This document shows, piece by piece, positions 1-64,000 of a stretch of DNA of 64,000 nt. Where the stretch lies: the NCBI GenBank assembly GCA_027082825.1, contig JALWTO010000040.1, forward strand, positions 77,863-141,862, read 5' to 3'. The DNA comes from Acidilobaceae archaeon. Lineage in GTDB: Archaea; Thermoproteota; Thermoprotei_A; Sulfolobales; Acidilobaceae. The notes under the pieces are model-generated. The model was not told the DNA's origin. It saw nothing but the letters and a program-made list of their open reading frames with translations, and did no database searches. Every line of letters begins with the position of its first letter. Position 1 is the stretch's first letter. Both the position numbers and the translations under genes were made by a program.

Positions 1-369
1 TCTTTTCAAATCCTTGGCAGCCTTTGAAGCCTTTATCATTACGGTTTCTGGTCCAAGATAAGTACTTTTCCTGAACACCATTCTCCTATGATCTTCTAGC
101 TTCATCTTTGGACTCCCATATCCTACTACCGAATCACAAGCATCCCCACTACATAGGACAACGATAAGAAGACCTCCAAACTTAAGTCCTTCCTTAAGCC
201 ATCTTGGAAGATCGACAGCAGATATTTCAGATTTTATTCCTATTATGCAATCTCCCTTAGGCGTCAGATAATCATCTTTTGTTATTTCAAAAGTCCCCTC
301 ATGAAAGGCCTTGATGTTTTCATGTCCCTTGGCTCTGAACCTAAACCATTTTGTTGAGAACTCTTTCAA
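1..369 (-). CDS. DUF371-like protein (partial; C-terminal end runs off the window)
   Basis: Absent from the ORF track because it is open-ended. Reverse-strand translation from TTG at 369 (in-frame TAA just upstream) gives LKEFSTKWFRFRAKGHENIKAFHEGTFEITKDDYLTPKGDCIIGIKSEISAVDLP..., 123 codons to the window edge. The KGHxNIxAxHxxTFEITKD...GDCIIG pattern recalls the DUF371 family. Confidence 0.5.
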   Translation of the reverse strand, partial: MKEFSTKWFRFRAKGHENIKAFHEGTFEITKDDYLTPKGDCIIGIKSEISAVDLPRWLKEGLKFGGLLIVVLCSGDACDSVVGYGSPKMKLEDHRRMVFRKSTYLGPETVMIKASKAAKDLKR

Positions 370-426
370 AAGGCTTCCACCAGATTTAAGCCTAGTTTAA
401 CCAATAGATATACCTGATGACAGAAG

Positions 427-1113
427 TTGAGCTTCGAAGAGAAAAGAAGAAGACTTATTTCAATGCTTGAGAATGAAAGATACATTATTACAGACAAGGT
501 TAAAAAAGCTATGTTGAAAGTCCCTCGAGAACTCTTTGTCACAGAAGAATATAGGAATCTTTCCTATAGCGACAGACCTTTACCCATAGGACATGGACAG
601 ACAATAAGTGCTCCAAGTATAGTTGCTTATATGACAGAGCTCCTCAAGGCTGAAGTCGGTCACAAGGTTTTGGAGATAGGAACTGGTAGTGGATATCAAG
701 CAGCTGTGTTGGCAGAGGTAGTAGCTCCTGACAAAATACAAAAGAAGTTCTGGGGCCATGTATTTTCTGTGGAGAGAATACCCGAACTTGCTAAACTCGC
801 AATAAGAAATCTTAGTAAAGCAGGATATTCGAATAGGGTTACAGTCATTGTTGGTGATGGAACAGAAGGATTTAAGGATGAAGCACCTTATGATAGAATA
901 ATAGTAACGGCTGCAGCTCCAGATATACCAGAACCTCTTTTAGACCAACTTAAGCCAGGAGGTATAATGGTCATTCCGATAGGTTCGAAGTGGGAGCAGA
1001 ACCTTGTTGTTATTGAAAAGGAACAAGGCGAAAGAGTTAAAATAAGAAGAGATATTGATGTAATATTTGTTCCACTTATAGGAAAACATGGATGGGATGA
1101 ATTTTGTAGATAA
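427..1113 (+). CDS. pcm: protein-L-isoaspartate O-methyltransferase
   Basis: 228 aa with a TTG start. N-terminal RELFV...DRPLPIGHGQTISAPSIVAYM and SAM motif EIGTGSGYQAAVLAE are typical of PIMT. Confidence 0.85.
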   Translation: MSFEEKRRRLISMLENERYIITDKVKKAMLKVPRELFVTEEYRNLSYSDRPLPIGHGQTISAPSIVAYMTELLKAEVGHKVLEIGTGSGYQAAVLAEVVAPDKIQKKFWGHVFSVERIPELAKLAIRNLSKAGYSNRVTVIVGDGTEGFKDEAPYDRIIVTAAAPDIPEPLLDQLKPGGIMVIPIGSKWEQNLVVIEKEQGERVKIRRDIDVIFVPLIGKHGWDEFCR

Positions 1114-1320
1114 GTATTAAAGGACAAAGTAAACCGTTTTCTTTCTTAAGGCCTTTTATGTCTCTGCAACCAATTTATCTTTCTCTAAACCTTAATCCCA
1201 CTTATCGGGGAGCAGGCAATATCATTACTTAGATAGAAATCATTATCAATAATTCTTTATAAATTTGAAAATACAATAGAATCTGAAGAGGCTTGAAAGA
1301 TTATAAAACAGAAACTGTGT

Positions 1321-3198
1321 CTAAACTTTTAGGCTTGCCAGTTGTTCATGCACTATATGGGAAAGTGATAGTATAACATCTTCAACAGTAACTATACCAA
1401 TATATTTGTTGTCCTCGGTAACAATGACATAATCAGTTCCATAATTTATCATCTCTTCCAGGACTTGATCCACTGGTGTATCACCTGAAACCGTTGGAGG
1501 ACTCTTAAGCTGTATGAATCCAACTGTTATCTCTGGTTGTCTTTCTAGTATATGAAGCATTGAAGGTAAATCACCTTCATCTATGACAGCCACCAACATT
1601 CCCTTCTTGTCGACAACAGGAACAGCCCTTACTCTGTGTCTTGTCAAATCTTCAATTGCATCAACAAGAAGGGAATCTTCAGTAACAGGTCTTACTCTGC
1701 GATTCACAAGATGTTTTGCAAGCAAGTCTATCTTAAGTCCTTTAGACTTTATAATATTCAAGAGGCCCTCAGCTCCAACAATCTCAGTACGAAGTCTCTC
1801 CTTTAGCTGAGATTCATAAATGCTATATTCTCCTGTAAGCTCTCTGGCAACTATTGCCCCTATTAGGGATGGAACTATGAGAAGATAATTCCTACCCATT
1901 TCAGCAACCATTATCGATGTCGCAAAGGGGACATTTGCTGCAGCCCCAAAGAAGACAGCCATACCTATATATGCATAAACAGTAGGACTTATTGGAGCTA
2001 TCTTATAACCTATAAGATAGCCATAGCTAGCACCAACAAGCGCACCAGCCAGTATACTTGGTGCAAAAACACCACCACTACCACCAGATCCTATCGAAAA
2101 GCTCGTGGCTGTTATCTTCAGTACTCCTATTGCTAATAATGAAAGCCAAAGAGGAAGACCAAAGAGCTTGAAATATCCAAGTTTCCCTACTTCGCTGAAT
2201 TCAAGAAAATGAGAGAGAAGACCTTTTCCAGGACCCAGGACATGGGGTACCCATAGAGCAATTATACCAGTTACAAGGCCTCCTATAATCGGTTTTGCAT
2301 ACACAGTCATACCTCTCTTAACTAAGCCGTCAAATGTGTCCCTGACCTTGTAAAACAGTTTCACGTAAAAGAGTGAGAAGGGAGCTATAAAAGCTCCCAT
2401 TATTATGAGTGCAATCAAACCTCTTGGACTGTAGAGTACCGCAAGATTTTCATGAATTTCTGGTAGAAGAGGCTTAAAATGATATAGAGGAGCTGTTGCT
2501 GCGTATGCAACGCTTGAAGCTATTACTGCTGGTATAAAGGCTTGAGCTTCAAAGTCCCTTCTATATAGAACCTCGACAGCAAAGAGAGCAGTTCCTATAG
2601 GAGCTCTGAAGAGAACAGAGAGAGCAGCAGCTATTCCTGAGACAAGTGCTATCCTTCTTGCTTGAAAAGGCAGTTTAAGAATTTTCCTTGCTAAGACTGA
2701 AGCAATTCCAGCACCCATCTGGGCACTTGGACCCTCAACCCCACCACTACCACCAAAGCCTATTGTTGCAGCTGATGCAGCTGCCTTGATTAACGGGACC
2801 TTTAATGTGATTATTGCAGCCCTCTTATGGAAGGCACTTATTGCAGCATCAGTTCCATGCCCCTCGGCCTCAGGAGCATATTTATAGACAAGATAGGAGC
2901 TTATCGCGGCTCCTGCAACAACAAGGACTATAACAAGTGGATTCTTCATTCCATGTTCTACTGCAGCAAGTGCTATGTCATAGAGAAATGAAAATGGTTT
3001 ATTATTTATCCCTAAAAGCCAAGCAATAAATCCCTCTGTGTAATGTAAAAGTAGATAGAAGGCATATGCAAAGTATCCAGCCCCAAGACCTATTACTGTT
3101 GAGATAACTAACCATCTTTCAGAGTAAGCTAATTTAGATAATGATCTCATCAATGAACCGTTGCTATTACCATCGTCATTGTTCATGATTGTCACCAT
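1321..3198 (-). CDS. ClC-family chloride channel/antiporter with C-terminal CBS pair
   Basis: 625-aa polytopic membrane ORF with ClC-type segments GHGTDAAI, GGSGGVEGPSAQMG and GGSGGVFAPS. The soluble C-terminal ~150 aa resemble a CBS-domain pair. Confidence 0.8.
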   Translation of the reverse strand: MVTIMNNDDGNSNGSLMRSLSKLAYSERWLVISTVIGLGAGYFAYAFYLLLHYTEGFIAWLLGINNKPFSFLYDIALAAVEHGMKNPLVIVLVVAGAAISSYLVYKYAPEAEGHGTDAAISAFHKRAAIITLKVPLIKAAASAATIGFGGSGGVEGPSAQMGAGIASVLARKILKLPFQARRIALVSGIAAALSVLFRAPIGTALFAVEVLYRRDFEAQAFIPAVIASSVAYAATAPLYHFKPLLPEIHENLAVLYSPRGLIALIIMGAFIAPFSLFYVKLFYKVRDTFDGLVKRGMTVYAKPIIGGLVTGIIALWVPHVLGPGKGLLSHFLEFSEVGKLGYFKLFGLPLWLSLLAIGVLKITATSFSIGSGGSGGVFAPSILAGALVGASYGYLIGYKIAPISPTVYAYIGMAVFFGAAANVPFATSIMVAEMGRNYLLIVPSLIGAIVARELTGEYSIYESQLKERLRTEIVGAEGLLNIIKSKGLKIDLLAKHLVNRRVRPVTEDSLLVDAIEDLTRHRVRAVPVVDKKGMLVAVIDEGDLPSMLHILERQPEITVGFIQLKSPPTVSGDTPVDQVLEEMINYGTDYVIVTEDNKYIGIVTVEDVILSLSHIVHEQLASLKV

Positions 3199-3316
3199 TG
3201 TTGGCTTTTCTCGCCACTATACCTCCATTCATGAATTTTCAGTTACGATATTAGGCTAAAAAATTAACTAAATTTAGAAAAGTAGTTTAACTAGATTGTA
3301 CTTTAAAAATAAAGAA

Positions 3317-4879
3317 TTACTTTAATGAATCTATAACCCCTTTATCTCTGAGCACTTTAACACGCCATGAAGGAGTGACTGTCCTTGGATGGTTTGCTTT
3401 CACATTATCTATTCTTCTTACACCGACATTAAGAGGTCTTGACTTGACCTTTAAGGGATTCCTCCTTGCCTCCTTTTCTATGTCAGCTAAAGCCTTGGCA
3501 TACGCTTCTAAGTTTTCCTTCGTTTCTGTATCGGTAAACTCTATCATCAAAGCTTCAGGGACTATTAACGGAAAATATATCGTTGGAGCATAAAATCCTC
3601 TATCAAGGAGACCTTTAGCTATATCTTCGGCAGTAACTCCTGTTTCTTTCTTTAAGGGCTCCGCACTTAACACAGTCTCATGTTTTCTAAATCTTCCCTG
3701 GCCATGAGTTAGAGAGTAACCCTTAGCTCCAAGTTTTTTCAGGAGCTTCATAAAATAGTTTGTATTAAGAACAGCAGTCTCTGTAACTTCCTTGAGTCCT
3801 TTGGACCCTAATGCAAGGATATAAAGAAAGCCCCATATAAGAGGGCCTATATTTGCATAAAAAGCTCTGAGTCTGCCTGGCGAATATTTTGGCATATAAA
3901 TCCTATAATTACCATTTTTGCCTTTGATAACTAAAGGACCGGGAATTATGTCACTAAGCCTTATATCGTTTTTAACAATTCTATTCTTAACACAGACAGG
4001 ACCGGCTCCTGGACCCCCTCCACCATGTGGAGAAGAAAAAGTCTTGTGAATATTTATATGAGCTATGTCAAATCCCATGTCTCCTGGTCTTGCATATCCC
4101 ATTATTCCATTTAAATTTGCCCCATCATAGTACAGGAGACCATCAACTTTGTGGACAAGTTTTTCCATAGTTAATATATTTTCCTCAAAGAGCCCCAAAG
4201 TGCTTGGGTTTGTGAGCATTAGACCAGCGGTCCTCTTGTTTATAGCAGCTTCAAGCGCCTCAATATCAACATTTCCATCATGAAAAGTAGGTATCTCAAT
4301 AACCTTGAAGCCCCCCATTGAAGCACTTGCTGGATTCGTACCATGTGCACTATCTGGAACTACAATTTCATCTTTATACTCTTGCCCTTTAAGGTCATGA
4401 TATCTTCTAATAGTTACTATTCCAGTAAACTCTCCTTGAGCTCCAGCAGCCGGATGTAACGTGCAGACATCCATACCAATAATGTTTGCTAACCATTTCT
4501 GAAGGTTGTACATGATTTCCAAAATTCCCTGAACAGTTTCCTCATCCTGCAAAGGATGGAGAAGAGTTATTCTAGAATCTTCAGTATACTTTAACATAAG
4601 CTTTGGATTATATTTCATTGTACAGCTTCCAAGGGGAACAGGTCCAGAGTCTATTCCATAAGACATTTCAGATAGTCTCATAAAATGTCTGGCAACTTCG
4701 ACCTCGCTTAGCTCTGGAAGCCTTGGAAGACTCTTCCTAAGGACCTCTTCAGGAATTATGATGTTCCCAACTGCTTTTTTTATTTCATCTTCAACTTCAG
4801 GAATTATAATTCCTTTTCTTCCTGTATGGCCTAGTTCAAAAATGATAGGTTCATCCCATCTTGCCTGTCTGAAGTCCAA
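3317..4879 (-). CDS. gcvPB: glycine dehydrogenase (decarboxylating) subunit 2 (P-protein, C-terminal half)
   Basis: 520 aa with a TTG start. Has the PLP-lysine context NIHKTFSSPHGGGGPGAGP and SCTMKYNP typical of GcvPB. No gcvPA lies upstream. Confidence 0.85.
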   Translation of the reverse strand: MDFRQARWDEPIIFELGHTGRKGIIIPEVEDEIKKAVGNIIIPEEVLRKSLPRLPELSEVEVARHFMRLSEMSYGIDSGPVPLGSCTMKYNPKLMLKYTEDSRITLLHPLQDEETVQGILEIMYNLQKWLANIIGMDVCTLHPAAGAQGEFTGIVTIRRYHDLKGQEYKDEIVVPDSAHGTNPASASMGGFKVIEIPTFHDGNVDIEALEAAINKRTAGLMLTNPSTLGLFEENILTMEKLVHKVDGLLYYDGANLNGIMGYARPGDMGFDIAHINIHKTFSSPHGGGGPGAGPVCVKNRIVKNDIRLSDIIPGPLVIKGKNGNYRIYMPKYSPGRLRAFYANIGPLIWGFLYILALGSKGLKEVTETAVLNTNYFMKLLKKLGAKGYSLTHGQGRFRKHETVLSAEPLKKETGVTAEDIAKGLLDRGFYAPTIYFPLIVPEALMIEFTDTETKENLEAYAKALADIEKEARRNPLKVKSRPLNVGVRRIDNVKANHPRTVTPSWRVKVLRDKGVIDSLK

Positions 4880-5238
4880 TCTTATCTACCGTATTTTTAA
4901 AAAGATCGAAACAGCAAAAAAAGCCCTTCTAGTCCCTATGGTAACGAACATCATTAAGTGATTTCCTATTACATGGGCTACGAACTAAGCTACTGTCTTC
5001 GTAAAGTGCTTATAGATGAAAGAAATTTGTTTTTTGAAAATCTCTTACTAAGATAGATGTTTATAGTGCCTTCGTTAAGAGTTCTATATCACTAACAGCC
5101 TATTACTGATTAGGGGTGCCTGTACCTTTTTGTTTTCGTTGATACATCTGTGCTATTAATAAAATCAATCACAAGGTGTTGAAAGACCCTACTAAGGCTA
5201 ATGACATTGTCTTATTGAACTATCATAAAAATCAGCAG

Positions 5239-5340
5239 ATGTACCCGCGACTGGAGGCTGAGAGACTCATCCTTGGGGCTTTGCCCCAAGTGGTCCCCGC
5301 GCCGCCGCCGGGAAGCCGCGGGTAGCCCTAGGGCTCGTGA
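5239..5340. ncRNA. GC-rich structured element of unknown class (candidate stable RNA or protein-binding palindrome cluster)
   Basis: A ~100-nt island, clearly more GC-rich than its AT-rich non-coding surroundings. Closing helix TACCCGCG (5242-5249) / CGCGGGTA (5317-5324). Perfect 8-bp hairpin CTTGGGGC-TTT-GCCCCAAG (5272-5290). Hairpin TGAG-AGA-CTCA (5259-5269). 12-bp palindrome AGCCCTAGGGCT (5324-5335). Strand and class undetermined. Confidence 0.3.
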
Positions 5341-5448
5341 TAACATGTCTACAGGTAAAACTAAATAATTTTAATTATCTAAGGAGTCTGCCCTGCGCGG
5401 GCTCTTCATTGATCTTCATTAGAAAAATCTCTGCCCTTTCGAGCCTCT

Positions 5449-6084
5449 TCATCCTCCAAACTCCACACAAACAAATCCCTCTTTTCCCTCAAAAGATTTA
5501 GGCCTTTCAGGCCTGGGTCTATTCCAAGGCCTATAACCTAGTGTTGCCAAGCTTCTTATATATCTAAATCCAAAGTTCTTAACCAAATCTACCATCTCAT
5601 TAACGAAATAAAATCTAGCTACCTTATAAAAAGGATTACCTGCTATTGAAAGCCTTAAATAAAACCTACTCCACCAACTTTCTCTAGGAACTATACAAAC
5701 TATAAATAAACCATCTTGCCTAACTATTCTTCTGATCTCAGAGAGAACTCTCATAGGATTATCCAAGAAACAAAGAGTTACAATCATTAATACCGTACCC
5801 ACACTTTTATCCTTTAATGGAATATCTTCCCCAACTGCAGCAACAGACTCCACTCCTCTGCCTCTTGCAATTCTTAGCATTGACAAACTGGGATCTATAC
5901 CAAGGTCACAACCAACTTCCCTTGTAAAATATCCACTACCAGAACCTATCTCTACACAAGGCCTTGGCCTTCCCTTAATCATGCATTTTATTATTCTTAG
6001 CTCGTTATGCGCTGTTATGGTATTTTTCCTATACCAGGTATCGTATTTTTCTGCAAACCTTTCAAAGACTTCTATTGAGGACAA
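5449..6084 (-). CDS. class I SAM-dependent methyltransferase
   Basis: 211 aa with SAM motif I VEIGSGSGYF and a downstream VLMIVTLCFLDNPMRVLSEIRRIVRQDGLFIV segment typical of Methyltransf_11-like enzymes. Substrate unknown. Confidence 0.65.
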   Translation of the reverse strand: MSSIEVFERFAEKYDTWYRKNTITAHNELRIIKCMIKGRPRPCVEIGSGSGYFTREVGCDLGIDPSLSMLRIARGRGVESVAAVGEDIPLKDKSVGTVLMIVTLCFLDNPMRVLSEIRRIVRQDGLFIVCIVPRESWWSRFYLRLSIAGNPFYKVARFYFVNEMVDLVKNFGFRYIRSLATLGYRPWNRPRPERPKSFEGKEGFVCVEFGG

Positions 6085-6232
6085 AAAATCACCTTGACAA
6101 AAAGTCTTAAGATAAGCCTATAACTTTTTGTAAATAGCTATTATTGACATAATGGGGGATGTCGAAGCAGGGACGTGCTGAGAAAATGAGGACGGTCTGG
6201 AGCGAGCAGGAACCCCGAGGTGAATCATTGAT

Positions 6233-6970
6233 TTGGTAGCTCTTGCAGGTATTACAGAATCTCTTAAAGAGTTTATAGAAGGTCTCTCATCAAGCTATAG
6301 CTATGGAGGGTTCTTTTTTGCTGCATTTTTCACCAATTTAATTCCATTCTTCCCTGCGATCTATCTAGCGTTTCTAGCCATAGCCTCAGCTGTTACAAAC
6401 AACATCTGGGATATAGTTCTCCTTACTCTCTCAGCTGGAATTGGGGCTGGATTTGGAAAGTCTATGGTGTTTATTGCCTCTGATGTTTTTGGAAGAAAGT
6501 TTATGAAGAAAGAAAAGAGAGAAAACATGAGAAAAATTCTACAAAACTCTAAGACAAGTATTTTGGCCCTGGTCATAGTCTTTGCTGCAACTCCTCTTCC
6601 TGATGATGTTGTCTACATTCCTCTTGGAACTGCAGGATTCAAGTTCTCTACCTTTCTCTTAGGGGTTACTATGGGTAAGGTCATACTCACAGGAATAGTT
6701 ACTGGGATTTCGTCAAGTGCTTCTTGGCTGGCCAAATATGTAACTTCATCTATATCAACTGAAGGCTCCCATAGCCCTGTATTCTGGGGGGTAACCACCT
6801 CAATATATGCGGCCCTAACAGTTTTGCTCATAATAATAGTTTATTATGTAGACTGGGTCAGGGTTACCAAGGCTATTGCTGAAAAAGGATGGAAAGATGG
6901 GGCAATAATTTTTGCAAAAGAGTTTAAGAGAGCTATGAAGGGAAGAGAGAAACCTCAACCTAAAGATTGA
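6233..6970 (+). CDS. integral membrane protein, DedA/TVP38 (VTT-domain)-like
   Basis: 245 aa, TTG start, about 5-6 hydrophobic helices. The central segment ...ATPLPDDVVYIPLGTAGFKFSTFLLGVTMGK... resembles the SNARE-associated/VTT domain. Confidence 0.4.
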   Translation: MVALAGITESLKEFIEGLSSSYSYGGFFFAAFFTNLIPFFPAIYLAFLAIASAVTNNIWDIVLLTLSAGIGAGFGKSMVFIASDVFGRKFMKKEKRENMRKILQNSKTSILALVIVFAATPLPDDVVYIPLGTAGFKFSTFLLGVTMGKVILTGIVTGISSSASWLAKYVTSSISTEGSHSPVFWGVTTSIYAALTVLLIIIVYYVDWVRVTKAIAEKGWKDGAIIFAKEFKRAMKGREKPQPKD

Positions 6971-7022
6971 AACCCTTACTAATGGGCATGGACAACAACC
7001 TATCCTACCCATTGTCAGCCAA

Positions 7023-8234
7023 TTATCTCTCATAGAGTATCAGCTTTTCTGAACTGAAAGTTTTTGCTCCCGCAAAGAGAGATGCTGCTGTAAAGGCAAG
7101 CATAATAAGCTCATGTAGGAGAGTTCTAAGCTTCATCCCCAAAATATAATAATGAATCGCCAAAGCTGCATGTGTAAAAGGTATTGAGTAGAGAACAACC
7201 TTTACCATAAGAGGTAACTTTGAAAGATCAACCAAGAGTGCTGCAAAATATATTACAGCAGCTAAAGATGTGAAGATGACAGCTATGCTCTGACCAGCTC
7301 TCACACTTTGACTTCTTGCAACAAACGGTATTACCGTAGAAGCAGTCATGAAGACAAGTATTGCACTTGTAGTTGCGTGAAGAGCAATAAGACCCAAGGT
7401 GATTTTTAGCCCTGTCCTTGCAAGCAACATGAAATACACTAGTAAGCCTGCTGTATCGGCCATGGCAGCGACAAAACCTATTAGACTAGAGGCAACTAGC
7501 TTGCCTGCAAGGAGCTTCCAAGTCGATGTCGGGGTCATAAGAAGGCTCTCTATGGTCTTCCTCTCCTTCTCACCTAATATTGCATCAGTTATGTAAACTA
7601 TAGCTGGATTGACTACAAAGAAGAGACCTAGCTCTATAAATCTGGCAGTGGTTGCCACTTCAGCCTGTGTTGATGGGGCTGGAGCCCCTCCAGGCCTATA
7701 AAAACCTTCAATCACCCTAACAGGAACAAGAACATTCCAAGGATTAAGCGTTATGTTAGCTCTTTGAGCCAATTTTTCAACTCTCTTATAGGCTAAACCC
7801 CAAGACAAGTCATTAAGTACACCTTTAATCACATTTCTTGCGGTGCTCGCACTAACGCTACCTACAAGAACCCTAAGGTAAACGTTTACCGGTCTTCCAA
7901 TAGATGTCAAGTTCTCGTAGAAACCTTTAGGAAGCAACAGATAGACATCTATATTGGTCAGGTTCTTAAGAGGAGGGCCTACAATAACTTGGGCCTTAAG
8001 GCCCTGTGACCTTAACTTGATTATAGTTTGTGAGGCTATTTTTTCAGCTATGCTTTTGCTCTGGACCTCAGAATACGCAACATAAACGTGAACCAGCTGA
8101 ACTGAGGCCAAAGCTCCGGCAACTAAAGCCAAGGCAGGCATACCAAAAAGTGGCAAAAGTACTGTAGCTGCTAGGGTTCTCCTATCCCTAATAAGATCTA
8201 TAATTTCCTTCCAGGCTATTATCCTAATGCTCAT
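7023..8234 (-). CDS. ABC-2 type transporter permease
   Basis: 403 aa with one N-terminal TM helix, a large extracytoplasmic loop and a C-terminal bundle of about 5 TM helices. Overlaps the upstream ABC ATPase gene by 11 nt. Confidence 0.6.
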   Translation of the reverse strand: MSIRIIAWKEIIDLIRDRRTLAATVLLPLFGMPALALVAGALASVQLVHVYVAYSEVQSKSIAEKIASQTIIKLRSQGLKAQVIVGPPLKNLTNIDVYLLLPKGFYENLTSIGRPVNVYLRVLVGSVSASTARNVIKGVLNDLSWGLAYKRVEKLAQRANITLNPWNVLVPVRVIEGFYRPGGAPAPSTQAEVATTARFIELGLFFVVNPAIVYITDAILGEKERKTIESLLMTPTSTWKLLAGKLVASSLIGFVAAMADTAGLLVYFMLLARTGLKITLGLIALHATTSAILVFMTASTVIPFVARSQSVRAGQSIAVIFTSLAAVIYFAALLVDLSKLPLMVKVVLYSIPFTHAALAIHYYILGMKLRTLLHELIMLAFTAASLFAGAKTFSSEKLILYER

Positions 8235-9021
8235 TTCTTGGACCCTCTGTGGCTCTTATAAACGCTTCCTCTAAATTGTTGGCATTAAACATGTCAAGAG
8301 CTTCGTTGACATTACATGTACATACAACTTTACCTCTATCTATAAATGAGACCTGATCTGCTATGTATTGGGCTTCTAAAAGGTTATGCGTAGTTACTAT
8401 AAGAGTTGAACCTTCTCGGGCAAGATCTCTTAGTAGCCTGCGAACATTTATAGCGGATCTTATGTCAAGCCCCGAAGTTGGCTCATCAAGCACAGCTAGC
8501 AAGGGTTTATGCATCAGTGTTCTTGCTATAAGCAATCTTCTCTTCATACCCTTACTATACCCGCCAGTTCTTTTTTCAAGCACATTTTTTGAAAGACCAG
8601 ATATCTTAGCTCCATTTCTGACAAGTTCTAATGCCTCCTCTCTCTTACCTCCAGTATAAAGCATTGCATAATAGTATAAGTTCTCAATGCCAGTAAGTCT
8701 ATCATAAAGGCTGGCATCTTCAGGAAGATAACCTATAAGCCTCCTGACCTTACTCCAATGAGAATCTCCAGGACTAGCTCCAAGAACCTTTATCCTACCG
8801 TCATCAGCCTTTAAGAGACCCAACATAACTCTGAGGGTTGTAGTTTTCCCAGCACCATTAGGACCAGCAAGAACATGAACAGTTCCTCTTTCTATTCCCA
8901 AGTTTATTTCTTTAAGTATTACCTTCTTCCCTATAATCTTCTTAACCTTTTCCATCCTTATGGCATAAACTTTTTTGTCCAAACGAACCAGTCCCCTTCT
9001 CCTGACCAAGAATATATCCAA
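8224..9021 (-). CDS. ABC transporter ATP-binding protein
   Basis: Walker A GPNGAGKTT, signature-like YSKGMKRRL, Walker B LAVLDEPTSGLD and H-loop TTHN. The real start is probably TTG at 8982 (MDKKVYAIRMEKV...), 9 nt after AGGAGAAGGGGA. Confidence 0.85.
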   Translation of the reverse strand: MDIFLVRRRGLVRLDKKVYAIRMEKVKKIIGKKVILKEINLGIERGTVHVLAGPNGAGKTTTLRVMLGLLKADDGRIKVLGASPGDSHWSKVRRLIGYLPEDASLYDRLTGIENLYYYAMLYTGGKREEALELVRNGAKISGLSKNVLEKRTGGYSKGMKRRLLIARTLMHKPLLAVLDEPTSGLDIRSAINVRRLLRDLAREGSTLIVTTHNLLEAQYIADQVSFIDRGKVVCTCNVNEALDMFNANNLEEAFIRATEGPRNEH

Positions 9022-9079
9022 AATCTCTAACCTTTACATATTATTCAGGTGAGACCCTCCCCTGGGTGACCAAGAATAT
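9003..9079 (+). repeat. exact 13-bp direct repeat TGACCAAGAATAT (9003-9015 and 9067-9079) bracketing a divergent promoter
   Basis: Read directly from the sequence. The two copies are in the same orientation, 64 nt apart, flanking the A/T-rich core TTTACATATTATT (9034-9046). Confidence 0.6.
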
Positions 9080-9734
9080 GTCAGAAAAGGATCTAAGAGA
9101 ATTCATCAATATTTATGGTGAGAGGGGCTATTATGTTCTGAAAGCAATTCTTGAATCATACAAAGAAAACTGGGGGAGGGGGGCATTAGGAGACTTTAGC
9201 TATAAAGATGTCAAGCGGAGGCTAGCCTTTTACGGTTTAAAATATAACCCAGCATTACTTTTATCTCGCCTCGAGAGGGAATATGAGATCATTGAAACAA
9301 CGTATAAGTCCAGTAACCAGCATTGGTGGAAAATAATTGATCTAGAGGCAGCTGAAGAAGTTATAGCAGAATACGAAGGTAGAAGTGTTGAGGAACTTTC
9401 GTCATTACCTCCAAGAGCAAGACTTTTGAGACTTCAATTCTATGCCTTGGATCCAGAGACTATCCTGTTAAAATTAAAGAGAGTACAAAGAGGAATAAGA
9501 CTGCCATCAAAGATACTTAATGACATTATTTTCTTGAGACTTCCTAAGGTAGTTAGCTTTCTGGAAAGTGCTACAGAGGAATTTCCTGATGAACTTTCTA
9601 CTGAAATTTCTTTGGCAGAGGAAATACTTGGGCTAGCAGAAAAAGTAGTTTTATTAAGAAGACAAAAAAGAGAGAAAAGCGAGCTCGAAGGAATAAAGTT
9701 AGAGTCCAAGCTCTCGAGAAAAGCTAATTATTAA
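9066..9734 (+). CDS. hypothetical protein
   Basis: 222-aa ORF (GTG 9066 or ATG 9078) with no recognisable motif. Helical and charged. Its 3' end overlaps the convergent PPS gene by 36 nt. Confidence 0.5.
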   Translation: MTKNMSEKDLREFINIYGERGYYVLKAILESYKENWGRGALGDFSYKDVKRRLAFYGLKYNPALLLSRLEREYEIIETTYKSSNQHWWKIIDLEAAEEVIAEYEGRSVEELSSLPPRARLLRLQFYALDPETILLKLKRVQRGIRLPSKILNDIIFLRLPKVVSFLESATEEFPDELSTEISLAEEILGLAEKVVLLRRQKREKSELEGIKLESKLSRKANY

Positions 9735-10499
9735 CCCTCTCTTTCTTGCATCATTAAGCCTATTTAATATTGCCTCAAATGCTCCTGAAAGAACCTTTCT
9801 ATTGTCATAATTTTCAGCTATTTCCCTAAGCTTATTCTCGTCTAAATTCTTAAGTTCCATTGCTATCTCTACAGCCCTCTTTAAGGCTCTAGTGGCCTCA
9901 TCCACTATAGTTATATCTGCCATCTGAGCTGTTCTTGAAAAAGGATTGAGATCTATAACAGCTACTCTTTTACCTACTCTTCTTAAAGCCTCTGTTCTAT
10001 CACCATCCTCTATGCCCAGAAGAACAAAATCTGCAGAGTATATTCCATCAACACAGACTATACCTCTAGGACTCTCTAGGCCAGATATATGCGTTTTTTT
10101 GCAGTTGCTTCCAAAAACTTTCTTAGCCCCCAAATTCTTAAGATATTCCTCTATTATTTTTATCCTCTCCTCAGTTCTATAGAAAAGATTAACCTCTATT
10201 GGAATATCTAAAATATCTGAAAGCATGACAATCTCTTTTCCAGCTAATGCAGCAAGATTTCCATTAACAGAAATTATCGGTTTTTCTGCCAAAAGGACAT
10301 AGGCTATAGTCGCTTTTATCGACATCAATGCAAAATCATGAGTTTTTTCACCCAACAGATAATCAAAAGCCTCTCCTCTTCCATGAGCTATAAGTCCTTC
10401 AGGTACAACCATACCTTTCCTAAAACCGTCAACAATTCTCTCTCTTATAATTAAGCTATGATATCTGGGGTGAGACTTAGGTATTCTAAACCCCTTCAA
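9699..10499 (-). CDS. 4-phosphopantoate--beta-alanine ligase (archaeal phosphopantothenate synthetase, PPS)
   Basis: 266 aa. The N-terminus IPKSHPRYHSLIIRERIVDGFRKGMVVPEGLIAHGRGEAFDYLLGEKT matches the conserved head of the archaeal PPS (DUF137/COG1701) family. Confidence 0.75.
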   Translation of the reverse strand: MKGFRIPKSHPRYHSLIIRERIVDGFRKGMVVPEGLIAHGRGEAFDYLLGEKTHDFALMSIKATIAYVLLAEKPIISVNGNLAALAGKEIVMLSDILDIPIEVNLFYRTEERIKIIEEYLKNLGAKKVFGSNCKKTHISGLESPRGIVCVDGIYSADFVLLGIEDGDRTEALRRVGKRVAVIDLNPFSRTAQMADITIVDEATRALKRAVEIAMELKNLDENKLREIAENYDNRKVLSGAFEAILNRLNDARKRGLIISFSRELGL

Positions 10500-10502
10500 T
10501 AA

Positions 10503-11366
10503 TCAGCACCCGCCTTCTCGGAACTTAATTCCATCTGTTCTTCTTTCAAGTATTCTTATCTTTAGTTTATTTTTTGAAATGTAGTCAATTGCATCTCTGA
10601 CCCTATCTCTCTCAACAAAAATTATTACAACTTTCTTCTTTACATAATACCCTATTATACCAGGTGTACTACTTATAATGGATTCTAAATTATCGTTTCC
10701 TGTTGTTCTCCTTAGAAGTGAAAGCTTTTTTGTAAATTCTGTTGCTAAGAAGATAAACCTCTCGAATGTTGGTTCATCAAGTAATTTGTTTAGAAAATCT
10801 CTTGCCTCTATAGCCTCTTTTATATCATATACTGACAAAAGTTCTCTAGTATTCATCTTCCCAAGGTCAATACCAAGTATGGAAACAGTTCCAGGCATAA
10901 ATATCGTTTCCGTTAAACCGAGATGAGGAGCTCCAGGCTTTATCCTAATTACTATGCCTTCGCCTAAAGGATTTGAGGCTATTGCCTGGACATCTCCAAG
11001 ACCTGTCTTAGATTTTATTTCAGAAATATGGGCAATCTCTAAGGCTCTATCAAAAGGAATATTATTTTTATAAGCTATAGCCAAGGATCCCCCTATGGCC
11101 ATTACTGCACTAGAAGCATATCCAACACTATGAGGCAATGGATCCTTTAACGTAAATTTACATTTTGACATTCCAAGCTCATTGCTAACTTCCCTTAGAG
11201 GATCCATTGTGGGTTCCTCTCCTTTGCCCAGACATACCTTACCCTCAGGGCCTACGATAACTCCGACTCCATAAGAACCTGACGTCTTCAGCTCCCCTGT
11301 ATATCTAGGAATGAAAAATGCCGTTACATGATGAGGTACACTAACACATATACATCCATTTTTCAA
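10503..11366 (-). CDS. pantoate kinase (GHMP-kinase family, archaeal PoK)
   Basis: 287 aa with a GHMP-type phosphate-binding motif PHSVGYASSAVMAIGGSLA. Sits directly between nadE and PPS in a CoA-pathway cluster. Confidence 0.7.
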   Translation of the reverse strand: MKNGCICVSVPHHVTAFFIPRYTGELKTSGSYGVGVIVGPEGKVCLGKGEEPTMDPLREVSNELGMSKCKFTLKDPLPHSVGYASSAVMAIGGSLAIAYKNNIPFDRALEIAHISEIKSKTGLGDVQAIASNPLGEGIVIRIKPGAPHLGLTETIFMPGTVSILGIDLGKMNTRELLSVYDIKEAIEARDFLNKLLDEPTFERFIFLATEFTKKLSLLRRTTGNDNLESIISSTPGIIGYYVKKKVVIIFVERDRVRDAIDYISKNKLKIRILERRTDGIKFREGGC

Positions 11367-12208
11367 CTTCTCTCCCTTTCCATTGCCCTCTTAATTACCT
11401 CCAGACCCAATTGTAACGGAGGACTTCTTTTGTGTCTGCTCTTCTTCTCAAGCTCAAGGACCTTTCTAACAACTTCCATTTCCAAACCTGTAGCCTCAGG
11501 TATATCTTCAGGCTCAAGACCTAGGTCATGTAATGCATAAAGAACCGTATCAACATCATTATAAGAGACCCCAAGCTCACTCTCAGCAGTATGTCCTGGC
11601 CACATTCTAGGACTACTAGGCTTCAATGCAATCCTTTCAGGAAGACCTAACTTCACCCCCAATCTCCTAACCTGGCTTTTATATAGGATTATTATAGGCT
11701 CTATGTCGACGGCACCATCACCATATTTTGTGAAATAACCTATATACCACTCACTACGATCAGTAGTTCCCAATACTAAATAATTATATTTGTTTGCATA
11801 GTAATAAAGTAGAGACATTCTTGTTCTAACTCTAAGGTTTCCTACTGGAAGTCTGTCACTACCTTCACCTTCATATATTGGTAATGAGGAAATGAATGTT
11901 TTAATTATGGGTGTTATATCGATAATTTGCATTTTTATTCCTAAAAGATTTACAATATCCTTAGCATCATTTATGTCAACCTCAGGTGTGACCTCGTGAT
12001 CGGGCATAATAAGACCTAAAACTCTGTCCTTTCCTACTGCTTTAGCAGCTAATGTTACAGAGACGCTTGAATCCACACCACCACTGAGACCTATGACATA
12101 ACCCCTAGCTTTGGTATCTTTTAGGATCCCTGCTAGGAATCCTTCTATTTCTTTTTCGACAACATTATAATCAAGTCTTATAACGTCATTAAGCGAAACT
12201 TTCTTCAA
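11363..12208 (-). CDS. nadE: NH3-dependent NAD+ synthetase
   Basis: 281 aa with PP-loop GLSGGVDSSV and a C-terminal region typical of NadE. 4-nt overlaps with both neighbours. Confidence 0.8.
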   Translation of the reverse strand: MKKVSLNDVIRLDYNVVEKEIEGFLAGILKDTKARGYVIGLSGGVDSSVSVTLAAKAVGKDRVLGLIMPDHEVTPEVDINDAKDIVNLLGIKMQIIDITPIIKTFISSLPIYEGEGSDRLPVGNLRVRTRMSLLYYYANKYNYLVLGTTDRSEWYIGYFTKYGDGAVDIEPIIILYKSQVRRLGVKLGLPERIALKPSSPRMWPGHTAESELGVSYNDVDTVLYALHDLGLEPEDIPEATGLEMEVVRKVLELEKKSRHKRSPPLQLGLEVIKRAMERERS

Positions 12209-13446
12209 ATCCCTTCACCTTTAATTAGGCTTGCAACTTCATCAATAACTACCCTAGAGACCTCCTCTTTAAGCATTCTCCTAAACTTTTTACTAACCCC
12301 CTTCTCCCTAGACATTAACAATCCTTCTATATAATCGCTACCAAAACCCGAGGATTTTCTTCCAACAAAGTTTGCAACAATTAAATCTAGACCGTATCTG
12401 TTCATCTTATTTAATGCCTCTTTTTCTAGCTCTTCGTAACTATTGACCGTTTCAGCGGCAAACCCGACAAGAACCTTAGGTCTACTCACTATGGCCCTTA
12501 AGACCTTAGGAGTTGGAACAAGCCTTACATCAATATTTGCTCCACTTCTTATTTTCTCATTCTTAACCTCTTCTGGCTTAAAATCCGCTAATGCAGCTGC
12601 TGATATAATAGCATCAAACTTCTCCACTTCAGTAAGAGATTTCATGACCTCAGCAAACCTCTCTGTGGTCTCACAGTAATAATTTTTAAATACATGAGGC
12701 GGCTCAGATAGCAAACTCCCATAAAGGAGATATACTTCAGCACCCCGTGCATAAGCCTCTAAAGCTAACTCAAGTCCCATTTTTCCGCTACTTGGATTAG
12801 AGATAAACCTTACTGGATCAAACCACTCCCTGCTAGCTCCAGCAGTTACAATTATCTTCGAACCATCAAGGTCTCTTCCTCTCAAAGTTACTGCTGCCGT
12901 TAACCTTGCAACAAAGGTAGGATCTGGATATTTAGCTACGCCCTCTGCTATTTCTGGGGGAATTATTGTTATCCCCATTCTTTTGAGGGTAGTTATGGAA
13001 TGTTCATATTGAAGCGTAGATAACATGTTACTATGCATTGCAGGGACTATGATTAAAGGCTTTTTCATCCCCACAACAGAGATTGCAATCAATGCCACTG
13101 TACTGTCAGCTATTCCATAAGCTATCTTGGATATTGTAGAGAGTGTTGCAGGTGCTATGAGCATAGCATCGCACTCTTCAGCCAAGTCTATATGCTCGAC
13201 ACTACCGCTCAATTTTTCTATAGGATTCTCGCCAGTTGCCCATTTGAGAAGTTTAGCCCCCAAAAGCTCTTGTGAAACTCTTGTCAAAACAGGGATTACC
13301 CTGGCACCTCTTCTGATTAGCCACCTAGCAGTATCAATAGCCTTATATGCTGCGACACTACCTGCTATACCTAAAACTATACACTTATCAGAAAGGTACT
13401 TTGATATCGAACCTCTAATGTGTTCAACTGGGTGAACCAAAATCAA
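12205..13446 (-). CDS. coaBC: bifunctional phosphopantothenoylcysteine decarboxylase / phosphopantothenate--cysteine ligase
   Basis: 413 aa. N-terminal flavoprotein domain (GIAGSVAAYKAIDTARWL, PAMHSNM) and C-terminal DFP/CoaB domain (VTAGASREWFDPVRFISNPSSGKMG). Confidence 0.85.
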   Translation of the reverse strand: MILVHPVEHIRGSISKYLSDKCIVLGIAGSVAAYKAIDTARWLIRRGARVIPVLTRVSQELLGAKLLKWATGENPIEKLSGSVEHIDLAEECDAMLIAPATLSTISKIAYGIADSTVALIAISVVGMKKPLIIVPAMHSNMLSTLQYEHSITTLKRMGITIIPPEIAEGVAKYPDPTFVARLTAAVTLRGRDLDGSKIIVTAGASREWFDPVRFISNPSSGKMGLELALEAYARGAEVYLLYGSLLSEPPHVFKNYYCETTERFAEVMKSLTEVEKFDAIISAAALADFKPEEVKNEKIRSGANIDVRLVPTPKVLRAIVSRPKVLVGFAAETVNSYEELEKEALNKMNRYGLDLIVANFVGRKSSGFGSDYIEGLLMSREKGVSKKFRRMLKEEVSRVVIDEVASLIKGEGI

Positions 13447-13578
13447 TAACCCATTAGTTTTTTGTCATGAAACCTTATATTAAAGAGTTCCATTACACAG
13501 TTCTATTTAAAAAGGATTTAAGCATGCAAACGTAACTACACCTAAAAAGGATATGATGTTTAAGGGTGTGGCCATAAT

Positions 13579-14181
13579 ATGACCCAAGAAAAGAATATAC
13601 TCATAAGAAAGGCCACTGAGATAGATATACCCATCGTTATGGAGATCAATATGAGAAGCTTACCAGAAAACTACTGGTATGGATTCTATCTCCATATCTT
13701 AAAAAATTGGCCCGAGACTTTTTTTGTAGCCGAAGTTGATGGCAAACTCGTAGGATACGCAATGACAAGAATAGAGACGTCCAGTGATTTGGTCCTTTTA
13801 GGTTTAGATAATGAATTTGAAAAAAGAGATAACGTAAGAAGCCTAATAAATACCCTGTTGGATCCAATAAAGTCTTTTTTGGCTAAAGGCTACTATGGGA
13901 AAGTAGGACACTTAGTTTCAATAGCAGTATTAGAGGAATATAGAAGAAGAGGTATAGGAAGTAGACTTTTAGAGAAAAGTATTAGGATATCTAAAGAGAT
14001 CTATGATGCAGAGTCTATGTATCTAGAGGTCAGAATAACCAATAAACCTGCTATAAGATTGTATGAAAAATATGGCTTTAGAAAGGCGAGAATAATAAAG
14101 AGGTATTATATGGATGGAGAAGATGCTTATGTTATGGTAAAGAGGCTTAAAAACATCCCTACGTTTTCATCTAAAAAGTAA
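13579..14181 (+). CDS. GNAT N-acetyltransferase, RimI/Ard1 (N-terminal acetyltransferase)-like
   Basis: 200 aa with acetyl-CoA motif VSIAVLEEYRRRGIGSRLLEKSI and ...RLYEKYGF. The layout matches archaeal Ard1/RimI, with an internal insertion. Confidence 0.7.
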   Translation: MTQEKNILIRKATEIDIPIVMEINMRSLPENYWYGFYLHILKNWPETFFVAEVDGKLVGYAMTRIETSSDLVLLGLDNEFEKRDNVRSLINTLLDPIKSFLAKGYYGKVGHLVSIAVLEEYRRRGIGSRLLEKSIRISKEIYDAESMYLEVRITNKPAIRLYEKYGFRKARIIKRYYMDGEDAYVMVKRLKNIPTFSSKK

Positions 14182-15550
14182 CACCGATATCCCTCTTGAA
14201 GTTTTCATAAATCTTATTCAATTCAAAGATCCATCTATTTAGAGCTGTTGGGTCATCAGGGTATTTAAGATAATGTTCTTTAGCCTTCTTCATATAATCA
14301 GCCACCTTAGCCAATTTCAAAAGAAGTAAAGGCTTCTTTATTCCTCTAAGGACAACTGCAAGTTTATCAAGCAATCCTAGATTCGCTTTCAGTTCCCCTG
14401 TAACACTCGTCTCATAAGCCCCTCTGGCATCCATTATTCTATTCTTTATACCAAACTCTATCTCCTCATTACTAAGTTCCTGAAGGAACATCCTGAAGAT
14501 GTCTAGAGATGCCTGCTTAGATCCTAAAGTTCTCATATATGATAGATTTAAATCCCAAAGGCCTTTTGCAGTAAAATCTCCAGTTTCAAATGCCCTAAGT
14601 ATAACTTTGCTAGCCAAATATGCGGAGTAAAATGCGTAGCCCATACCTCCTCCGTGGACTGGATTTACTGTAAAGGCATTATCTCCTATCCCTATAAAGT
14701 TATGCCAAACCAAGGTATTCGCTGGTCTCCTCGTAGGTACTGTAGATCCTCCTGCCCTATATACCTTAACAACCTTTCTAACAAACTCTGGTCTATTCAT
14801 TAGTTTTTCTTTGAACAGTTCAGTTGGGAGTTTATATCCTCTACCTCCCTGAATGCCCAAACCTGTATTTACCACATTGTTACCCTCTGGAAAGAACCAC
14901 CAATATCCTCCAGGTGCTATCTCTTTGTTGAGATATATTCTTATGTAATTGGGTCTCTCAATATTGTCCTCAAGTTCTATGACCTCTCTATAAGCTATGT
15001 TTGAATCCGTAGATTTAAGTTTTTCATTAACAGGCCATTCCTCTGGCAATCTTCTTCTTATAACCCCACTATTTCCAGTCGCATCAACAACAACTTTAGC
15101 CTCTATCACATAAGGTTTACCCTTGTCAAGATCTCTTACCATAACCCCCTTGAGGGAATTTCCCTCAAAATAGGGTCTTAAAGCTTGGGTTCTAAGCCTA
15201 ACAGTCACTCCCATTTTCTGTGCGTCACTAATTACCCTTCTGCCCAACTCCCCCCTATCAATCATATAACCTTTACCGTCAACCTTAACAATATGTTCTT
15301 CGCTAGGACTGTATATTAATATACCGTCAACCCTCTTCCGTAATTCGCTACCTCTAGGCTCAGGTAGGCCTATTTCTTCGAAATGATGAGCTCCTATAGC
15401 ATCTCCACAAGGCTTTCCCCAAACCTGAGTCCAAGAAACCATATCTATACCTATAACCTTCAGATCTGTCTTACCTAAAAAATAAGAAAGAGTCGCTCCA
15501 GCAGGTCCTAATCCAACAATTACTACGTCATATTTTTCTATACCACTCAA
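14171..15550 (-). CDS. geranylgeranyl reductase family flavoprotein (likely digeranylgeranylglycerophospholipid reductase)
   Basis: 459 aa with an N-terminal FAD fold YDVVIVGLGPAGATLSYFL, a GDA motif and overall GGR-like layout. Confidence 0.7.
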   Translation of the reverse strand: MSGIEKYDVVIVGLGPAGATLSYFLGKTDLKVIGIDMVSWTQVWGKPCGDAIGAHHFEEIGLPEPRGSELRKRVDGILIYSPSEEHIVKVDGKGYMIDRGELGRRVISDAQKMGVTVRLRTQALRPYFEGNSLKGVMVRDLDKGKPYVIEAKVVVDATGNSGVIRRRLPEEWPVNEKLKSTDSNIAYREVIELEDNIERPNYIRIYLNKEIAPGGYWWFFPEGNNVVNTGLGIQGGRGYKLPTELFKEKLMNRPEFVRKVVKVYRAGGSTVPTRRPANTLVWHNFIGIGDNAFTVNPVHGGGMGYAFYSAYLASKVILRAFETGDFTAKGLWDLNLSYMRTLGSKQASLDIFRMFLQELSNEEIEFGIKNRIMDARGAYETSVTGELKANLGLLDKLAVVLRGIKKPLLLLKLAKVADYMKKAKEHYLKYPDDPTALNRWIFELNKIYENFKRDIGVTF

Positions 15551-15660
15551 ACTCTACGCCCCAGACTTGAACTCGATAAAAAACTTTTATAAAAATAAGC
15601 TATATGAATACACTGCACTAAGAACTGAGCAATTCCAAACAATGAACCACTTTGCTGGCT

Positions 15661-16014
15661 CTAACAAACACTTGCCCCGGGAGTTACCTCATCCTCGACA
15701 GTTAAAAGAACAGGCCTTTTCTTCTTTCCTTCCTCACTGCAAGTTGCTAGAAGCATTCCCTGACTTTCTAAACCCATAAGTTTTCTTGGCTCTAGATTTG
15801 AAACTACTATGATATATTTACCGATGAATTCCTCTGGAGAATACCAAGGTGCCAAACCTGCAATTATTTGCCTCTTTTCATCACCAACATCAACAACTAA
15901 CTTTATGAGTTTTTTGCTCTTGGGCACTTTCTCTGCCTGAATGACCTTACCTATTTTTAACTTTACCTTCTTAAAATAATCAAAATCTATGGTCTCTTGG
16001 TTCATAAACATCAC
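15661..16014 (-). CDS. stand-alone tRNA-binding domain protein (Trbp111/CsaA/MetRS-C-terminal-like)
   Basis: 117 aa. FKKVKLKIGKVIQAEKVPKSKKLIKLVVDVGDEKRQIIAGL...NLEPRKLMGLESQGMLLA is the OB-fold tRNA-binding domain signature. Confidence 0.75.
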   Translation of the reverse strand: MMFMNQETIDFDYFKKVKLKIGKVIQAEKVPKSKKLIKLVVDVGDEKRQIIAGLAPWYSPEEFIGKYIIVVSNLEPRKLMGLESQGMLLATCSEEGKKKRPVLLTVEDEVTPGASVC

Positions 16015-16175
16015 CTTGGCTTCTGATTAACAGCTTAGTATATAAATAAATCTACATAAAAAATATTAACAGGATTTTGCTCAAAGAAAATTCTAGTATT
16101 TATTTTAAGTGAAAAAATTCTATTTGCTTTAAGACATTTTAAAAGATATTAAAGAGGACAGAAATCTAAATAGAT

Positions 16176-17399
16176 ATGAAGAAAAAACTTGGGGGAACTC
16201 CTTTGTCGAAAGAGATCGCATGTAAAGAGGAGGAAGGTCCTTTAGGAAAATTAATAGTTGTCCCTAAGGGGCTTTACAGTGTTGTACCTGATACAACAAC
16301 AATAAGCGGTGTAGATCCCAAAGGTGAACATACCATTTACAGAGGATACACAATAGCCGATATAGGTGAGCATGCAGATTTCTATGAAGCCGCCCACCTT
16401 TTCCTTTATGGCAAACTTCCTTGCGAAGAAGAATACAAGGAGATAAAAAAGAAAATAGACACCTACAGAGGACAGATACCAGAAAAAGTATTAGATGCCC
16501 TAAGATACGTACCAAAAACACATCCAATGTACTATGGAGCTTACGGTGTTACTCTGTTAGGCCAGTATTATGGTACAGACTGGAGCTTTAATGACGACTT
16601 TCTGCATGATCATGCTCTAAGATTAATTGCTCAGCTTCCAGTTATCTTTACAGCTGGTTGGCATCTAGCCAATGAGGGAACTATAGTAAGGCCTGATCCA
16701 GACCTTAGCCATGGAAAGGATGTCTTAAGGATGATAATCGGGAAGATGCCAAGTGATCTCGAAGCAAGAGCTTTTGAATCAACACTAGTCCTCTATATGG
16801 ACCATGGATTTAATGCAAGTACTTTCACGGTTAGAGTGATAGCCAGTACCCTGAGTGATATATACTCAGCTATTGCCGGTGGAATAGGCGCCCTCAAAGG
16901 ACCTCTTCATGGAGGTGCCAACGAGAGAGCCATAGAAATGCTTCTAGACGCCAAGGCTAAGGCTGATGCTGCAGGCAAACCTCTAGAAGGATATATCGAA
17001 GAGTACATACTTGAGAAGCTTGCTAAGAAAGAAAGAATAATGGGCTTTGGACATAGAGTTTACAAGATCCATGACCCCAGGACAGATGTAGCTGCAAAGT
17101 TCATAAAGCAACTAAAGGATGGCGATTGGTGGCTCAAAATAATGAGAAAATCTGAAGAAGTCATGTGGAGAGAGAAGAAGCTTCCTGCGAACATAGACTT
17201 CTATACTGGTGTACTCTATTACCAGCTTAGAATACCAATACCAATGTATACACCAATATTTGCTATGGGCAGGATTGTGGGTTGGACCACACACTACATT
17301 GAACAGGTAGAGAACAACAGGCTCATAAGACCTACAGAAAAGTATGTTGGACCTTCAGGACTCAAATACGAACCTATGGAAGTTCGCTGCAGAAAGTAA
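16176..17399 (+). CDS. citrate synthase / 2-methylcitrate synthase
   Basis: 407 aa with catalytic-region motifs GPLHGGANE and GFGHRVYKIHDPR. A TATA-like TTTAAAAGATATTAAA lies just upstream. Confidence 0.85.
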   Translation: MKKKLGGTPLSKEIACKEEEGPLGKLIVVPKGLYSVVPDTTTISGVDPKGEHTIYRGYTIADIGEHADFYEAAHLFLYGKLPCEEEYKEIKKKIDTYRGQIPEKVLDALRYVPKTHPMYYGAYGVTLLGQYYGTDWSFNDDFLHDHALRLIAQLPVIFTAGWHLANEGTIVRPDPDLSHGKDVLRMIIGKMPSDLEARAFESTLVLYMDHGFNASTFTVRVIASTLSDIYSAIAGGIGALKGPLHGGANERAIEMLLDAKAKADAAGKPLEGYIEEYILEKLAKKERIMGFGHRVYKIHDPRTDVAAKFIKQLKDGDWWLKIMRKSEEVMWREKKLPANIDFYTGVLYYQLRIPIPMYTPIFAMGRIVGWTTHYIEQVENNRLIRPTEKYVGPSGLKYEPMEVRCRK

Positions 17400-17431
17400 A
17401 AAGACTTTTTAGCCATAACCTCTATTTTTAT

Positions 17432-17920
17432 TTATTTTCTTTTATTATTGTCTTCTTCTTTAGTTCCTGTTATCACCAAAATACCTCCAGCTTCTTTGAC
17501 CTTTCTTTTTGCTTCTTCACTGGCAAAAGGAACCATTATTTTTAGTGCAGTCTTTAAACTCCCTCTACCCAAAAGCTTATGATATCCTGCTGACACTAAA
17601 TCTACAACGGGTTTGCCATCTTCTACTTTAATATTTCCAGAGATCTTTAACCTTTCTGTAAGCTCTTCAACCTCTCCAACGTTGATAGCTCTTGGCTGAT
17701 ATCCGACCCTTATCCTGGGAGGATTAAATCCATGCTTACCAAACCATGTTGGAGCATATTTAATTACCCAAGTCCATCTGTGTTTGTTCATACCCGCTGC
17801 TCCTTTACCCCCTCTACTGCCAGATTTCCTATGCTGTCCTATCCTCCCCCAACCCATAGTCCTGGTTCTACCTCTTAATTTCCTTGACTTTCTTCTCCTT
17901 CTAACTACCATCAAGAACAC
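17432..17920 (-). CDS. rpl15: 50S ribosomal protein L15 (uL15)
   Basis: RKLRGRTRTMGWGRIGQHRKSGSRGGKGAAGMNKH N-terminus. Last gene of the r-protein operon. Confidence 0.9.
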   Translation of the reverse strand: MFLMVVRRRRKSRKLRGRTRTMGWGRIGQHRKSGSRGGKGAAGMNKHRWTWVIKYAPTWFGKHGFNPPRIRVGYQPRAINVGEVEELTERLKISGNIKVEDGKPVVDLVSAGYHKLLGRGSLKTALKIMVPFASEEAKRKVKEAGGILVITGTKEEDNNKRK

Positions 17921-17921
17921 C

Positions 17922-18431
17922 TCATATCATTTTCCTTACCAAATTGTTTATAGCTTTCCCTCTATAACCTAGCTCTCCTCCAGCTTTATAGTGCTTCTTT
18001 ATGCTTCCCTTAAATCCACCTTTGGGTGGATGAAGCCTGAAGAAAGGTTTAACCCCAATATGCTCTAACTTATGGTACATGATTTCCTCATTTAGAAGAT
18101 TTTCAGCGAGTTCTTTTATTCCAGGAAGATTTAACTTTTCTTTAACCCAGTCATCTGTTATAGGCTTGTCACCCAATAACCTTCCTCGTTTTCTTAAAAG
18201 CTCCTCTAAAGAATCTAGTTCTATCTCACCCCATGTGGCCCAATTCTCAATAGTTCTGAGCATTCCGTTTATACCTGGAAGGTTACTGGAATATAGCGAT
18301 GCAGCAAATTTTTGCCTTAACCTTAACATGCTTAAGGTACTCTTAACCTCAGGCCTTACATCTGCTGTGCCTCGTATCCTTATTATAATGTAGAGCACCA
18401 TAAAAAGGACCCCCTTTAAGTTCTTTGCCAA
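17922..18431 (-). CDS. rpl30: 50S ribosomal protein L30 (uL30)
   Basis: [26 protein letters not shown] motif. The real start is probably ATG at 18401 (MVLYIII...), which removes the overlap with S5. Confidence 0.85.
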
Positions 18432-19051
18432 TCGAGAGGTGTTACAAACTTGTAAGTGGCCCTAAGGGCTAGGTAAGTGGCCCTTGCAAAGTTGTAGCTT
18501 GTTCTGGTTTCACCCTTTGTAAATGTCCATATATCCCTAATTCCAGCCATCCTAAGAACTTTCTTTGCAACCTCTCCAGCAACTAGACCTGTTCCCTTAG
18601 GAGCGGGCTTTAATATTACCTCGACACTTCCACTTTTTCCTCTAACCATAAAAGGCACACTATGAGGCTCGCCGCAGCTACACTCCCAACTACCACAGCC
18701 TCTTCGAATAGGTACTAGATTTAGTTTAGCATTTCTGAGAGCCTTCTCTATCGCAAATCTGAACTGCCTAGCCTTACCTTTACCTAATCCAACATAACCA
18801 TCACGATTTCCTAAGATAACAACGGCCCTATATCTTGTTATTCGACCAGCATCTGTCATTTTCTGCACTATAGTTACATCAATAACCTCATGATCCAAAT
18901 CAGGTAAAAGCATATCAACTATTTCAGGCTCTAGTATTGGAAGATTTCTTTTGAAAATCTCATCAATACTTGTTATCTTTCCCTCTTTAACGAGCTTACC
19001 AACTCTTGTCCTAGGTTCCCATTCCTCTAATGCCATCCCCTGAGAACTCAT
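18416..19051 (-). CDS. rps5: 30S ribosomal protein S5 (uS5)
   Basis: 211 aa. [18 protein letters not shown] and GTGLVAG segments, plus operon position. Confidence 0.9.
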
Positions 19052-19057
19052 AATTAA

Positions 19058-19687
19058 TCAAACCTCCTTTAAGTTACCAATAACATCCTTGTAATCATCC
19101 CTTATTTTATTTAGCACCTCTTCAAAGTGCTTTGGTAAGTCCTCAGGCTTAAGACCTACATCAAGATACTTAGAAAACAGCCTCTTATACCTTTCTGGGT
19201 TTTCCTCAGAGAGTTTTCTCGCCCACTCGGCTATATGTAACCCCTTTATTCTTTCCTCAGAGGGAAGGATTTCCTCAGAATGTGGTATAGAAAGACCAGC
19301 ATCAATTCCTCCTTTTAAAGCTGAAAATGTACGTGAACCTTTCTTTGGTCTAACAATTCCTATGTCCAGAACTGCCTCCTTTACACCAACTTTTAAGGCC
19401 CTTAAACCTGCCAGAAATCCCGTTAGGTAAGCAGCACTAGTGTTCTTTGTACCAGCTTTCCAACCATAGAGCTTCGCGAGCTCTCTACTATGAGCAACGG
19501 TAATAGTTCTATCTCCTTCTATTCTTGCCTCAGACACCTGGACTATAATATACTTGTTTGTCTTCCTTACAACGAATCTAGGTTTCCCAGAAAGTATTAG
19601 CTTTATTCTCTTATAATAGTTTGTCTTCCCTTCTCTTCTTCTTCTCCAAGGAACTCTATATCGTGGTCCTTTACCCATTTTCGTCAC
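19058..19687 (-). CDS. rpl18: 50S ribosomal protein L18 (uL18)
   Basis: [25 protein letters not shown]...[17 protein letters not shown]-terminus. Confidence 0.9.
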
Positions 19688-20155
19688 CTAAACCCTGGCC
19701 TTCTCCTTATCAACTAGATTATTTTCTTCTATGTATCTCTTTAATGCTGAAAAGTTCCTGAACATTCCTCCCTTTGCCCATCTATATAACTGTCTATATG
19801 CCCTTCTGTCTATGAGATCATGATCTCTTAGCCATCTTAGATATCTTCTCATTTTCCTTATTCTATATATCCACTCTCTCTTAGGGTCGTTCCTAGCTGA
19901 TGCAGGCCCTTTTCTCTTTCCTGGCCCTCTTCTCCTCCCCTTGGTTCTTTGTCTCCTTCTCTCTAACCATCTATGAGAATTGCCTTTCTTCGGCAAAACC
20001 TTTATAAGGCCCTTATTTATTAATGCCATCACATCTTTCTTTGTAATAGCTTGACTAATCTCTTCCTCATTATCAGGATCTGGATTGATCCAGATCCTAT
20101 TTTCACCCACACCAAGTATCTCTGCAGCAAGCTTACGTTGAAGCCTATAGTCCAT
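19688..20155 (-). CDS. rpl19e: 50S ribosomal protein L19e
   Basis: LQRKLAAEILGVGENRIWINPD N-terminus and a basic C-terminal half. Confidence 0.9.
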   Translation of the reverse strand: MDYRLQRKLAAEILGVGENRIWINPDPDNEEEISQAITKKDVMALINKGLIKVLPKKGNSHRWLERRRQRTKGRRRGPGKRKGPASARNDPKREWIYRIRKMRRYLRWLRDHDLIDRRAYRQLYRWAKGGMFRNFSALKRYIEENNLVDKEKARV

Positions 20156-20157
20156 CT

Positions 20158-20589
20158 CTAGACAACCCCCGCATTAGCTATTCTAAACCCCTTTTCCTGA
20201 GCAACCCTAACTATCTCTATACGCTTCCTAAGACCTACTGCAGAGGCAACATATATAATATGTTTTTTGGGATCTAGAAGCTCAAGCTCCTTGGCATTTG
20301 AAATAATCACTGGCCTGAGCCCACTAGGATGTAGATATCGAATTTCCTCAGGACTACCATATCCTATTTTGACTACTGGAGGATATCCTTTAAGCTGGAA
20401 CCTCATTTTATTGTCATTTCCCTTAGGTTTCCTCCAATATTCATGTCTTCCAAATTTCCAAAACCTCCATGAGAGGTATCTTAAAAATCTAGGCCTACTA
20501 TTTCTTATCATCCTCATTCTTCTTTGCATGGCCCTTTTCTTTCGTAACATTTTCAAAATCTCTTCTCTCTTTATGTTATTAGACATCAC
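20158..20589 (-). CDS. rpl32e: 50S ribosomal protein L32e
   Basis: WRKPKGNDNKMRFQLKGYPPVVKIGYGSPEEIRYLHPSG core. Confidence 0.9.
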   Translation of the reverse strand: MMSNNIKREEILKMLRKKRAMQRRMRMIRNSRPRFLRYLSWRFWKFGRHEYWRKPKGNDNKMRFQLKGYPPVVKIGYGSPEEIRYLHPSGLRPVIISNAKELELLDPKKHIIYVASAVGLRKRIEIVRVAQEKGFRIANAGVV

Positions 20590-21143
20590 TCAATCACCTC
20601 TCTGGCATAAATATAAATGCCATCCATAAATTTTCTCCTATCTAGATCTTTAATCTTGGTTGCCCTCTCTATATTTGCTGCTGTCTGGGCTACTTTCTCT
20701 ATGTCAATTCCTTCTACAAAAATATCCTGACCTTGAACCTTCACTTTAACACCTGGCATTATGTCAGCGATCCTTGATGACCTTTCACCTAAGAAATTTG
20801 ACACTATAACCTTGTTTCCTTTAATACTCACACTAAGCGGGAAGTGACTATAGATTATCTTTAATTTATATCTAAATCCTCTTGTGACACCTAGAATCAT
20901 ATTTCTTACATGTGCAGCTATTGTTCCGACTAATGCCCTTTTTCTAGTGTTAGCAAAGTAAGCTTCTACAACAAACTTATTATTTATGACACTCATGACT
21001 ATTCCTTTTGCATGCGAAAAATCTCTCTCTAATGTTCCCTTTGGACCTTTAACTGTAACTTTTGCATCCTCTATTTTAATTTCAACTCCATTAGGAATTT
21101 CAACTTCTTTGATCACATGGACGTCCTTCGCCAATCCTTGCAC
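20586..21143 (-). CDS. rpl6: 50S ribosomal protein L6 (uL6)
   Basis: 185 aa with a GTG start. IPNGVEIKIEDAKVTVKGPKGTLERDF is typical of uL6. Confidence 0.9.
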   Translation of the reverse strand: MQGLAKDVHVIKEVEIPNGVEIKIEDAKVTVKGPKGTLERDFSHAKGIVMSVINNKFVVEAYFANTRKRALVGTIAAHVRNMILGVTRGFRYKLKIIYSHFPLSVSIKGNKVIVSNFLGERSSRIADIMPGVKVKVQGQDIFVEGIDIEKVAQTAANIERATKIKDLDRRKFMDGIYIYAREVIE

Positions 21144-21309
21144 CCCAGTGCCGCTACTTTCCTTGCCTCCATTAAGCCACCTGCATCTCTGGGTTGATAA
21201 AGGTAGCGATCTGAGAGTGTCATAAGAGACTCAAAACGGACACCAAAGAATAACAAACATAAACAGAATCAAATGTAGTAATACGAATTCTGATTGAACT
21301 CATAAATAA

Positions 21310-21711
21310 TCAATACACAAAAGCTAAGAGCATACCTCCTATTCTATGTCGTATTGCCTCTCTATGACTCATAACTCCCTTACTTGTCGAGATTATTAAC
21401 AGGCCTATGTCCCTACTTGCCAAATACTTTCTTAACCATTCAGGCATCTTCTCGAGCTCTCTATAACTTACTGGAAATCTTGGCTTAATTACACCTACCT
21501 TATTTATCCTTCCTAGAAGCTCTACTCTGATCTTTCCCCATCTGCCATCATCTATATATTCATAATTACCTAGATAGCCTTCTCTATGAAGAACACCTAA
21601 AACTGCAAGTATCAACTTCGATGCTGGCATAATTACAGCTTCCTTCTTGCCCCTTGTCTCAGCATTATATATCGTAGCCAGTGCATTTGCCAATGTATCT
21701 AGCATAACCAT
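21310..21711 (-). CDS. rps8: 30S ribosomal protein S8 (uS8)
   Basis: [16 protein letters not shown]-terminus and [10 protein letters not shown]-terminus. Confidence 0.9.
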
Positions 21712-21719
21712 TCTCTAAC

Positions 21720-21884
21720 TCACCTATACTTCTTAAATCCTAATAGCTCAGCAACCTCTCTGAAGCACTGCCTACATAAATACAGACCATATTTCTGTAT
21801 TACTGCATCCCTAGTCCCACATCTCTGACACTTCTGGGCTCCTCTTCCCATCAGCCTAGGTTTAGGAGGCCTGTACTTGGCCAT
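21720..21884 (-). CDS. rps14: 30S ribosomal protein S14 (uS14, zinc-ribbon type)
   Basis: Absent from the ORF track because it is under 60 aa. Reverse translation gives [54 protein letters not shown] (54 aa) with CxxC...CxxC. It sits in the canonical slot between L5 and S8. Confidence 0.9.
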
Positions 21885-21891
21885 CTTTTCT

Positions 21892-22512
21892 TCACCTCCC
21901 CACCCAAGTTACGCCTAGGAGCTGACTTAATAGAATCATCGTTTCTTCAGGTTTTACTCTGTGCCTTTCGGGTATATGTTCCCTTTTTGTTCTCTTTCTT
22001 CTTGCTATCCTATATCCTGGCCTCTCAACAGTTATTGCCACATCCATACCTAGAATTCCTATTTCTGGATCGTATTTTACACCAGGAATCAGTATATGTT
22101 CTTCTATTCCAAAGGACACATTCCCATGAGCATCAATACTTGATGTCTTAATCCTCCTTCCAACAGCTTCAAATGCTTTATTTAGAAACTCTATAGCCTT
22201 TTCTTTCCTCAAAGTTACCATCACTGCTATGTTCTCGCCTTTTCTGATTCCAAAAGCCCTTATGGTTCTCTTAGCCTTTCTAAAGATGGGTTTTTGACCA
22301 GTAATCTCCTCAAGAACCTTTGCTGCCTTAGCTAACCTCTCTCCACCTTCACCCAAACTCATATTTACGGTAACCTTTACTATTCTTGGTATTAACATTG
22401 GACTCTTGGACCACATTTCCACAATCTCCTTTATTTTCTCTTCTGGCAACGAAGTTTTTTCTTTTAAATCCTTAACATTAACATCTAAAAATTCTTGCAC
22501 GTTCATTTCCAA
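21892..22512 (-). CDS. rpl5: 50S ribosomal protein L5 (uL5)
   Basis: 206 aa. [19 protein letters not shown] and [18 protein letters not shown] segments. Confidence 0.9.
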
Positions 22513-23267
22513 GCACCCTTCGGAAGACTTATAACAGGCTTGTCTTTACCTATAACTAGAACATAGCTAAGCACTGTTTGAAATAGATTACCCTCTTTAT
22601 CTTCAAGAGTTACCAGGCTTCTCTGCCAACCCCATCCTCTCTGGATATTTCTTATTATACCTACCCTTCCAACGTTTCTTCCAGCAAATACTATAACCAA
22701 AGATCCTTCTGAAAAGGGTATATGATTGACTATCTTCTGCTCTGGAACTCTTAAGACAACTGTATCTAAAGTTTTGTAGTTGTCCTCTACAGGTTTTTTA
22801 GAATCTTTAACTTTAATTATCTGATTTCTTCCGTCCTGAAGATTCAGTTGAATATGACCTCCTTTTACAGTTGTCTTATTTTCTATTCTAACAGGCTTCA
22901 CATTAGGTTCATTCTTAGGTAACGGATGTAACTTAAAGAAAGAGACAGGATATGGAACAAATCTATATCTTTCACCAGAATCAATTACCTCTATTATGTC
23001 CATAAGACCGATAGGAAACTTATAATCTTTTCTGATACGCCCATCGACCTTAAAGCTGCCTTGAGCTATAAGCTTTCTAGCCTCTCTAGCTGTCTTTGCA
23101 TAACCAAGAACATCTCTGATAACTAGTAAAAGAGGAAGACTTAGTTCAGCTACATGTGGTCCAGGTCTAGGCTTTACGGTCCATTTATATTTCTTTCTTA
23201 AAATAGGCCAAAAAGTCGGTGCAGCCAGTGCCTTAAGTCTTTTTTGACCTCCCATTCTGGCCATCAC
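22503..23267 (-). CDS. rps4e: 30S ribosomal protein S4e
   Basis: [34 protein letters not shown]-terminus. Confidence 0.9.
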
Positions 23268-23812
23268 TCTTCACCTCCTATATCAGCTTTTTCAGATTGA
23301 ACCCCTTCCTGTGAAGGAACAGATCCTGGAGTGCTAGAAGAGCCCTCTGAGACTTCTTCCTTTTCTTCTTCTTTCTCAGATACCTTTTCAGATTCCTCAG
23401 AGGCGACCTCCTCCTCTATCACTTTTTCAACCTCTTCTACTTTGGCTCCACGTCTTTCAAGGATTCTTCTTCTCCAAGGATCCTTTAAATTTAATTCAAT
23501 AATCATGACATTTGAAGGATGTATAGGTTTAAACACGGGAGTGGCATCTGCTCTCTTTATTGTAGCACCTTCAACATAAACCCTGAGATCTCTCAGATCA
23601 ACTTTAACCACTTTACCTTCATGACCTTTAAAGTCCCCCCTCATAATAATTACCTTGTCTCCATTATGTATTGGTAAATTTCTGACACCAAACCTGTCTC
23701 TTAATTCAGGGCTTAGAGGTGCAGACATAAGCTTTTGTCTTATGTGTAAAGAAGCATTATATAATGCCTTTCTTTGTTTCCTAGGTTGTTTACTTAATGA
23801 AAGCCTAGCCAA
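23264..23812 (-). CDS. rpl24: 50S ribosomal protein L24 (uL24) with a long acidic C-terminal extension
   Basis: KOW core [21 protein letters not shown]. The last ~60 aa are E/S/K-rich ([35 protein letters not shown]...). Confidence 0.9.
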
Positions 23813-23823
23813 TCATTACCACC

Positions 23824-24246
23824 TCATACAATCATAGTTGCCATTTTTGCTATTCTAGGCCATCTTTCAGCGGCCTCTCTTGCAACAGGCCCTCTTATTT
23901 CGCTACCCTTGGGTGTTCCGTCAGGATTTATCAGAACAACTGCATTATCCTCAAAAGCAACCCAGGTCCCATCAGACCTTCTGAAAGGCCTTCTTTGACG
24001 TACAACCACAGCATAAGAAACCTGCCTTCTAACCTGAGGTGTTCCTTTCTTTACAGTAACAACTACTAGATCGCCTACACCAGCCTTTGATAACTCCCTT
24101 AACCTAGTTTTATAAAGAGGAACGTTTATAACCATGACTTCTTTTGCCCCACTATTATCTGCAACACCAACGTAACTACCTACTTGAAGACCTGTATTAA
24201 CACCAAAGCGCGACAGTACTGCACCATATTTCTTCTTTTTGGGCAA
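23824..24246 (-). CDS. rpl14: 50S ribosomal protein L14 (uL14)
   Basis: [24 protein letters not shown] core. Confidence 0.9.
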
Positions 24247-24308
24247 CCCTTAAACCCCCTGCAACCCATACATGCTAGCATTCCTCCAGAGATTTAATAA
24301 TTGGATCT

Positions 24309-24680
24309 CTAGCTACTAGCCTCCCTCTTCACACCTAATACCACAAACTTAACCGTCTTTGATATAGGCCTTGTTTCTCCTACTACAACAACATCGCCAT
24401 CTTTTACATTTATACAGGGTGGCACGTGTGCATGTACCTTCCTGCTTCTCTTTTCATACCTTTTATACTTCTTCGCATAATAGATATAATCATACCTAAC
24501 GATGGCAGTTCTATGAGCTCTAAATTTCTCTATTATTCCTTCAAAAATTACCCCCCTAACTCTTAATGTCCCATGCCAAGGACAATTGGGGTCGTCACAG
24601 ACCTTCTCTGGAGGGCTTATTCCTGATATCTTCAAATTCTTTACTTTCTTCTTTACCTTATTTAATGCTGGCACACCCAC
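24309..24680 (-). CDS. rps17: 30S ribosomal protein S17 (uS17)
   Basis: CDDPNCPWHGTLRVRGVIFEGIIEKFRAHRTAIV and GDVVVVGETRPISKT. Confidence 0.9.
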   Translation of the reverse strand: MGVPALNKVKKKVKNLKISGISPPEKVCDDPNCPWHGTLRVRGVIFEGIIEKFRAHRTAIVRYDYIYYAKKYKRYEKRSRKVHAHVPPCINVKDGDVVVVGETRPISKTVKFVVLGVKREASS

Positions 24681-24850
24681 ATCACCTAAAGCATTCCTCC
24701 TCTCACAGTACTTTTAACTGTTTTAATTAGTTTTGGATCCAGTCAAAATAGAGATATAATTTTAAACATTGATGTCGTCTCAAACTCCTCTTACTAATTA
24801 TGAAAGATGGATCCAAGCTAATAAGCTTGGACAACCACTAGAGCAATATT

Positions 24851-25144
24851 CTAGTATCTTGACAAAACCCGAAATAACTTTTTTGCTCTATCCGCAGGAT
24901 TACCTAACAGATCCTCCCCCATTATTTCAACTTTTCTATCATAAAGCTCAAAGCAAAAAATCGAACCTGCCTTTAGAATCGTTATCCTCCTCCCATTATC
25001 TAATCTTTGTAAAATAAACGACCTTGTAGTTTCCCATAAGACAATACCCTCTAGCCCTTCTAGGGAAGAATCTAGACCTCTTAGAATCTTTACTTTAAGC
25101 CCTATTAATTCATGGTACTTAAGGTTTGTAGGTTTTCTTTTCAT
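24851..25144 (-). CDS. rnp1: RNase P protein component 1 (Rpp29/Pop4)
   Basis: 97 aa. HELIGLKVKILRGLDSSLEGLEGIVLWETTRSFIL is an Sm-like Rpp29 core, in the canonical position between L29 and S17. Confidence 0.75.
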   Translation of the reverse strand: MKRKPTNLKYHELIGLKVKILRGLDSSLEGLEGIVLWETTRSFILQRLDNGRRITILKAGSIFCFELYDRKVEIMGEDLLGNPADRAKKLFRVLSRY

Positions 25145-25368
25145 CTTTTTTCCTTAGAACTTAACTCTTCCTCTCTAATAATAGTTAATAGCCTAGCTAT
25201 ATTCTTTCTAAATTCTCTTAGCTTTCCTGGGTTATCCAAAGCCCCTGTTGAAGCTTTATATCGCAATGTAACAAGCTCCCTTCTCCACTCATCTAACAAC
25301 TTTTTCCTATCGTTCAAGCTCATCTCTCTAAGATCTGAAATCCTAACCTTGTACTTTGCCACCTTCAT
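25141..25368 (-). CDS. rpl29: 50S ribosomal protein L29 (uL29)
   Basis: 75 aa. ISDLREMSLNDRKKLLDEWRRELVTLR. Confidence 0.85.
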   Translation of the reverse strand: MKVAKYKVRISDLREMSLNDRKKLLDEWRRELVTLRYKASTGALDNPGKLREFRKNIARLLTIIREEELSSKEKR

Positions 25369-26080
25369 CCACCTCTTTAACTTCTAAAGTCTCAAGCTCA
25401 TGATCTTCCTTATTTTCTTCATTCCCCTCTTCTGTAGCAGTGCTCATCTCTTCTCTTATTCTTCTAACTATATCCTCCACTTCTTCAGGACTCTTTATTC
25501 TTATATAATCTCCTGGCTCGCCTGATTTAACTATTACCACCTCGACACCTATTACTCCTTTAGGAAGCAAAGCCTGGGCTGATGCCCTATCGACAAGCTC
25601 ATCAACTATTTGCCCAGTTTTGTAAACCTTCCCTGCCCTGTACTTCTCAAAACGGGCTCTTTCTCTTCTCAATTTTCCAGCAAGTTTTATTTCAACACCA
25701 ACCGCACCATTGGCCATTATACGCCTAAGAGCAGCAAAGGCAACTCTTCTAAAATGATAGCCCATTTCTAAAGCCCTTACCATTCTGAAAGCTTGAACCC
25801 TAGCATCCAGCTCTGGGTTTTCTGGCTGAGAAACTGCTATCTGAGGACTTTCGATACCGAAAACAGTTTCAAATACCTGCTGGAGTCTTTTTATTGTTGA
25901 CCCTCTCCTCCCAATAATGAGTGCTGGCCTCTCCGCATATATATGAATTCTAGTTCCTAAACCTGTTTTTATAATATTCACACCACTGTAACCAGCTGCA
26001 TAAAAGTTCTGAGCCAAATATTCATCTATTTTAGCCCTAAGAAGACCCTGTTCCAGGAATAGCCTAATTATCCTGCCCAA
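25343..26080 (-). CDS. rps3: 30S ribosomal protein S3 (uS3)
   Basis: 245 aa. KH domain IHIYAERPALIIGRRGSTIKRL, plus an acidic C-terminal tail. Confidence 0.9.
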   Translation of the reverse strand: MGRIIRLFLEQGLLRAKIDEYLAQNFYAAGYSGVNIIKTGLGTRIHIYAERPALIIGRRGSTIKRLQQVFETVFGIESPQIAVSQPENPELDARVQAFRMVRALEMGYHFRRVAFAALRRIMANGAVGVEIKLAGKLRRERARFEKYRAGKVYKTGQIVDELVDRASAQALLPKGVIGVEVVIVKSGEPGDYIRIKSPEEVEDIVRRIREEMSTATEEGNEENKEDHELETLEVKEVDEGGKVQG

Positions 26081-26091
26081 TGTTCTCTACC

Positions 26092-26562
26092 TCACTCCTC
26101 TCTTACTATTATCTCAACATGACTTCTAATCTTGTTCTTTGGAGTCGTTCTACCAAAAGCCCTGGGCATCCATCTCTTTAAAACCATCCCTTTATGTGCT
26201 GCAACCATAACTATTCTTAACCTATCAGGATCTAGCCCCTTATCTTCAGCATTATTCTCAACATTATCTAAAAGCCTCAACATATACCTCGCTGCTTTTA
26301 CTGGATAACGTCCTGCTGGCCAGCCCCATCTGTCTGCTAGACCTCTTCTGTGAGCCTGTTTTCTATGAGCTTTTCTGAAAGGTACCGCTTCTCTTTTTTC
26401 AATCACGGCCTGTAAAAACTTCTTAGCCTTATCTACCTTCATACCTTTTATAGCCTCAGCTACCTCTCTCATAACTTTAGGATGCACAGGTACATCCCAT
26501 AACATTGCCTTAGCCATATTACTCTCATCTCTAAATTTCATTGAATAGCCCCATCTTGGCAT
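26092..26562 (-). CDS. rpl22: 50S ribosomal protein L22 (uL22)
   Basis: 156 aa. AKAMLWDVPVHPKVMREVAEAIKGMKVDKAKKFL. Confidence 0.9.
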   Translation of the reverse strand: MPRWGYSMKFRDESNMAKAMLWDVPVHPKVMREVAEAIKGMKVDKAKKFLQAVIEKREAVPFRKAHRKQAHRRGLADRWGWPAGRYPVKAARYMLRLLDNVENNAEDKGLDPDRLRIVMVAAHKGMVLKRWMPRAFGRTTPKNKIRSHVEIIVREE

Positions 26563-26578
26563 GAAACATCACACCTCT

Positions 26579-27019
26579 CTACTTTCCTATATGTAAGCTA
26601 CTTCTGGTAGCCTTTAGACCTGGTTCTCCATGCTGAACTATCTTAACAGTCAGGCTGAATTCACCTAAGTAATGACCTATCATCCATGGATTTACCTTTA
26701 CTGGCACAAATTCTCTTCCATTATAGACAGCTATGGTAAGACCTATCATTTCAGGTAATATAACCATATCCCTTACGTGGGTCTTTATAACAGGGAGTTT
26801 CTTCACCTTCCCGGATACATACTTTTTCTTAGCCTTTCTTACCTTAGCTAGAAGCCTCCTCTGAGCTGGTGTAAAGCCTCTGAGAACACTTCTTCTCTGT
26901 CTAGCTGGAAAGAGCTTAGCCAGATCCTCTAAACCCATTGAAAGTAACTCCTCTAAAGTCTTGCCACGATATCGGAACCTCTTCCATTCCGGTGGAATTT
27001 CATCAAGTATTTCAGGCAA
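26579..27019 (-). CDS. rps19: 30S ribosomal protein S19 (uS19)
   Basis: 146 aa. [32 protein letters not shown]. First gene of the operon here, with GGAGGGGAT SD upstream. Confidence 0.9.
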
Positions 27020-27156
27020 ACTCTAGATCCCCTCCTGTAAGCCTAGACATTGGCAGCGACACCTTGTCTGCCCAGAAAAGCACTAGTCTAGAACCTTTAT
27101 TAAGATTGTTGGTCGGATCTGAAACATAATCTTGTTCTAATCTAAAAATAATTACT

Positions 27157-27181
27157 ACTTTCGGTGAAAATTACCGAAAGT
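27157..27181. other. perfect 9-bp stem / 7-nt loop hairpin in the VWA-S19 intergenic region
   Basis: ACTTTCGGT-GAAAATT-ACCGAAAGT read directly. Lies between the oligo-T terminator of the upstream operon and the S19 promoter region. Confidence 0.5.
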
Positions 27182-27231
27182 CCTACAAACCGCCTAAGAA
27201 CTTAGATGCTGATATTGTTGTCTTTAGGATT

Positions 27232-27255
27232 AGAAAACATGAAAAACAAAAACTG
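27232..27255 (-). terminator. oligo-T termination tract after the Cas4-MoxR-VWA operon
   Basis: The minus-strand sense reads CAGTTTTTGTTTTTCATGTTTTCT starting ~10 nt after the stop at 27266. Archaeal terminators are typically T-tracts. Confidence 0.5.
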
Positions 27256-27265
27256 AAACAGCAAT

Positions 27266-29254
27266 TTATCTAACCAAAAGTCTCAATACTTCTCTTGCTA
27301 TAGCCTGTGGCCTATAAGCAACTAAAATCTTTACACCAGCCAGTTCGAATTCATAAGCTAAATTTATGTCGTAGTTAGGAGGCGTTATGATCAAGAGCCT
27401 TGTACCTTTCTTGCAGTTCTTTATCGCATCAATAGGATTACCACTTTTTACAGTTTGCTTTATGTCACTCACGACAATGACCTTTTTTGAATGAGAATCA
27501 CAAGCCTCAACGATAGCATTAAACAGGTCAGTATATCCCTTGAATTCTAATGAGAGAAGAAGTTCTGCTAACCCTGATTTATTGAAAGGGCCTTTTATAG
27601 TCTTGATTTCATGACTGAATAAAGTTAATTTTTCAATGTTTCTTACAAAAAGCATTGCTACAGACAAAGCCCACATACTAAACTCCAACATAGAACCACT
27701 AAGATCCAAAGCCAGGCTCACACTTCTGGACTTAAGCTTCCTTATGTATACTAACGGATCTTCCGAATACCTAGCAAGCCTTAGAACGCTATACTTTACA
27801 TGTACTTTGCCATGTCCTGCCAAAGATAGTTCCTTTCTTGGCAAGAGCCTTAGACCTTCTCTACTGGAAAATCTATAGAGATAGTTTGCAGCTACCTTGA
27901 TGAGGTATTTCTTCGTTAACGGATCAGCTTTCTTATAAAGACCTCTAAGAAGAATCAAGCCCTGGCTTATTGGAAGTTTTATTAATATCTTTTCTAATAG
28001 ATCATTAATTTCACCCTTGACTTCCAGAGCAGATACTGTATTCTTTGCTAAGGTAGCCATGGCTCTGACCGTGTTTGGAGTCAAATTGCCTATCTTGACA
28101 CCATTTAGTTTCTGAACTTTTTTAAGACTCCTCTCTGCAAGATAAAGGGCCATTTCCGATCTTCCTTCATTACCAGTTTCTGCATAAAGAAGTGATTCCC
28201 TTAGCCCTATTGCAGCATCTATAGCCGCAGAAAGAAGCTCGGCCTTCTTACCTCTGTAAGGATTGGTCCTCACAGCCCATAGCAATGAGGGATCAACTTC
28301 TGAAACTATACTGTCTATATCGTCTTCATTCTTTAGTTTTTTCAGTACTTTTGCAAATGCTTCAGCAGCCTTTTCCTCGGGAAGCGAGTTTATTATTTTT
28401 AACTTCTCATCTAAGGATATGTTACTATCAGCTAGGCTCTTAGGATCCTTTAAAGCAATTTTTCTGATATGGACCTCTGTAGCAATGCCAGCTTTGTTAA
28501 GAATGAGCATGACTGTTTTATCCTTGACCATAGAACCTTTCATTATTCTTCTGTTCAGCTCTTCAGCTATCGAAGAAAGAAGTCTTTTATCACTATTCCT
28601 TATAGCTTTTTTTCCTAACTTGACTAGTCTTTTATTTGTAATCTCGCTTAGAAATTCATTAAAGTTAGTACTAGATTCTGCTCCAAGAACAATCTCTTCG
28701 TCATTGAGATTTTTATACGAGCTTATAACTTCATTTAGAGAAGAAAAGCCTTTCTTTGCTAAAGACCTCGTTATCTCCAATAATCTCTGCCAATCAGCTA
28801 CCTTTTCATTACTAGGCTTTCCGTAAATTAAGCCTATATTCCTCAGCTTTAAATATGTCGCCACTCTTTCCTTCTTATTTCTGCCATTTCCAAATAACAT
28901 CTTCTTGGTAACCCTTTGGCCTGGTTTTATTTTAAGAAGCCTGAAGCTTTCATCAATCTCATTCATCAACCTTCTGAAATTCTCTTCTTGCATTCCAATA
29001 TAAAGCAAGCTTTCCAAGACATTGACTAGGATTTTTTCTTCGACTTTATTAAGGGCAAGAGTACCTGATAATATAAATTTTATCTCGTCTAATTCTAGAC
29101 TCTCAGTTTTTCTTAAAACCGAATAACTTTTCAGGATTTTTGCTGTCTCTACAAGCTGACTTGTTCCCACACTTACTCCAGATCTCCTAAGAGTTTCAGC
29201 GATGATAGGCAATCTTTCTATGATATTTTCTACTTTAACTAATTTCAATTCCAA
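27266..29254 (-). CDS. CoxE-like von Willebrand factor A (VWA) domain protein with a long helical N-terminal region
   Basis: 662 aa. The C-terminal ~170 aa form a VWA fold with MIDAS DLSGSM (DxSxS) plus downstream T (GYTD) and D (VVSDI). The N-terminal ~480 aa are helical with no motif I recognise. The start overlaps the ATPase gene by 20 nt. Confidence 0.7.
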   Translation of the reverse strand: MELKLVKVENIIERLPIIAETLRRSGVSVGTSQLVETAKILKSYSVLRKTESLELDEIKFILSGTLALNKVEEKILVNVLESLLYIGMQEENFRRLMNEIDESFRLLKIKPGQRVTKKMLFGNGRNKKERVATYLKLRNIGLIYGKPSNEKVADWQRLLEITRSLAKKGFSSLNEVISSYKNLNDEEIVLGAESSTNFNEFLSEITNKRLVKLGKKAIRNSDKRLLSSIAEELNRRIMKGSMVKDKTVMLILNKAGIATEVHIRKIALKDPKSLADSNISLDEKLKIINSLPEEKAAEAFAKVLKKLKNEDDIDSIVSEVDPSLLWAVRTNPYRGKKAELLSAAIDAAIGLRESLLYAETGNEGRSEMALYLAERSLKKVQKLNGVKIGNLTPNTVRAMATLAKNTVSALEVKGEINDLLEKILIKLPISQGLILLRGLYKKADPLTKKYLIKVAANYLYRFSSREGLRLLPRKELSLAGHGKVHVKYSVLRLARYSEDPLVYIRKLKSRSVSLALDLSGSMLEFSMWALSVAMLFVRNIEKLTLFSHEIKTIKGPFNKSGLAELLLSLEFKGYTDLFNAIVEACDSHSKKVIVVSDIKQTVKSGNPIDAIKNCKKGTRLLIITPPNYDINLAYEFELAGVKILVAYRPQAIAREVLRLLVR

Positions 29255-30173
29255 ATACCTCCTTTATTACATCCATAATAATTTCTTCATCCTCACTTCT
29301 CTTAGCAAGGATACTCATTGCTGCTTCCACAACATCCTCAATTAGCACAACAGTACTTCCTCTCAGCTTTGCTATCGACTGTGACATATTGGACCAAGCT
29401 ACGGCCTCTGCTGTTCCGGGCTTATGACTTAAACCTAGCTTTCTCAGCTTTTCTATGGCTTCAAGCATTAAGTCTATTGTATTTGAGGAAAGATGAGGAC
29501 TTGTGTTACTTCTCATTCTTATTATTTTCATTTCAACGTCCTTAGTAGGATAGTCAAATTTAATCCTTGTTGTTCTTCTTAAGAATGCATCACTCAACTC
29601 ATTTTGAGCAATATCCTCTGGATTACTTGTAAGTATTATCTGGAAACCTACACCCCTAGCTCTAAAGACCCTTTTTAGTTCAGGGACTATTATTCTTCTC
29701 TTATCTATTATATCAAGAAGCATATTCTGAAACTCCTCACTACTTCTCCTTATCTCGTCAACAAGGACACCTGTATCAAGTATTAAGGCCGCTAGAAGGG
29801 GTCTTGGAATAAAGCTTTTTTCGTTAAAGCCCTCTTTCATTGCCATAAGTGGATGAAAATCCCCTATAACCTTGTACTCATCATAATTTTCACTACAAGG
29901 AAGAACAAAGGGATTCCTTCCTGCCCAAAGTTCAAGCAAAGCTTCACCTATCTCAGTTTTTCCTGTCCCAGGAGGACCTTCAAAGAGTACAGGCCTACCG
30001 TTCATGAATGCTGCAAACACTATCGTGACCAATCTCTCATCAACAATAAGCTTGTACTCTTTCTCAAGAGTTTTCACGGCTATGCCAGGTTCTCTTACAG
30101 GCTTTCTTTTTCTTATGACATCTCCATATATTTCCTCAATCTTCTTTGCTATCAGATCTTTCTCGATGCCCAT
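29235..30173 (-). CDS. MoxR/CoxD-like AAA+ ATPase
   Basis: 312 aa. Walker A GPPGTGKTE, Walker B GVLVDEIRRSSEEFQNMLLDIID (MoxR-type DEIxR), sensor-1 region ILTSNPED, and AFLRR. Confidence 0.8.
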   Translation of the reverse strand: MGIEKDLIAKKIEEIYGDVIRKRKPVREPGIAVKTLEKEYKLIVDERLVTIVFAAFMNGRPVLFEGPPGTGKTEIGEALLELWAGRNPFVLPCSENYDEYKVIGDFHPLMAMKEGFNEKSFIPRPLLAALILDTGVLVDEIRRSSEEFQNMLLDIIDKRRIIVPELKRVFRARGVGFQIILTSNPEDIAQNELSDAFLRRTTRIKFDYPTKDVEMKIIRMRSNTSPHLSSNTIDLMLEAIEKLRKLGLSHKPGTAEAVAWSNMSQSIAKLRGSTVVLIEDVVEAAMSILAKRSEDEEIIMDVIKEVFGIEIS

Positions 30174-30873
30174 CGACTAAACTACCCCTTTTATTTAAGG
30201 CATCCTCCTTAATGTAAGGAGCTTTCTCATGAGCTATCCAGTCTCCTGGCTCTAATAGATTTTCTCGAAAATCCTTAAGAATAGGATCTTTTTCAAGAAG
30301 ATCACATAATTTCTTAAAAGGACATTTTTCACATCTTTTACCAGGGTTTGAAGCCGGTAATATACCATAATATTTAACCAGGATCAAATCCTCTATAGCT
30401 TTTAAAACTGTGTTGGCTAGATCGCTGTCAAAAGCATAACTTACTGCTCTATTTCTATACCTAATAATCACCTTGGCAGTTATGTTTTCCTGTATACTAT
30501 ATGAAAGAGCAAATGCATAGGTTGATGCCTGAACTACATCACTTAACCATGCACCTCTTCTAGGACCTCTTCCGCTTTTTCTCTCAATAACTTCTAAATA
30601 GTTTCTATCAATCCTATATGAATCAGGTCTTCCAACTATTTTAACGTTACCTACTGAAACCACTATGGGGCTTTCAACACTATAACCCCTAAATTTGTCA
30701 AGAAGACCATAGAACATGTGAAATATTCTCCCTAAAACGAGGCGTATTTTTTCCTTTAAAGACAGCTTGTGGGGCATGTACCTTTCGAAAAAATAATATC
30801 TTGGGCAATATATAAATGAATGAAGCTCACTAGGCAAAACTATATACTCATTTTTACCAGCATTATTCTTCAA
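30136..30873 (-). CDS. stand-alone Cas4-like PD-(D/E)xK exonuclease (DUF83/RecB-like, Fe-S type)
   Basis: 245 aa with all Cas4 hallmarks in order: N-terminal Cys in SFIYCPRYYFF, GRIFH, GRPDSY (D), VIERKSG (ExK), QASTYAFAL (QxxxY), and C-terminal CEKCPFKKLC (C-x2-C-x5-C). No other cas gene or CRISPR array in the window. Confidence 0.8.
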   Translation of the reverse strand: MKNNAGKNEYIVLPSELHSFIYCPRYYFFERYMPHKLSLKEKIRLVLGRIFHMFYGLLDKFRGYSVESPIVVSVGNVKIVGRPDSYRIDRNYLEVIERKSGRGPRRGAWLSDVVQASTYAFALSYSIQENITAKVIIRYRNRAVSYAFDSDLANTVLKAIEDLILVKYYGILPASNPGKRCEKCPFKKLCDLLEKDPILKDFRENLLEPGDWIAHEKAPYIKEDALNKRGSLVDGHRERSDSKED

Positions 30874-30912
30874 TCATCTGCTACCTCAGGGTAGAAAAAC
30901 TTAAGCGTAATA

Positions 30913-30922
30913 CGATATAAAT
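30913..30922 (-). promoter_or_regulatory. TATA-like box for the Cas4-MoxR-VWA operon
   Basis: The minus-strand sense reads GATTTATATC, ~45 nt upstream of the ATG at 30873. A GAGGT SD-like element lies between them. Confidence 0.4.
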
Positions 30923-30933
30923 CTAGGACCTTC

Positions 30934-31281
30934 CTAAGATCCTTCTGAACCTTCATTAGATGCCTTTTTTGATGACTCTTCTGAAGACTCTTCACCTTTC
31001 TTCTCTTTTTCTTCTCCTAGCTCTTTCTCTAACTTCTTTAGCTCATCCTCTAGCTCTTTCTCTATTTCTTCAACAGGCTTTGGAGGAGGTGTTGTTGCAA
31101 GAGTGTATCCTATCCATCCAAGTATCCCAAAAACCCCCACTACAGCGACAAAGCCTGTTATTTTTAATAGATATATATCCCAATGTGGCCTTGGAGGCCG
31201 GAACAATATCCATGTATATACTATTATCACAACTATTGCCAGAACAAGTAACCCTGAACCCACTAGCTTGTCCCTATTCAA
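30934..31281 (-). CDS. small membrane protein (2 TM helices) with a highly charged E/K/S-rich C-terminal tail
   Basis: 115 aa. Hydrophobic stretches LLVLAIVVIIVYTWILF and ITGFVAVVGVFGILGWIGYTLA, then a PPPKP linker and EEIEKELEDELKKLEKELGEEKEKKGEESSEESS. Confidence 0.55.
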   Translation of the reverse strand: MNRDKLVGSGLLVLAIVVIIVYTWILFRPPRPHWDIYLLKITGFVAVVGVFGILGWIGYTLATTPPPKPVEEIEKELEDELKKLEKELGEEKEKKGEESSEESSKKASNEGSEGS

Positions 31282-31353
31282 GCCAAATCACCGATAGCGC
31301 TCAAACCAATTAAGATTATTTAAAGAACGGAATAAAAATGTAAATGGAACATA

Positions 31354-34300
31354 TCAAGAGGATCTTCTTATTGCCAAAGCTATTTTCTTATCCTCAATCA
31401 TCCACTCCTTTATGAAAGCCTTCTTACTAGGACTTTTCAAGAACAAATTCTTTGCTCTAGTTTCATATTTAATATATTCCTCAAATTGATCTATTGCTTC
31501 TAAAAGATCTTTATCTCTAGTCACAATCCATAAATCTACATAGTCGTTTATATCGAGGTTGGCTTCCTTTCTCATAAATTGTACTCTTCTTACCAAGTCT
31601 CTAGCTAAACCTTCCAGTTCTTCCATTCTGGAAACCCTTATATCCAAGCCTATAAGACCTTGCTTACTTTCCTTAACCTTAAGCCAGTCAGGATACTCAG
31701 CAAGTATCTTAACATGCCTTTTTTCTATTCTCAATCTCTTTCCTTCGACCTCTATACTGTAGGATCCTTTGGAAATGATCTCCTTAGCTATCTCTGATTG
31801 TCTTTTTTTAATTACCTCTAGAACTAGAGGTGAATCTCTTTTAAATGTAGGACCTATTTCTTTTAAAACAGGTTCCACTTTATAGATTTTGAGCCTTCTT
31901 AGCGTCTCGGTTCTTTCAATAACAATATCTTTAACATTTGTCTGAGACTTAATGATATCCAGCAGCTTTGCGATCACCTCTTTAACCACATCATCCTTTG
32001 GAATTATCATTGCCCTTTTGAGGGGTCTTCTTATCTTTATGCCTGCCTCCATCCTTATAGAGTTTATAGTCTCTACAATATCTTTAGCTATATCCATTAA
32101 TCTCTCTAATTTCTTGTTGACAAATCTAGGTTCTGACTCTGGAATTTTCTCTAAATGTATGCTTTCCTCACTCTCTTCACATTCCTTGAAAATCTTTTGG
32201 TAAATATACTCAGTGAAAAATGGTATAAAAGGAGCAGCCGCCAAAAGCCATCTTCTGATGACATAGTATAGAGTTACATATGCTGCTTTTTTATCTAGTG
32301 TATCTTCCTCTACCCATACTCTTCGTCTTATCAGTCTGAGGTACCACCTACTAACATCTTCAACTATAAACCTCCTAATGAGCCTAGCAGCCTCATGAAC
32401 CTCTAGACTGTTCATTGTTTTATGGTATTCAGTTAAAAACGAGTTTACTTTAGATAACATCCACAAATCTTCTATTTTGAGGTGTTCTTTTAAATCTTCT
32501 ATTGTAACCTTTGTGGGATCAAATTTATCTATGCCCATATACATGCTAACAAATGAAAAGATATTCCACATAATAGTAAAATCTCTTCTCATCTCATCAA
32601 GCTCTCTCCAAGAAAACCTCAGATCTTCCCATACTGTGTTTTGAAGGAGCCAAAGTCTCACGACATCTCTTGGTACCTTTGATATAAGCTCATTGAAATC
32701 CACATAATTACCAAGGCTCTTATGCATCTCTCTACCTTTTTCATCGAGCATAAATCCATGAACTAATACCTTTTTATAAGGAGTCCTTCCAAACCCTATT
32801 ACACCACTCCTCAATAAGCTGAAGAACCACCCCCTAATCTGGTCATGACCTTCAACTATAAAGTCGACTGGGTTTAACCTCTTCCATAACTCCTCGTTTT
32901 TAGGATAACCTAGACTAGCATAAAAGGATATACCACTGTCAAACCATACATCAAAAACATCTGGAATCCTTTTCATGACTCCTCCACATTTAGGACATTT
33001 CAGTTTAACTTCATCGATCCAAGGCCTGTGAAGATCTTTTGGAATCTTGCCTCCATACTTTTTAAGCTCATTAACACTACCTATGACTACCTTATGGCCA
33101 CATTTCGTGCAGACCCATATTGGAAGAGGTATCCCCCAGAATCTCTGACGACTTATGACCCAGTCTCTGACGTTCTTAATAAGATTTAAGAACCTAGTTT
33201 TGGCCCATGCAGGTTTCCATTCTATGCTCTCGGCTTCCTTAAGAAGTTCTTTCCTGATCTTTGAGACCCTTATTATCCACTGCCTAGTGGCTCTTAACAC
33301 AAGAGGGGTCTTACATCTCCAACAGACAGGGTATCTGTGAACTACTCTTCCTTCATAAAACAAGTAACCCTTCTTCTTTAGATCGTTTATTATCGCCTTA
33401 TTTGCCTCGGTTCTGAAGTAAAGGCCCTCATATCTACCAGCCCCCTCAACCATTCTCCCATCGTTTCCAACAAGACTGATAACTGGGGCTCCAACCTTCC
33501 TCTTATTTATCTCAAAGTCAATATCTCCATGGCCAGGAGCTGAATGAACCAGCCCTGTTCCTTCATAAGGGGTCACAGCCTCAGGTGCCATGACAACTTT
33601 ATGATATTTAGATAGATCCCTCTGCACAGTTACAAGATCGTCAAGAGGATGCCTATATTCAAGCCCTTCAAGCTCTGAACCCTTAAACTCCTCAAGAATC
33701 TCGTATTCATCTATTCCAACATCTTTCATAACAGCTTCCAATCTCTTTTTTGCTAATATCAAAGTATTATTTCCTACCTTAACCTTAACATAGTCCATGT
33801 CAGGATGTGCCATAACAAATATGTTTGCTGGAAGGGTCCAAGGGGTCGTTGTCCATACTAATAAGTATTCGTTCTCTCTTTTGGCAACTGGAAACTTTAC
33901 ATATATAGAAGGATCCTCCATTTCTTTATACTCAGACACCTCATAGTCAGCTAGAGTTGTCTGACAACGTGGACACCAGTGAACTACTAAAAGCTCCTCA
34001 CTCAAAAGCCCTTTCTCAAACGCCTTCTTAAGAAGCCACCAGCCAGATTCCACATATTCATTTCTGAATGTGATATATGGGTCTTCCCAATTCATAAAGA
34101 CTCCTATTTCCCTAAACTGATTTATCATAGCTTTGATGTTTTCGTATGCAAAATTCCTGCAAGAGTTAACAAACTTATCAATGCCTATCTTTTCGGATAT
34201 ATCTTTTTTCGTGTTTATATTAAACTCCTTCTCTATACTTATCTCTATTGGAAGCCCATGTGTATCAAAACCTGGTCTATCCCATACCCAGAAGCCCATC

Positions 34301-34557
34301 ATCCTATAATAACGTAAAAGAACGTCTTTAATTACTTTATTCCATGCAGTTCCTGGATGTATAATATTAGAAGATGCATATGGCGGCCCATCTAAGAAAT
34401 ATACCTTCCTTCGAGAACTGAAACTTTTCTTTTGAACCTTTTCATAAATGTCGTTTTTTTCCCAAAAACTCATTACATCTCTTTCTATTCTAAATTGATC
34501 ATATCTTTCCTTAGCGAGGGTTTCAGGTATTCTACCCAAAGCTATCACCAGTGTCAT
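31354..34557 (-). CDS. ileS: isoleucine--tRNA ligase
   Basis: 1067 aa, class Ia synthetase. HIGH-region variant PYASSNIIHPGTAWNK, a CP1 editing domain, zinc-finger cysteines (CPRC, CWRCK, CTKCGH, CPKCGG), and a KMSKS variant EMHKSLGN. Confidence 0.92.
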   Translation of the reverse strand: MTLVIALGRIPETLAKERYDQFRIERDVMSFWEKNDIYEKVQKKSFSSRRKVYFLDGPPYASSNIIHPGTAWNKVIKDVLLRYYRMMGFWVWDRPGFDTHGLPIEISIEKEFNINTKKDISEKIGIDKFVNSCRNFAYENIKAMINQFREIGVFMNWEDPYITFRNEYVESGWWLLKKAFEKGLLSEELLVVHWCPRCQTTLADYEVSEYKEMEDPSIYVKFPVAKRENEYLLVWTTTPWTLPANIFVMAHPDMDYVKVKVGNNTLILAKKRLEAVMKDVGIDEYEILEEFKGSELEGLEYRHPLDDLVTVQRDLSKYHKVVMAPEAVTPYEGTGLVHSAPGHGDIDFEINKRKVGAPVISLVGNDGRMVEGAGRYEGLYFRTEANKAIINDLKKKGYLFYEGRVVHRYPVCWRCKTPLVLRATRQWIIRVSKIRKELLKEAESIEWKPAWAKTRFLNLIKNVRDWVISRQRFWGIPLPIWVCTKCGHKVVIGSVNELKKYGGKIPKDLHRPWIDEVKLKCPKCGGVMKRIPDVFDVWFDSGISFYASLGYPKNEELWKRLNPVDFIVEGHDQIRGWFFSLLRSGVIGFGRTPYKKVLVHGFMLDEKGREMHKSLGNYVDFNELISKVPRDVVRLWLLQNTVWEDLRFSWRELDEMRRDFTIMWNIFSFVSMYMGIDKFDPTKVTIEDLKEHLKIEDLWMLSKVNSFLTEYHKTMNSLEVHEAARLIRRFIVEDVSRWYLRLIRRRVWVEEDTLDKKAAYVTLYYVIRRWLLAAAPFIPFFTEYIYQKIFKECEESEESIHLEKIPESEPRFVNKKLERLMDIAKDIVETINSIRMEAGIKIRRPLKRAMIIPKDDVVKEVIAKLLDIIKSQTNVKDIVIERTETLRRLKIYKVEPVLKEIGPTFKRDSPLVLEVIKKRQSEIAKEIISKGSYSIEVEGKRLRIEKRHVKILAEYPDWLKVKESKQGLIGLDIRVSRMEELEGLARDLVRRVQFMRKEANLDINDYVDLWIVTRDKDLLEAIDQFEEYIKYETRAKNLFLKSPSKKAFIKEWMIEDKKIALAIRRSS

Positions 34558-34561
34558 TGCT

Positions 34562-34834
34562 CTACTTACTTGTATCTATCCAATCTACCTTCACGTTCTT
34601 TGACTCAATGATCGATGAAACTAGATTCTTTATATCATTTTCAAGCCCTTTCTTATCTACAATTAATTCGATAAATCTGAATTCTGGTAGAACCTTTGAC
34701 GGATGATCTATAACCTCTCCATAACACTCCTTTAGTTTCTTAATCACATCTTTGTGTCTTTCATCAAAGTATGTAGTATAGTAAATTCTATAGAGCTTTT
34801 TCATCACTATTCCCCCAGGCTCTGTACATAGCAC
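34562..34834 (-). CDS. small hypothetical protein immediately upstream of ileS
   Basis: The ORF is 90 aa. The likely start is ATG at 34804 (MKKLYRIYYTTYF..., 80 aa) after a GGGGGA SD-like element. Its stop lies 4 nt before the ileS start. No motif recognised. Confidence 0.45.
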   Translation of the reverse strand: MLCTEPGGIVMKKLYRIYYTTYFDERHKDVIKKLKECYGEVIDHPSKVLPEFRFIELIVDKKGLENDIKNLVSSIIESKNVKVDWIDTSK

Positions 34835-35035
34835 AAATATAGCTGAACTTTAAATTATACTGTTTCGATCTTTTAAGATGTGGCATAGACAGAGGTTTTC
34901 TTGGACAGGGAACCTTTAAGGACATTAGTCTAATGATGCTATCATTTATTTTTACTTTGTTTTTCAAAAAAGAAACATTAAAATAGTGGAAAAACAGGAG
35001 AATTCTTTGGATCTGTGTTCAGAAGGTGATAAAAG

Positions 35036-35494
35036 TTGTCGAGCAGTGGCGCCTCAGGAGGTTTGCCACTAAAGTTAACATCATTAGTAAGGGTTGACTC
35101 CAAAGGCAGAGTAACCATTCCTCAGACCATAAGAGAGGCATTAGGAATAGATGTTGGGATGACTATAGTTGTTGTTGCAGATATTGACAGGAGAGAAATA
35201 GTTTTGGCTCCTGTATCCTCTGATGTTTCAAAGCTATATGAATTTGTAATAGATATAGCTGATGTGACTGGAGCCTTGGCAAAACTTACAAGCAAGTTAG
35301 CAGAATTAGGAATTGATATTGTAACCTCAAAGTGTGCAAGCATAGTTAGAGCTGAGATAGCCAGTTGCACAATAATAGGCGATATAACTAAGGCAAAGAT
35401 TACAGATGCAGACAAAGTACGAAGAGAACTTGAAGAACTAGATGTTATAAGGCATGTGAAAGTAAGGCCTTTAGGAGGATCTTTGATAGCCTAA
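35036..35494 (+). CDS. AbrB/SpoVT-type DNA-binding domain fused to an ACT-like ligand-binding domain (putative regulator)
   Basis: 152 aa. LVRVDSKGRVTIPQTIREALGIDVGMTIVVV is a swapped-hairpin AbrB/MazE motif. The C-terminal YEFVIDIADVTGALAKLTSKLAELGIDIVTSK...IIGDI...RELEELDVIRHVKVRPL has an ACT-like beta-alpha-beta-beta-alpha-beta pattern. Confidence 0.6.
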   Translation: MSSSGASGGLPLKLTSLVRVDSKGRVTIPQTIREALGIDVGMTIVVVADIDRREIVLAPVSSDVSKLYEFVIDIADVTGALAKLTSKLAELGIDIVTSKCASIVRAEIASCTIIGDITKAKITDADKVRRELEELDVIRHVKVRPLGGSLIA

Positions 35495-35536
35495 AGCCTT
35501 TAATTTTTATAGCTAACAGACAATTGGTGCCAGAAC

Positions 35537-36793
35537 TTGTTAAAAATAGTACTACAGAGGAGCGCTGAGTTAGATAGACGTTTAGAAGCCTTCACAAGAA
35601 GTCTTTCATATTGTCTCTCAAGAGGTCTTGAGGAAGGAATTCTAAAAATATATACCTATCCTTCACCTGATGCTCTTGTGGCGTCGTCCCTTCTAGCATT
35701 CCGGGCATCTACTGAAGGGATAAGATCATCGCTTAATGTGACATATAGACTTCCTCAGACTGTAGAAGGCCCAACTATACTCATTGGGAATCTAAATGTC
35801 AACTATAAAAGTAGTGATGTATCAGATTGCCTTCTGGCTATCTCTTATGAAGATAAGCTCCCCACTCCACCACCTGGAGCTACCTATATTGAAGTCGACG
35901 GAAGTTTATCCTCTGCAATAGCTCTCTCTCTAATCAACGAAGGCTGGAAAGGCCCTAAAACCATTAAATTGTTAAGCCTAATAGGTACTTACTCAACCAA
36001 TTATGTTGATAAAATAGGAAAAATCCATGGTATTGATTCCATCCTAGTGGAATCATTATCAGAACATGGAATCTCAATGGTGACAAGCATTAAAGCATAC
36101 AAACCACATCAATTGACCCTTTGTAAAGCTCTATCAATAACAATAAACCCTTACTATCCTTACATAACCGGTGATGAAGAGAATTGTAAAAAGCTCTTTG
36201 AAAATGCTGGCAAAGATGAGTTAGCAGAGAGGCTTCCGTCAAGTCTAAATGCTGATGAGTTAGCTAAGGTTTCAAAGATAATTATGGAAAACGTAGAGGG
36301 AATTTCAAAAAGAAGGATAGACCCTTCAGAGTATTTCGGTGGTATACTTACCCTCCCTCAATATCCAGGTGATCCCAGAATGGCCGCTGATGCACTTTTA
36401 GCTTCTGCAGAGGTTCTTAGGGACCCTCTTATTTACCTTGCCTCATTTATGGACTTTGAACATGAGTATCCAATAGTCGAGTCTTTTTTGAGACAAATGG
36501 CAAAAAATGCTAAATTAGAGCTTCCAAACATCAGGCTAAGAAAGATAAAAGGACCTGGGTGGCTAAGAATATTTGCAATATCAGACACCTCACTTTCTCT
36601 AACCCTGACATATAGAGCCCTTAAATTATTAGGTCTTATTGATAAAGAATCAATAATAGCCTATGAGGCCGGGAAGGAAATCCTTGCTTCACCTTTTCAA
36701 GTAGATGAAGCCCTTGGTATTGGTTCAACAAAAAAACTTATTGAATCTAAAGCTGCCGATATTGACCAGTTTTTCTTAAAGCTGAGGATTTAA
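35537..36793 (+). CDS. hypothetical protein; possibly a degenerate DHH (RecJ/Cdc45-like) fold
   Basis: 418 aa. The N-terminal ...ILKIYTYPSPDALVASSLLAF... resembles DHH motif I (HxDxDGxxS) with the catalytic residues replaced. No DHH triad found. Weak, motif-level only. Confidence 0.25.
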   Translation: MLKIVLQRSAELDRRLEAFTRSLSYCLSRGLEEGILKIYTYPSPDALVASSLLAFRASTEGIRSSLNVTYRLPQTVEGPTILIGNLNVNYKSSDVSDCLLAISYEDKLPTPPPGATYIEVDGSLSSAIALSLINEGWKGPKTIKLLSLIGTYSTNYVDKIGKIHGIDSILVESLSEHGISMVTSIKAYKPHQLTLCKALSITINPYYPYITGDEENCKKLFENAGKDELAERLPSSLNADELAKVSKIIMENVEGISKRRIDPSEYFGGILTLPQYPGDPRMAADALLASAEVLRDPLIYLASFMDFEHEYPIVESFLRQMAKNAKLELPNIRLRKIKGPGWLRIFAISDTSLSLTLTYRALKLLGLIDKESIIAYEAGKEILASPFQVDEALGIGSTKKLIESKAADIDQFFLKLRI

Positions 36794-36797
36794 TTGT

Positions 36798-37070
36798 TTG
36801 GTGATAAACTTGGGGACATGCTCAGCAAAGATAAAAATAAAGTCTAGTCTAGCCAAAGAGATGCTAAAGACCATACAGCCTGAGAACGCAATTGCTCCCA
36901 AAAATTTGAGCATAAACTGTTATTTTCATGCCGAAGAACTTATCTGTGATCTAAATCTTACCTGCAATAATTCTAAGGAGCTTTTGAGACTAAGGAATAC
37001 AATAGATGACATATTACAATCATTAAAAATTTTCCTAAATATTGTTGACGCAACAAGCGAGAGCTTATAG
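36798..37070 (+). CDS. pcc1: KEOPS complex subunit Pcc1-like
   Basis: 90 aa. The pattern AKIKIKSSLAKEMLKTIQPEN...LICDLNLTCNNSKELLRLRNTIDDILQSLKIFLNIV fits the Pcc1 two-layer fold consensus (A.i.i.f....A..v...l.pE ... LR...ns.l.wl). Confidence 0.5.
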   Translation: MVINLGTCSAKIKIKSSLAKEMLKTIQPENAIAPKNLSINCYFHAEELICDLNLTCNNSKELLRLRNTIDDILQSLKIFLNIVDATSESL

Positions 37071-37109
37071 GTTGCTGTTAAATAGCCTTATAGTTGCGGG
37101 CGAGGTACT

Positions 37110-37757
37110 GTGCCAGGTAGGTCGTCAGTAAAGGATACATGGAAACTTAAGAAATGGTATACAGTCTTAGCTCCACCTCTCTTCGGGGAAACTCCCCTAG
37201 GACTAACCCCAGCTGATCAGCCAGAGAAACTAATAGGTAGGATTATGGAAGCTACTCTCTATGATATAACAGGCGACTTTGCACACGTCCATATTAAACT
37301 TTACTTTCAAATAACTAAAATTGAAGGAGATACTGCCTATACCAGATTCAAAGGACATGAGCTTCTCAGAGATTACCTGAGAAGCCTCACAAGAAGAAAG
37401 AGCAGCAAGATAACAGGTATATTCAATGTGTGGACAAAGGATGGATATGGCCTTAGAGTTACAGCAATGGTGTTTACACGATATAGATGCAAGACAAGTC
37501 AGAAAAAACTAATAAGAAAGAAAATACAGGAGACTATCGAAAAGAGAGCTAAAGAAAATACCTTAGATGAGTTCATTCAGAGCATTATATTCAGCGATAA
37601 GGAAGGTAGTTTAGCTCAGGAAATAGATGCGGCTGCAAGAAAGATATACACGATCAGAAAAGTAGAGGTTGCAAAATCCAAACTTCTATGGATACCAGGA
37701 CCTAATGGACCAGAAAAAGCTGTGGTTATATCTCCTCTTCAGAATAAAAAGACCTAA
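37110..37757 (+). CDS. rps3ae: 30S ribosomal protein S3Ae (eS1)
   Basis: 215 aa. KKWYTVLAPPLFGETPLGLTPADQPEKLIGRIMEATLYDITGDF. Confidence 0.9.
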   Translation: MPGRSSVKDTWKLKKWYTVLAPPLFGETPLGLTPADQPEKLIGRIMEATLYDITGDFAHVHIKLYFQITKIEGDTAYTRFKGHELLRDYLRSLTRRKSSKITGIFNVWTKDGYGLRVTAMVFTRYRCKTSQKKLIRKKIQETIEKRAKENTLDEFIQSIIFSDKEGSLAQEIDAAARKIYTIRKVEVAKSKLLWIPGPNGPEKAVVISPLQNKKT

Positions 37758-38739
37758 CCCTTAGATGAGGGACTTGATATACAGCCTCAAGAATACCAGC
37801 TTCTCTAAGCAGCTCACAGAGCTTGCATAATTTCCTTTTAGGACTTGTTGGTTCTCCACATATTCTGCAGTTCTTCAAGATTCCTGTAGTAAGCCTCTTA
37901 GCCTCGTTTTCTAAAAGCATATCCAGAGTCTCTATTATTCTGAGCAGAGAGCCTGGTTTCTTCCACTCAAGCTCATAAAGAGCTTCTCTAACTCTTGCCC
38001 TTAGTGTTGGCATCATGCTTATGAACATACATTCTGTTTCCTGAAAGCCAAAGCCCTTAATATACGTGTAAGTGGTTGTCTCCCATTCATATATTTTCCT
38101 TAATGGCTTAATTCTCCTTACAAGTTTTTTGCTGGCAGGAGGAGCTAATGGGTGAAGCCTAAGAAGACCCACATAGTCCCCTCTTAATATATTAACAACC
38201 GCTGTCTGAGCCTCATCATCAAGATTATGTGCTGTGGCGACTTTGCTGGCACCATAAATTCTAGCATAGAAATTTAAGATTCTCCTTCTGAGTATCCCAC
38301 AATAGGTACATGGAGATACCCCTACACCTCTTTTTAGTGCTCTTTCAACTATTTCATAAAGGCTGTGACCTACATACTCTCTAATGCTAGTAACTATGAC
38401 ATCTACACCTCTGTCCTTTGCAAAGATCTTCATTCGATTGATATCTTCTTCTCTATTATATCTAGGTATTCCTTCTACTATAGATACGGCAAAGAGTCTT
38501 GAGGGCTTGTATATCTCTGAGAGAACTTCAAGGAGCACATAACTATCCTTTCCGCCGCTAAGACCTAAAAGTATGTTATCGCCTGGATCTATCATCTTCC
38601 ATTTATTTATTTCATTTATAATCCTGCTCCTTATATCTTTAATAAAACACTCCCGACAAAGCTTTCTACCTGTATGTGGTTGATATATACTAGCTGGTCT
38701 GATTTTACACACATCACAGAGAGCTGAGACCAATAGCAC
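37726..38739 (-). CDS. TtuA/Ncs6-type tRNA 2-thiolation PP-loop ATPase
   Basis: 337 aa. N-terminal zinc finger CDVC...CRECF, PP-loop LGLSGGKDSYVLLEVL, and C-terminal CRICGEPTSPKRKLCKLC. Confidence 0.75.
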   Translation of the reverse strand: MLLVSALCDVCKIRPASIYQPHTGRKLCRECFIKDIRSRIINEINKWKMIDPGDNILLGLSGGKDSYVLLEVLSEIYKPSRLFAVSIVEGIPRYNREEDINRMKIFAKDRGVDVIVTSIREYVGHSLYEIVERALKRGVGVSPCTYCGILRRRILNFYARIYGASKVATAHNLDDEAQTAVVNILRGDYVGLLRLHPLAPPASKKLVRRIKPLRKIYEWETTTYTYIKGFGFQETECMFISMMPTLRARVREALYELEWKKPGSLLRIIETLDMLLENEAKRLTTGILKNCRICGEPTSPKRKLCKLCELLREAGILEAVYQVPHLRVRSFYSEEEI

Positions 38740-38899
38740 TGTCCCCCATCTAGGTTACAAAGTGCCTCTGAGTTATAATCGTCTTTTGTGTAAAGTTCTA
38801 AGAAAACCAGCTTTATTTCCAATAATCTCTTTCTGTTCAATTACCAAAAAGTGGTACTTTAAACCTCCAATGCTTTTATTTTGGTAACATCGATGTGAA

Positions 38900-40276
38900 G
38901 TGCTGGTGGAGGATAGAGTGAGAAGAGCTACAAGTTACATCAAGCTTACGTTACTTTCTTTACTATTACTGATTATACTTTTTAGCACTACTATAAAGGT
39001 TACAGCCCAGACTGCGAACTTCGGATATAAGGTTGGAGGAAATGAGATAAACGTTTGGACACCATTCTACAATCTAACTTTGAACTTAACAAAAGGTATA
39101 GCCATAGACAAAATAGTCTATAAAAATGGTAATAAAGTACTCAATCTAGATAGCTGTTTCAAATCATATCCCACACTACTATTATTCGCAACAACAAACA
39201 GTACAAATGATAAATATGAAGTTAAACTTGGGAATGAAACCTATTATGTTACGTATCCAGGAAGCCTTTCATTCTATCCATGGAAAGTTAAATCGATAAA
39301 AAAATTTAATGACCATATGGTTCTAGTTTTGGTACCAAGTACACCAGCTTTAGCTGACATAAAACCTCTCCTGGTTGAAATAAAAATGATTATTTACTAC
39401 TATAATCCCTTAATAAACCTTACACTCACATTTATAAATCCGTCAAATAATAATATCATACTAAAAGGAAGAGAAGTTAACGGAACGATTTACGGACCCG
39501 AAATAGGTATTGCTCTATGCAAAACTCGGGCAAGTGGATGGACTCAAGGAATTATGATGATGAAAGATGGTAATTTAAGCATAAAAGTTGTCACACTTAA
39601 CAATTTAAGTGACATAATCAGAAACAACAAAGTTAAAATGGTCTTTCTTTATGCACCTAGAGGAAGTCCCTCTCCTATTTATATAATGGCCTTAAAGCCG
39701 ATAAATTCCTCTCCTGAAGGGGTAACAGGCTTCTCATCGGTGCTCTTAAGTCCTTTAGGAACAAAAGGAAAACCTAAAAAGCTCTTTCTTTATTCAGGAA
39801 TTCTAATTTATAAACCTATTAATCTAAAACCTAAGGAAAATACAAGCCTTAATCTAAATATTATTATTGCATACACACCTGATCCAGCTTCAATCTTTGT
39901 ATATAATCTCAATGACTTCTACTACGCATGGAATAAAGAGGTTTTCAACTATGATCTAAATCAGACATTCAAGTTTGGCGAAATGAGCAAAAACTTAACC
40001 ATACTTAAGGCTATCAATAAGAACCTTAATGAGAAGATTTCAAATTTTGAGAAAAAATGTGATAACCTTACTAAGGAAATAGGTGAAATAGAGGGCCAAC
40101 TTAATTACTTTAAAACCAATAATAAAATACTTAGCAATAACTTTGCTCAAATCAGTACTGAACTCAAAAGATACTCTATAAAAGAAGTAGGGCTCTTTAT
40201 TCTCGGCCTTTTCATTGGAATTTTAGGAGGTTGGATAGCATATTCAACAAAAATAAAGTTTGAAGGAAGAAAATAA
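38900..40276 (+). CDS. membrane-anchored extracellular glycoprotein (signal peptide, beta-rich ectodomain, coiled coil, C-terminal TM helix; SlaB-like architecture)
   Basis: 458 aa with a GTG start. N-terminal hydrophobic LTLLSLLLLIILFSTTIKVTAQT, more than 15 N-x-S/T sequons, the heptad-like segment KNLTILKAINKNLNEKISNFEKKCDNLTKEIGEIEGQLNYFK, and the TM helix VGLFILGLFIGILGGWIAY near the C-terminus. Confidence 0.6.
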   Translation: MLVEDRVRRATSYIKLTLLSLLLLIILFSTTIKVTAQTANFGYKVGGNEINVWTPFYNLTLNLTKGIAIDKIVYKNGNKVLNLDSCFKSYPTLLLFATTNSTNDKYEVKLGNETYYVTYPGSLSFYPWKVKSIKKFNDHMVLVLVPSTPALADIKPLLVEIKMIIYYYNPLINLTLTFINPSNNNIILKGREVNGTIYGPEIGIALCKTRASGWTQGIMMMKDGNLSIKVVTLNNLSDIIRNNKVKMVFLYAPRGSPSPIYIMALKPINSSPEGVTGFSSVLLSPLGTKGKPKKLFLYSGILIYKPINLKPKENTSLNLNIIIAYTPDPASIFVYNLNDFYYAWNKEVFNYDLNQTFKFGEMSKNLTILKAINKNLNEKISNFEKKCDNLTKEIGEIEGQLNYFKTNNKILSNNFAQISTELKRYSIKEVGLFILGLFIGILGGWIAYSTKIKFEGRK

Positions 40277-40296
40277 AGACGATGATCTATCTATTC

Positions 40297-41682
40297 TTAC
40301 TCAATGACCAAAAGCTTTAGAAGCTTCTCAGGACATTCTACTTTCTCTAAATTCCAAACAAGATTGATGGCCTTCTTAGCATTATCTTCGCTTATGGCAT
40401 TTCTAACCAAAGTCCAGAACTTCTTTTCAACACCTTTTCTATCAAGAGGGTTCTTGAAGTGACCTGGTGGATATGTCGATGAAGCCTCAAATTTTCTACC
40501 ATCCTTCATCCTGACTATAACAGTATTCTTTATTCCCTTAGGATAAAGCTTATCATGTTCTGGGTCAACTTCTACCTTCATTTTTTTCATGATCTTTCTT
40601 ACATCCTCGGCCAAATACCTTTCTTTTTTGAATGTATCCAACCATACTTTCCCATCAATAAGTGCTGCTGCTGTTATATAAGGCATACTATGATCTGCAG
40701 TCTCTCTGGTCTTAGGATCCCATTTCTCTGGATCTTTTATTATAATCTTGTAAGCTACATCAAACGTTTTTAATTTCACACTTTCTACATCATCAGGATT
40801 TATCCTTCCAGCTTGGTTAACAATGTCTAATGCTGCTTCAACAGCACTCATGGCATGATATTCAACAGGCCAGTACTTTATACTAGTCTCCAATATCTTA
40901 TATGAGGCATCACCTTCTCCTCCCATTTGCGGCAGATCAAACCTATCGCCACAAAGAGCAACATTAAAGACCCCAAACTCTCCTTCAAAAATGGGAGCTG
41001 GACCTGTCATTCCTCTCCAAGACAAAATTGTTGAAAAAACTCCGTTTCTTGAAGCATTAGCCGCTGCACATCCTTTCCACATACTCAACTCTCCAGCCCT
41101 TGTCTGACGCAAAGACCAGTTATTGTTTAGTGCATGATTTATAGCATGCTCTATTCTATCTATATCAAGGTCTAAGACCTTAGCGGCCCCCACAGCTGAA
41201 GCAACAGCTATATAAACAACATGATCCCATCCTCTTCCTCTTATGCTATAGGCATCAGCAAGCCTGCAGGCCACCTCGTAAGCAGCTACTATCCCTTCGA
41301 TTATTTTCTTACCATCAGCCCCTGATATCTCTGCAGCGGCAAGAATCGCTGGAATTACATCGCTTGGATGCAAAGCCTCTTTTGAAAGGTATGTATCATT
41401 GAAATCGAAATATCTTGTAGCACACCCATTAGCAAATGTAGCATGATCTGCTGAGGACCTATTAAAAGTCCCCCATATTGTTGCTGCTAATCTTGAACTT
41501 GAGGAGGACTCCGCTATCCATCTAGCTATTTTAACAGGTTCTTCATTAAATGCACCAAGAGCAACACCAAAAGCATCTAGAACCCTTTTTTTCGTCTCCT
41601 CAACAACACTCGAAGGAAGTCTATCATACTCTAAAGAATATGCCCATTCAGCTATTTTTCTTGAAAGCCTCACATTCTTCAC
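40297..41682 (-). CDS. MmgE/PrpD family protein (2-methylcitrate dehydratase-like)
   Basis: 461 aa with overall PrpD-like sequence features (N-terminal ...YDRLPSSVVEETKKRVLDAFGVALGA..., ...HPSDVIPAILAAAE...). Confidence 0.75.
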   Translation of the reverse strand: MKNVRLSRKIAEWAYSLEYDRLPSSVVEETKKRVLDAFGVALGAFNEEPVKIARWIAESSSSSRLAATIWGTFNRSSADHATFANGCATRYFDFNDTYLSKEALHPSDVIPAILAAAEISGADGKKIIEGIVAAYEVACRLADAYSIRGRGWDHVVYIAVASAVGAAKVLDLDIDRIEHAINHALNNNWSLRQTRAGELSMWKGCAAANASRNGVFSTILSWRGMTGPAPIFEGEFGVFNVALCGDRFDLPQMGGEGDASYKILETSIKYWPVEYHAMSAVEAALDIVNQAGRINPDDVESVKLKTFDVAYKIIIKDPEKWDPKTRETADHSMPYITAAALIDGKVWLDTFKKERYLAEDVRKIMKKMKVEVDPEHDKLYPKGIKNTVIVRMKDGRKFEASSTYPPGHFKNPLDRKGVEKKFWTLVRNAISEDNAKKAINLVWNLEKVECPEKLLKLLVIE

Positions 41683-41795
41683 CTCTGCCTTTTTAGAAAG
41701 AAATATGAAGGGAATGAAATTTCTTATACCTTGAATAAGTATAAGTGGTTTTTAGAGTGTTGTAATGTTTAAGGATCTATCAGGGGGACAGAATA

Positions 41796-42809
41796 TTGCT
41801 AATCACAAAGAAATATCCATTTATTGTTAGCATAAAAGATGTCTTAAGAAAGGAATTAGGTATTGAAACCGATATATCAGTCCTAATAAGGGATCCTTGG
41901 CTTGTAGAGCTTACTTTAAAAAGGTTTACTGAATCTCTTAGAGAGAAAATAGCTCCAGAAAGTAGTGGAGAAACTTTCTTTGAGGAAATAAGCTCCTTTT
42001 ATCTTTCAATGACTGTTGCAAAAAACTTAGGAATAAGAATACTTGAAAAGATTATAGATGCTGAGGTTAATAGAGTAAGGAGTTTCCTAAAAAAGGAAAG
42101 CTTCGATACACTCGTTGAACTTTGTAAAGGACTTGGGATCACCATTTTAAACAAAAAGGAAAGCTTTCCTTGGTATATAGATATTGCAACTGGCAAAAAG
42201 ACTAACAGAGTTCTAAATATAGCCATACCTGTAAGCGAATATCTTAGAGGTATTGCAACCTCCGATACCAATGAGCTTGCACTTCAAAACTCTTTTCTTA
42301 AGAAAGGACTGATATATCTTGATAGGAAAAGACTTGAACTTATGTTAGTAGAAATAATCAGAAAGAAACTTAAGGAAATTGTAAATGAATTACCTGAACT
42401 AAATTCAAATGAAGAAATAGTGGCTAAAGCTAAGCATATAGCCTCAAAATATCTTGGGCCGCTGGACATATCTCTATCCTCTAAAGATCTGCTAAATAAC
42501 TTGCCTCCATGTCTCTCTAAGTTGATCGATGAGGCAAAAAAGAATGGCCTCGAATCACTTGAGCTGGAAAAAGGCCTTCTACTTGCCAACTTTCTCGCAT
42601 CAATGAAGGAAACTTCTTTAGTAAAAGAGATATTTTCAAATGATCCTAAACTCAGACCCTTTATGGAGCTTTTATTTACACTCAAAAGAACAGGTGCATT
42701 CATACCCACCTGTTCTCGGCTTAAAGAGTTGAACCTATGCTTAGAAAAATGCCTTGAAAAAACACCTCTCCATGCATATATAAAAAAGATCAAGAGCAAA
42801 AATCTTTAA
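41796..42809 (+). CDS. priL: DNA primase large subunit PriL
   Basis: 337 aa. The C-terminal Fe-S domain pattern LPPCLSKLIDEAKKNG...LLLANFL... followed by IPTCSRLKELNLCLEKC gives four Cys, as in archaeal/eukaryotic PriL. Confidence 0.6.
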   Translation: MLITKKYPFIVSIKDVLRKELGIETDISVLIRDPWLVELTLKRFTESLREKIAPESSGETFFEEISSFYLSMTVAKNLGIRILEKIIDAEVNRVRSFLKKESFDTLVELCKGLGITILNKKESFPWYIDIATGKKTNRVLNIAIPVSEYLRGIATSDTNELALQNSFLKKGLIYLDRKRLELMLVEIIRKKLKEIVNELPELNSNEEIVAKAKHIASKYLGPLDISLSSKDLLNNLPPCLSKLIDEAKKNGLESLELEKGLLLANFLASMKETSLVKEIFSNDPKLRPFMELLFTLKRTGAFIPTCSRLKELNLCLEKCLEKTPLHAYIKKIKSKNL

Positions 42810-43422
42810 TGCTATCAATATTACTAACCAGATTCCGGAGCCTTTTACGACCCTCAAAAAGTATTTCATTAGCTAGTAATACAAGTACCTTTAAATCATT
42901 ACCTCTTATAAGAACTTTCTTTTTAGTCTTAAGTGGGACTATCATTTGTGTAGGACTATTTATCTCTACAGTACAACAGCTAGGTCCTCTTTCATCAATG
43001 CTAATTATTCCACTATGTTTGAATCCACTTCTTCTTGCAATGTTTAGCAATGCCGAAGCACACTCAAAATTCTTTATTCTAAAATGAATTATAGGGCCTG
43101 TGACCTTGAGCCAGAGAGGGGCCAGATCCCTTGAAAGTACTAATGCTATCTTAAACTCATCAACTTTACTATGTGTTTTTAACACTATTCTTGAATCTTC
43201 CCTTCTTTCCCAAGGAAATTCTGCCTCAACTATAGTTATACGACCTATACAACTACTAGTAGTCACAACGTTTTCTAAGGAGTTTATTTTATAGAGTATC
43301 TCCTCAGCACCAGGATCCAAATACGAGACTAGCCTTTCTTCAAGAAGTGAATCTAAGTACTTATTTTTAAATTCGTACCAATTATCTTCTTTACTACCTC
43401 TTTTTGATGTCAAGATCCACAA
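42790..43422 (-). CDS. taw3: tRNA wyosine-derivative methyltransferase Taw3 (TYW3 family)
   Basis: 210 aa. TYW3 signature VVTTSSCIGRI plus ...WLKVTGPIIHFRIKN... and GFKHSGI. Confidence 0.7.
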   Translation of the reverse strand: MWILTSKRGSKEDNWYEFKNKYLDSLLEERLVSYLDPGAEEILYKINSLENVVTTSSCIGRITIVEAEFPWERREDSRIVLKTHSKVDEFKIALVLSRDLAPLWLKVTGPIIHFRIKNFECASALLNIARRSGFKHSGIISIDERGPSCCTVEINSPTQMIVPLKTKKKVLIRGNDLKVLVLLANEILFEGRKRLRNLVSNIDSIKDFCS

Positions 43423-44266
43423 CCACCTGATAGATTCTTGGACCTACAAGCCTGACAATTCTTGCTGAACTTCCAATAACCTTAGCACCAAGACCCTCAG
43501 CCCTCCTTCTAGCGAGGCTGATAGCCTTTGCTAAAGGATCCTCTCCTTTAAGAGCTCGTATATGAAGATATATATGGATAATTCCTCTTTTTCTAAGAGC
43601 CTGAAGCGCATATTCTGTATAATCAAGAGCTAGCCCAGGTAAAGGCATTAATACTCTTGATGCGAGATCCGTAAGTTTTCTCTTAATGATCTCAGCTGAA
43701 TCCCCTAAATGAGGAATCACTCTATCCTCGACCTTATTTATTTTTATATTTTCCACCATAAACTTCCAGGCAAAGGGATTTACATCAATACTATGGACTA
43801 ATCTAACCTTGGACTTACATGCAATTATTATAGAGAAAGTTCCCACGCCAGCAAACATGTTTACAACTTTCTCTCCTTCCCTAACAAGCTTTGCGACTCT
43901 CAAATGCTCATAGCTAAGTCTTGGTGTTAGAAAGGCCTTAGTTATATCAACTTTAAATTTACATCCATATTCCTTGTAAATAGTTTCTGACCTCCTTTCA
44001 CCTGATAGATGCACATACTTTTTTCTCACACGATACTCTCCAGCAGCTGGCGTGATAGCCAGCCAGACACTTTTCACATTTTTATGTATCTTCATTATCT
44101 CATTTGCTATTATCCTATATTCATCAAGTGAGAGAGGATCCTTTAGCCCAGCGAGCCTAGGACTCTTCACTATGGCTATATCTCCAATTATTTCCAACCT
44201 GTCCCATACTTTTCCTGCAATATCGTTTCCAAAAATCCTCTTAACTATGTCCCTTATGATGCCCAA
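43394..44266 (-). CDS. Met-10+ family tRNA enzyme (Trm5 / Taw2-like)
   Basis: 290 aa. WDRLEIIGDIAIVK N-terminal, SAM motif VVNMFAGVGTFSIIIA, and DVNP. Overlaps taw3 by 29 nt, suggesting a wyosine-pathway pair. Confidence 0.7.
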   Translation of the reverse strand: MGIIRDIVKRIFGNDIAGKVWDRLEIIGDIAIVKSPRLAGLKDPLSLDEYRIIANEIMKIHKNVKSVWLAITPAAGEYRVRKKYVHLSGERRSETIYKEYGCKFKVDITKAFLTPRLSYEHLRVAKLVREGEKVVNMFAGVGTFSIIIACKSKVRLVHSIDVNPFAWKFMVENIKINKVEDRVIPHLGDSAEIIKRKLTDLASRVLMPLPGLALDYTEYALQALRKRGIIHIYLHIRALKGEDPLAKAISLARRRAEGLGAKVIGSSARIVRLVGPRIYQVVVDLDIKKR

Positions 44267-44346
44267 CTATGTCACCAACGAATTCAGTTAGCAATAGAAG
44301 CTCCTTCTGAGCAACTATAGATTTTTGTTTCCTTTCCACATATCTA

Positions 44347-44631
44347 TTGTCTGGGGGGTCTATGGATAACTTTGAAGAGAGAATCTTAAATCTTATTCAA
44401 AAAGCAGAGAAATTAAATGAACAAGAAAAAGCTATACTGAGATATTTCCTATCTAATGTTTCTGTTGGTGACATCAGGGCAGTTCTCGATCTTAAAACGA
44501 AAGGCATAGATGAGCCTGAAAGAGTGATTACTAAGCTTATAGACGAGGGATTTCTAGAGAAGGGGGAAGGCTGTTACAATCTCGTTAAAGAGCTCAGATC
44601 CATAAGTATAAGGAAGAAGCTTCAAATTTGA
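44347..44631 (+). CDS. small winged-helix-like protein (hypothetical)
   Basis: The likely start is ATG at 44362 after a GGGGGG run (MDNFEERILNLIQKAEKL...). ...ITKLIDEGFLEKGEGCYNLV is wHTH-like (recognition helix plus wing). Confidence 0.45.
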   Translation: MSGGSMDNFEERILNLIQKAEKLNEQEKAILRYFLSNVSVGDIRAVLDLKTKGIDEPERVITKLIDEGFLEKGEGCYNLVKELRSISIRKKLQI

Positions 44632-45704
44632 ATATAAATGTCTTTGCTTTTAGCCATCCCATAGTTGTTCCATGTAACCCTTAGCATGAGCCTGTTTAGG
44701 GGCACTGAAACCTTAGGTCTTCTTACTTTCAATAAGACTTCCCTCTCCTCCGATGGAGCAGGGGGATTTATCTTGATATCTCCGAGTTTTATCCCTAATG
44801 CATAAATTGACACCATGGCATCTGTAGGCTCTAAAGTGCCTATATTCTTAATAATACATCTTATCTTATAATAATCATTTTCCTCTTCTATATTCTCTAC
44901 ATAGGCATTCAAGGATGCCTCAGGCATTGAAGACTCGTAAAGCAGTATTGAAGATATCAAAGCCTGCTTCGGATAAAATCTTCTCTCTGACTTCTTATAA
45001 TTTACATAAACACGTAACCTCTCTCCCCTAAACTTCAGAGGAGACTCCACCTGTACATTTCCTATATTCCCTGTCAGATCAGCCTGAAGATTCGCTGCCT
45101 CTATCTTTATGCTTGCAAATCTTGACGGTACCTGAAGTCTCATATTGAAGTTCTTTATCTCGGACTTTGATTCTGGAAGAGAAACATTAATACCCAAGAA
45201 ATCACCTGGCTCGACAACCATTGCGCCAGTAAGCAAACGCATAGAATGCCAGGATCTTTCAATTCCCTTATAAATCACTGTTAGGCCCGCATCCTCAAAT
45301 ATAACTGGCTTAGCTGCAGTATAGACTATATTCATCAAATGCACATTTTTTTCAGCCAGTCTACTACCAAGTAGACCTTCTATTTCATACACAGCCTTAC
45401 CATATATGCCCTCTTCAACCTCTACAACCACCTGTGGCTTAAACTCTCTGGTTATTGTAACTCCATCAATCGATATCACTAGTCTTAAAGGAAGCACCGC
45501 ATCCTCTGGAACAAGAAATCCAACATCAAGATAGGCTCTTTCTATACTCACCTCAGAAGAGACTAGTCCTGTAGCTAGAGCTACAGATGTCCTTTTTGAA
45601 GCATTATAACCAGAACCTAGAACCACCTTGTTATACGCATCTGTATGCCTAACAATACCATTTCCGCTAGAGGATCCAAAGTCTGTTATATTCCCCTTAA
45701 CCAT
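44622..45704 (-). CDS. hypothetical beta-rich protein with a C-terminal CARDB/Ig-like segment
   Basis: 360 aa with no signal peptide or TM helix. The C-terminal IKNIGTLEPTDAMVSIYALGIKLGDIKINPPAPSEEREVLLKV resembles the CARDB-type Ig-fold pattern. GAGGGGGT SD upstream. Confidence 0.5.
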   Translation of the reverse strand: MVKGNITDFGSSSGNGIVRHTDAYNKVVLGSGYNASKRTSVALATGLVSSEVSIERAYLDVGFLVPEDAVLPLRLVISIDGVTITREFKPQVVVEVEEGIYGKAVYEIEGLLGSRLAEKNVHLMNIVYTAAKPVIFEDAGLTVIYKGIERSWHSMRLLTGAMVVEPGDFLGINVSLPESKSEIKNFNMRLQVPSRFASIKIEAANLQADLTGNIGNVQVESPLKFRGERLRVYVNYKKSERRFYPKQALISSILLYESSMPEASLNAYVENIEEENDYYKIRCIIKNIGTLEPTDAMVSIYALGIKLGDIKINPPAPSEEREVLLKVRRPKVSVPLNRLMLRVTWNNYGMAKSKDIYIQI

Positions 45705-45754
45705 TAAATTACCCCCTCACAAAACTTTCTAGGCTAAGATCTGTAGGTTCGAAC

Positions 45755-46765
45755 TTAATAATACCATGTATCCACGTAGTTATGCTCAGGTACCATCAGA
45801 AGGGGGTTAGTATAAGCTGAACAAGCCTTTCTTAATATACATCCTTCTTCTGAACAACCTCCAATTCTCTTACAAGCTTCTGAACAAGCCTTTCTACATA
45901 CAGGAGCTTCTCTTTTGCAACACTTTCTTCCAAAAGCCCATAGAAAGTCATCTAAAATAAAAGGGTCAACACTTGCTCTTAAGGAAACGAGCCTATAAGC
46001 TTCCCTAGTCGTAAGCCTTAAAAGTATGTCATCTTCCCATGAAAAATTAATCCCTGCTGCTATCTTCTCTAAAGTCTCCTTATCCACCTTAATTAGTCCA
46101 AGCCTTAAGGCTATTCTAACAAGATGATTATCTACAGGAACCTCTTTGTGTTGAGGGTCATTGACTCTCAATACACCTCTTCTCTCTAAAAATTTCGCAA
46201 GGAGATAAGCTTTTTTCTCGACAGGATCTTGGAAGGCTTTAAATATCTTTAGTCTATCTATGAAACCTTCTGCATACTTTTCTTTAAGATAACCTTTAGA
46301 CTCTACAATCAGCTTATACGCACTTCCATCATATAATAGACTAAGTTTCTGTCCTAAATCTCTGAGAAGTTGAACTCTCACTTCAGGATCTGGGGGCCTT
46401 GCTATCCTGTTCTTATAACTTATTGAGAGCCAACCAAGAATATCCTCTTTTGATATCTTTGAGAGCCTATCGGCTGTGAAAAATTCTGGATCTTCAGCAA
46501 GTTTTTTTGAACCTAATCTGTAAAGAAGATCTGCACCATGATAGAACTTTCCATCTACATATCCTTCATAAGGCCTTTTTGCTCTACTTAGCCTGTGATC
46601 CATAGCCACCATTACTAGAAAATACATGGTTATCTCTTCTTTACTTGCATTCTTGGGAGGATAAAATTCGGTATCAACAAAGTAATCTACTGGTAGCATA
46701 GGTATATGTTTCTTCAGTATTTCCCCTACAAGTATTGCTCTCTCCTTGCTAACCTCGACCATCAT
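45755..46765 (-). CDS. HhH-glycosylase-fold protein (AGOG / DUF2419-Qng1-like) with a Cys-rich C-terminal cluster
   Basis: 336 aa. EVPVDNHLVRIALRLGLIKV resembles the PVDxR(V/I)xRxxxxxGLI segment of HhH-GPD-type N-glycosylases. Nine Cys occur within the 38-residue stretch CCKREAPVCRKACSEACKRIGGCSEEGCILRKACSAY near the C-terminus. Confidence 0.35.
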   Translation of the reverse strand: MMVEVSKERAILVGEILKKHIPMLPVDYFVDTEFYPPKNASKEEITMYFLVMVAMDHRLSRAKRPYEGYVDGKFYHGADLLYRLGSKKLAEDPEFFTADRLSKISKEDILGWLSISYKNRIARPPDPEVRVQLLRDLGQKLSLLYDGSAYKLIVESKGYLKEKYAEGFIDRLKIFKAFQDPVEKKAYLLAKFLERRGVLRVNDPQHKEVPVDNHLVRIALRLGLIKVDKETLEKIAAGINFSWEDDILLRLTTREAYRLVSLRASVDPFILDDFLWAFGRKCCKREAPVCRKACSEACKRIGGCSEEGCILRKACSAYTNPLLMVPEHNYVDTWYY

Positions 46766-46776
46766 TTCTTAAACAC

Positions 46777-47232
46777 CTATAGCAATAGAAGTTTCCTAGT
46801 TCCTCTTTTTTCATCTAAGATATATACCTGCCTTCTTCCTATTGTGAATAAAGCCATTTTATCTTCAGTAAGTATTACTATCTCATATAGAAACCCTGAA
46901 GGCATGTAAAAAGTTATGTATTCAGATACTCCTTCTAGCTTTGTGTAATGTATATCAAAGGGCCCTAAAGAAAGATCACTGTTGTTCATTATTAGCTCAT
47001 CGGCCTTCTTACTAGATATACCTTTCAAAGGAAATGCGAAGTTTACATATATCACTTTCCTATCTTTTTTTCTGCCTATAAAATATTCATTATAGCTCAT
47101 GAAAAGACCTTTTATGTCAATTTCTCTCTGAGAAAAAAAGATCTTACTGTTTTCTGCCTCAACAGACAGTCCTCTATCCTGCTTTATTTTAATAAAACCT
47201 TTTTTCCATTGAAAGATTAGAGGTTTTCTCAC
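46777..47232 (-). CDS. hypothetical protein
   Basis: 151 aa with no motif recognised. 11-nt gap to the downstream glycosylase-like gene. Confidence 0.4.
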   Translation of the reverse strand: MRKPLIFQWKKGFIKIKQDRGLSVEAENSKIFFSQREIDIKGLFMSYNEYFIGRKKDRKVIYVNFAFPLKGISSKKADELIMNNSDLSLGPFDIHYTKLEGVSEYITFYMPSGFLYEIVILTEDKMALFTIGRRQVYILDEKRGTRKLLLL

Positions 47233-47390
47233 AACAAAGCACCTTTCACTCTTACTATTATCCCTAGCTTTGCGATCATCATAGTTCTTATTGAACCTTA
47301 ATTCTAATAAAAGTGTTTATTGAAAAAGCAGAGAGCGGAATAAGGTTTATCAGAGTAACTAAGTCAACCACCAATATATAGGGTCTAAAA

Positions 47391-48611
47391 ATGAAGAATG
47401 TTGTGGTCGTTAGATACTCTGAGATAGCAGTAAAAGGACGGAAGACTCGGAATGAGATGGAAAGACTTCTTATAAACAACATGAAAGATGCTCTAAAAAC
47501 AAAAAAATGCAAAGGTAAGTTCCTGAGAAAAGATGGAAGAATTATAGTCGAAAGTCCTGAACCCGATCCTTTGAAAGTGGCCAAGGTTATTAGCAAAGTC
47601 TTCGGTGTTAAGTCTGTATCGCCAGCAATAATGACTGAGTTCTCCAACTTTAAAGACTTGATCGAAAAGGCCTTACAATATTTCTCAGCAGATATAAAGG
47701 GAAGAATATTTGCAGTTAGAGCCAGAAGAGTTGGAAGCCATAGCTTTACAAGCAAAGATGTTGAGAAAGCTTTAGGAAAGAAATTACTTGAGACTGGAGG
47801 AAAAGGTGTTGATTTAGAAAGACCCGAGTTTATTGCCTATGTTGAAATAAGAGATTATGTTGCATATTTTTATAAAGACATCATAAGAGGGCCTGGAGGA
47901 CTCCCTTTGGGTAGTGAAGACCCAGTGCTAGTGCTCTTTAGTGGGGGTTTTGACTCGACAGTATCTGTCTGGCTTCTCATGAAAAGAGGTTCGCCTATAA
48001 CCCTCCTAACCTTTTATCCTAACATACCCGAGTTCTTGGAAAGATCTTTACAAATAGCAGGCTTTTTAAATAACGAATGGTCATTTGGACATGAAATCGA
48101 GTTCTGTGTAGCGGACATTAGCAATATCGTGAACATACTAAAGTCTAAAGTTAGAAAGGATTACAGAGTTCTTGTCCTAAGAAAAATAATGGCAGAATAT
48201 GCCAGACAAATTGCTGAAGAAAAGAAGTTGAAGGTGTTGGCGACAGGAGAATCCGTTGGTCAGGTTGCCTCCCAGACCATAAATAATATAAGGTTGATCT
48301 GGGAGAATATAGGAATTCCAGTCCTCAGACCAGTGATAGGTCTTGACAAAGATGAAATAATGAAAATTTCTAAGGAAATAGATGTTTACGATCTTGTCTC
48401 GAAACAAATAGAACCGTGTGGAATGCTTGGAAGTCCTGATCCTAAAGCATCGTCAGATATTTTCTATAATGAATATAATAAAACCAAAAAATTCTTGGAA
48501 AATCTGAAATACAAATGTATTGAGATGAGTAATGTGAAGTTGGAGAAAATACTAAAGACTTGCAATGAGCTAGATAAAGCATCTGATACGAGGAGGCCCT
48601 CGATCTGCTAG
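47391..48611 (+). CDS. thiI: tRNA 4-thiouridine synthase ThiI (THUMP + PP-loop)
   Basis: 406 aa. N-terminal VVVRYSEIAVKGRKTR (ferredoxin-like/THUMP), PP-loop VLFSGGFDSTV, and TGESVGQVASQT. Confidence 0.85.
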   Translation: MKNVVVVRYSEIAVKGRKTRNEMERLLINNMKDALKTKKCKGKFLRKDGRIIVESPEPDPLKVAKVISKVFGVKSVSPAIMTEFSNFKDLIEKALQYFSADIKGRIFAVRARRVGSHSFTSKDVEKALGKKLLETGGKGVDLERPEFIAYVEIRDYVAYFYKDIIRGPGGLPLGSEDPVLVLFSGGFDSTVSVWLLMKRGSPITLLTFYPNIPEFLERSLQIAGFLNNEWSFGHEIEFCVADISNIVNILKSKVRKDYRVLVLRKIMAEYARQIAEEKKLKVLATGESVGQVASQTINNIRLIWENIGIPVLRPVIGLDKDEIMKISKEIDVYDLVSKQIEPCGMLGSPDPKASSDIFYNEYNKTKKFLENLKYKCIEMSNVKLEKILKTCNELDKASDTRRPSIC

Positions 48612-49502
48612 CTAAATATTTTGAAGTATTCTTGATATTAATTTTCTTATATCTTTAAATTGTTTATCAACTATATAAAGATGCTCTCCTCCGTCTACCA
48701 GGACATCCTCCCCTACAATAACGCTCTCTATTCTAGCACCTGAAGAATAAATTGACATAATTTCTCTATTAGGGGCCATATCGAGTAGCATTGCAGGAGG
48801 TCTTCTTACATCATATATGATTACTTCTGCAGAAGCTTTTCTTCTTATTGATACGTCACCTAATCCAAGGATCCTTCTCAATCTATTTGAACCTCTTAAA
48901 ACATCATGCATTCCATGGAGATTCCAAAAAGATTTATTTATAAATGAAAGTACCTTAGATCCTTCGGAACTTAACCAGAGCTCTTCTTTTTCGACAACAT
49001 CAGCCCTACCCATACATGATCTGTCTGCTATCCTAAGCATACCAACACTCCACTCAGGCTTTTCTGGAGGTTCACCCTCGCATGAAGGAAAGGCAAGACC
49101 ATAGTTTCCTCCAGCCATATCTTTGATCTTAGCCAAATAACCATAATCTATTCCCTCTATAATCATAGTCGTTACACCTGAGAGGTGAAGTTCATAGATT
49201 CCCGCTAGTGAAAGAAGAGCTCTCTCAGATAAAGTAAGGGTTTTTAGAAGTTCTATCCGTCTCCTAATAGACGGTCTATAAAATCTTAGAACATACGATA
49301 TAGGTGAAGCTAATGCTGTAAGTCCTGGAGCTACTATTCTTCCTTCACCACCTAAGACAAGAGAAGCATATGTATAGTCTTCTGGGGGTGGCTGCTGTCC
49401 AAAGTCCTCTATTGTTCCATTTTTTACAAAGACATAACCATCCTTTATTATTTCTTCTTCATTGACAATAACCCTAGACCCTGTAATCAATATTTCTACC
49501 AT
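48612..49502 (-). CDS. amidohydrolase-superfamily-like protein, short and apparently lacking the HxH metal motif
   Basis: 296 aa. The N- and C-terminal beta-sandwich halves look typical (ILITGSRVIV...DGYVFVKNGTIEDFG...GRIVAPGL; ...AEVIIYD...IESVIVGEDVLVDGG). However, the position after PGL reads TALASP rather than xxHxH. Confidence 0.4.
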   Translation of the reverse strand: MVEILITGSRVIVNEEEIIKDGYVFVKNGTIEDFGQQPPPEDYTYASLVLGGEGRIVAPGLTALASPISYVLRFYRPSIRRRIELLKTLTLSERALLSLAGIYELHLSGVTTMIIEGIDYGYLAKIKDMAGGNYGLAFPSCEGEPPEKPEWSVGMLRIADRSCMGRADVVEKEELWLSSEGSKVLSFINKSFWNLHGMHDVLRGSNRLRRILGLGDVSIRRKASAEVIIYDVRRPPAMLLDMAPNREIMSIYSSGARIESVIVGEDVLVDGGEHLYIVDKQFKDIRKLISRILQNI

Positions 49503-49595
49503 AACTCACTCGCCAACATTGTGGAATAAGACTAGTGGATTTATACGCTCTCCACTCAAAGCATACCCTTAGAAGATGAGGACAGGGGAAGATTA

Positions 49596-51152
49596 GTGAA
49601 CAAGAACAGCACAGGGGCCTTCTATCCCCTAGGGAGCATGTATGTGCTTGATCTAGATGTGATTCTGAATGGCAGTGCTAAGAGACTGATCATTAATGGA
49701 GAAATTAAAGGTAAGATCATTATTCATAAATCAATAATCGAATATCTATATCAAGAGGCCAAGATGGGTAGAAGCACTGGGGTTACTGGACTTGAAGAGT
49801 TGAAGAAGCTCCTTGAAACTGCAAAAGGGCTTGAGGTTGCTATTGTTGAAGAGGAAAAAATGCCTAGAGAGCTGAACCTAGAGGAGGTCAAAAAACTCGT
49901 AAGGAACTATGCCTGGAAGACTGGGGGAGTTCTGGTCTCAAGTGATGAACTCCTACTAAAATCAGCTGAAGCCATGGGTATCTCAACATTATGCACTAAA
50001 AACAGGACTAATGGAAAGCTTAAGATAGAAGAATTCTTTGATGAAAAAACTATGAGTGTTCATCTGAAGGAAAACTCTCCACCTTTAGCCAAGATAGGCA
50101 AACCTGGCAGATGGCTTTTTGTAAGCCTTTCAGACAGACCTATGACAAAAAATGAAATTGAAGAGATAGCTAGAGAAATTATTGAGGACGCTTCTAGAAT
50201 GGAGACAGGATTTGTTGAAATAGATAGAAGTGGTTCGACTATAGTCCAAATAAAGGATTATAGAATAATTATAACAAGACCTCCACTAAGCGATGGATGG
50301 GAAATAACTGCTGTAAGGCCTATAGTAAAATTATCTATTGAAGATTACAACATACCAGAAAAACTCATGAAGAGGTTTATTGAGAAAGCTGAGGGTATTC
50401 TTATATCTGGAGCCCCTGGTATGGGCAAAACTACGTTTGCTCAAGCACTTGCAGAATTTTATGCCAGACAGGGTAAAGTTGTCAAGACCATAGAGTCGCC
50501 TAGAGATATGAGGCTTCCACCTATAGTAACCCAGTATTCTAAAAACTACGCAGACCTGGGCGAGCTTCATGACATACTTCTTTTAAGCAGACCAGACTAT
50601 ACAGTTTTCGATGAGCTCAGAAATGACGAGGACTTTAAACTTTATGTCGATTTAAGACTTGCTGGTATAGGAATGATTGGGGTTGTTCATGCAACAAGTT
50701 CCATAGATGCAATACAGAGATTTATAAGAAGGGTTGAGCTTGGTATGATTCCTAGCATAGTAGATACTGTAATATTCATTAACGAAGGAAGAATAGAAAG
50801 AGTATATGAACTATCAATTACTGTAAAGCTTCCAACAGGACTAAAAGAAGCCGAACTTTCAAGACCTGTAGTTGAGGTCAAAGATTTTCTGACTGGAGAG
50901 CTTGAATATGAAATTTACACCTTTGGGGAGCAGACAATGGTTATTCCAGTAAGAAAGAGAAGAGAGGCTAAAGAAAGTAAGATAATAACAGCGGTCAAGA
51001 GGCTTATACCTGGTTCCAACGTTAATGTTGATGGAAATACCCTTGTAATCAAGGTTTCTAGATCTAACCCAAAGCTTACAGCTAGGAGACTAAAGAGAAT
51101 AAGAAGATTAGCCGAGAAATATGGGCTTGACATGAGAATAATACCAGAATAA
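49596..51152 (+). CDS. PIN-domain / PilT-like ATPase / KH-domain protein (COG1855-type)
   Basis: 518 aa. N-terminal PIN-like region (VLDLDVILNG...), Walker A ISGAPGMGKTTFAQALA, Walker B-like YTVFDELR, and a C-terminal KH-like region. Confidence 0.65.
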   Translation: MNKNSTGAFYPLGSMYVLDLDVILNGSAKRLIINGEIKGKIIIHKSIIEYLYQEAKMGRSTGVTGLEELKKLLETAKGLEVAIVEEEKMPRELNLEEVKKLVRNYAWKTGGVLVSSDELLLKSAEAMGISTLCTKNRTNGKLKIEEFFDEKTMSVHLKENSPPLAKIGKPGRWLFVSLSDRPMTKNEIEEIAREIIEDASRMETGFVEIDRSGSTIVQIKDYRIIITRPPLSDGWEITAVRPIVKLSIEDYNIPEKLMKRFIEKAEGILISGAPGMGKTTFAQALAEFYARQGKVVKTIESPRDMRLPPIVTQYSKNYADLGELHDILLLSRPDYTVFDELRNDEDFKLYVDLRLAGIGMIGVVHATSSIDAIQRFIRRVELGMIPSIVDTVIFINEGRIERVYELSITVKLPTGLKEAELSRPVVEVKDFLTGELEYEIYTFGEQTMVIPVRKRREAKESKIITAVKRLIPGSNVNVDGNTLVIKVSRSNPKLTARRLKRIRRLAEKYGLDMRIIPE

Positions 51153-51224
51153 ACGTTATAACGTTATCTTATGTCTGATCTACATGAATCATCATAATCA
51201 TTTCAACTTAATATTAGCTTATAA

Positions 51225-51650
51225 CTACATAAAGTCTGTGAGCTTTTTGAACCCTAGAACATCAACAATAAAGCCGTTCAGATCAATACCTTTGCCCTCG
51301 ACTTTAAAGCCTCCTCTTCTAGTGGTCTTTACCTCATCCAATCTAAAGAAAAGCCATTTTCTACCCTTAAGCCTAACAGCTATAAATGCTTGAGCACCAG
51401 CCCTCTTTGCAAATTCTGAAAGACCCAGAACCTGCTCAGGCCTAATGTACACAGGCAGCTCACTTGTCCTTTTTACTTCTATGACAGCTACCTTTCCACT
51501 CTTAATTATAACGAGATCTGGCTGAAACCTCCTTCTGGTTCCTGCACCACTTGCAGGCCCCCTTATGACTGCAAATCCTTTATTCCAAAGAATGTTGGCC
51601 AGCTCCCTCTCAGCATCCACTCCTCTGGGCAAACTATACACCATACCCAT
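51225..51650 (-). CDS. hjc: Holliday junction resolvase Hjc
   Basis: 141 aa. GVDAERELANILWNKGFAVIRGPASGAG...PDLVIIKSGKVAVIEVKRT closely follows the Hjc catalytic core (E...PD...ExK). Confidence 0.88.
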   Translation of the reverse strand: MGMVYSLPRGVDAERELANILWNKGFAVIRGPASGAGTRRRFQPDLVIIKSGKVAVIEVKRTSELPVYIRPEQVLGLSEFAKRAGAQAFIAVRLKGRKWLFFRLDEVKTTRRGGFKVEGKGIDLNGFIVDVLGFKKLTDFM

Positions 51651-51709
51651 TATGTAACCACAGGCTTAATAATTTCAGAAAACAGCAGAAAACAAGGAGG
51701 AGGAATCTC

Positions 51710-52513
51710 ATGCCACTCGCGCCCTCTGAGGCAGTAGGTTATTCTATACTGTTTTTAATAGTGATTATAATACTTGCTATGAGTATAAAAGTTGTTAAAG
51801 AATATGAAAGGGCCGTTATTTTTAGACTTGGAAGACTTCTTGGAGCAAAGGGACCTGGAATATTCTTCATAATACCTTTTGTTGATAATTTTGTCAAGGT
51901 TGACCTTAGAGTAGTTACAGTTGATGTACCGAAACAAAGGATAATAACAAGAGATAACGTTACCGTTGGAATAGATGCTGTTGTCTATTATAGAGTGTTT
52001 GACCCTGTGTTAGCTGTCACAAAAATAGAGAACTATAATTATGCTATTGTAATGCTTGCTCAAACAACCCTTAGGGATGTCATAGGTCAGGTCGAACTTG
52101 ATGATCTTTTAACAAAAAGAGATGAGATAAACAAGAGACTTCAAGAAATCCTAGATATAGTAACCGACCCTTGGGGCATAAAGGTTACAGCAGTGACCCT
52201 CAAGGAAGTAGAGTTGCCTGAAAACATGTTAAGAGCTATGGCTAAACAGGCTGAAGCTGAGAGATGGAGAAGGGCCAGAATCATTGAGGCCCAGGGTGAG
52301 GAACAAGCTGCAGAAATCATGGCTAGAGCAGCCGAATTTTATGAGAAGCATCCAGCTGCACTTAAGCTAAGAGAACTTCAGACACTCGTAGAAATTGCTA
52401 GAGAAAAGAATCTAGTATTAGTATCAGAACCCCTTGCTAATATTCACGGAGCTGCAGAGACTCTTGGCCTAGTAACAGCTCTTCAGAAGAAACAACCTAG
52501 CACACAAGAATGA
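51710..52513 (+). CDS. SPFH/band-7 stomatin-like protein
   Basis: 267 aa. N-terminal TM helix, then VKEYERAVIFRLGRLLGAKGPGIFFIIPFVD...ITRDNV...RDVIG and a coiled-coil tail. Confidence 0.85.
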   Translation: MPLAPSEAVGYSILFLIVIIILAMSIKVVKEYERAVIFRLGRLLGAKGPGIFFIIPFVDNFVKVDLRVVTVDVPKQRIITRDNVTVGIDAVVYYRVFDPVLAVTKIENYNYAIVMLAQTTLRDVIGQVELDDLLTKRDEINKRLQEILDIVTDPWGIKVTAVTLKEVELPENMLRAMAKQAEAERWRRARIIEAQGEEQAAEIMARAAEFYEKHPAALKLRELQTLVEIAREKNLVLVSEPLANIHGAAETLGLVTALQKKQPSTQE

Positions 52514-52601
52514 AGATCAATAACTTAATAATACATCATAGAAAAATAATCATTTTAAAATTCTTTAGCATGACTAAGACTTTAAGTAGGGAAGGTAAGA
52601 G

Positions 52602-54014
52602 ATGACAAAAAAGAACCATATAACTAAGAACCTATTTGCTCTCATAATCTTAGCTTCAATAATATTGCCTGTTACCTTTATCTCAGTCTATGCCCAAGGA
52701 TCGAACCAAGGAAATCTCAATAACAATCATTACGGTTACATAGGGAAGAGCGGTCCCTATAGCAGGGTTGTCGGCCCTTCTGTGGTATATATAAAAGTTG
52801 AAGGTGTTATTGACACAGCTATGGAAGATTATGTGAAATCTGCCATAAAATATGCTGAAGAGAGAAATGCTGTTCTTGTGATCTTCTTGAATACTCCTGG
52901 AGGCTATTTAGATAGTGCACAAGACATAGTTATTGCCATGGATTCAGCAAGCATCCCAGTTGTCGGATATGTATACAAAGGCTGGGCTGAAAGCGCTGGA
53001 ACCCTAATACTTGAGTCAACAGATATTGCAGCCATGGCTCCAGGAACACAGATAGGAAGCCTCCAGCCAGTTATGTATAATCCGACAACAGGCAGTTATG
53101 AACCTGTGAACGAAAGCAAGATAATCAATGCTGTAGTAGAGTTCTTAATTGTTCATGCAGGTGACAAAGGAAGAAACGTAACAGAACTTCGTAGATTTGT
53201 AACTCATAATGATAATCTTGATCCCCAAACAGCTCTTAAATATCATGTTATAAACTTTATCGCAAACGACCTTCAATCCCTAATAAGAGAAATCAATGGC
53301 TCTAGGGTTAGATTACCCTCAAGCAACTTGACTGTCCTAATAAAGTTGAATGGAAACGCCTACTACTATTCTCCTAGTGTTAGATCGTCACTACTTCATG
53401 CTCTTTCGGACCCCTTGCTTTCAGGTCTTTTACTTTCATTAGGAATGTTAATAATTCTGTTTACACTAGCCGCAGGCCATCCAGCACTGGCTGCAATAGG
53501 CGCTCTCTTACTCTTTTTAGGCCTTGCAGGCTCAGGCTTTAATCCAAATTATACTGCGCTGTTCTTAATTGTTCTGGGCAGCATACTTCTCTTTATTGAA
53601 ATACATACACCAGGCTTTGGAATAATAGGCGGAACTGGAATAATCATGTTAATATTAGGAATAGCCATCCTTCCAATATCATCAGGCGGTATGGCCTTCA
53701 GTATAGCCTATGCCAAGGGATTACTGGAAGGGCTTTATGCCACTGGAGCTGTTGTTGGCGCTTTTGGAGCATACACTGTTTATAAAATAGTCCAAGTTAG
53801 AAGAAGACCATCTAAACTATGGGCTCTTGAAGGCATTAGAGGGAAAGCCCTAGACAGAATAGAGCCTGGAAAAACAGGCTTTGTAATAGTTAATGGTGAG
53901 TACTGGAAGGCCAAAAGTGATGAAGTAATAGAGCCTGGAGATGAAATAGTGGTTGTTGGCAAAGAAGGTAGGATCCTTAAAGTTAAAAAGAATAAGATGG
54001 CACAAAAGAATTAA
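52602..54014 (+). CDS. NfeD-like membrane-bound serine protease (ClpP class) with C-terminal OB domain
   Basis: 470 aa. Signal/TM segment, ClpP-like LNTPGGYLDSAQDIV...AESAGT, multiple TM helices, and a C-terminal NfeD OB segment GFVIVNGEYWKAKSDEVIEPGDEIVVVG. Paired with the upstream stomatin gene. Confidence 0.75.
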   Translation: MTKKNHITKNLFALIILASIILPVTFISVYAQGSNQGNLNNNHYGYIGKSGPYSRVVGPSVVYIKVEGVIDTAMEDYVKSAIKYAEERNAVLVIFLNTPGGYLDSAQDIVIAMDSASIPVVGYVYKGWAESAGTLILESTDIAAMAPGTQIGSLQPVMYNPTTGSYEPVNESKIINAVVEFLIVHAGDKGRNVTELRRFVTHNDNLDPQTALKYHVINFIANDLQSLIREINGSRVRLPSSNLTVLIKLNGNAYYYSPSVRSSLLHALSDPLLSGLLLSLGMLIILFTLAAGHPALAAIGALLLFLGLAGSGFNPNYTALFLIVLGSILLFIEIHTPGFGIIGGTGIIMLILGIAILPISSGGMAFSIAYAKGLLEGLYATGAVVGAFGAYTVYKIVQVRRRPSKLWALEGIRGKALDRIEPGKTGFVIVNGEYWKAKSDEVIEPGDEIVVVGKEGRILKVKKNKMAQKN

Positions 54015-54019
54015 GAAAA

Positions 54020-54223
54020 CTAAGATTGATTTTCAAGAGAATCAAGTTTATGCCTTGCTTCACTTAGTCTATCGTATATTTGTTCTATTACATCTAAAAT
54101 GCTGTACTTCCATGAGTCCCCATTTTGACACTTAACCCTAGCCAATATCTTCTCTAAGTACTCCATTCTAGCAAATATATTATCGACTATCTCTTTTATT
54201 TCATCAATTCTCTCTTTTTCCAC
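54020..54223 (-). CDS. small coiled-coil hypothetical protein
   Basis: 67 aa, 12 nt downstream of the 54236-54994 gene on the same strand. Helical and charged, no motif. Confidence 0.35.
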   Translation of the reverse strand: MEKERIDEIKEIVDNIFARMEYLEKILARVKCQNGDSWKYSILDVIEQIYDRLSEARHKLDSLENQS

Positions 54224-54235
54224 TTTATAGGCACC

Positions 54236-54994
54236 TCATTCCCTTACCATTTCAAGTAACGCCAAGGCTATCATCGAAAGTATTCTATGGGTTTCGGCTT
54301 CGTCTTTCTCATATTTCTCTAGAGACTCTTCAAAGGCCGTAGAGAACTCTCTCACACTTCTTTGAAGAACTTCAACTATCATTACCTCCAAGCTAGGATA
54401 GAGAAACTGCAAAGCATAAAGAGGTGAAGCAACAGTGTCTATTGCAACTACTGGCTTTATCTTAGTATACTCCTGTACTTTTTCAGATTCTAAAGTGGCA
54501 AGCTTTGGAGAGTCTACAGATATAGTATATCCTATATAATAATTGAAGTCTCCATAGTTAGCTGTAACTAAGTTCTCTTTGACCCTATTAAAGAGCTTTG
54601 TTGAAGCAATTAGAGGAACCCCATTTGGAACAAGTCTACTTGAAACTGAATCTAAAGGTATAGAGGCACTTGTCAAGAGAACGGAACCTTCTGCTATTCC
54701 GCTCTTAATTCTGTAAGCTCTCATAACAGCTAATATAGTCCTCACACCAAATATCGTTAGCTCAGTAACAGCCTCATACACAGCAGAAGGAAAAGGAGGG
54801 ACCGTGGCTATAAGAATGCTCTGTTCCTTACCTCCAACTGTTGCCTTGAAACCTGGATATCCTATATATTCTCCAAATGCGCCTTCAAGAGACTTTTTGA
54901 TATTGTTGTACACTTCTTCGCAGTCAAAAATCAATGCTGCCCTAGGAGAAACGCCATGAAGACCTGTTACTAATCCAACACCACTGATAACCAC
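54236..54994 (-). CDS. hypothetical protein, possibly nucleoside-phosphorylase (PNP_UDP_1)-fold
   Basis: 252 aa with a GTG start. Alternating beta/alpha pattern with ...ILIATVPPFPSAVYEAVTELTIFGVRTILAVMRAYRI...GSVLLTSASIPLD... reminiscent of phosphorylase-superfamily proteins. Weak. Confidence 0.3.
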   Translation of the reverse strand: MVISGVGLVTGLHGVSPRAALIFDCEEVYNNIKKSLEGAFGEYIGYPGFKATVGGKEQSILIATVPPFPSAVYEAVTELTIFGVRTILAVMRAYRIKSGIAEGSVLLTSASIPLDSVSSRLVPNGVPLIASTKLFNRVKENLVTANYGDFNYYIGYTISVDSPKLATLESEKVQEYTKIKPVVAIDTVASPLYALQFLYPSLEVMIVEVLQRSVREFSTAFEESLEKYEKDEAETHRILSMIALALLEMVRE

Positions 54995-55010
54995 TTCTCC
55001 GCACCTTGCA

Positions 55011-55063
55011 GGGAGGGGGGTAATCCTTTTATCTAATAGGGGTAGGGGGGTTATATAGGGGGG
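55011..55063 (+). promoter_or_regulatory. cluster of five G-tracts (G3, G6, G4, G6, G6) embedded in a 74-bp divergent promoter region
   Basis: GGGAGGGGGGTAATCCTTTTATCTAATAGGGGTAGGGGGGTTATATAGGGGGG read directly. The A/T cores CCTTTTATCTAATA and TTATATA are TATA-like. The region ends 5 nt before the speH ATG. Confidence 0.55.
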
Positions 55064-55068
55064 TCGGA

Positions 55069-55473
55069 ATGAGTAGAGGTATATTTGCTGAGGAAAAGGA
55101 ATTAGAACAGAGCAGGCTCGATAGATATAGGGTCTATGGGAAACATGTATATGGAAATCTTTATGGATGTCATAACAAGGTACTTCTCAAGGATCCTGAA
55201 AGACTGAAGAGCATTGTATTAAATGCTGCCATGAGAGGTAATATGACCCTCTTAGATATAAAGTCCTGGAAAATAGGAGAGGGAGTGAGTCTAATTGCAA
55301 TAGTCCTTGAAAGCCATATAGCAATCCATACATGGCCAGAGTATGATTTTGCAACAGTAGACGTTTATACCTGTGGTCATGAAAGCGACCCCCAGGCAGC
55401 CTTCGACTATATAGTGTCTGCACTACTACCTAAGAGAGTCACATTGGGCTTTGCAGACAGATCATTAGAATAG
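55069..55473 (+). CDS. speH: S-adenosylmethionine decarboxylase proenzyme (pyruvoyl type)
   Basis: 134 aa. [11 protein letters not shown] and the self-cleavage/active-site context [25 protein letters not shown]. Confidence 0.85.
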
Positions 55474-55505
55474 TTTTTTACATTATCTTCTTTTTCTTTT
55501 GCTTC
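55474..55505 (+). terminator. T-rich termination tract after speH
   Basis: TTTTTTACATTATCTTCTTTTTCTTTTGCTTC follows the TAG stop immediately. Confidence 0.4.
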
Positions 55506-55547
55506 TCATGCCATAACTATAAACTACTTACTACTAATATCATTATA

Positions 55548-56321
55548 ATGCTTATTAAGAGTTCTTGTTGTCTTGAGAGACTTGGTGGACAAAATTTGGT
55601 AGAACTTCTCTATCAAAAAGATAGCTATTTGAAGAAGTTTGAAGCTACGATTACAAACATAAAAGAAGATAAGATTTTTCTTGATAAGACAGCTTTTCAT
55701 CCTAGACCTTCAGGAGGTCTTGATGCCGATACTGGCCTTCTTATAGTATCTAGTCCTGATATTAAAGTAAATGTAGTCGACACCTTTCTAGAAGATAACA
55801 ACATAGCTCACAAAGTCGATAACCCTTCCAAGCTTAAGGCTGGAATGAATATAGTAGGAATTCTTAATTGGGAGAGAAGATATCGTATGATGAAGCTCCA
55901 TACAGCAAGTCATATTGTTACTGCAATACTTTATAAAAAATATGGTGCCAAAGTCACAGGTGGACATATAACACCAGAGATTGCCAGGGACGATTTCGAT
56001 CTAAGTAGCGTTGAAAAGTGGAAGGAGGCCTTAGAGGATGCTGTCAACGAGGCTAACTCTATAATATCAAAGTGTATAGAGGTAAAGGTTTACTGGCTTC
56101 CAAGAGATGAAGCACTAAAAATACCAGGAATCGTGAAATTAGCCGAAAGATCTCCTCCTAATGTTGATTTTGTCAGAATTGTTGAAATCCCTGAGATTGA
56201 TATACAACTTGATGGTGCACCTCATGTCAGGAATACCTGTGAGATAGGAAAAATTGAAATACTTAAAATTGAGAGCAAAGGTAGGAGAAGGAAAAGACTT
56301 TACTACAAACTTGAGGATTGA
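55548..56321 (+). CDS. alaX: AlaX-type alanyl-tRNA editing (trans-editing) protein
   Basis: HxxxH motif in MKLHTASHIVTAIL and a second metal-motif region IQLDGAPHVRNT. The likely real start is TTG at 55596 (MVELLYQKDSYLKKFEA...) after GGTGG. Confidence 0.7.
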   Translation: MLIKSSCCLERLGGQNLVELLYQKDSYLKKFEATITNIKEDKIFLDKTAFHPRPSGGLDADTGLLIVSSPDIKVNVVDTFLEDNNIAHKVDNPSKLKAGMNIVGILNWERRYRMMKLHTASHIVTAILYKKYGAKVTGGHITPEIARDDFDLSSVEKWKEALEDAVNEANSIISKCIEVKVYWLPRDEALKIPGIVKLAERSPPNVDFVRIVEIPEIDIQLDGAPHVRNTCEIGKIEILKIESKGRRRKRLYYKLED

Positions 56322-56914
56322 CCTCTATCTTCCCATAACCTTAACCTCTCTTTCCTCCTAATGTCCCTCATGAGTCTGTCAACTCTCTTATAAACTGTAC
56401 TATGCATTCTACCTTCAGCAAGCATTTCTACAGCTTCTTTAGCAATCATAGCCCTCTCGTAATCACCGATTATGGCAACATAAGTATCGCCAACAACCAT
56501 ATTCACTCCTGTCATCTCCTCTATAGTCCTTCTAGCCCTACCTTTCTCACCTATGATTCTACCTTTGATTCGTGTAAGATGATTAGGGCTGTCCCCTACA
56601 ATATTCTTAAGATCTACAATAACAAGTATCTTATCCTCATCAAGCAGCTCAAAGGCCTTATCTGGTGAAAAACCATATGCAATTGCCTTAATCACCTCTG
56701 TGGCTTTCATAACATTTATTGGACTTGTTTTTGAAGACTCACCTTCAACTACAACAATACCGTTTTCTGTATCAATTGTTATAATAGTTTCAGTTTTCTC
56801 CATGAGCTCTTTTTTGACTTCACCTTTGGTCCCTATAACTACTCCAAGCCTATCAGGCGGTACCTTAACATACATTCTAGGCCTTAAAGGTTGTGATCCT
56901 TCTTTCTGAGACAT
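56303..56914 (-). CDS. double-KH-domain RNA-binding protein (aDim2/Pno1-like)
   Basis: 203 aa. VKVPPDRLGVVIGTKGEVKKEL (KH1, GxxG) and RIKGRIIGEKGRARRTIEEMTG (KH2). Conserved aIF1A-Rio1-KH neighbourhood. Confidence 0.75.
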   Translation of the reverse strand: MSQKEGSQPLRPRMYVKVPPDRLGVVIGTKGEVKKELMEKTETIITIDTENGIVVVEGESSKTSPINVMKATEVIKAIAYGFSPDKAFELLDEDKILVIVDLKNIVGDSPNHLTRIKGRIIGEKGRARRTIEEMTGVNMVVGDTYVAIIGDYERAMIAKEAVEMLAEGRMHSTVYKRVDRLMRDIRRKERLRLWEDRGQSSSL

Positions 56915-57690
56915 TCTAGGACATCACCTCTTAGAAGTTCAATATCCTTATGTATATCAAGCCTTTTTCCGAAAAAATAATTAAGGTTTCTTAGATCTCT
57001 TTCCAGAAAATCCCTAGAACTAGGGTGATTTATATGAACTGCCTGAGCCACATCTATGATCCAAGGCCTGTCCTTCCATAACATAATATTGTACTCACTG
57101 AGATCTGAGTGTATAAGACCTGCATCACATATCATTTTCTTTAACTGAGCTTTTATATCATTCCATATACTAAGAAGATCATCAAAGTCAAGATCATCAA
57201 CCACTTCTACAAGCAAAGGGGCTCTATAACCTTTCTCTCCTAAGAACTCCATAACCAATATGTTGCCCTGAAAAGCTATAGGATTAGGCACCCTAACTCC
57301 TGCCTCCCTTAACCTCTTAAGGTTTCTGAACTCCTTTCTTGTCCATTCGTATATCAATTTTCTGAAATCATTCTTCGACACATTTTCAAACCTTGGGTCT
57401 CCCTCAATGTATTTTCTAATGCTTTTTCTAAACTCCGCAGTAAAAGATAAATAGATCTTGACTGCAAGATCCTCACCTTTTCTTGACTTTGCCCAATAAA
57501 TTCTGGCCTCCTTACCTGAACTGACAACCCCCTTTATTTCCCACAAAACACCTCTAGTCTCTAATCTATAAAGGTGACCAAGAGTTATATAATCAAAAAC
57601 CTCTTCAACAGTCTTTGTAAGATCTCGATCCTTCCTTCTATTGAGTAGCTCCTCCCTCTCTCTCTTTAGCCAGCGATTTCTCCATTTCAT
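56884..57690 (-). CDS. rio1: RIO-type serine protein kinase Rio1
   Basis: 268 aa. GVVSSGKEARIYWA (P-loop-like), LIHSDLSEYNIM (catalytic loop), IIDVAQAV (metal-binding loop). No N-terminal wHTH, so Rio1 rather than Rio2. Confidence 0.85.
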   Translation of the reverse strand: MKWRNRWLKREREELLNRRKDRDLTKTVEEVFDYITLGHLYRLETRGVLWEIKGVVSSGKEARIYWAKSRKGEDLAVKIYLSFTAEFRKSIRKYIEGDPRFENVSKNDFRKLIYEWTRKEFRNLKRLREAGVRVPNPIAFQGNILVMEFLGEKGYRAPLLVEVVDDLDFDDLLSIWNDIKAQLKKMICDAGLIHSDLSEYNIMLWKDRPWIIDVAQAVHINHPSSRDFLERDLRNLNYFFGKRLDIHKDIELLRGDVLECLRKKDHNL

Positions 57691-58049
57691 TCTAGAACCT
57701 CCTCTAGCATCTCCTCAGGTAGGAGACCCTTCTCTATAAGCTTTCTCACCTGATCCCTTAGATATCTATAGACGACCTCTCCTTTCATATCTCTAGTCCC
57801 CCAAGGCAAAAAGAGAATCACATCTCCTTCTCTCATCCATACTCTTCTCCTCATCTTCCCTGGAATCCAAGCCTTGTATACTTGTCCATCAACACACAGA
57901 ACCTGCAGGAATCCTCCTCCTATGTTCTGTTGAACAACACAAAGCATAGTTCCTTCATCTTCGTTTGGTAAAGGAAGTTCTTTACTCTTCTCTTCACGTC
58001 TGCCCTTCTTACGCTTAGGCATCTTTTTCACCTCTACATTAAGCATCAC
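57687..58049 (-). CDS. eif1A: translation initiation factor aIF1A
   Basis: 120 aa. Basic N-terminus, then an OB fold ...GTMLCVVQQNIGGGFLQVLCVDGQVYKAWIPGKMRRRVWMREGDVILF. Confidence 0.85.
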   Translation of the reverse strand: MMLNVEVKKMPKRKKGRREEKSKELPLPNEDEGTMLCVVQQNIGGGFLQVLCVDGQVYKAWIPGKMRRRVWMREGDVILFLPWGTRDMKGEVVYRYLRDQVRKLIEKGLLPEEMLEEVLE

Positions 58050-58080
58050 AACGACAGTTTATTTGTTGCTTTTTGCTTTA

Positions 58081-59568
58081 TTAAATCTTTGTAAACTTTT
58101 GCTGTTCTCTTATGAACCACTCTGTTTTCTCTTTTTTATCCATCAATTGTATTCCAAGAAGTGAAAGCCTTTCCCTTATTACATCACTTAAATCGTAAAG
58201 CTTCCTTTTTCTGAGCTCTGATCTGATCTCAACTATCAGATCAATGAGACTGTCTAACGATATACCTTGTTCAATAGGTATTTCGCCGAGAAATTCCCTA
58301 TCTGCTATACCAAAAACTTCATTCATATCTTTAAGTGCCTTATATGCAAAAATGACAACAGCCGAATTCTCTATGTGAGATACACTGGAAAAAATAATGC
58401 CTAGAAGCTGATTCAAAGCACTTTGAGCCTCTGCAAAATTAAAGTCTTCGCTTAAGGCTTTATGAAAGCCCAACAGTGTCTTTTCTATGTTCCTGATAAC
58501 TAGTATCTCATCGTCACTTATACTATGAGCAGGTTCCAAGCTTTTAATCATTCTTGACAACAGCTGTGATGCTCTCAGAAACCTATCTAAAATTCTTCTA
58601 CTGTTTTCTAAACTTTCCTCAGAGAACTCTAGATACCTTCTATAGTGAGCACTAAGAAGCCATAGTCTTATAACTCTAGGATCCCATTTTTTGAATAGTT
58701 CCTTAAGACTTATTATGTTACCGAGACTTTTGCTCATCTTCTCTCCTTTAATCATGAGCATGCCTGAATGAAGCCAGTATTTAACCCAAGGCCTCACGTT
58801 AAGGACACACTCGCTTTGCGCTCTTTCATTTTCATGATGAGGAAATACAAGATCCTGTCCTCCACCATGAATGTCTACTCTTGGACCCAGAAACTTAGTG
58901 CTCATAACACTACACTCTATATGCCAACCAGGCCTTCCCTTTCCCCAAGGACTTTCCCACCAAGGCTCTCCAGGTTTTGCTGCCTTCCATAAAGCAAAAT
59001 CATAAGGATTTTTTTTCTCATATACAAACTCTTCCTCTTGATCCCACATATCCTTAGAAATCCTTCCACTAAGTTCTCCATAAAACTTATAGGAGGACAC
59101 ATCAAAGTAAACACTACCACTTTTAGTTATATAGGCATGTCCTTTTTCTACAAGGATTTTTATGAATTCTATTATATCATCTATATGCTCACTCACCTTT
59201 GGATGATAATCTACTTTTATGTTTAACTTCTTCAGATTCTCCATATAATCTTTAATATAAATCTCAGCAAGCTCTTTCCAAGCCATTCCCCTTTCATTTG
59301 CTCTATTTATTATCTTATCATCGATATCTGTTATATTTTGAACATAAATAACATCGTAGCCCCTAAGCCTTAGATACCTTTTTATGGAATCAAATACAAC
59401 AAAGGTCCTTGCATGTCCTATATGCATGTAATCGTATACTGTAAGGCCACAGACATACATCTTAACAATAGGAGGACTAAACGGTTCAAATTTCTCCATT
59501 CTCCTCCCAAGGGTATTGAAGAGTGATATATCCCTTGACATGCAATCACCACAGCTCTTCATGGACAT
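58081..59568 (-). CDS. cysS: cysteine--tRNA ligase
   Basis: HIGHARTFVVFD (HIGH) and KMSKSLGN (KMSKS). The real start is possibly ATG at 59541 (MSRDISLFNTLG...). Confidence 0.92.
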   Translation of the reverse strand: MSMKSCGDCMSRDISLFNTLGRRMEKFEPFSPPIVKMYVCGLTVYDYMHIGHARTFVVFDSIKRYLRLRGYDVIYVQNITDIDDKIINRANERGMAWKELAEIYIKDYMENLKKLNIKVDYHPKVSEHIDDIIEFIKILVEKGHAYITKSGSVYFDVSSYKFYGELSGRISKDMWDQEEEFVYEKKNPYDFALWKAAKPGEPWWESPWGKGRPGWHIECSVMSTKFLGPRVDIHGGGQDLVFPHHENERAQSECVLNVRPWVKYWLHSGMLMIKGEKMSKSLGNIISLKELFKKWDPRVIRLWLLSAHYRRYLEFSEESLENSRRILDRFLRASQLLSRMIKSLEPAHSISDDEILVIRNIEKTLLGFHKALSEDFNFAEAQSALNQLLGIIFSSVSHIENSAVVIFAYKALKDMNEVFGIADREFLGEIPIEQGISLDSLIDLIVEIRSELRKRKLYDLSDVIRERLSLLGIQLMDKKEKTEWFIREQQKFTKI

Positions 59569-59667
59569 TTCTAGTTTGAAGTTTTAAAAGTGTTCACTTA
59601 AAGAGGTCTTTTATAAAAACTCTTTTGTCGCTTAAGAATAAAATTCTGATAAGGAAAGCCATGAAAG

Positions 59668-60810
59668 TTGGAAAGGGGGAATAGAGTGGTTGAGGCTCTC
59701 TTTGAGCTGATAGTTCACAAGATTCCAGTAAAACCAGAGCCATACCTCTCCATAGCATTGATGTCAATATTAGCCATAGTTTTAATATTACCCTTCATAT
59801 CAAGAGTGGTAGAGGAAAATCTAGAATATTTCTTTTTTGGTATGGGCCTACTAGGAGTTATAATTAACATAATAGCTGGAATATTCAGAGAAACAAATCT
59901 TCTTAAGATGCTTCTTTTGAAGGCAGCGACCTCACCCGTTGTAATAAATGGACATCCAATAGGCATAACCCAAGTTGTTTTCATATTCGGCCTGATATTC
60001 TTGTACTTTTATAGGCCCATTTACAGAGGAATAGGGCATATTCTAGACAAGGTTGGACTTCCTGTTTTTACATTTATAATTGTAGCTACCCTAGGATTAA
60101 TATCAAGTTTCATAAGTGTAATAGTAACTGCAGTGATATTGGCAGAAGTGGTATATGCCCTTCCTATTGATAGGAAGGGTAAGCTGGAGTTTACTGTGTA
60201 TGCCTCCTTTGCTGTTGGTCTAGGAGCTGCTTTGACACCTGTAGGAGAACCTCTAGCCACAATAGCAATAAGCAAATTAAATGCTCCTTTCCTTTACCTT
60301 GTTGATATACTTGGTGTTTTTATAATCCCTGGAATCCTGGCCGTTGCAGCCTTTACGGCATATAGAATAAGAATACATAAGGAAAAGCTCGCTGGTTTTT
60401 CGATGAAAGAGGTCACTTACAGTGAAACCCTCAGGGGTGTCATAGAAAGAACTTTGAGAGTCTACATCTTCGTTGCTGCACTTGAACTTCTGGGAGCAAG
60501 CTTAACCCCTATAACTATCTGGTACTTTACAAGGTTGCCTGCTCACATACTCTATTGGGTTAACACTATAAGTGCTGTAGTTGATAATGCAACACTTACG
60601 GCAGCAGAGATAAGCCCAACAATGACTGTTGCTCAGATAAGAAGTGCTCTTCTGGGACTCCTTATATCTGGGGGGATGTTGATTCCCGGGAACATACCAA
60701 ACATAGTTGCTGCAGGAAGACTGAAGATATCCATGAAAGATTGGGCAAAGTTAGGAGTTCCCTTTGGGCTTGTTCTGCTAATTATATACTTTGTTATACT
60801 TTACTTTTAG
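59668..60810 (+). CDS. polytopic membrane protein (about 10 TM helices; possible cation transporter, DUF1646-like)
   Basis: 380 aa, hydrophobic throughout. The family assignment is from memory of overall look only. Confidence 0.35.
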   Translation: MERGNRVVEALFELIVHKIPVKPEPYLSIALMSILAIVLILPFISRVVEENLEYFFFGMGLLGVIINIIAGIFRETNLLKMLLLKAATSPVVINGHPIGITQVVFIFGLIFLYFYRPIYRGIGHILDKVGLPVFTFIIVATLGLISSFISVIVTAVILAEVVYALPIDRKGKLEFTVYASFAVGLGAALTPVGEPLATIAISKLNAPFLYLVDILGVFIIPGILAVAAFTAYRIRIHKEKLAGFSMKEVTYSETLRGVIERTLRVYIFVAALELLGASLTPITIWYFTRLPAHILYWVNTISAVVDNATLTAAEISPTMTVAQIRSALLGLLISGGMLIPGNIPNIVAAGRLKISMKDWAKLGVPFGLVLLIIYFVILYF

Positions 60811-60823
60811 GAGGTGAAGAGTA

Positions 60824-61168
60824 ATAGATCGTGAGGAATTAAAGGAGATTGTTTATACATTAACTCAGCTAATTCCTCTAGGAAAGGTAAGCACTTATTC
60901 AAGCATTGCAAAGCTTTTAGGAAAAAACCCCAGAGTTATTGCAAGGATTCTTAAAGAAAATAAGGATCCTATAGTAATTCCTTGTCACAGAGTCATTTAT
61001 AAAGATAGAAGGTTAGGCGGTTATTCTTTCGGAGGAATGAAAATAAAGAAGAAACTCCTCGAACTTGAAGGAGTGAAAATTATAGATGACAAAGTGGTCA
61101 GGAATTTTGTTATTGACATTGAAGAGACTATGAAAGATGGATATCAAATAGAGGTTGATCTAGGATGA
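60824..61168 (+). CDS. MGMT/Ogt DNA-binding-and-active-site domain protein (single-domain, PCHR Cys present); no canonical start codon
   Basis: Absent from the ORF track. The frame is open from 60818 to TGA at 61166-61168. Translation: (I)DREELKEIVYTLTQLIPLGKVSTYSSIAKLLGKNPRVIARILKENKDPIVIPCHRVIYKDRRLGGYSFGGMKIKKKLLELEGVKI... The PCHRV active site and GGY...K..LLE.EG are textbook Ogt C-domain. A perfect SD GGAGGTGA (60810-60817) sits 6 nt before ATA at 60824. There is no in-frame ATG/GTG/TTG until codon ~71. The stop overlaps the aglH ATG (ATGA). Confidence 0.65.
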   Translation: MDREELKEIVYTLTQLIPLGKVSTYSSIAKLLGKNPRVIARILKENKDPIVIPCHRVIYKDRRLGGYSFGGMKIKKKLLELEGVKIIDDKVVRNFVIDIEETMKDGYQIEVDLG

Positions 61169-62175
61169 GCCTACTTCTTAGAACAGTTATAGCATCAAGC
61201 GTGGCCTTTCTTACAACTTTCTATCTCGAAAGGTTCTGGATTAAGGCTGCTAGAGCTAGGGGATTTGTCGGAAAGGATATGAACAAGTCAGAAAGACCTG
61301 AGGTTGCAGAAGCTGGAGGAATATGGTCTCTCATAGGAATTTCATTTGGGATCCTAGTATATGAGGCCCTTTTTGTCTATATAAACAAAACATTTTATAG
61401 AAGTGCTGATATCTTTGCATTAGTAATTACATTGCTCCTTTCAGGTTTTCTGGGCTTTGTAGATGATATCATGGGATGGAAGAAAGGAATCCCTGTATGG
61501 AGCAGAATAGTATTCTTATTTCCAATCGCACTACCATTAATGGTAATAAAGGCCGGTGTCTCCAGAATGGAGTTACCTATAGTTGGCGTAGTGAACTTTG
61601 GCCTTTTCTATCCATTACTCGTAGTTCCTATAGGAATTCTAGGAGCGGCAAATGCGTTCAACATGATTGCTGGATTTAATGGGCTCGAGGCAGGTATGGG
61701 TATACTCCTTCTTCTCTTTACTTCCATCTATGCCTTCGCAAAATCCTTAGAATTGAGTTTCATCTCATCCATAATAGGGATAGCTTCAATAATAGCCTTC
61801 CTTTATTATAACAAGTTTCCATCCAAGGTATTCCCTGGAAATGCATTCACCTATGGAATAGGAGCTTTTTATGCCTCTCTTATCGTCTTGAATGACTTTC
61901 AAAAGTTTGGGGTCACACTATTTCTCCTGTACTTCATAGAGCTTGCACTTTTCACCAGAGGACTCAAAGATGGAGTCTATAAAGAGAACTTTGCAAAAGT
62001 AGACAACAATGGACTTCTGTATCCACCATATTCAAAATCATATAGCTTGACACATGTTGCCATAAAGATTGTGAATAAAATTAAAGGTAGAGGAGCTAAA
62101 GAACGTGAAGTAGTTCTTGTTCTTCTTATGCTTCAGACTATAGTTGGAGTCATTACACTGGCAATCTTTCTATAA
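61165..62175 (+). CDS. aglH: UDP-GlcNAc:dolichyl-phosphate GlcNAc-1-phosphotransferase-like (GT4/MraY-WecA family)
   Basis: 336 aa, polytopic. GKDMNKSERPEVAEAGG, FLGFVDDIMG and NAFNMIAGFNGLEAG are family signatures. Confidence 0.7.
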   Translation: MSLLLRTVIASSVAFLTTFYLERFWIKAARARGFVGKDMNKSERPEVAEAGGIWSLIGISFGILVYEALFVYINKTFYRSADIFALVITLLLSGFLGFVDDIMGWKKGIPVWSRIVFLFPIALPLMVIKAGVSRMELPIVGVVNFGLFYPLLVVPIGILGAANAFNMIAGFNGLEAGMGILLLLFTSIYAFAKSLELSFISSIIGIASIIAFLYYNKFPSKVFPGNAFTYGIGAFYASLIVLNDFQKFGVTLFLLYFIELALFTRGLKDGVYKENFAKVDNNGLLYPPYSKSYSLTHVAIKIVNKIKGRGAKEREVVLVLLMLQTIVGVITLAIFL

Positions 62176-62178
62176 AAA

Positions 62179-62901
62179 TTAAAACAATGATTTTGATATT
62201 TTCCAGTTTCCATATTCCTCATCATAGTATATGAACCCTGAACTGACTAACTTCTTGAAAAGTTTTGCAACAATGGGCTTTCCAATAGCCGCAGCCATAA
62301 GACCTGCTGCCTCGTTAGGATCCTTTACCATAACCTGGCTGATAGCCTCTCTGAACTTATCCCATAAATCCTTATCTATTGCAACTTTTTCCCCATCAAT
62401 ATCTATCACAATAGCACCTTCTCTTTCTAGTTTTTGAAAAAACCTTTCTGGAGCCTTGAGCCATCCCATATCCTCTTGAAAGACTACCCCTTCAGATCTT
62501 AACCTTTCAATTGCAGATGTCCCTTTCCTAGTTCTTTCTATCCTTTTCTGTCTCTGTGGGATAATTGTTTCCTCTTCCTTAGACTGAGGTCTTGTTTGGG
62601 AAAGACTCTCTATCATCTCCATAATCTCTCCTAGTCTCTTATAAATTTCATCTATCTTAGCTGTATACGGATTAAGAAGATCAGAAATAAGACGCTCAAC
62701 TCTTTTTGTTACACCTCCAATATCTTTAGCTACCTTTCCTCCTTCCTTAAGAGAGGAGGATATCATATATGACAAGAAGTCAGAAACTGTTTCAAACCCT
62801 TCTCTCTCTGCAAAAATTTTCGCAAGTTCATAATCCTCCCTGCTTAACCAGACCCTCAGTGGTACCCCTTTTCTTTTTGCCAAAAATCTACACCTAACCA
62901 A
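62179..62901 (-). CDS. hypothetical protein with an N-terminal ribbon-helix-helix-like segment
   Basis: 240 aa. VPLRVWLSREDYELAKIFAEREGFETVSDFLSYMI fits a CopG/RHH beta-alpha-alpha pattern, followed by a coiled coil and a C-terminal globular part (possibly wHTH). Confidence 0.45.
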   Translation of the reverse strand: MVRCRFLAKRKGVPLRVWLSREDYELAKIFAEREGFETVSDFLSYMISSSLKEGGKVAKDIGGVTKRVERLISDLLNPYTAKIDEIYKRLGEIMEMIESLSQTRPQSKEEETIIPQRQKRIERTRKGTSAIERLRSEGVVFQEDMGWLKAPERFFQKLEREGAIVIDIDGEKVAIDKDLWDKFREAISQVMVKDPNEAAGLMAAAIGKPIVAKLFKKLVSSGFIYYDEEYGNWKISKSLF

Positions 62902-63028
62902 ATAAAACAGTTATCGGCTCTTATTATTTTGTTTCATTTAAATAACCTTGAACTTTAATATACCTTATCCAAATTCCAATCCGCGCTCTATAAAAACACG
63001 ATAACAAATAATAATCCATTTATCTTTG

Positions 63029-63037
63029 TATATAAAA
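63029..63037 (+). promoter_or_regulatory. TATA box TATATAAAA upstream of the zinc-ribbon gene
   Basis: Strong TATA consensus ~58 nt before TTG 63087. GAGGGG SD-like element at 63073-63078. Confidence 0.45.
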
Positions 63038-63086
63038 GTAGAGCTTGAGAATAGAGTTTCTGAAGCAAAGAAGAGGGGTTCATCTC

Positions 63087-64000
63087 TTGGCAGAGAGCTA
63101 TGAGATCGACAAAGATATGCTTTCGAGAGTTGAGGATGTAATAGAGGAAGTAATTCTTCCTAAGTCTTCTGAAAACCCAGAGATTATAAAAAATGTCTGT
63201 CTTGGAGTGCAAACTCTTTCCAGAAGCCAAGCTGCAAATCCTTTAATAAATAGAACAAACGGAATTGTTGAATATAATCTTATTGACAAATATATTAATG
63301 CAGATGATGTCTTAAAAGCTTTTTCTTTGCTTGAAGACCTGGGTATGGTTAAGAGAACTCCGGCGAGTGCAGTACTTAAATGCCCTAAATGCCATTCCAC
63401 AAGACTTAGACCTTATTTTGTCTGCAGGTTCTGTGGGAGTCCATTGGTAATAAAAACAAGGCTAATACAGCACATAGTATGTGGGTACACTGGCGAAGAA
63501 GAAGAATTTGTTAAGGGCAAAAGGCTTATATGCCCTAAATGTGGTCTTGAGCTTAAACAAGAAGGTACTGATTACATAGTCATAGCCGAGATATTCAAAT
63601 GCCTTAACTGTGGAGCTAGACAAAGAAACCCTGAAATTCAAATTGAATGTCTTGAATGCGGTCATAATTTCAAACCACTTGAGGGCAAATACGAACTACT
63701 TTACAAATTCGAACCAACAGAAGTAGGACTTCGCCTTTGGAAAAGTGGTCTTTGGGAGCTTGCGTTTTTCAGGCTCGTGGCAAGAGACCTTGGATACAGA
63801 GTTAGGGTGAACTCAAAACCTCCCATACCAGGTGCTGAGGGTTACTCATATAACCTTGAGATAAGAGTTAGAGCTGGACTGAGAAGACTCTACAGAATAT
63901 ATGTTGACTCGGAATCTTTTTTCCATGAGACATTTGGTGAAAGGTCTACAGCCATTGCTAGATTAAAAAGCAATATAATGAGAGAGGGCAGAGAGGTTTA
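63087..64000 (+). CDS. multi-zinc-ribbon protein (partial; continues beyond the window)
   Basis: Absent from the ORF track because it is open-ended. Open frame from 63042 to the window end. TTG 63087 (SD-supported) or ATG 63117. Contains CPKCHSTRLRPYFVCRFCG, C...CPKCG and CLNCGARQRNPEIQIECLECG (at least two full CxxC-x(10-11)-CxxC ribbons) between an N-terminal helical region and a C-terminal alpha/beta region. Confidence 0.6.
   Translation, partial: MAESYEIDKDMLSRVEDVIEEVILPKSSENPEIIKNVCLGVQTLSRSQAANPLINRTNGIVEYNLIDKYINADDVLKAFSLLEDLGMVKRTPASAVLKCPKCHSTRLRPYFVCRFCGSPLVIKTRLIQHIVCGYTGEEEEFVKGKRLICPKCGLELKQEGTDYIVIAEIFKCLNCGARQRNPEIQIECLECGHNFKPLEGKYELLYKFEPTEVGLRLWKSGLWELAFFRLVARDLGYRVRVNSKPPIPGAEGYSYNLEIRVRAGLRRLYRIYVDSESFFHETFGERSTAIARLKSNIMREGREV

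Follow-up and report, generated by a model that had tools for sequence, protein, structure and literature searches.

The window, by which we mean the whole 64-kb stretch of DNA analysed, from a thermophilic Acidilobaceae archaeon, contains on its minus strand three overlapping genes for a Cas4-family protein, a MoxR-type AAA+ ATPase and a protein with a VWA domain, located between ileS and a string of ribosomal-protein genes. The features of the locus are as follows, the promoter-, ribosome-binding- and terminator-like signals being sequence matches only.

31354-34557, minus strand: ileS, the upstream neighbour of the Cas4 gene in the window
30934-31281, minus strand: gene for a predicted membrane protein of 115 aa with a Lys/Glu-rich tail, between ileS and Cas4
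30914-30923, minus strand: TATA-like box GATTTATATC, about 41 nt 5' of the Cas4 start codon
30883-30887, minus strand: Shine-Dalgarno-like motif GAGGT, 9 nt 5' of the Cas4 TTG
30136-30873, minus strand: Cas4 ORF, 245 aa, TTG start
29235-30173, minus strand: MoxR-type ATPase ORF, 312 aa, ATG start
27266-29254, minus strand: VWA protein ORF, 662 aa, TTG start
27845-29254, minus strand: all-helical N-terminal domain of the VWA protein, residues 1-470
27272-27835, minus strand: C-terminal VWA domain with intact MIDAS (D517-x-S519-x-S521, T575, D597)
27266-27268, minus strand: TAA stop codon of the VWA gene
27232-27258, minus strand: oligo-T tracts just 3' of the VWA stop, resembling an archaeal terminator
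26579-27019, minus strand: rpS19, which opens the downstream string of ribosomal-protein genes (S19-L22-S3-L29-Rpp29...)

Most aspects of the preliminary description of this layout are confirmed by the ORF list and the sequence. The Cas4 and ATPase genes overlap by 38 nt and the ATPase and VWA genes by 20 nt, exactly as it had stated; in public gene calls the VWA start is placed two codons later, giving a protein of 660 aa and an ATPase/VWA overlap of 14 nt. The GAGGT motif ahead of Cas4 and the oligo-T tracts past the third gene were both found as described, and the ribosomal-protein string indeed opens at S19, with L3, L4 and L2 absent from the window. The TATA-like box is present one base away from the position given earlier (30913-30922). 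The proposal that the unit has its own promoter holds for the window in the form of this sequence match but is not general: in most relatives the Cas4 gene starts within the end of ileS or immediately next to it, and the GATTTATATC box is specific to the lineage of the window, where the gene for the 115-aa membrane protein, found only in close relatives (L001, L002, L006), parts ileS from Cas4.

The first gene carries every hallmark of Cas4 that had been attributed to it. In a profile search its product reaches 80.8 bits with TIGR00372, above the cut-off of 65, and it is matched by the Cas4 models of PADLOC (best 2.8e-23), and its translation contains the motifs YCPRYY (C23), GRPD (D84), ERK (E97, K99) and QASTY (Q115, Y119), followed by the C-terminal cysteines C181-x2-C184-x5-C190. 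Residues C23, D84, E97, K99, Q115, C181, C184 and C190 are invariant in alignments of 12 and of 17 Cas4 orthologues. By its sequence, the protein is a Cas4-family PD-(D/E)xK nuclease with a predicted four-cysteine Fe-S cluster site, and it would process DNA ends as a true Fe-S 5'-3' nuclease. A search of the 64-kb window for CRISPR arrays found none, in agreement with the earlier statement that this Cas4 stands alone and is not part of an adaptation module. It shares with characterised Cas4 proteins the full set of RecB-type catalytic motifs and the 1+3 arrangement of cysteines, and with the solo Cas4 of archaea described by Hudaiberdiev et al. 2017 (PMC5704561) the placement outside a CRISPR-cas locus and the vertical, order-specific inheritance; that study reported mostly vertical evolution of solo Cas4 genes, much as for ordinary genes of the cell. 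The main text of the paper makes no mention of the conserved location that Cas4 has in this clade, between ileS and a MoxR-VWA pair. The match to Pcal_0546 (PDB 4R5Q) is weak and partial (E=0.0018), and, in contrast to known solo Cas4, the clade of the window has an extra C-terminal tail (residues 191-245), clade-specific and lying beyond the end of the TIGR00372 match at residue 190, with a partly conserved EPGxW motif.

The assignment of the second gene to the MoxR-type AAA+ ATPases was likewise borne out by its Walker A (GPPGTGKT) and Walker B (VLVDEIRR) motifs and by a Pfam AAA_5 score of 65.7 bits (cut-off 22; E-value 5.7e-18). Its orthologous group is sharply bounded, members scoring 456-589 bits and the next family at most 101 bits. 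In the third gene, the intact MIDAS (D517-L-S519-G-S521, T575, D597) was found as described, its residues are invariant across 50 members of the protein's family, and the protein exceeds the Pfam VWA_CoxE threshold (33.7 bits; cut-off 26.4). Foldseek matches of the VWA domain include TFIIH p44 and ArnB. The long helical N-terminal part, said earlier to lack a recognisable motif, has no Pfam or NCBIfam match, and a Foldseek search of its AlphaFold2 model (pLDDT 93.2; full-length protein 90.9) against PDB returned nothing at E<1e-3, only generic helical-repeat proteins.

MoxR ATPases typically cooperate with VWA partners to remodel targets and insert metals (PMC13036017, PMC7159879). The architecture found here resembles that of NorQ/NorD and CbbQ/CbbO (CGN subfamily of MoxR AAA+), where an ATPase of about 270-380 aa with one AAA_5 module is encoded apart from its larger partner, a protein with a helical N-terminal part and a VWA/MIDAS domain at the C-terminus. 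After midasin, the solved structures closest to the ATPase in sequence are CbbQ and NorQ (1e-8 to 1e-5). However, the sequence similarity is only remote, NorD and CbbO are absent from the top 50 Foldseek matches of the VWA protein, the genomic context is ribosomal and translational, and no gene for nitric-oxide reductase or Rubisco occurs in any locus examined. Similarity to CoxD/CoxE is seen in the VWA_CoxE match, but hhalign against a 381-aa CoxE-like protein aligned only residues 394-662, leaving about 390 extra N-terminal residues. The next-nearest relatives are MadB/MadC-like pairs of Methanobacteriales (about 30% identity); MadB_ATPase is the best NCBIfam match of the ATPase, but its 109.8 bits are far under the MadB cut-off of 475, and the VWA protein has no MadC match.

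The top PDB sequence match of the ATPase is the AAA modules of midasin (Rea1/Mdn1; 1.2e-23), a eukaryotic ribosome-assembly remodeller that likewise combines AAA_5-type modules with a MIDAS domain and whose role is echoed by the ribosomal gene context of the pair; MoxR is regarded as the nearest prokaryotic relative of the midasin and dynein AAA modules (PMC3495828). Midasin, in contrast, carries six tandem AAA modules in a single polypeptide, its high score sums weak per-module matches of 14-25 bits each, and its MIDAS/linker is absent from the top 50 Foldseek matches. The similarity is generic to AAA_5 proteins, an unrelated Methanobacteriales AAA_5 control also matching midasin first.

The order ileS-Cas4-AAA-VWA-S19 is repeated in many Desulfurococcales-type genomes, including that of the cultured Aeropyrum camini; all loci compared come from one archaeal order. 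In all loci examined the ATPase gene either overlaps the VWA gene or directly adjoins it, and the most constant neighbour of the two is rpS19. This gene directly follows the VWA gene on the same strand in 15 of the 17 informative loci; in the other two it is no more than 2 kb away. The other upstream neighbours of the pair are translation genes too (ileS, gatAB, a SPOUT RNA methyltransferase). Across the order the ATPase is 55-78% identical, on a par with S19 (65-82%) and above ileS (50-74%), and is conserved at the ribosomal-protein or housekeeping level, whereas Cas4 (36-58%) and the VWA protein (24-57%) are both much less conserved.

We propose that the translationally coupled MoxR-class ATPase and CoxE-like VWA/MIDAS adaptor constitute the functional unit. 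If it works like NorQ/NorD and CbbQ/CbbO, the ATPase would assemble into a hexameric ring engaging one adaptor, whose MIDAS would bind an acidic residue of a client protein, and ATP hydrolysis would remodel this client, e.g., in its assembly, release or metal loading. The pair is conserved throughout the order, nearly always lies directly 5' of rpS19 (between rpL2 and rpS19 in Thermogladius) and is therefore probably expressed with the translation apparatus. Co-transcription with S19 would not be universal, since S19 is convergent with the pair in L090 and lies 1.7 kb away on the opposite strand in Pyrolobus. Solo Cas4 appears to have become attached to these genes in a single large clade (Aeropyrum, Acidilobaceae and the lineage of the window) and would be a frequent, optional neighbour, at most an accessory client.

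The preliminary description suggested a three-gene conflict or repair module. All three family assignments stood; the conflict reading and the trio as a unit were not supported. Nothing points to a defence module, since the base composition of the locus is uniform, its setting is the core genome and the pair has no PADLOC match, the search giving nothing above noise for the ATPase or VWA protein and hits to Cas4 models only. No close homologue was found in phage records. Location in a variable island was not supported either: in relatives the locus is core and vertically inherited, beside ileS and ribosomal-protein genes. The vWA-MoxR ternary NTP-dependent conflict systems (Kaur et al. 2020, PMC7159879) also have a MoxR ATPase and a vWA gene side by side, but the present locus lacks a third component of the VMAP, FtsH, beta-propeller or effector kind, the Pfam bpMoxR score of 14.7 bits is far under the threshold of 27, and the family is limited to a single order of unicellular archaea.

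It is rather unlikely that the three genes form one module for DNA repair or mobile-element conflict, where the MoxR-VWA pair licenses, loads, matures (at the Fe-S/metal site) or scaffolds Cas4. Such pairs are known metal-insertion and maturation factors (PMC13036017), and 17 distinct loci, Aeropyrum camini among them, have Cas4 directly upstream of the ATPase gene at identities as low as 36% for Cas4 and about 27% for the VWA protein. The synteny expected in the preliminary description thus reaches well beyond the source genome. A real link with Cas4 gains some plausibility from Cas4-anchored searches, where all 8 distinct loci of this Cas4 clade carry the pair next door, even where ileS is absent (L082/L083). 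However, 7 of the 16 pair-anchored lineages (Pyrolobus fumarii, two Thermogladius genomes, two gatAB-linked MAGs, L010 and L090) have no adjacent Cas4, and the VWA proteins of these lineages show no consistent difference, L009 and L012 scoring like the Cas4-linked L015 and L008. In a rough NJ tree these lineages form one clade plus one nested loss, and about 2-3 gain/loss events explain the adjacency; since it is confined to essentially one clade, inheritance can account for it. Translational coupling by overlap, proposed earlier for both junctions, fits ATPase-VWA in all loci examined, where these genes overlap or abut, but Cas4-ATPase only in the clade of the window (L001, L003, L004, L006), where the overlaps (38 nt and 14-20 nt) favour a single module; other lineages have a spacer of 20-95 nt, with a CTATATAC motif in Aeropyrum and matches to TATA-like motifs in most lineages. 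The Glu of EPGxW in the Cas4 tail could be a MIDAS ligand, but the tails of L084, L089 and L091 lack EPG. The core setting and the housekeeping-level conservation of the ATPase also argue against this module. Our literature search found no paper describing a Cas4-MoxR-VWA unit, as the preliminary description had supposed.

It is unlikely that synteny by descent alone explains the locus, the pair acting in the CoxD/CoxE manner on an enzyme or complex whose genes lie in another part of the genome, beside functionally unrelated Cas4 and ribosomal genes packed co-directionally in a compact genome. The S19 adjacency could reflect shared ancestry, because all loci are from one order and Cas4 gain/loss events are few; co-directional overlaps are common nearby (S3/L29, L29/Rpp29 and S4e/L5 in L001), both flanks of the pair are rearranged in some lineages, and the nearest curated families (MadB/MadC, CbbQ/NorQ, CoxE) have non-ribosomal clients. 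Nevertheless, the VWA-S19 adjacency outlasts at least four different upstream-flank rearrangements. In Thermogladius (RNA methyltransferase-L3-L4-L2-AAA-VWA-S19-L22-S3, Pfam-confirmed) the pair interrupts the near-universal L2-S19 junction, in the scrambled region of L090 it still lies among ribosomal-protein gene fragments, and no candidate metalloenzyme client recurs near it in the loci examined.

Overall, with a probability that we put at roughly 50%, the locus is not a defence island but a string of housekeeping genes passed on vertically in Desulfurococcales-type crenarchaea, with the AAA-VWA pair as its functional unit and Cas4 as an optional member, and the client of the pair may lie within the translation apparatus.

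The preliminary description placed three overlapping genes on the minus strand, and ORF reading recovered them at the same coordinates. The genes and the signals around them, the latter found by sequence match, are as follows:

30934-31281, minus strand: predicted membrane protein of 115 aa with a Lys/Glu-rich C-terminal tail, between ileS and Cas4
30914-30923, minus strand: TATA-like sequence GATTTATATC
9 nt before the TTG start of Cas4, minus strand: GAGGT
30136-30873, minus strand: Cas4-like gene, 245 aa, TTG start
29235-30173, minus strand: AAA+ ATPase gene, 312 aa
27266-29254, minus strand: VWA gene, 662 aa
3' of the VWA stop codon, minus strand: T-tracts

The overlaps measure 38 nt and 20 nt; public gene calls start the VWA gene two codons later (660 aa), and with that start the second overlap is 14 nt. 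A hot-spring metagenome scaffold of 119.7 kb matches the window and encodes the same proteins.

All Cas4/DUF83 hallmarks attributed to the first gene are in place. Its product exceeds the cut-offs of the NCBIfam Cas4 equivalog TIGR00372 (COG1468; 80.8 bits, cut-off 65), of Pfam Cas_Cas4 (PF01930; 29.2 bits, cut-off 22.7) and of PDDEXK_1 (PF12705; 35 bits, cut-off 22). The RecB-type nuclease motifs (D, ExK, QxxxY) are represented by D84, E97, K99, Q115 and Y119, and the predicted 4Fe-4S cysteines are the N-terminal C23 and the C-terminal C181, C184 and C190; C23, D84, E97, K99, Q115, C181, C184 and C190 do not vary among 17 orthologues. The profile match stops at residue 190; the rest (residues 191-245) is a tail specific to the clade, in which an EPGxW motif is partly conserved. 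EPG occurs in 12 of the 17 sequences and is missing from those of the related loci L084, L089 and L091. Two array searches of the 64 kb were empty, in agreement with the reported absence of a CRISPR array, and no Rfam family matched within the same 64 kb. With no array present, and with ileS and the AAA-VWA pair as neighbours in the related loci, the gene does not appear to form part of a CRISPR adaptation module (CAS-Cas4). Two 32-nt direct repeats of 78% identity, spaced by 63 nt, lie at 45817-45911 and are not a CRISPR array. According to Hudaiberdiev et al. (PMC5704561), archaeal solo Cas4 genes are passed on vertically and evolve as ordinary genes of the cell do; the Cas4 of the window fits this description.

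The second gene product matches Pfam AAA_5 at 65.7 bits (cut-off 22, E-value 5.7e-18) and retains intact, invariant Walker A (GPPGTGKT) and Walker B (VLVDEIRR) motifs, which upholds its assignment to the MoxR-type AAA+ ATPases. Its orthologous group is sharply bounded, members scoring 456-589 bits and the next relatives at most 101 bits. The APE0892 MoxR subfamily of Snider and Houry (2006) may correspond to this family. Among solved structures the best match is midasin (1.2e-23), followed by CbbQ and NorQ (~1e-8). However, the midasin score is the sum of weak matches to several of midasin's six modules, and midasin is likewise the first match of an AAA_5 protein of Methanobacteriales used as a control; a specific affinity was therefore rejected, and the likeness reflects the known kinship of MoxR proteins with midasin and dynein (PMC3495828) and no special relationship. 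The single polypeptide of midasin/Rea1 has six AAA modules in tandem, a linker and a MIDAS at its C-terminus, whereas the window's ATPase is a single module of 312 aa and lacks this six-module architecture.

Among curated families NCBIfam MadB, of the MadB/MadC pair (NF047784/NF047783), comes closest, with the ATPase at 109.8 bits against a cut-off of 475, and the VWA protein had no match to MadC, the VWA partner in that pair, at E<=0.1. MadB/MadC is typified by Methanobacteriales pairs about 30% identical to the window's proteins; these relatives score above the window's proteins, yet under the cut-off. With scores so far under the cut-offs, a MadB/MadC identity was rejected for the window pair; literature searches did not reveal where the name 'Mad' comes from. 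In three Methanobacteriaceae loci (L020, L021 and L022) a gene for the PD-(D/E)xK endonuclease NucS (EndoMS) stands convergent after the MadB/MadC-like pair, for example at 9221-9973 (minus strand) in L022. They are three of seven Methanobacteriales loci that yielded the partner VWA gene in tblastn. A MoxR-VWA pair here stands next to a PD-(D/E)xK nuclease for a second time, in an unrelated instance that may be due to chance.

The third gene had been described as a CoxE-like VWA protein with an intact MIDAS, preceded by a helical region in which no motif could be placed, and both parts of this account hold. The protein passes the gathering score of VWA_CoxE (PF05762; 33.7 bits against 26.4), and the MIDAS residues (DxSxS...T...D; D517, S519, S521, T575, D597) are invariant in 50 family members. 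The AlphaFold2 model of the full protein (pLDDT 90.9) is all-helical over residues 1-~465 and adopts the VWA fold at 474-661. The N-domain modelled alone (pLDDT 93.2) found nothing in the PDB by Foldseek at E<1e-3, and as modelled it is at present without a structural relative. The full-length model has Ro60/TROVE as its best PDB match (E=4e-5), at TM-scores of 0.19-0.31 and rmsd of 14-18 A. This lead was rejected because the N-domain alone has no Ro60 among its best 50 matches; moreover, the TM-scores are poor, the TROVE Pfam has no match in the protein, and the TROVE HEAT-repeat ring that precedes the vWA domain in Ro60 is not seen. Likenesses to viral proteins (CobT-like, Ro-like, DUF2828) were set aside as well, only the generic layout of helices plus vWA being common (TM-scores <=0.33). 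An hhalign comparison with an ordinary CoxE-like protein of 381 aa aligned residues 394-662 only. The family comprises 131 representatives at 50% identity among 1.8 billion proteins. Its named members all fall within Desulfurococcales or Pyrodictiaceae (Pyrodictium, Pyrofollis and Desulfurococcales MAGs), the ATPase matches additionally naming Pyrolobus, Stetteria and Aeropyrum; the matches listed suggest that the family is absent from Sulfolobales or Thermoproteales.

Related loci were gathered with the VWA protein, the ATPase and Cas4 as anchors, and their genes were mapped by tblastn and HMMs. Many lineages share the order ileS-Cas4-AAA-VWA-S19-L22-S3, among them Aeropyrum camini with its complete genome, so that the adjacency of the three genes extends well beyond the source genome. 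The promoter ascribed to the unit is another matter: the TATA-like GATTTATATC and GAGGT are present in the window, but Cas4 overlaps or abuts ileS in most relatives, and the 'own promoter' is thus explained by a lineage-specific insertion of the 115-aa membrane-protein gene. This ORF, without family assignment, separates ileS from Cas4 in close relatives of the window alone (L001, L002, L006), and its C-terminal tail contains a 21-nt tandem duplication (31018-31059). A gene for a SpoVT-AbrB (MazE_antitoxin Pfam) and ACT domain protein lies divergent upstream of ileS in L001, L003, L004, L006, L008, L076, L077, L089 and L091, and at 4150-4605 (minus strand), upstream of Cas4, in L082/L083, which lack ileS; the gene bounds the conserved string on its upstream side.

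Downstream, the ribosomal-protein cluster does begin abruptly at S19, as had been noticed: S19-L22-S3-L29-Rpp29 and further genes run from 27019 downwards, and L3, L4, L23 and L2 were not found in the 64-kb window. In relatives the break in the cluster is the exact site of AAA-VWA, and in Thermogladius L2-AAA-VWA-S19 are contiguous. S19 follows VWA directly on the same strand at 15 of 17 informative loci and lies within 2 kb at the remaining two. The 246-nt VWA-S19 spacer of the window folds no better than shuffled sequence (z=-0.40). A hairpin within it at 27157-27181 (minus strand; ACTTTCGGT AATTTTC ACCGAAAGT) has a 9-bp stem without mismatch and a loop of 7 nt, and A/T-rich sequence follows; the hairpin may act as a terminator or as a leader element for the ribosomal-protein operon.

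The proposal that the three genes form a conflict module was not supported: the evidence is against the locus being a conflict system. Base composition is uniform in the window, and the flanks are among the most conserved housekeeping genes. PADLOC assigned the first gene to Cas4 models only and returned noise, nothing significant, for the ATPase and the VWA protein, so membership of a defence system was rejected; carriage by mobile elements was rejected likewise, as no close homologue of the ATPase was present in 50,697 phage records. Ternary vWA-MoxR conflict systems need a third component (Kaur et al. 2020, PMC7159879). They carry VMAP, FtsH, beta-propeller or similar partners and effector domains in a variable island, none of which is seen here, where ileS, Cas4 and ribosomal-protein genes make up the surroundings at every locus; the bpMoxR Pfam score of the ATPase is also below threshold (14.7 vs 27 bits).

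A true three-gene nuclease module of Cas4, ATPase and VWA protein is an alternative that we judge unlikely. The pair is present at all eight distinct Cas4-anchored loci, in L082/L083 despite the missing ileS. Seen from the pair (16 lineages), Cas4 lies directly upstream in nine and not in the following seven:

Pyrolobus fumarii (L007): ileS, divergent 156-aa ORF, AAA-VWA, TtuA-like gene
MAGs L009 and L012: linked to gatA-gatB
L010: SPOUT methyltransferase upstream
Thermogladius L013: RNA methyltransferase-L3-L4-L2-AAA-VWA-S19-L22-S3, Pfam-verified
Thermogladius L014: RNA methyltransferase-L3-L4-L2-AAA-VWA-S19-L22-S3, by tblastn and ORF reading
L090: ribosomal-protein region scrambled

The divergent ORFs of ~150 aa directly upstream of the ATPase gene in L007 (7457-7927, minus strand) and L090 (6461-6913, minus strand) belong to no Pfam or NCBIfam family and resemble each other weakly (35% identity across 77 aa, E about 1e-5). 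In a rough NJ tree of the ATPase the Cas4-linked lineages make up a single large clade in which one loss (L009/L012) is nested, and the Cas4-less Thermogladius, Pyrolobus, L010 and L090 form another, so that few independent events are needed for the presence and absence of Cas4. The coupling by overlap claimed for the whole trio stands for one junction: at all 20 loci whose contig reaches past the ATPase gene, that gene overlaps or abuts the VWA gene, whereas Cas4 overlaps the ATPase gene only in the window's clade (L001, L003, L004, L006) and is elsewhere 20-95 nt away, the Aeropyrum spacer carrying a CTATATAC motif. Across the order, identity to the proteins of the window is 65-82% for S19, 55-78% for the ATPase, 50-74% for ileS, 36-58% for Cas4 and 24-57% for VWA.

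We favour, with a probability of about one half, a housekeeping pair to which Cas4 is an optional neighbour, and not a defence system. By analogy with NorQ/NorD or CbbQ/CbbO, the conserved unit is most likely a MoxR/VWA pair that remodels a client. As inferred from the family (PMC13036017), the ATPase ring would engage one adaptor, here the VWA protein, whose MIDAS would hold an acidic residue of the client, and ATP hydrolysis would remodel that client. The genomic context (S19, L2, ileS, gatAB, RNA methyltransferases) points most consistently to the translation apparatus as the client, with Cas4 as the second candidate. A client encoded elsewhere is possible; pure synteny, with the pair's client unlinked, we consider improbable. 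Less probable still is a split prokaryotic functional analogue of midasin/Rea1, an ATP-driven remodeller formed by the order-wide AAA_5 ATPase and helical-MIDAS adaptor at the L2/S19 junction. Its MIDAS domain would serve to draw a factor or protein away from nascent ribosomal particles, or to bring one onto them, and the adjoining Cas4-type nuclease would be an optional nucleic-acid-trimming accessory in one clade.

Public annotations already exist for the single proteins ('CRISPR-associated protein Cas4 [Aeropyrum camini]', 'MoxR family ATPase'), and the Cas4-AAA-VWA arrangement occurs in cultured Aeropyrum camini; our literature search found no paper on the Cas4-MoxR-VWA adjacency or on the embedding of the pair in the ribosomal-protein cluster. 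The locus is best filed as a lineage-specific MoxR-VWA pair with an uncharacterised adaptor domain, adjoining a known kind of solo Cas4. If the housekeeping reading is right, its import is modest: it defines a sharply bounded, Desulfurococcales-specific MoxR-VWA family, the adaptor of which has a 470-residue helical domain that is confidently folded in the models and without a structural relative, and it assigns a constant place in the genome to one clade of the solo Cas4 genes of archaea, which have long been enigmatic. If the client turns out to be Cas4, this would be the first case of a Cas4 regulated by ATP or matured by a chaperone; should the pair act on ribosomal particles, it would be an archaeal counterpart of the midasin step in eukaryotic ribosome assembly.
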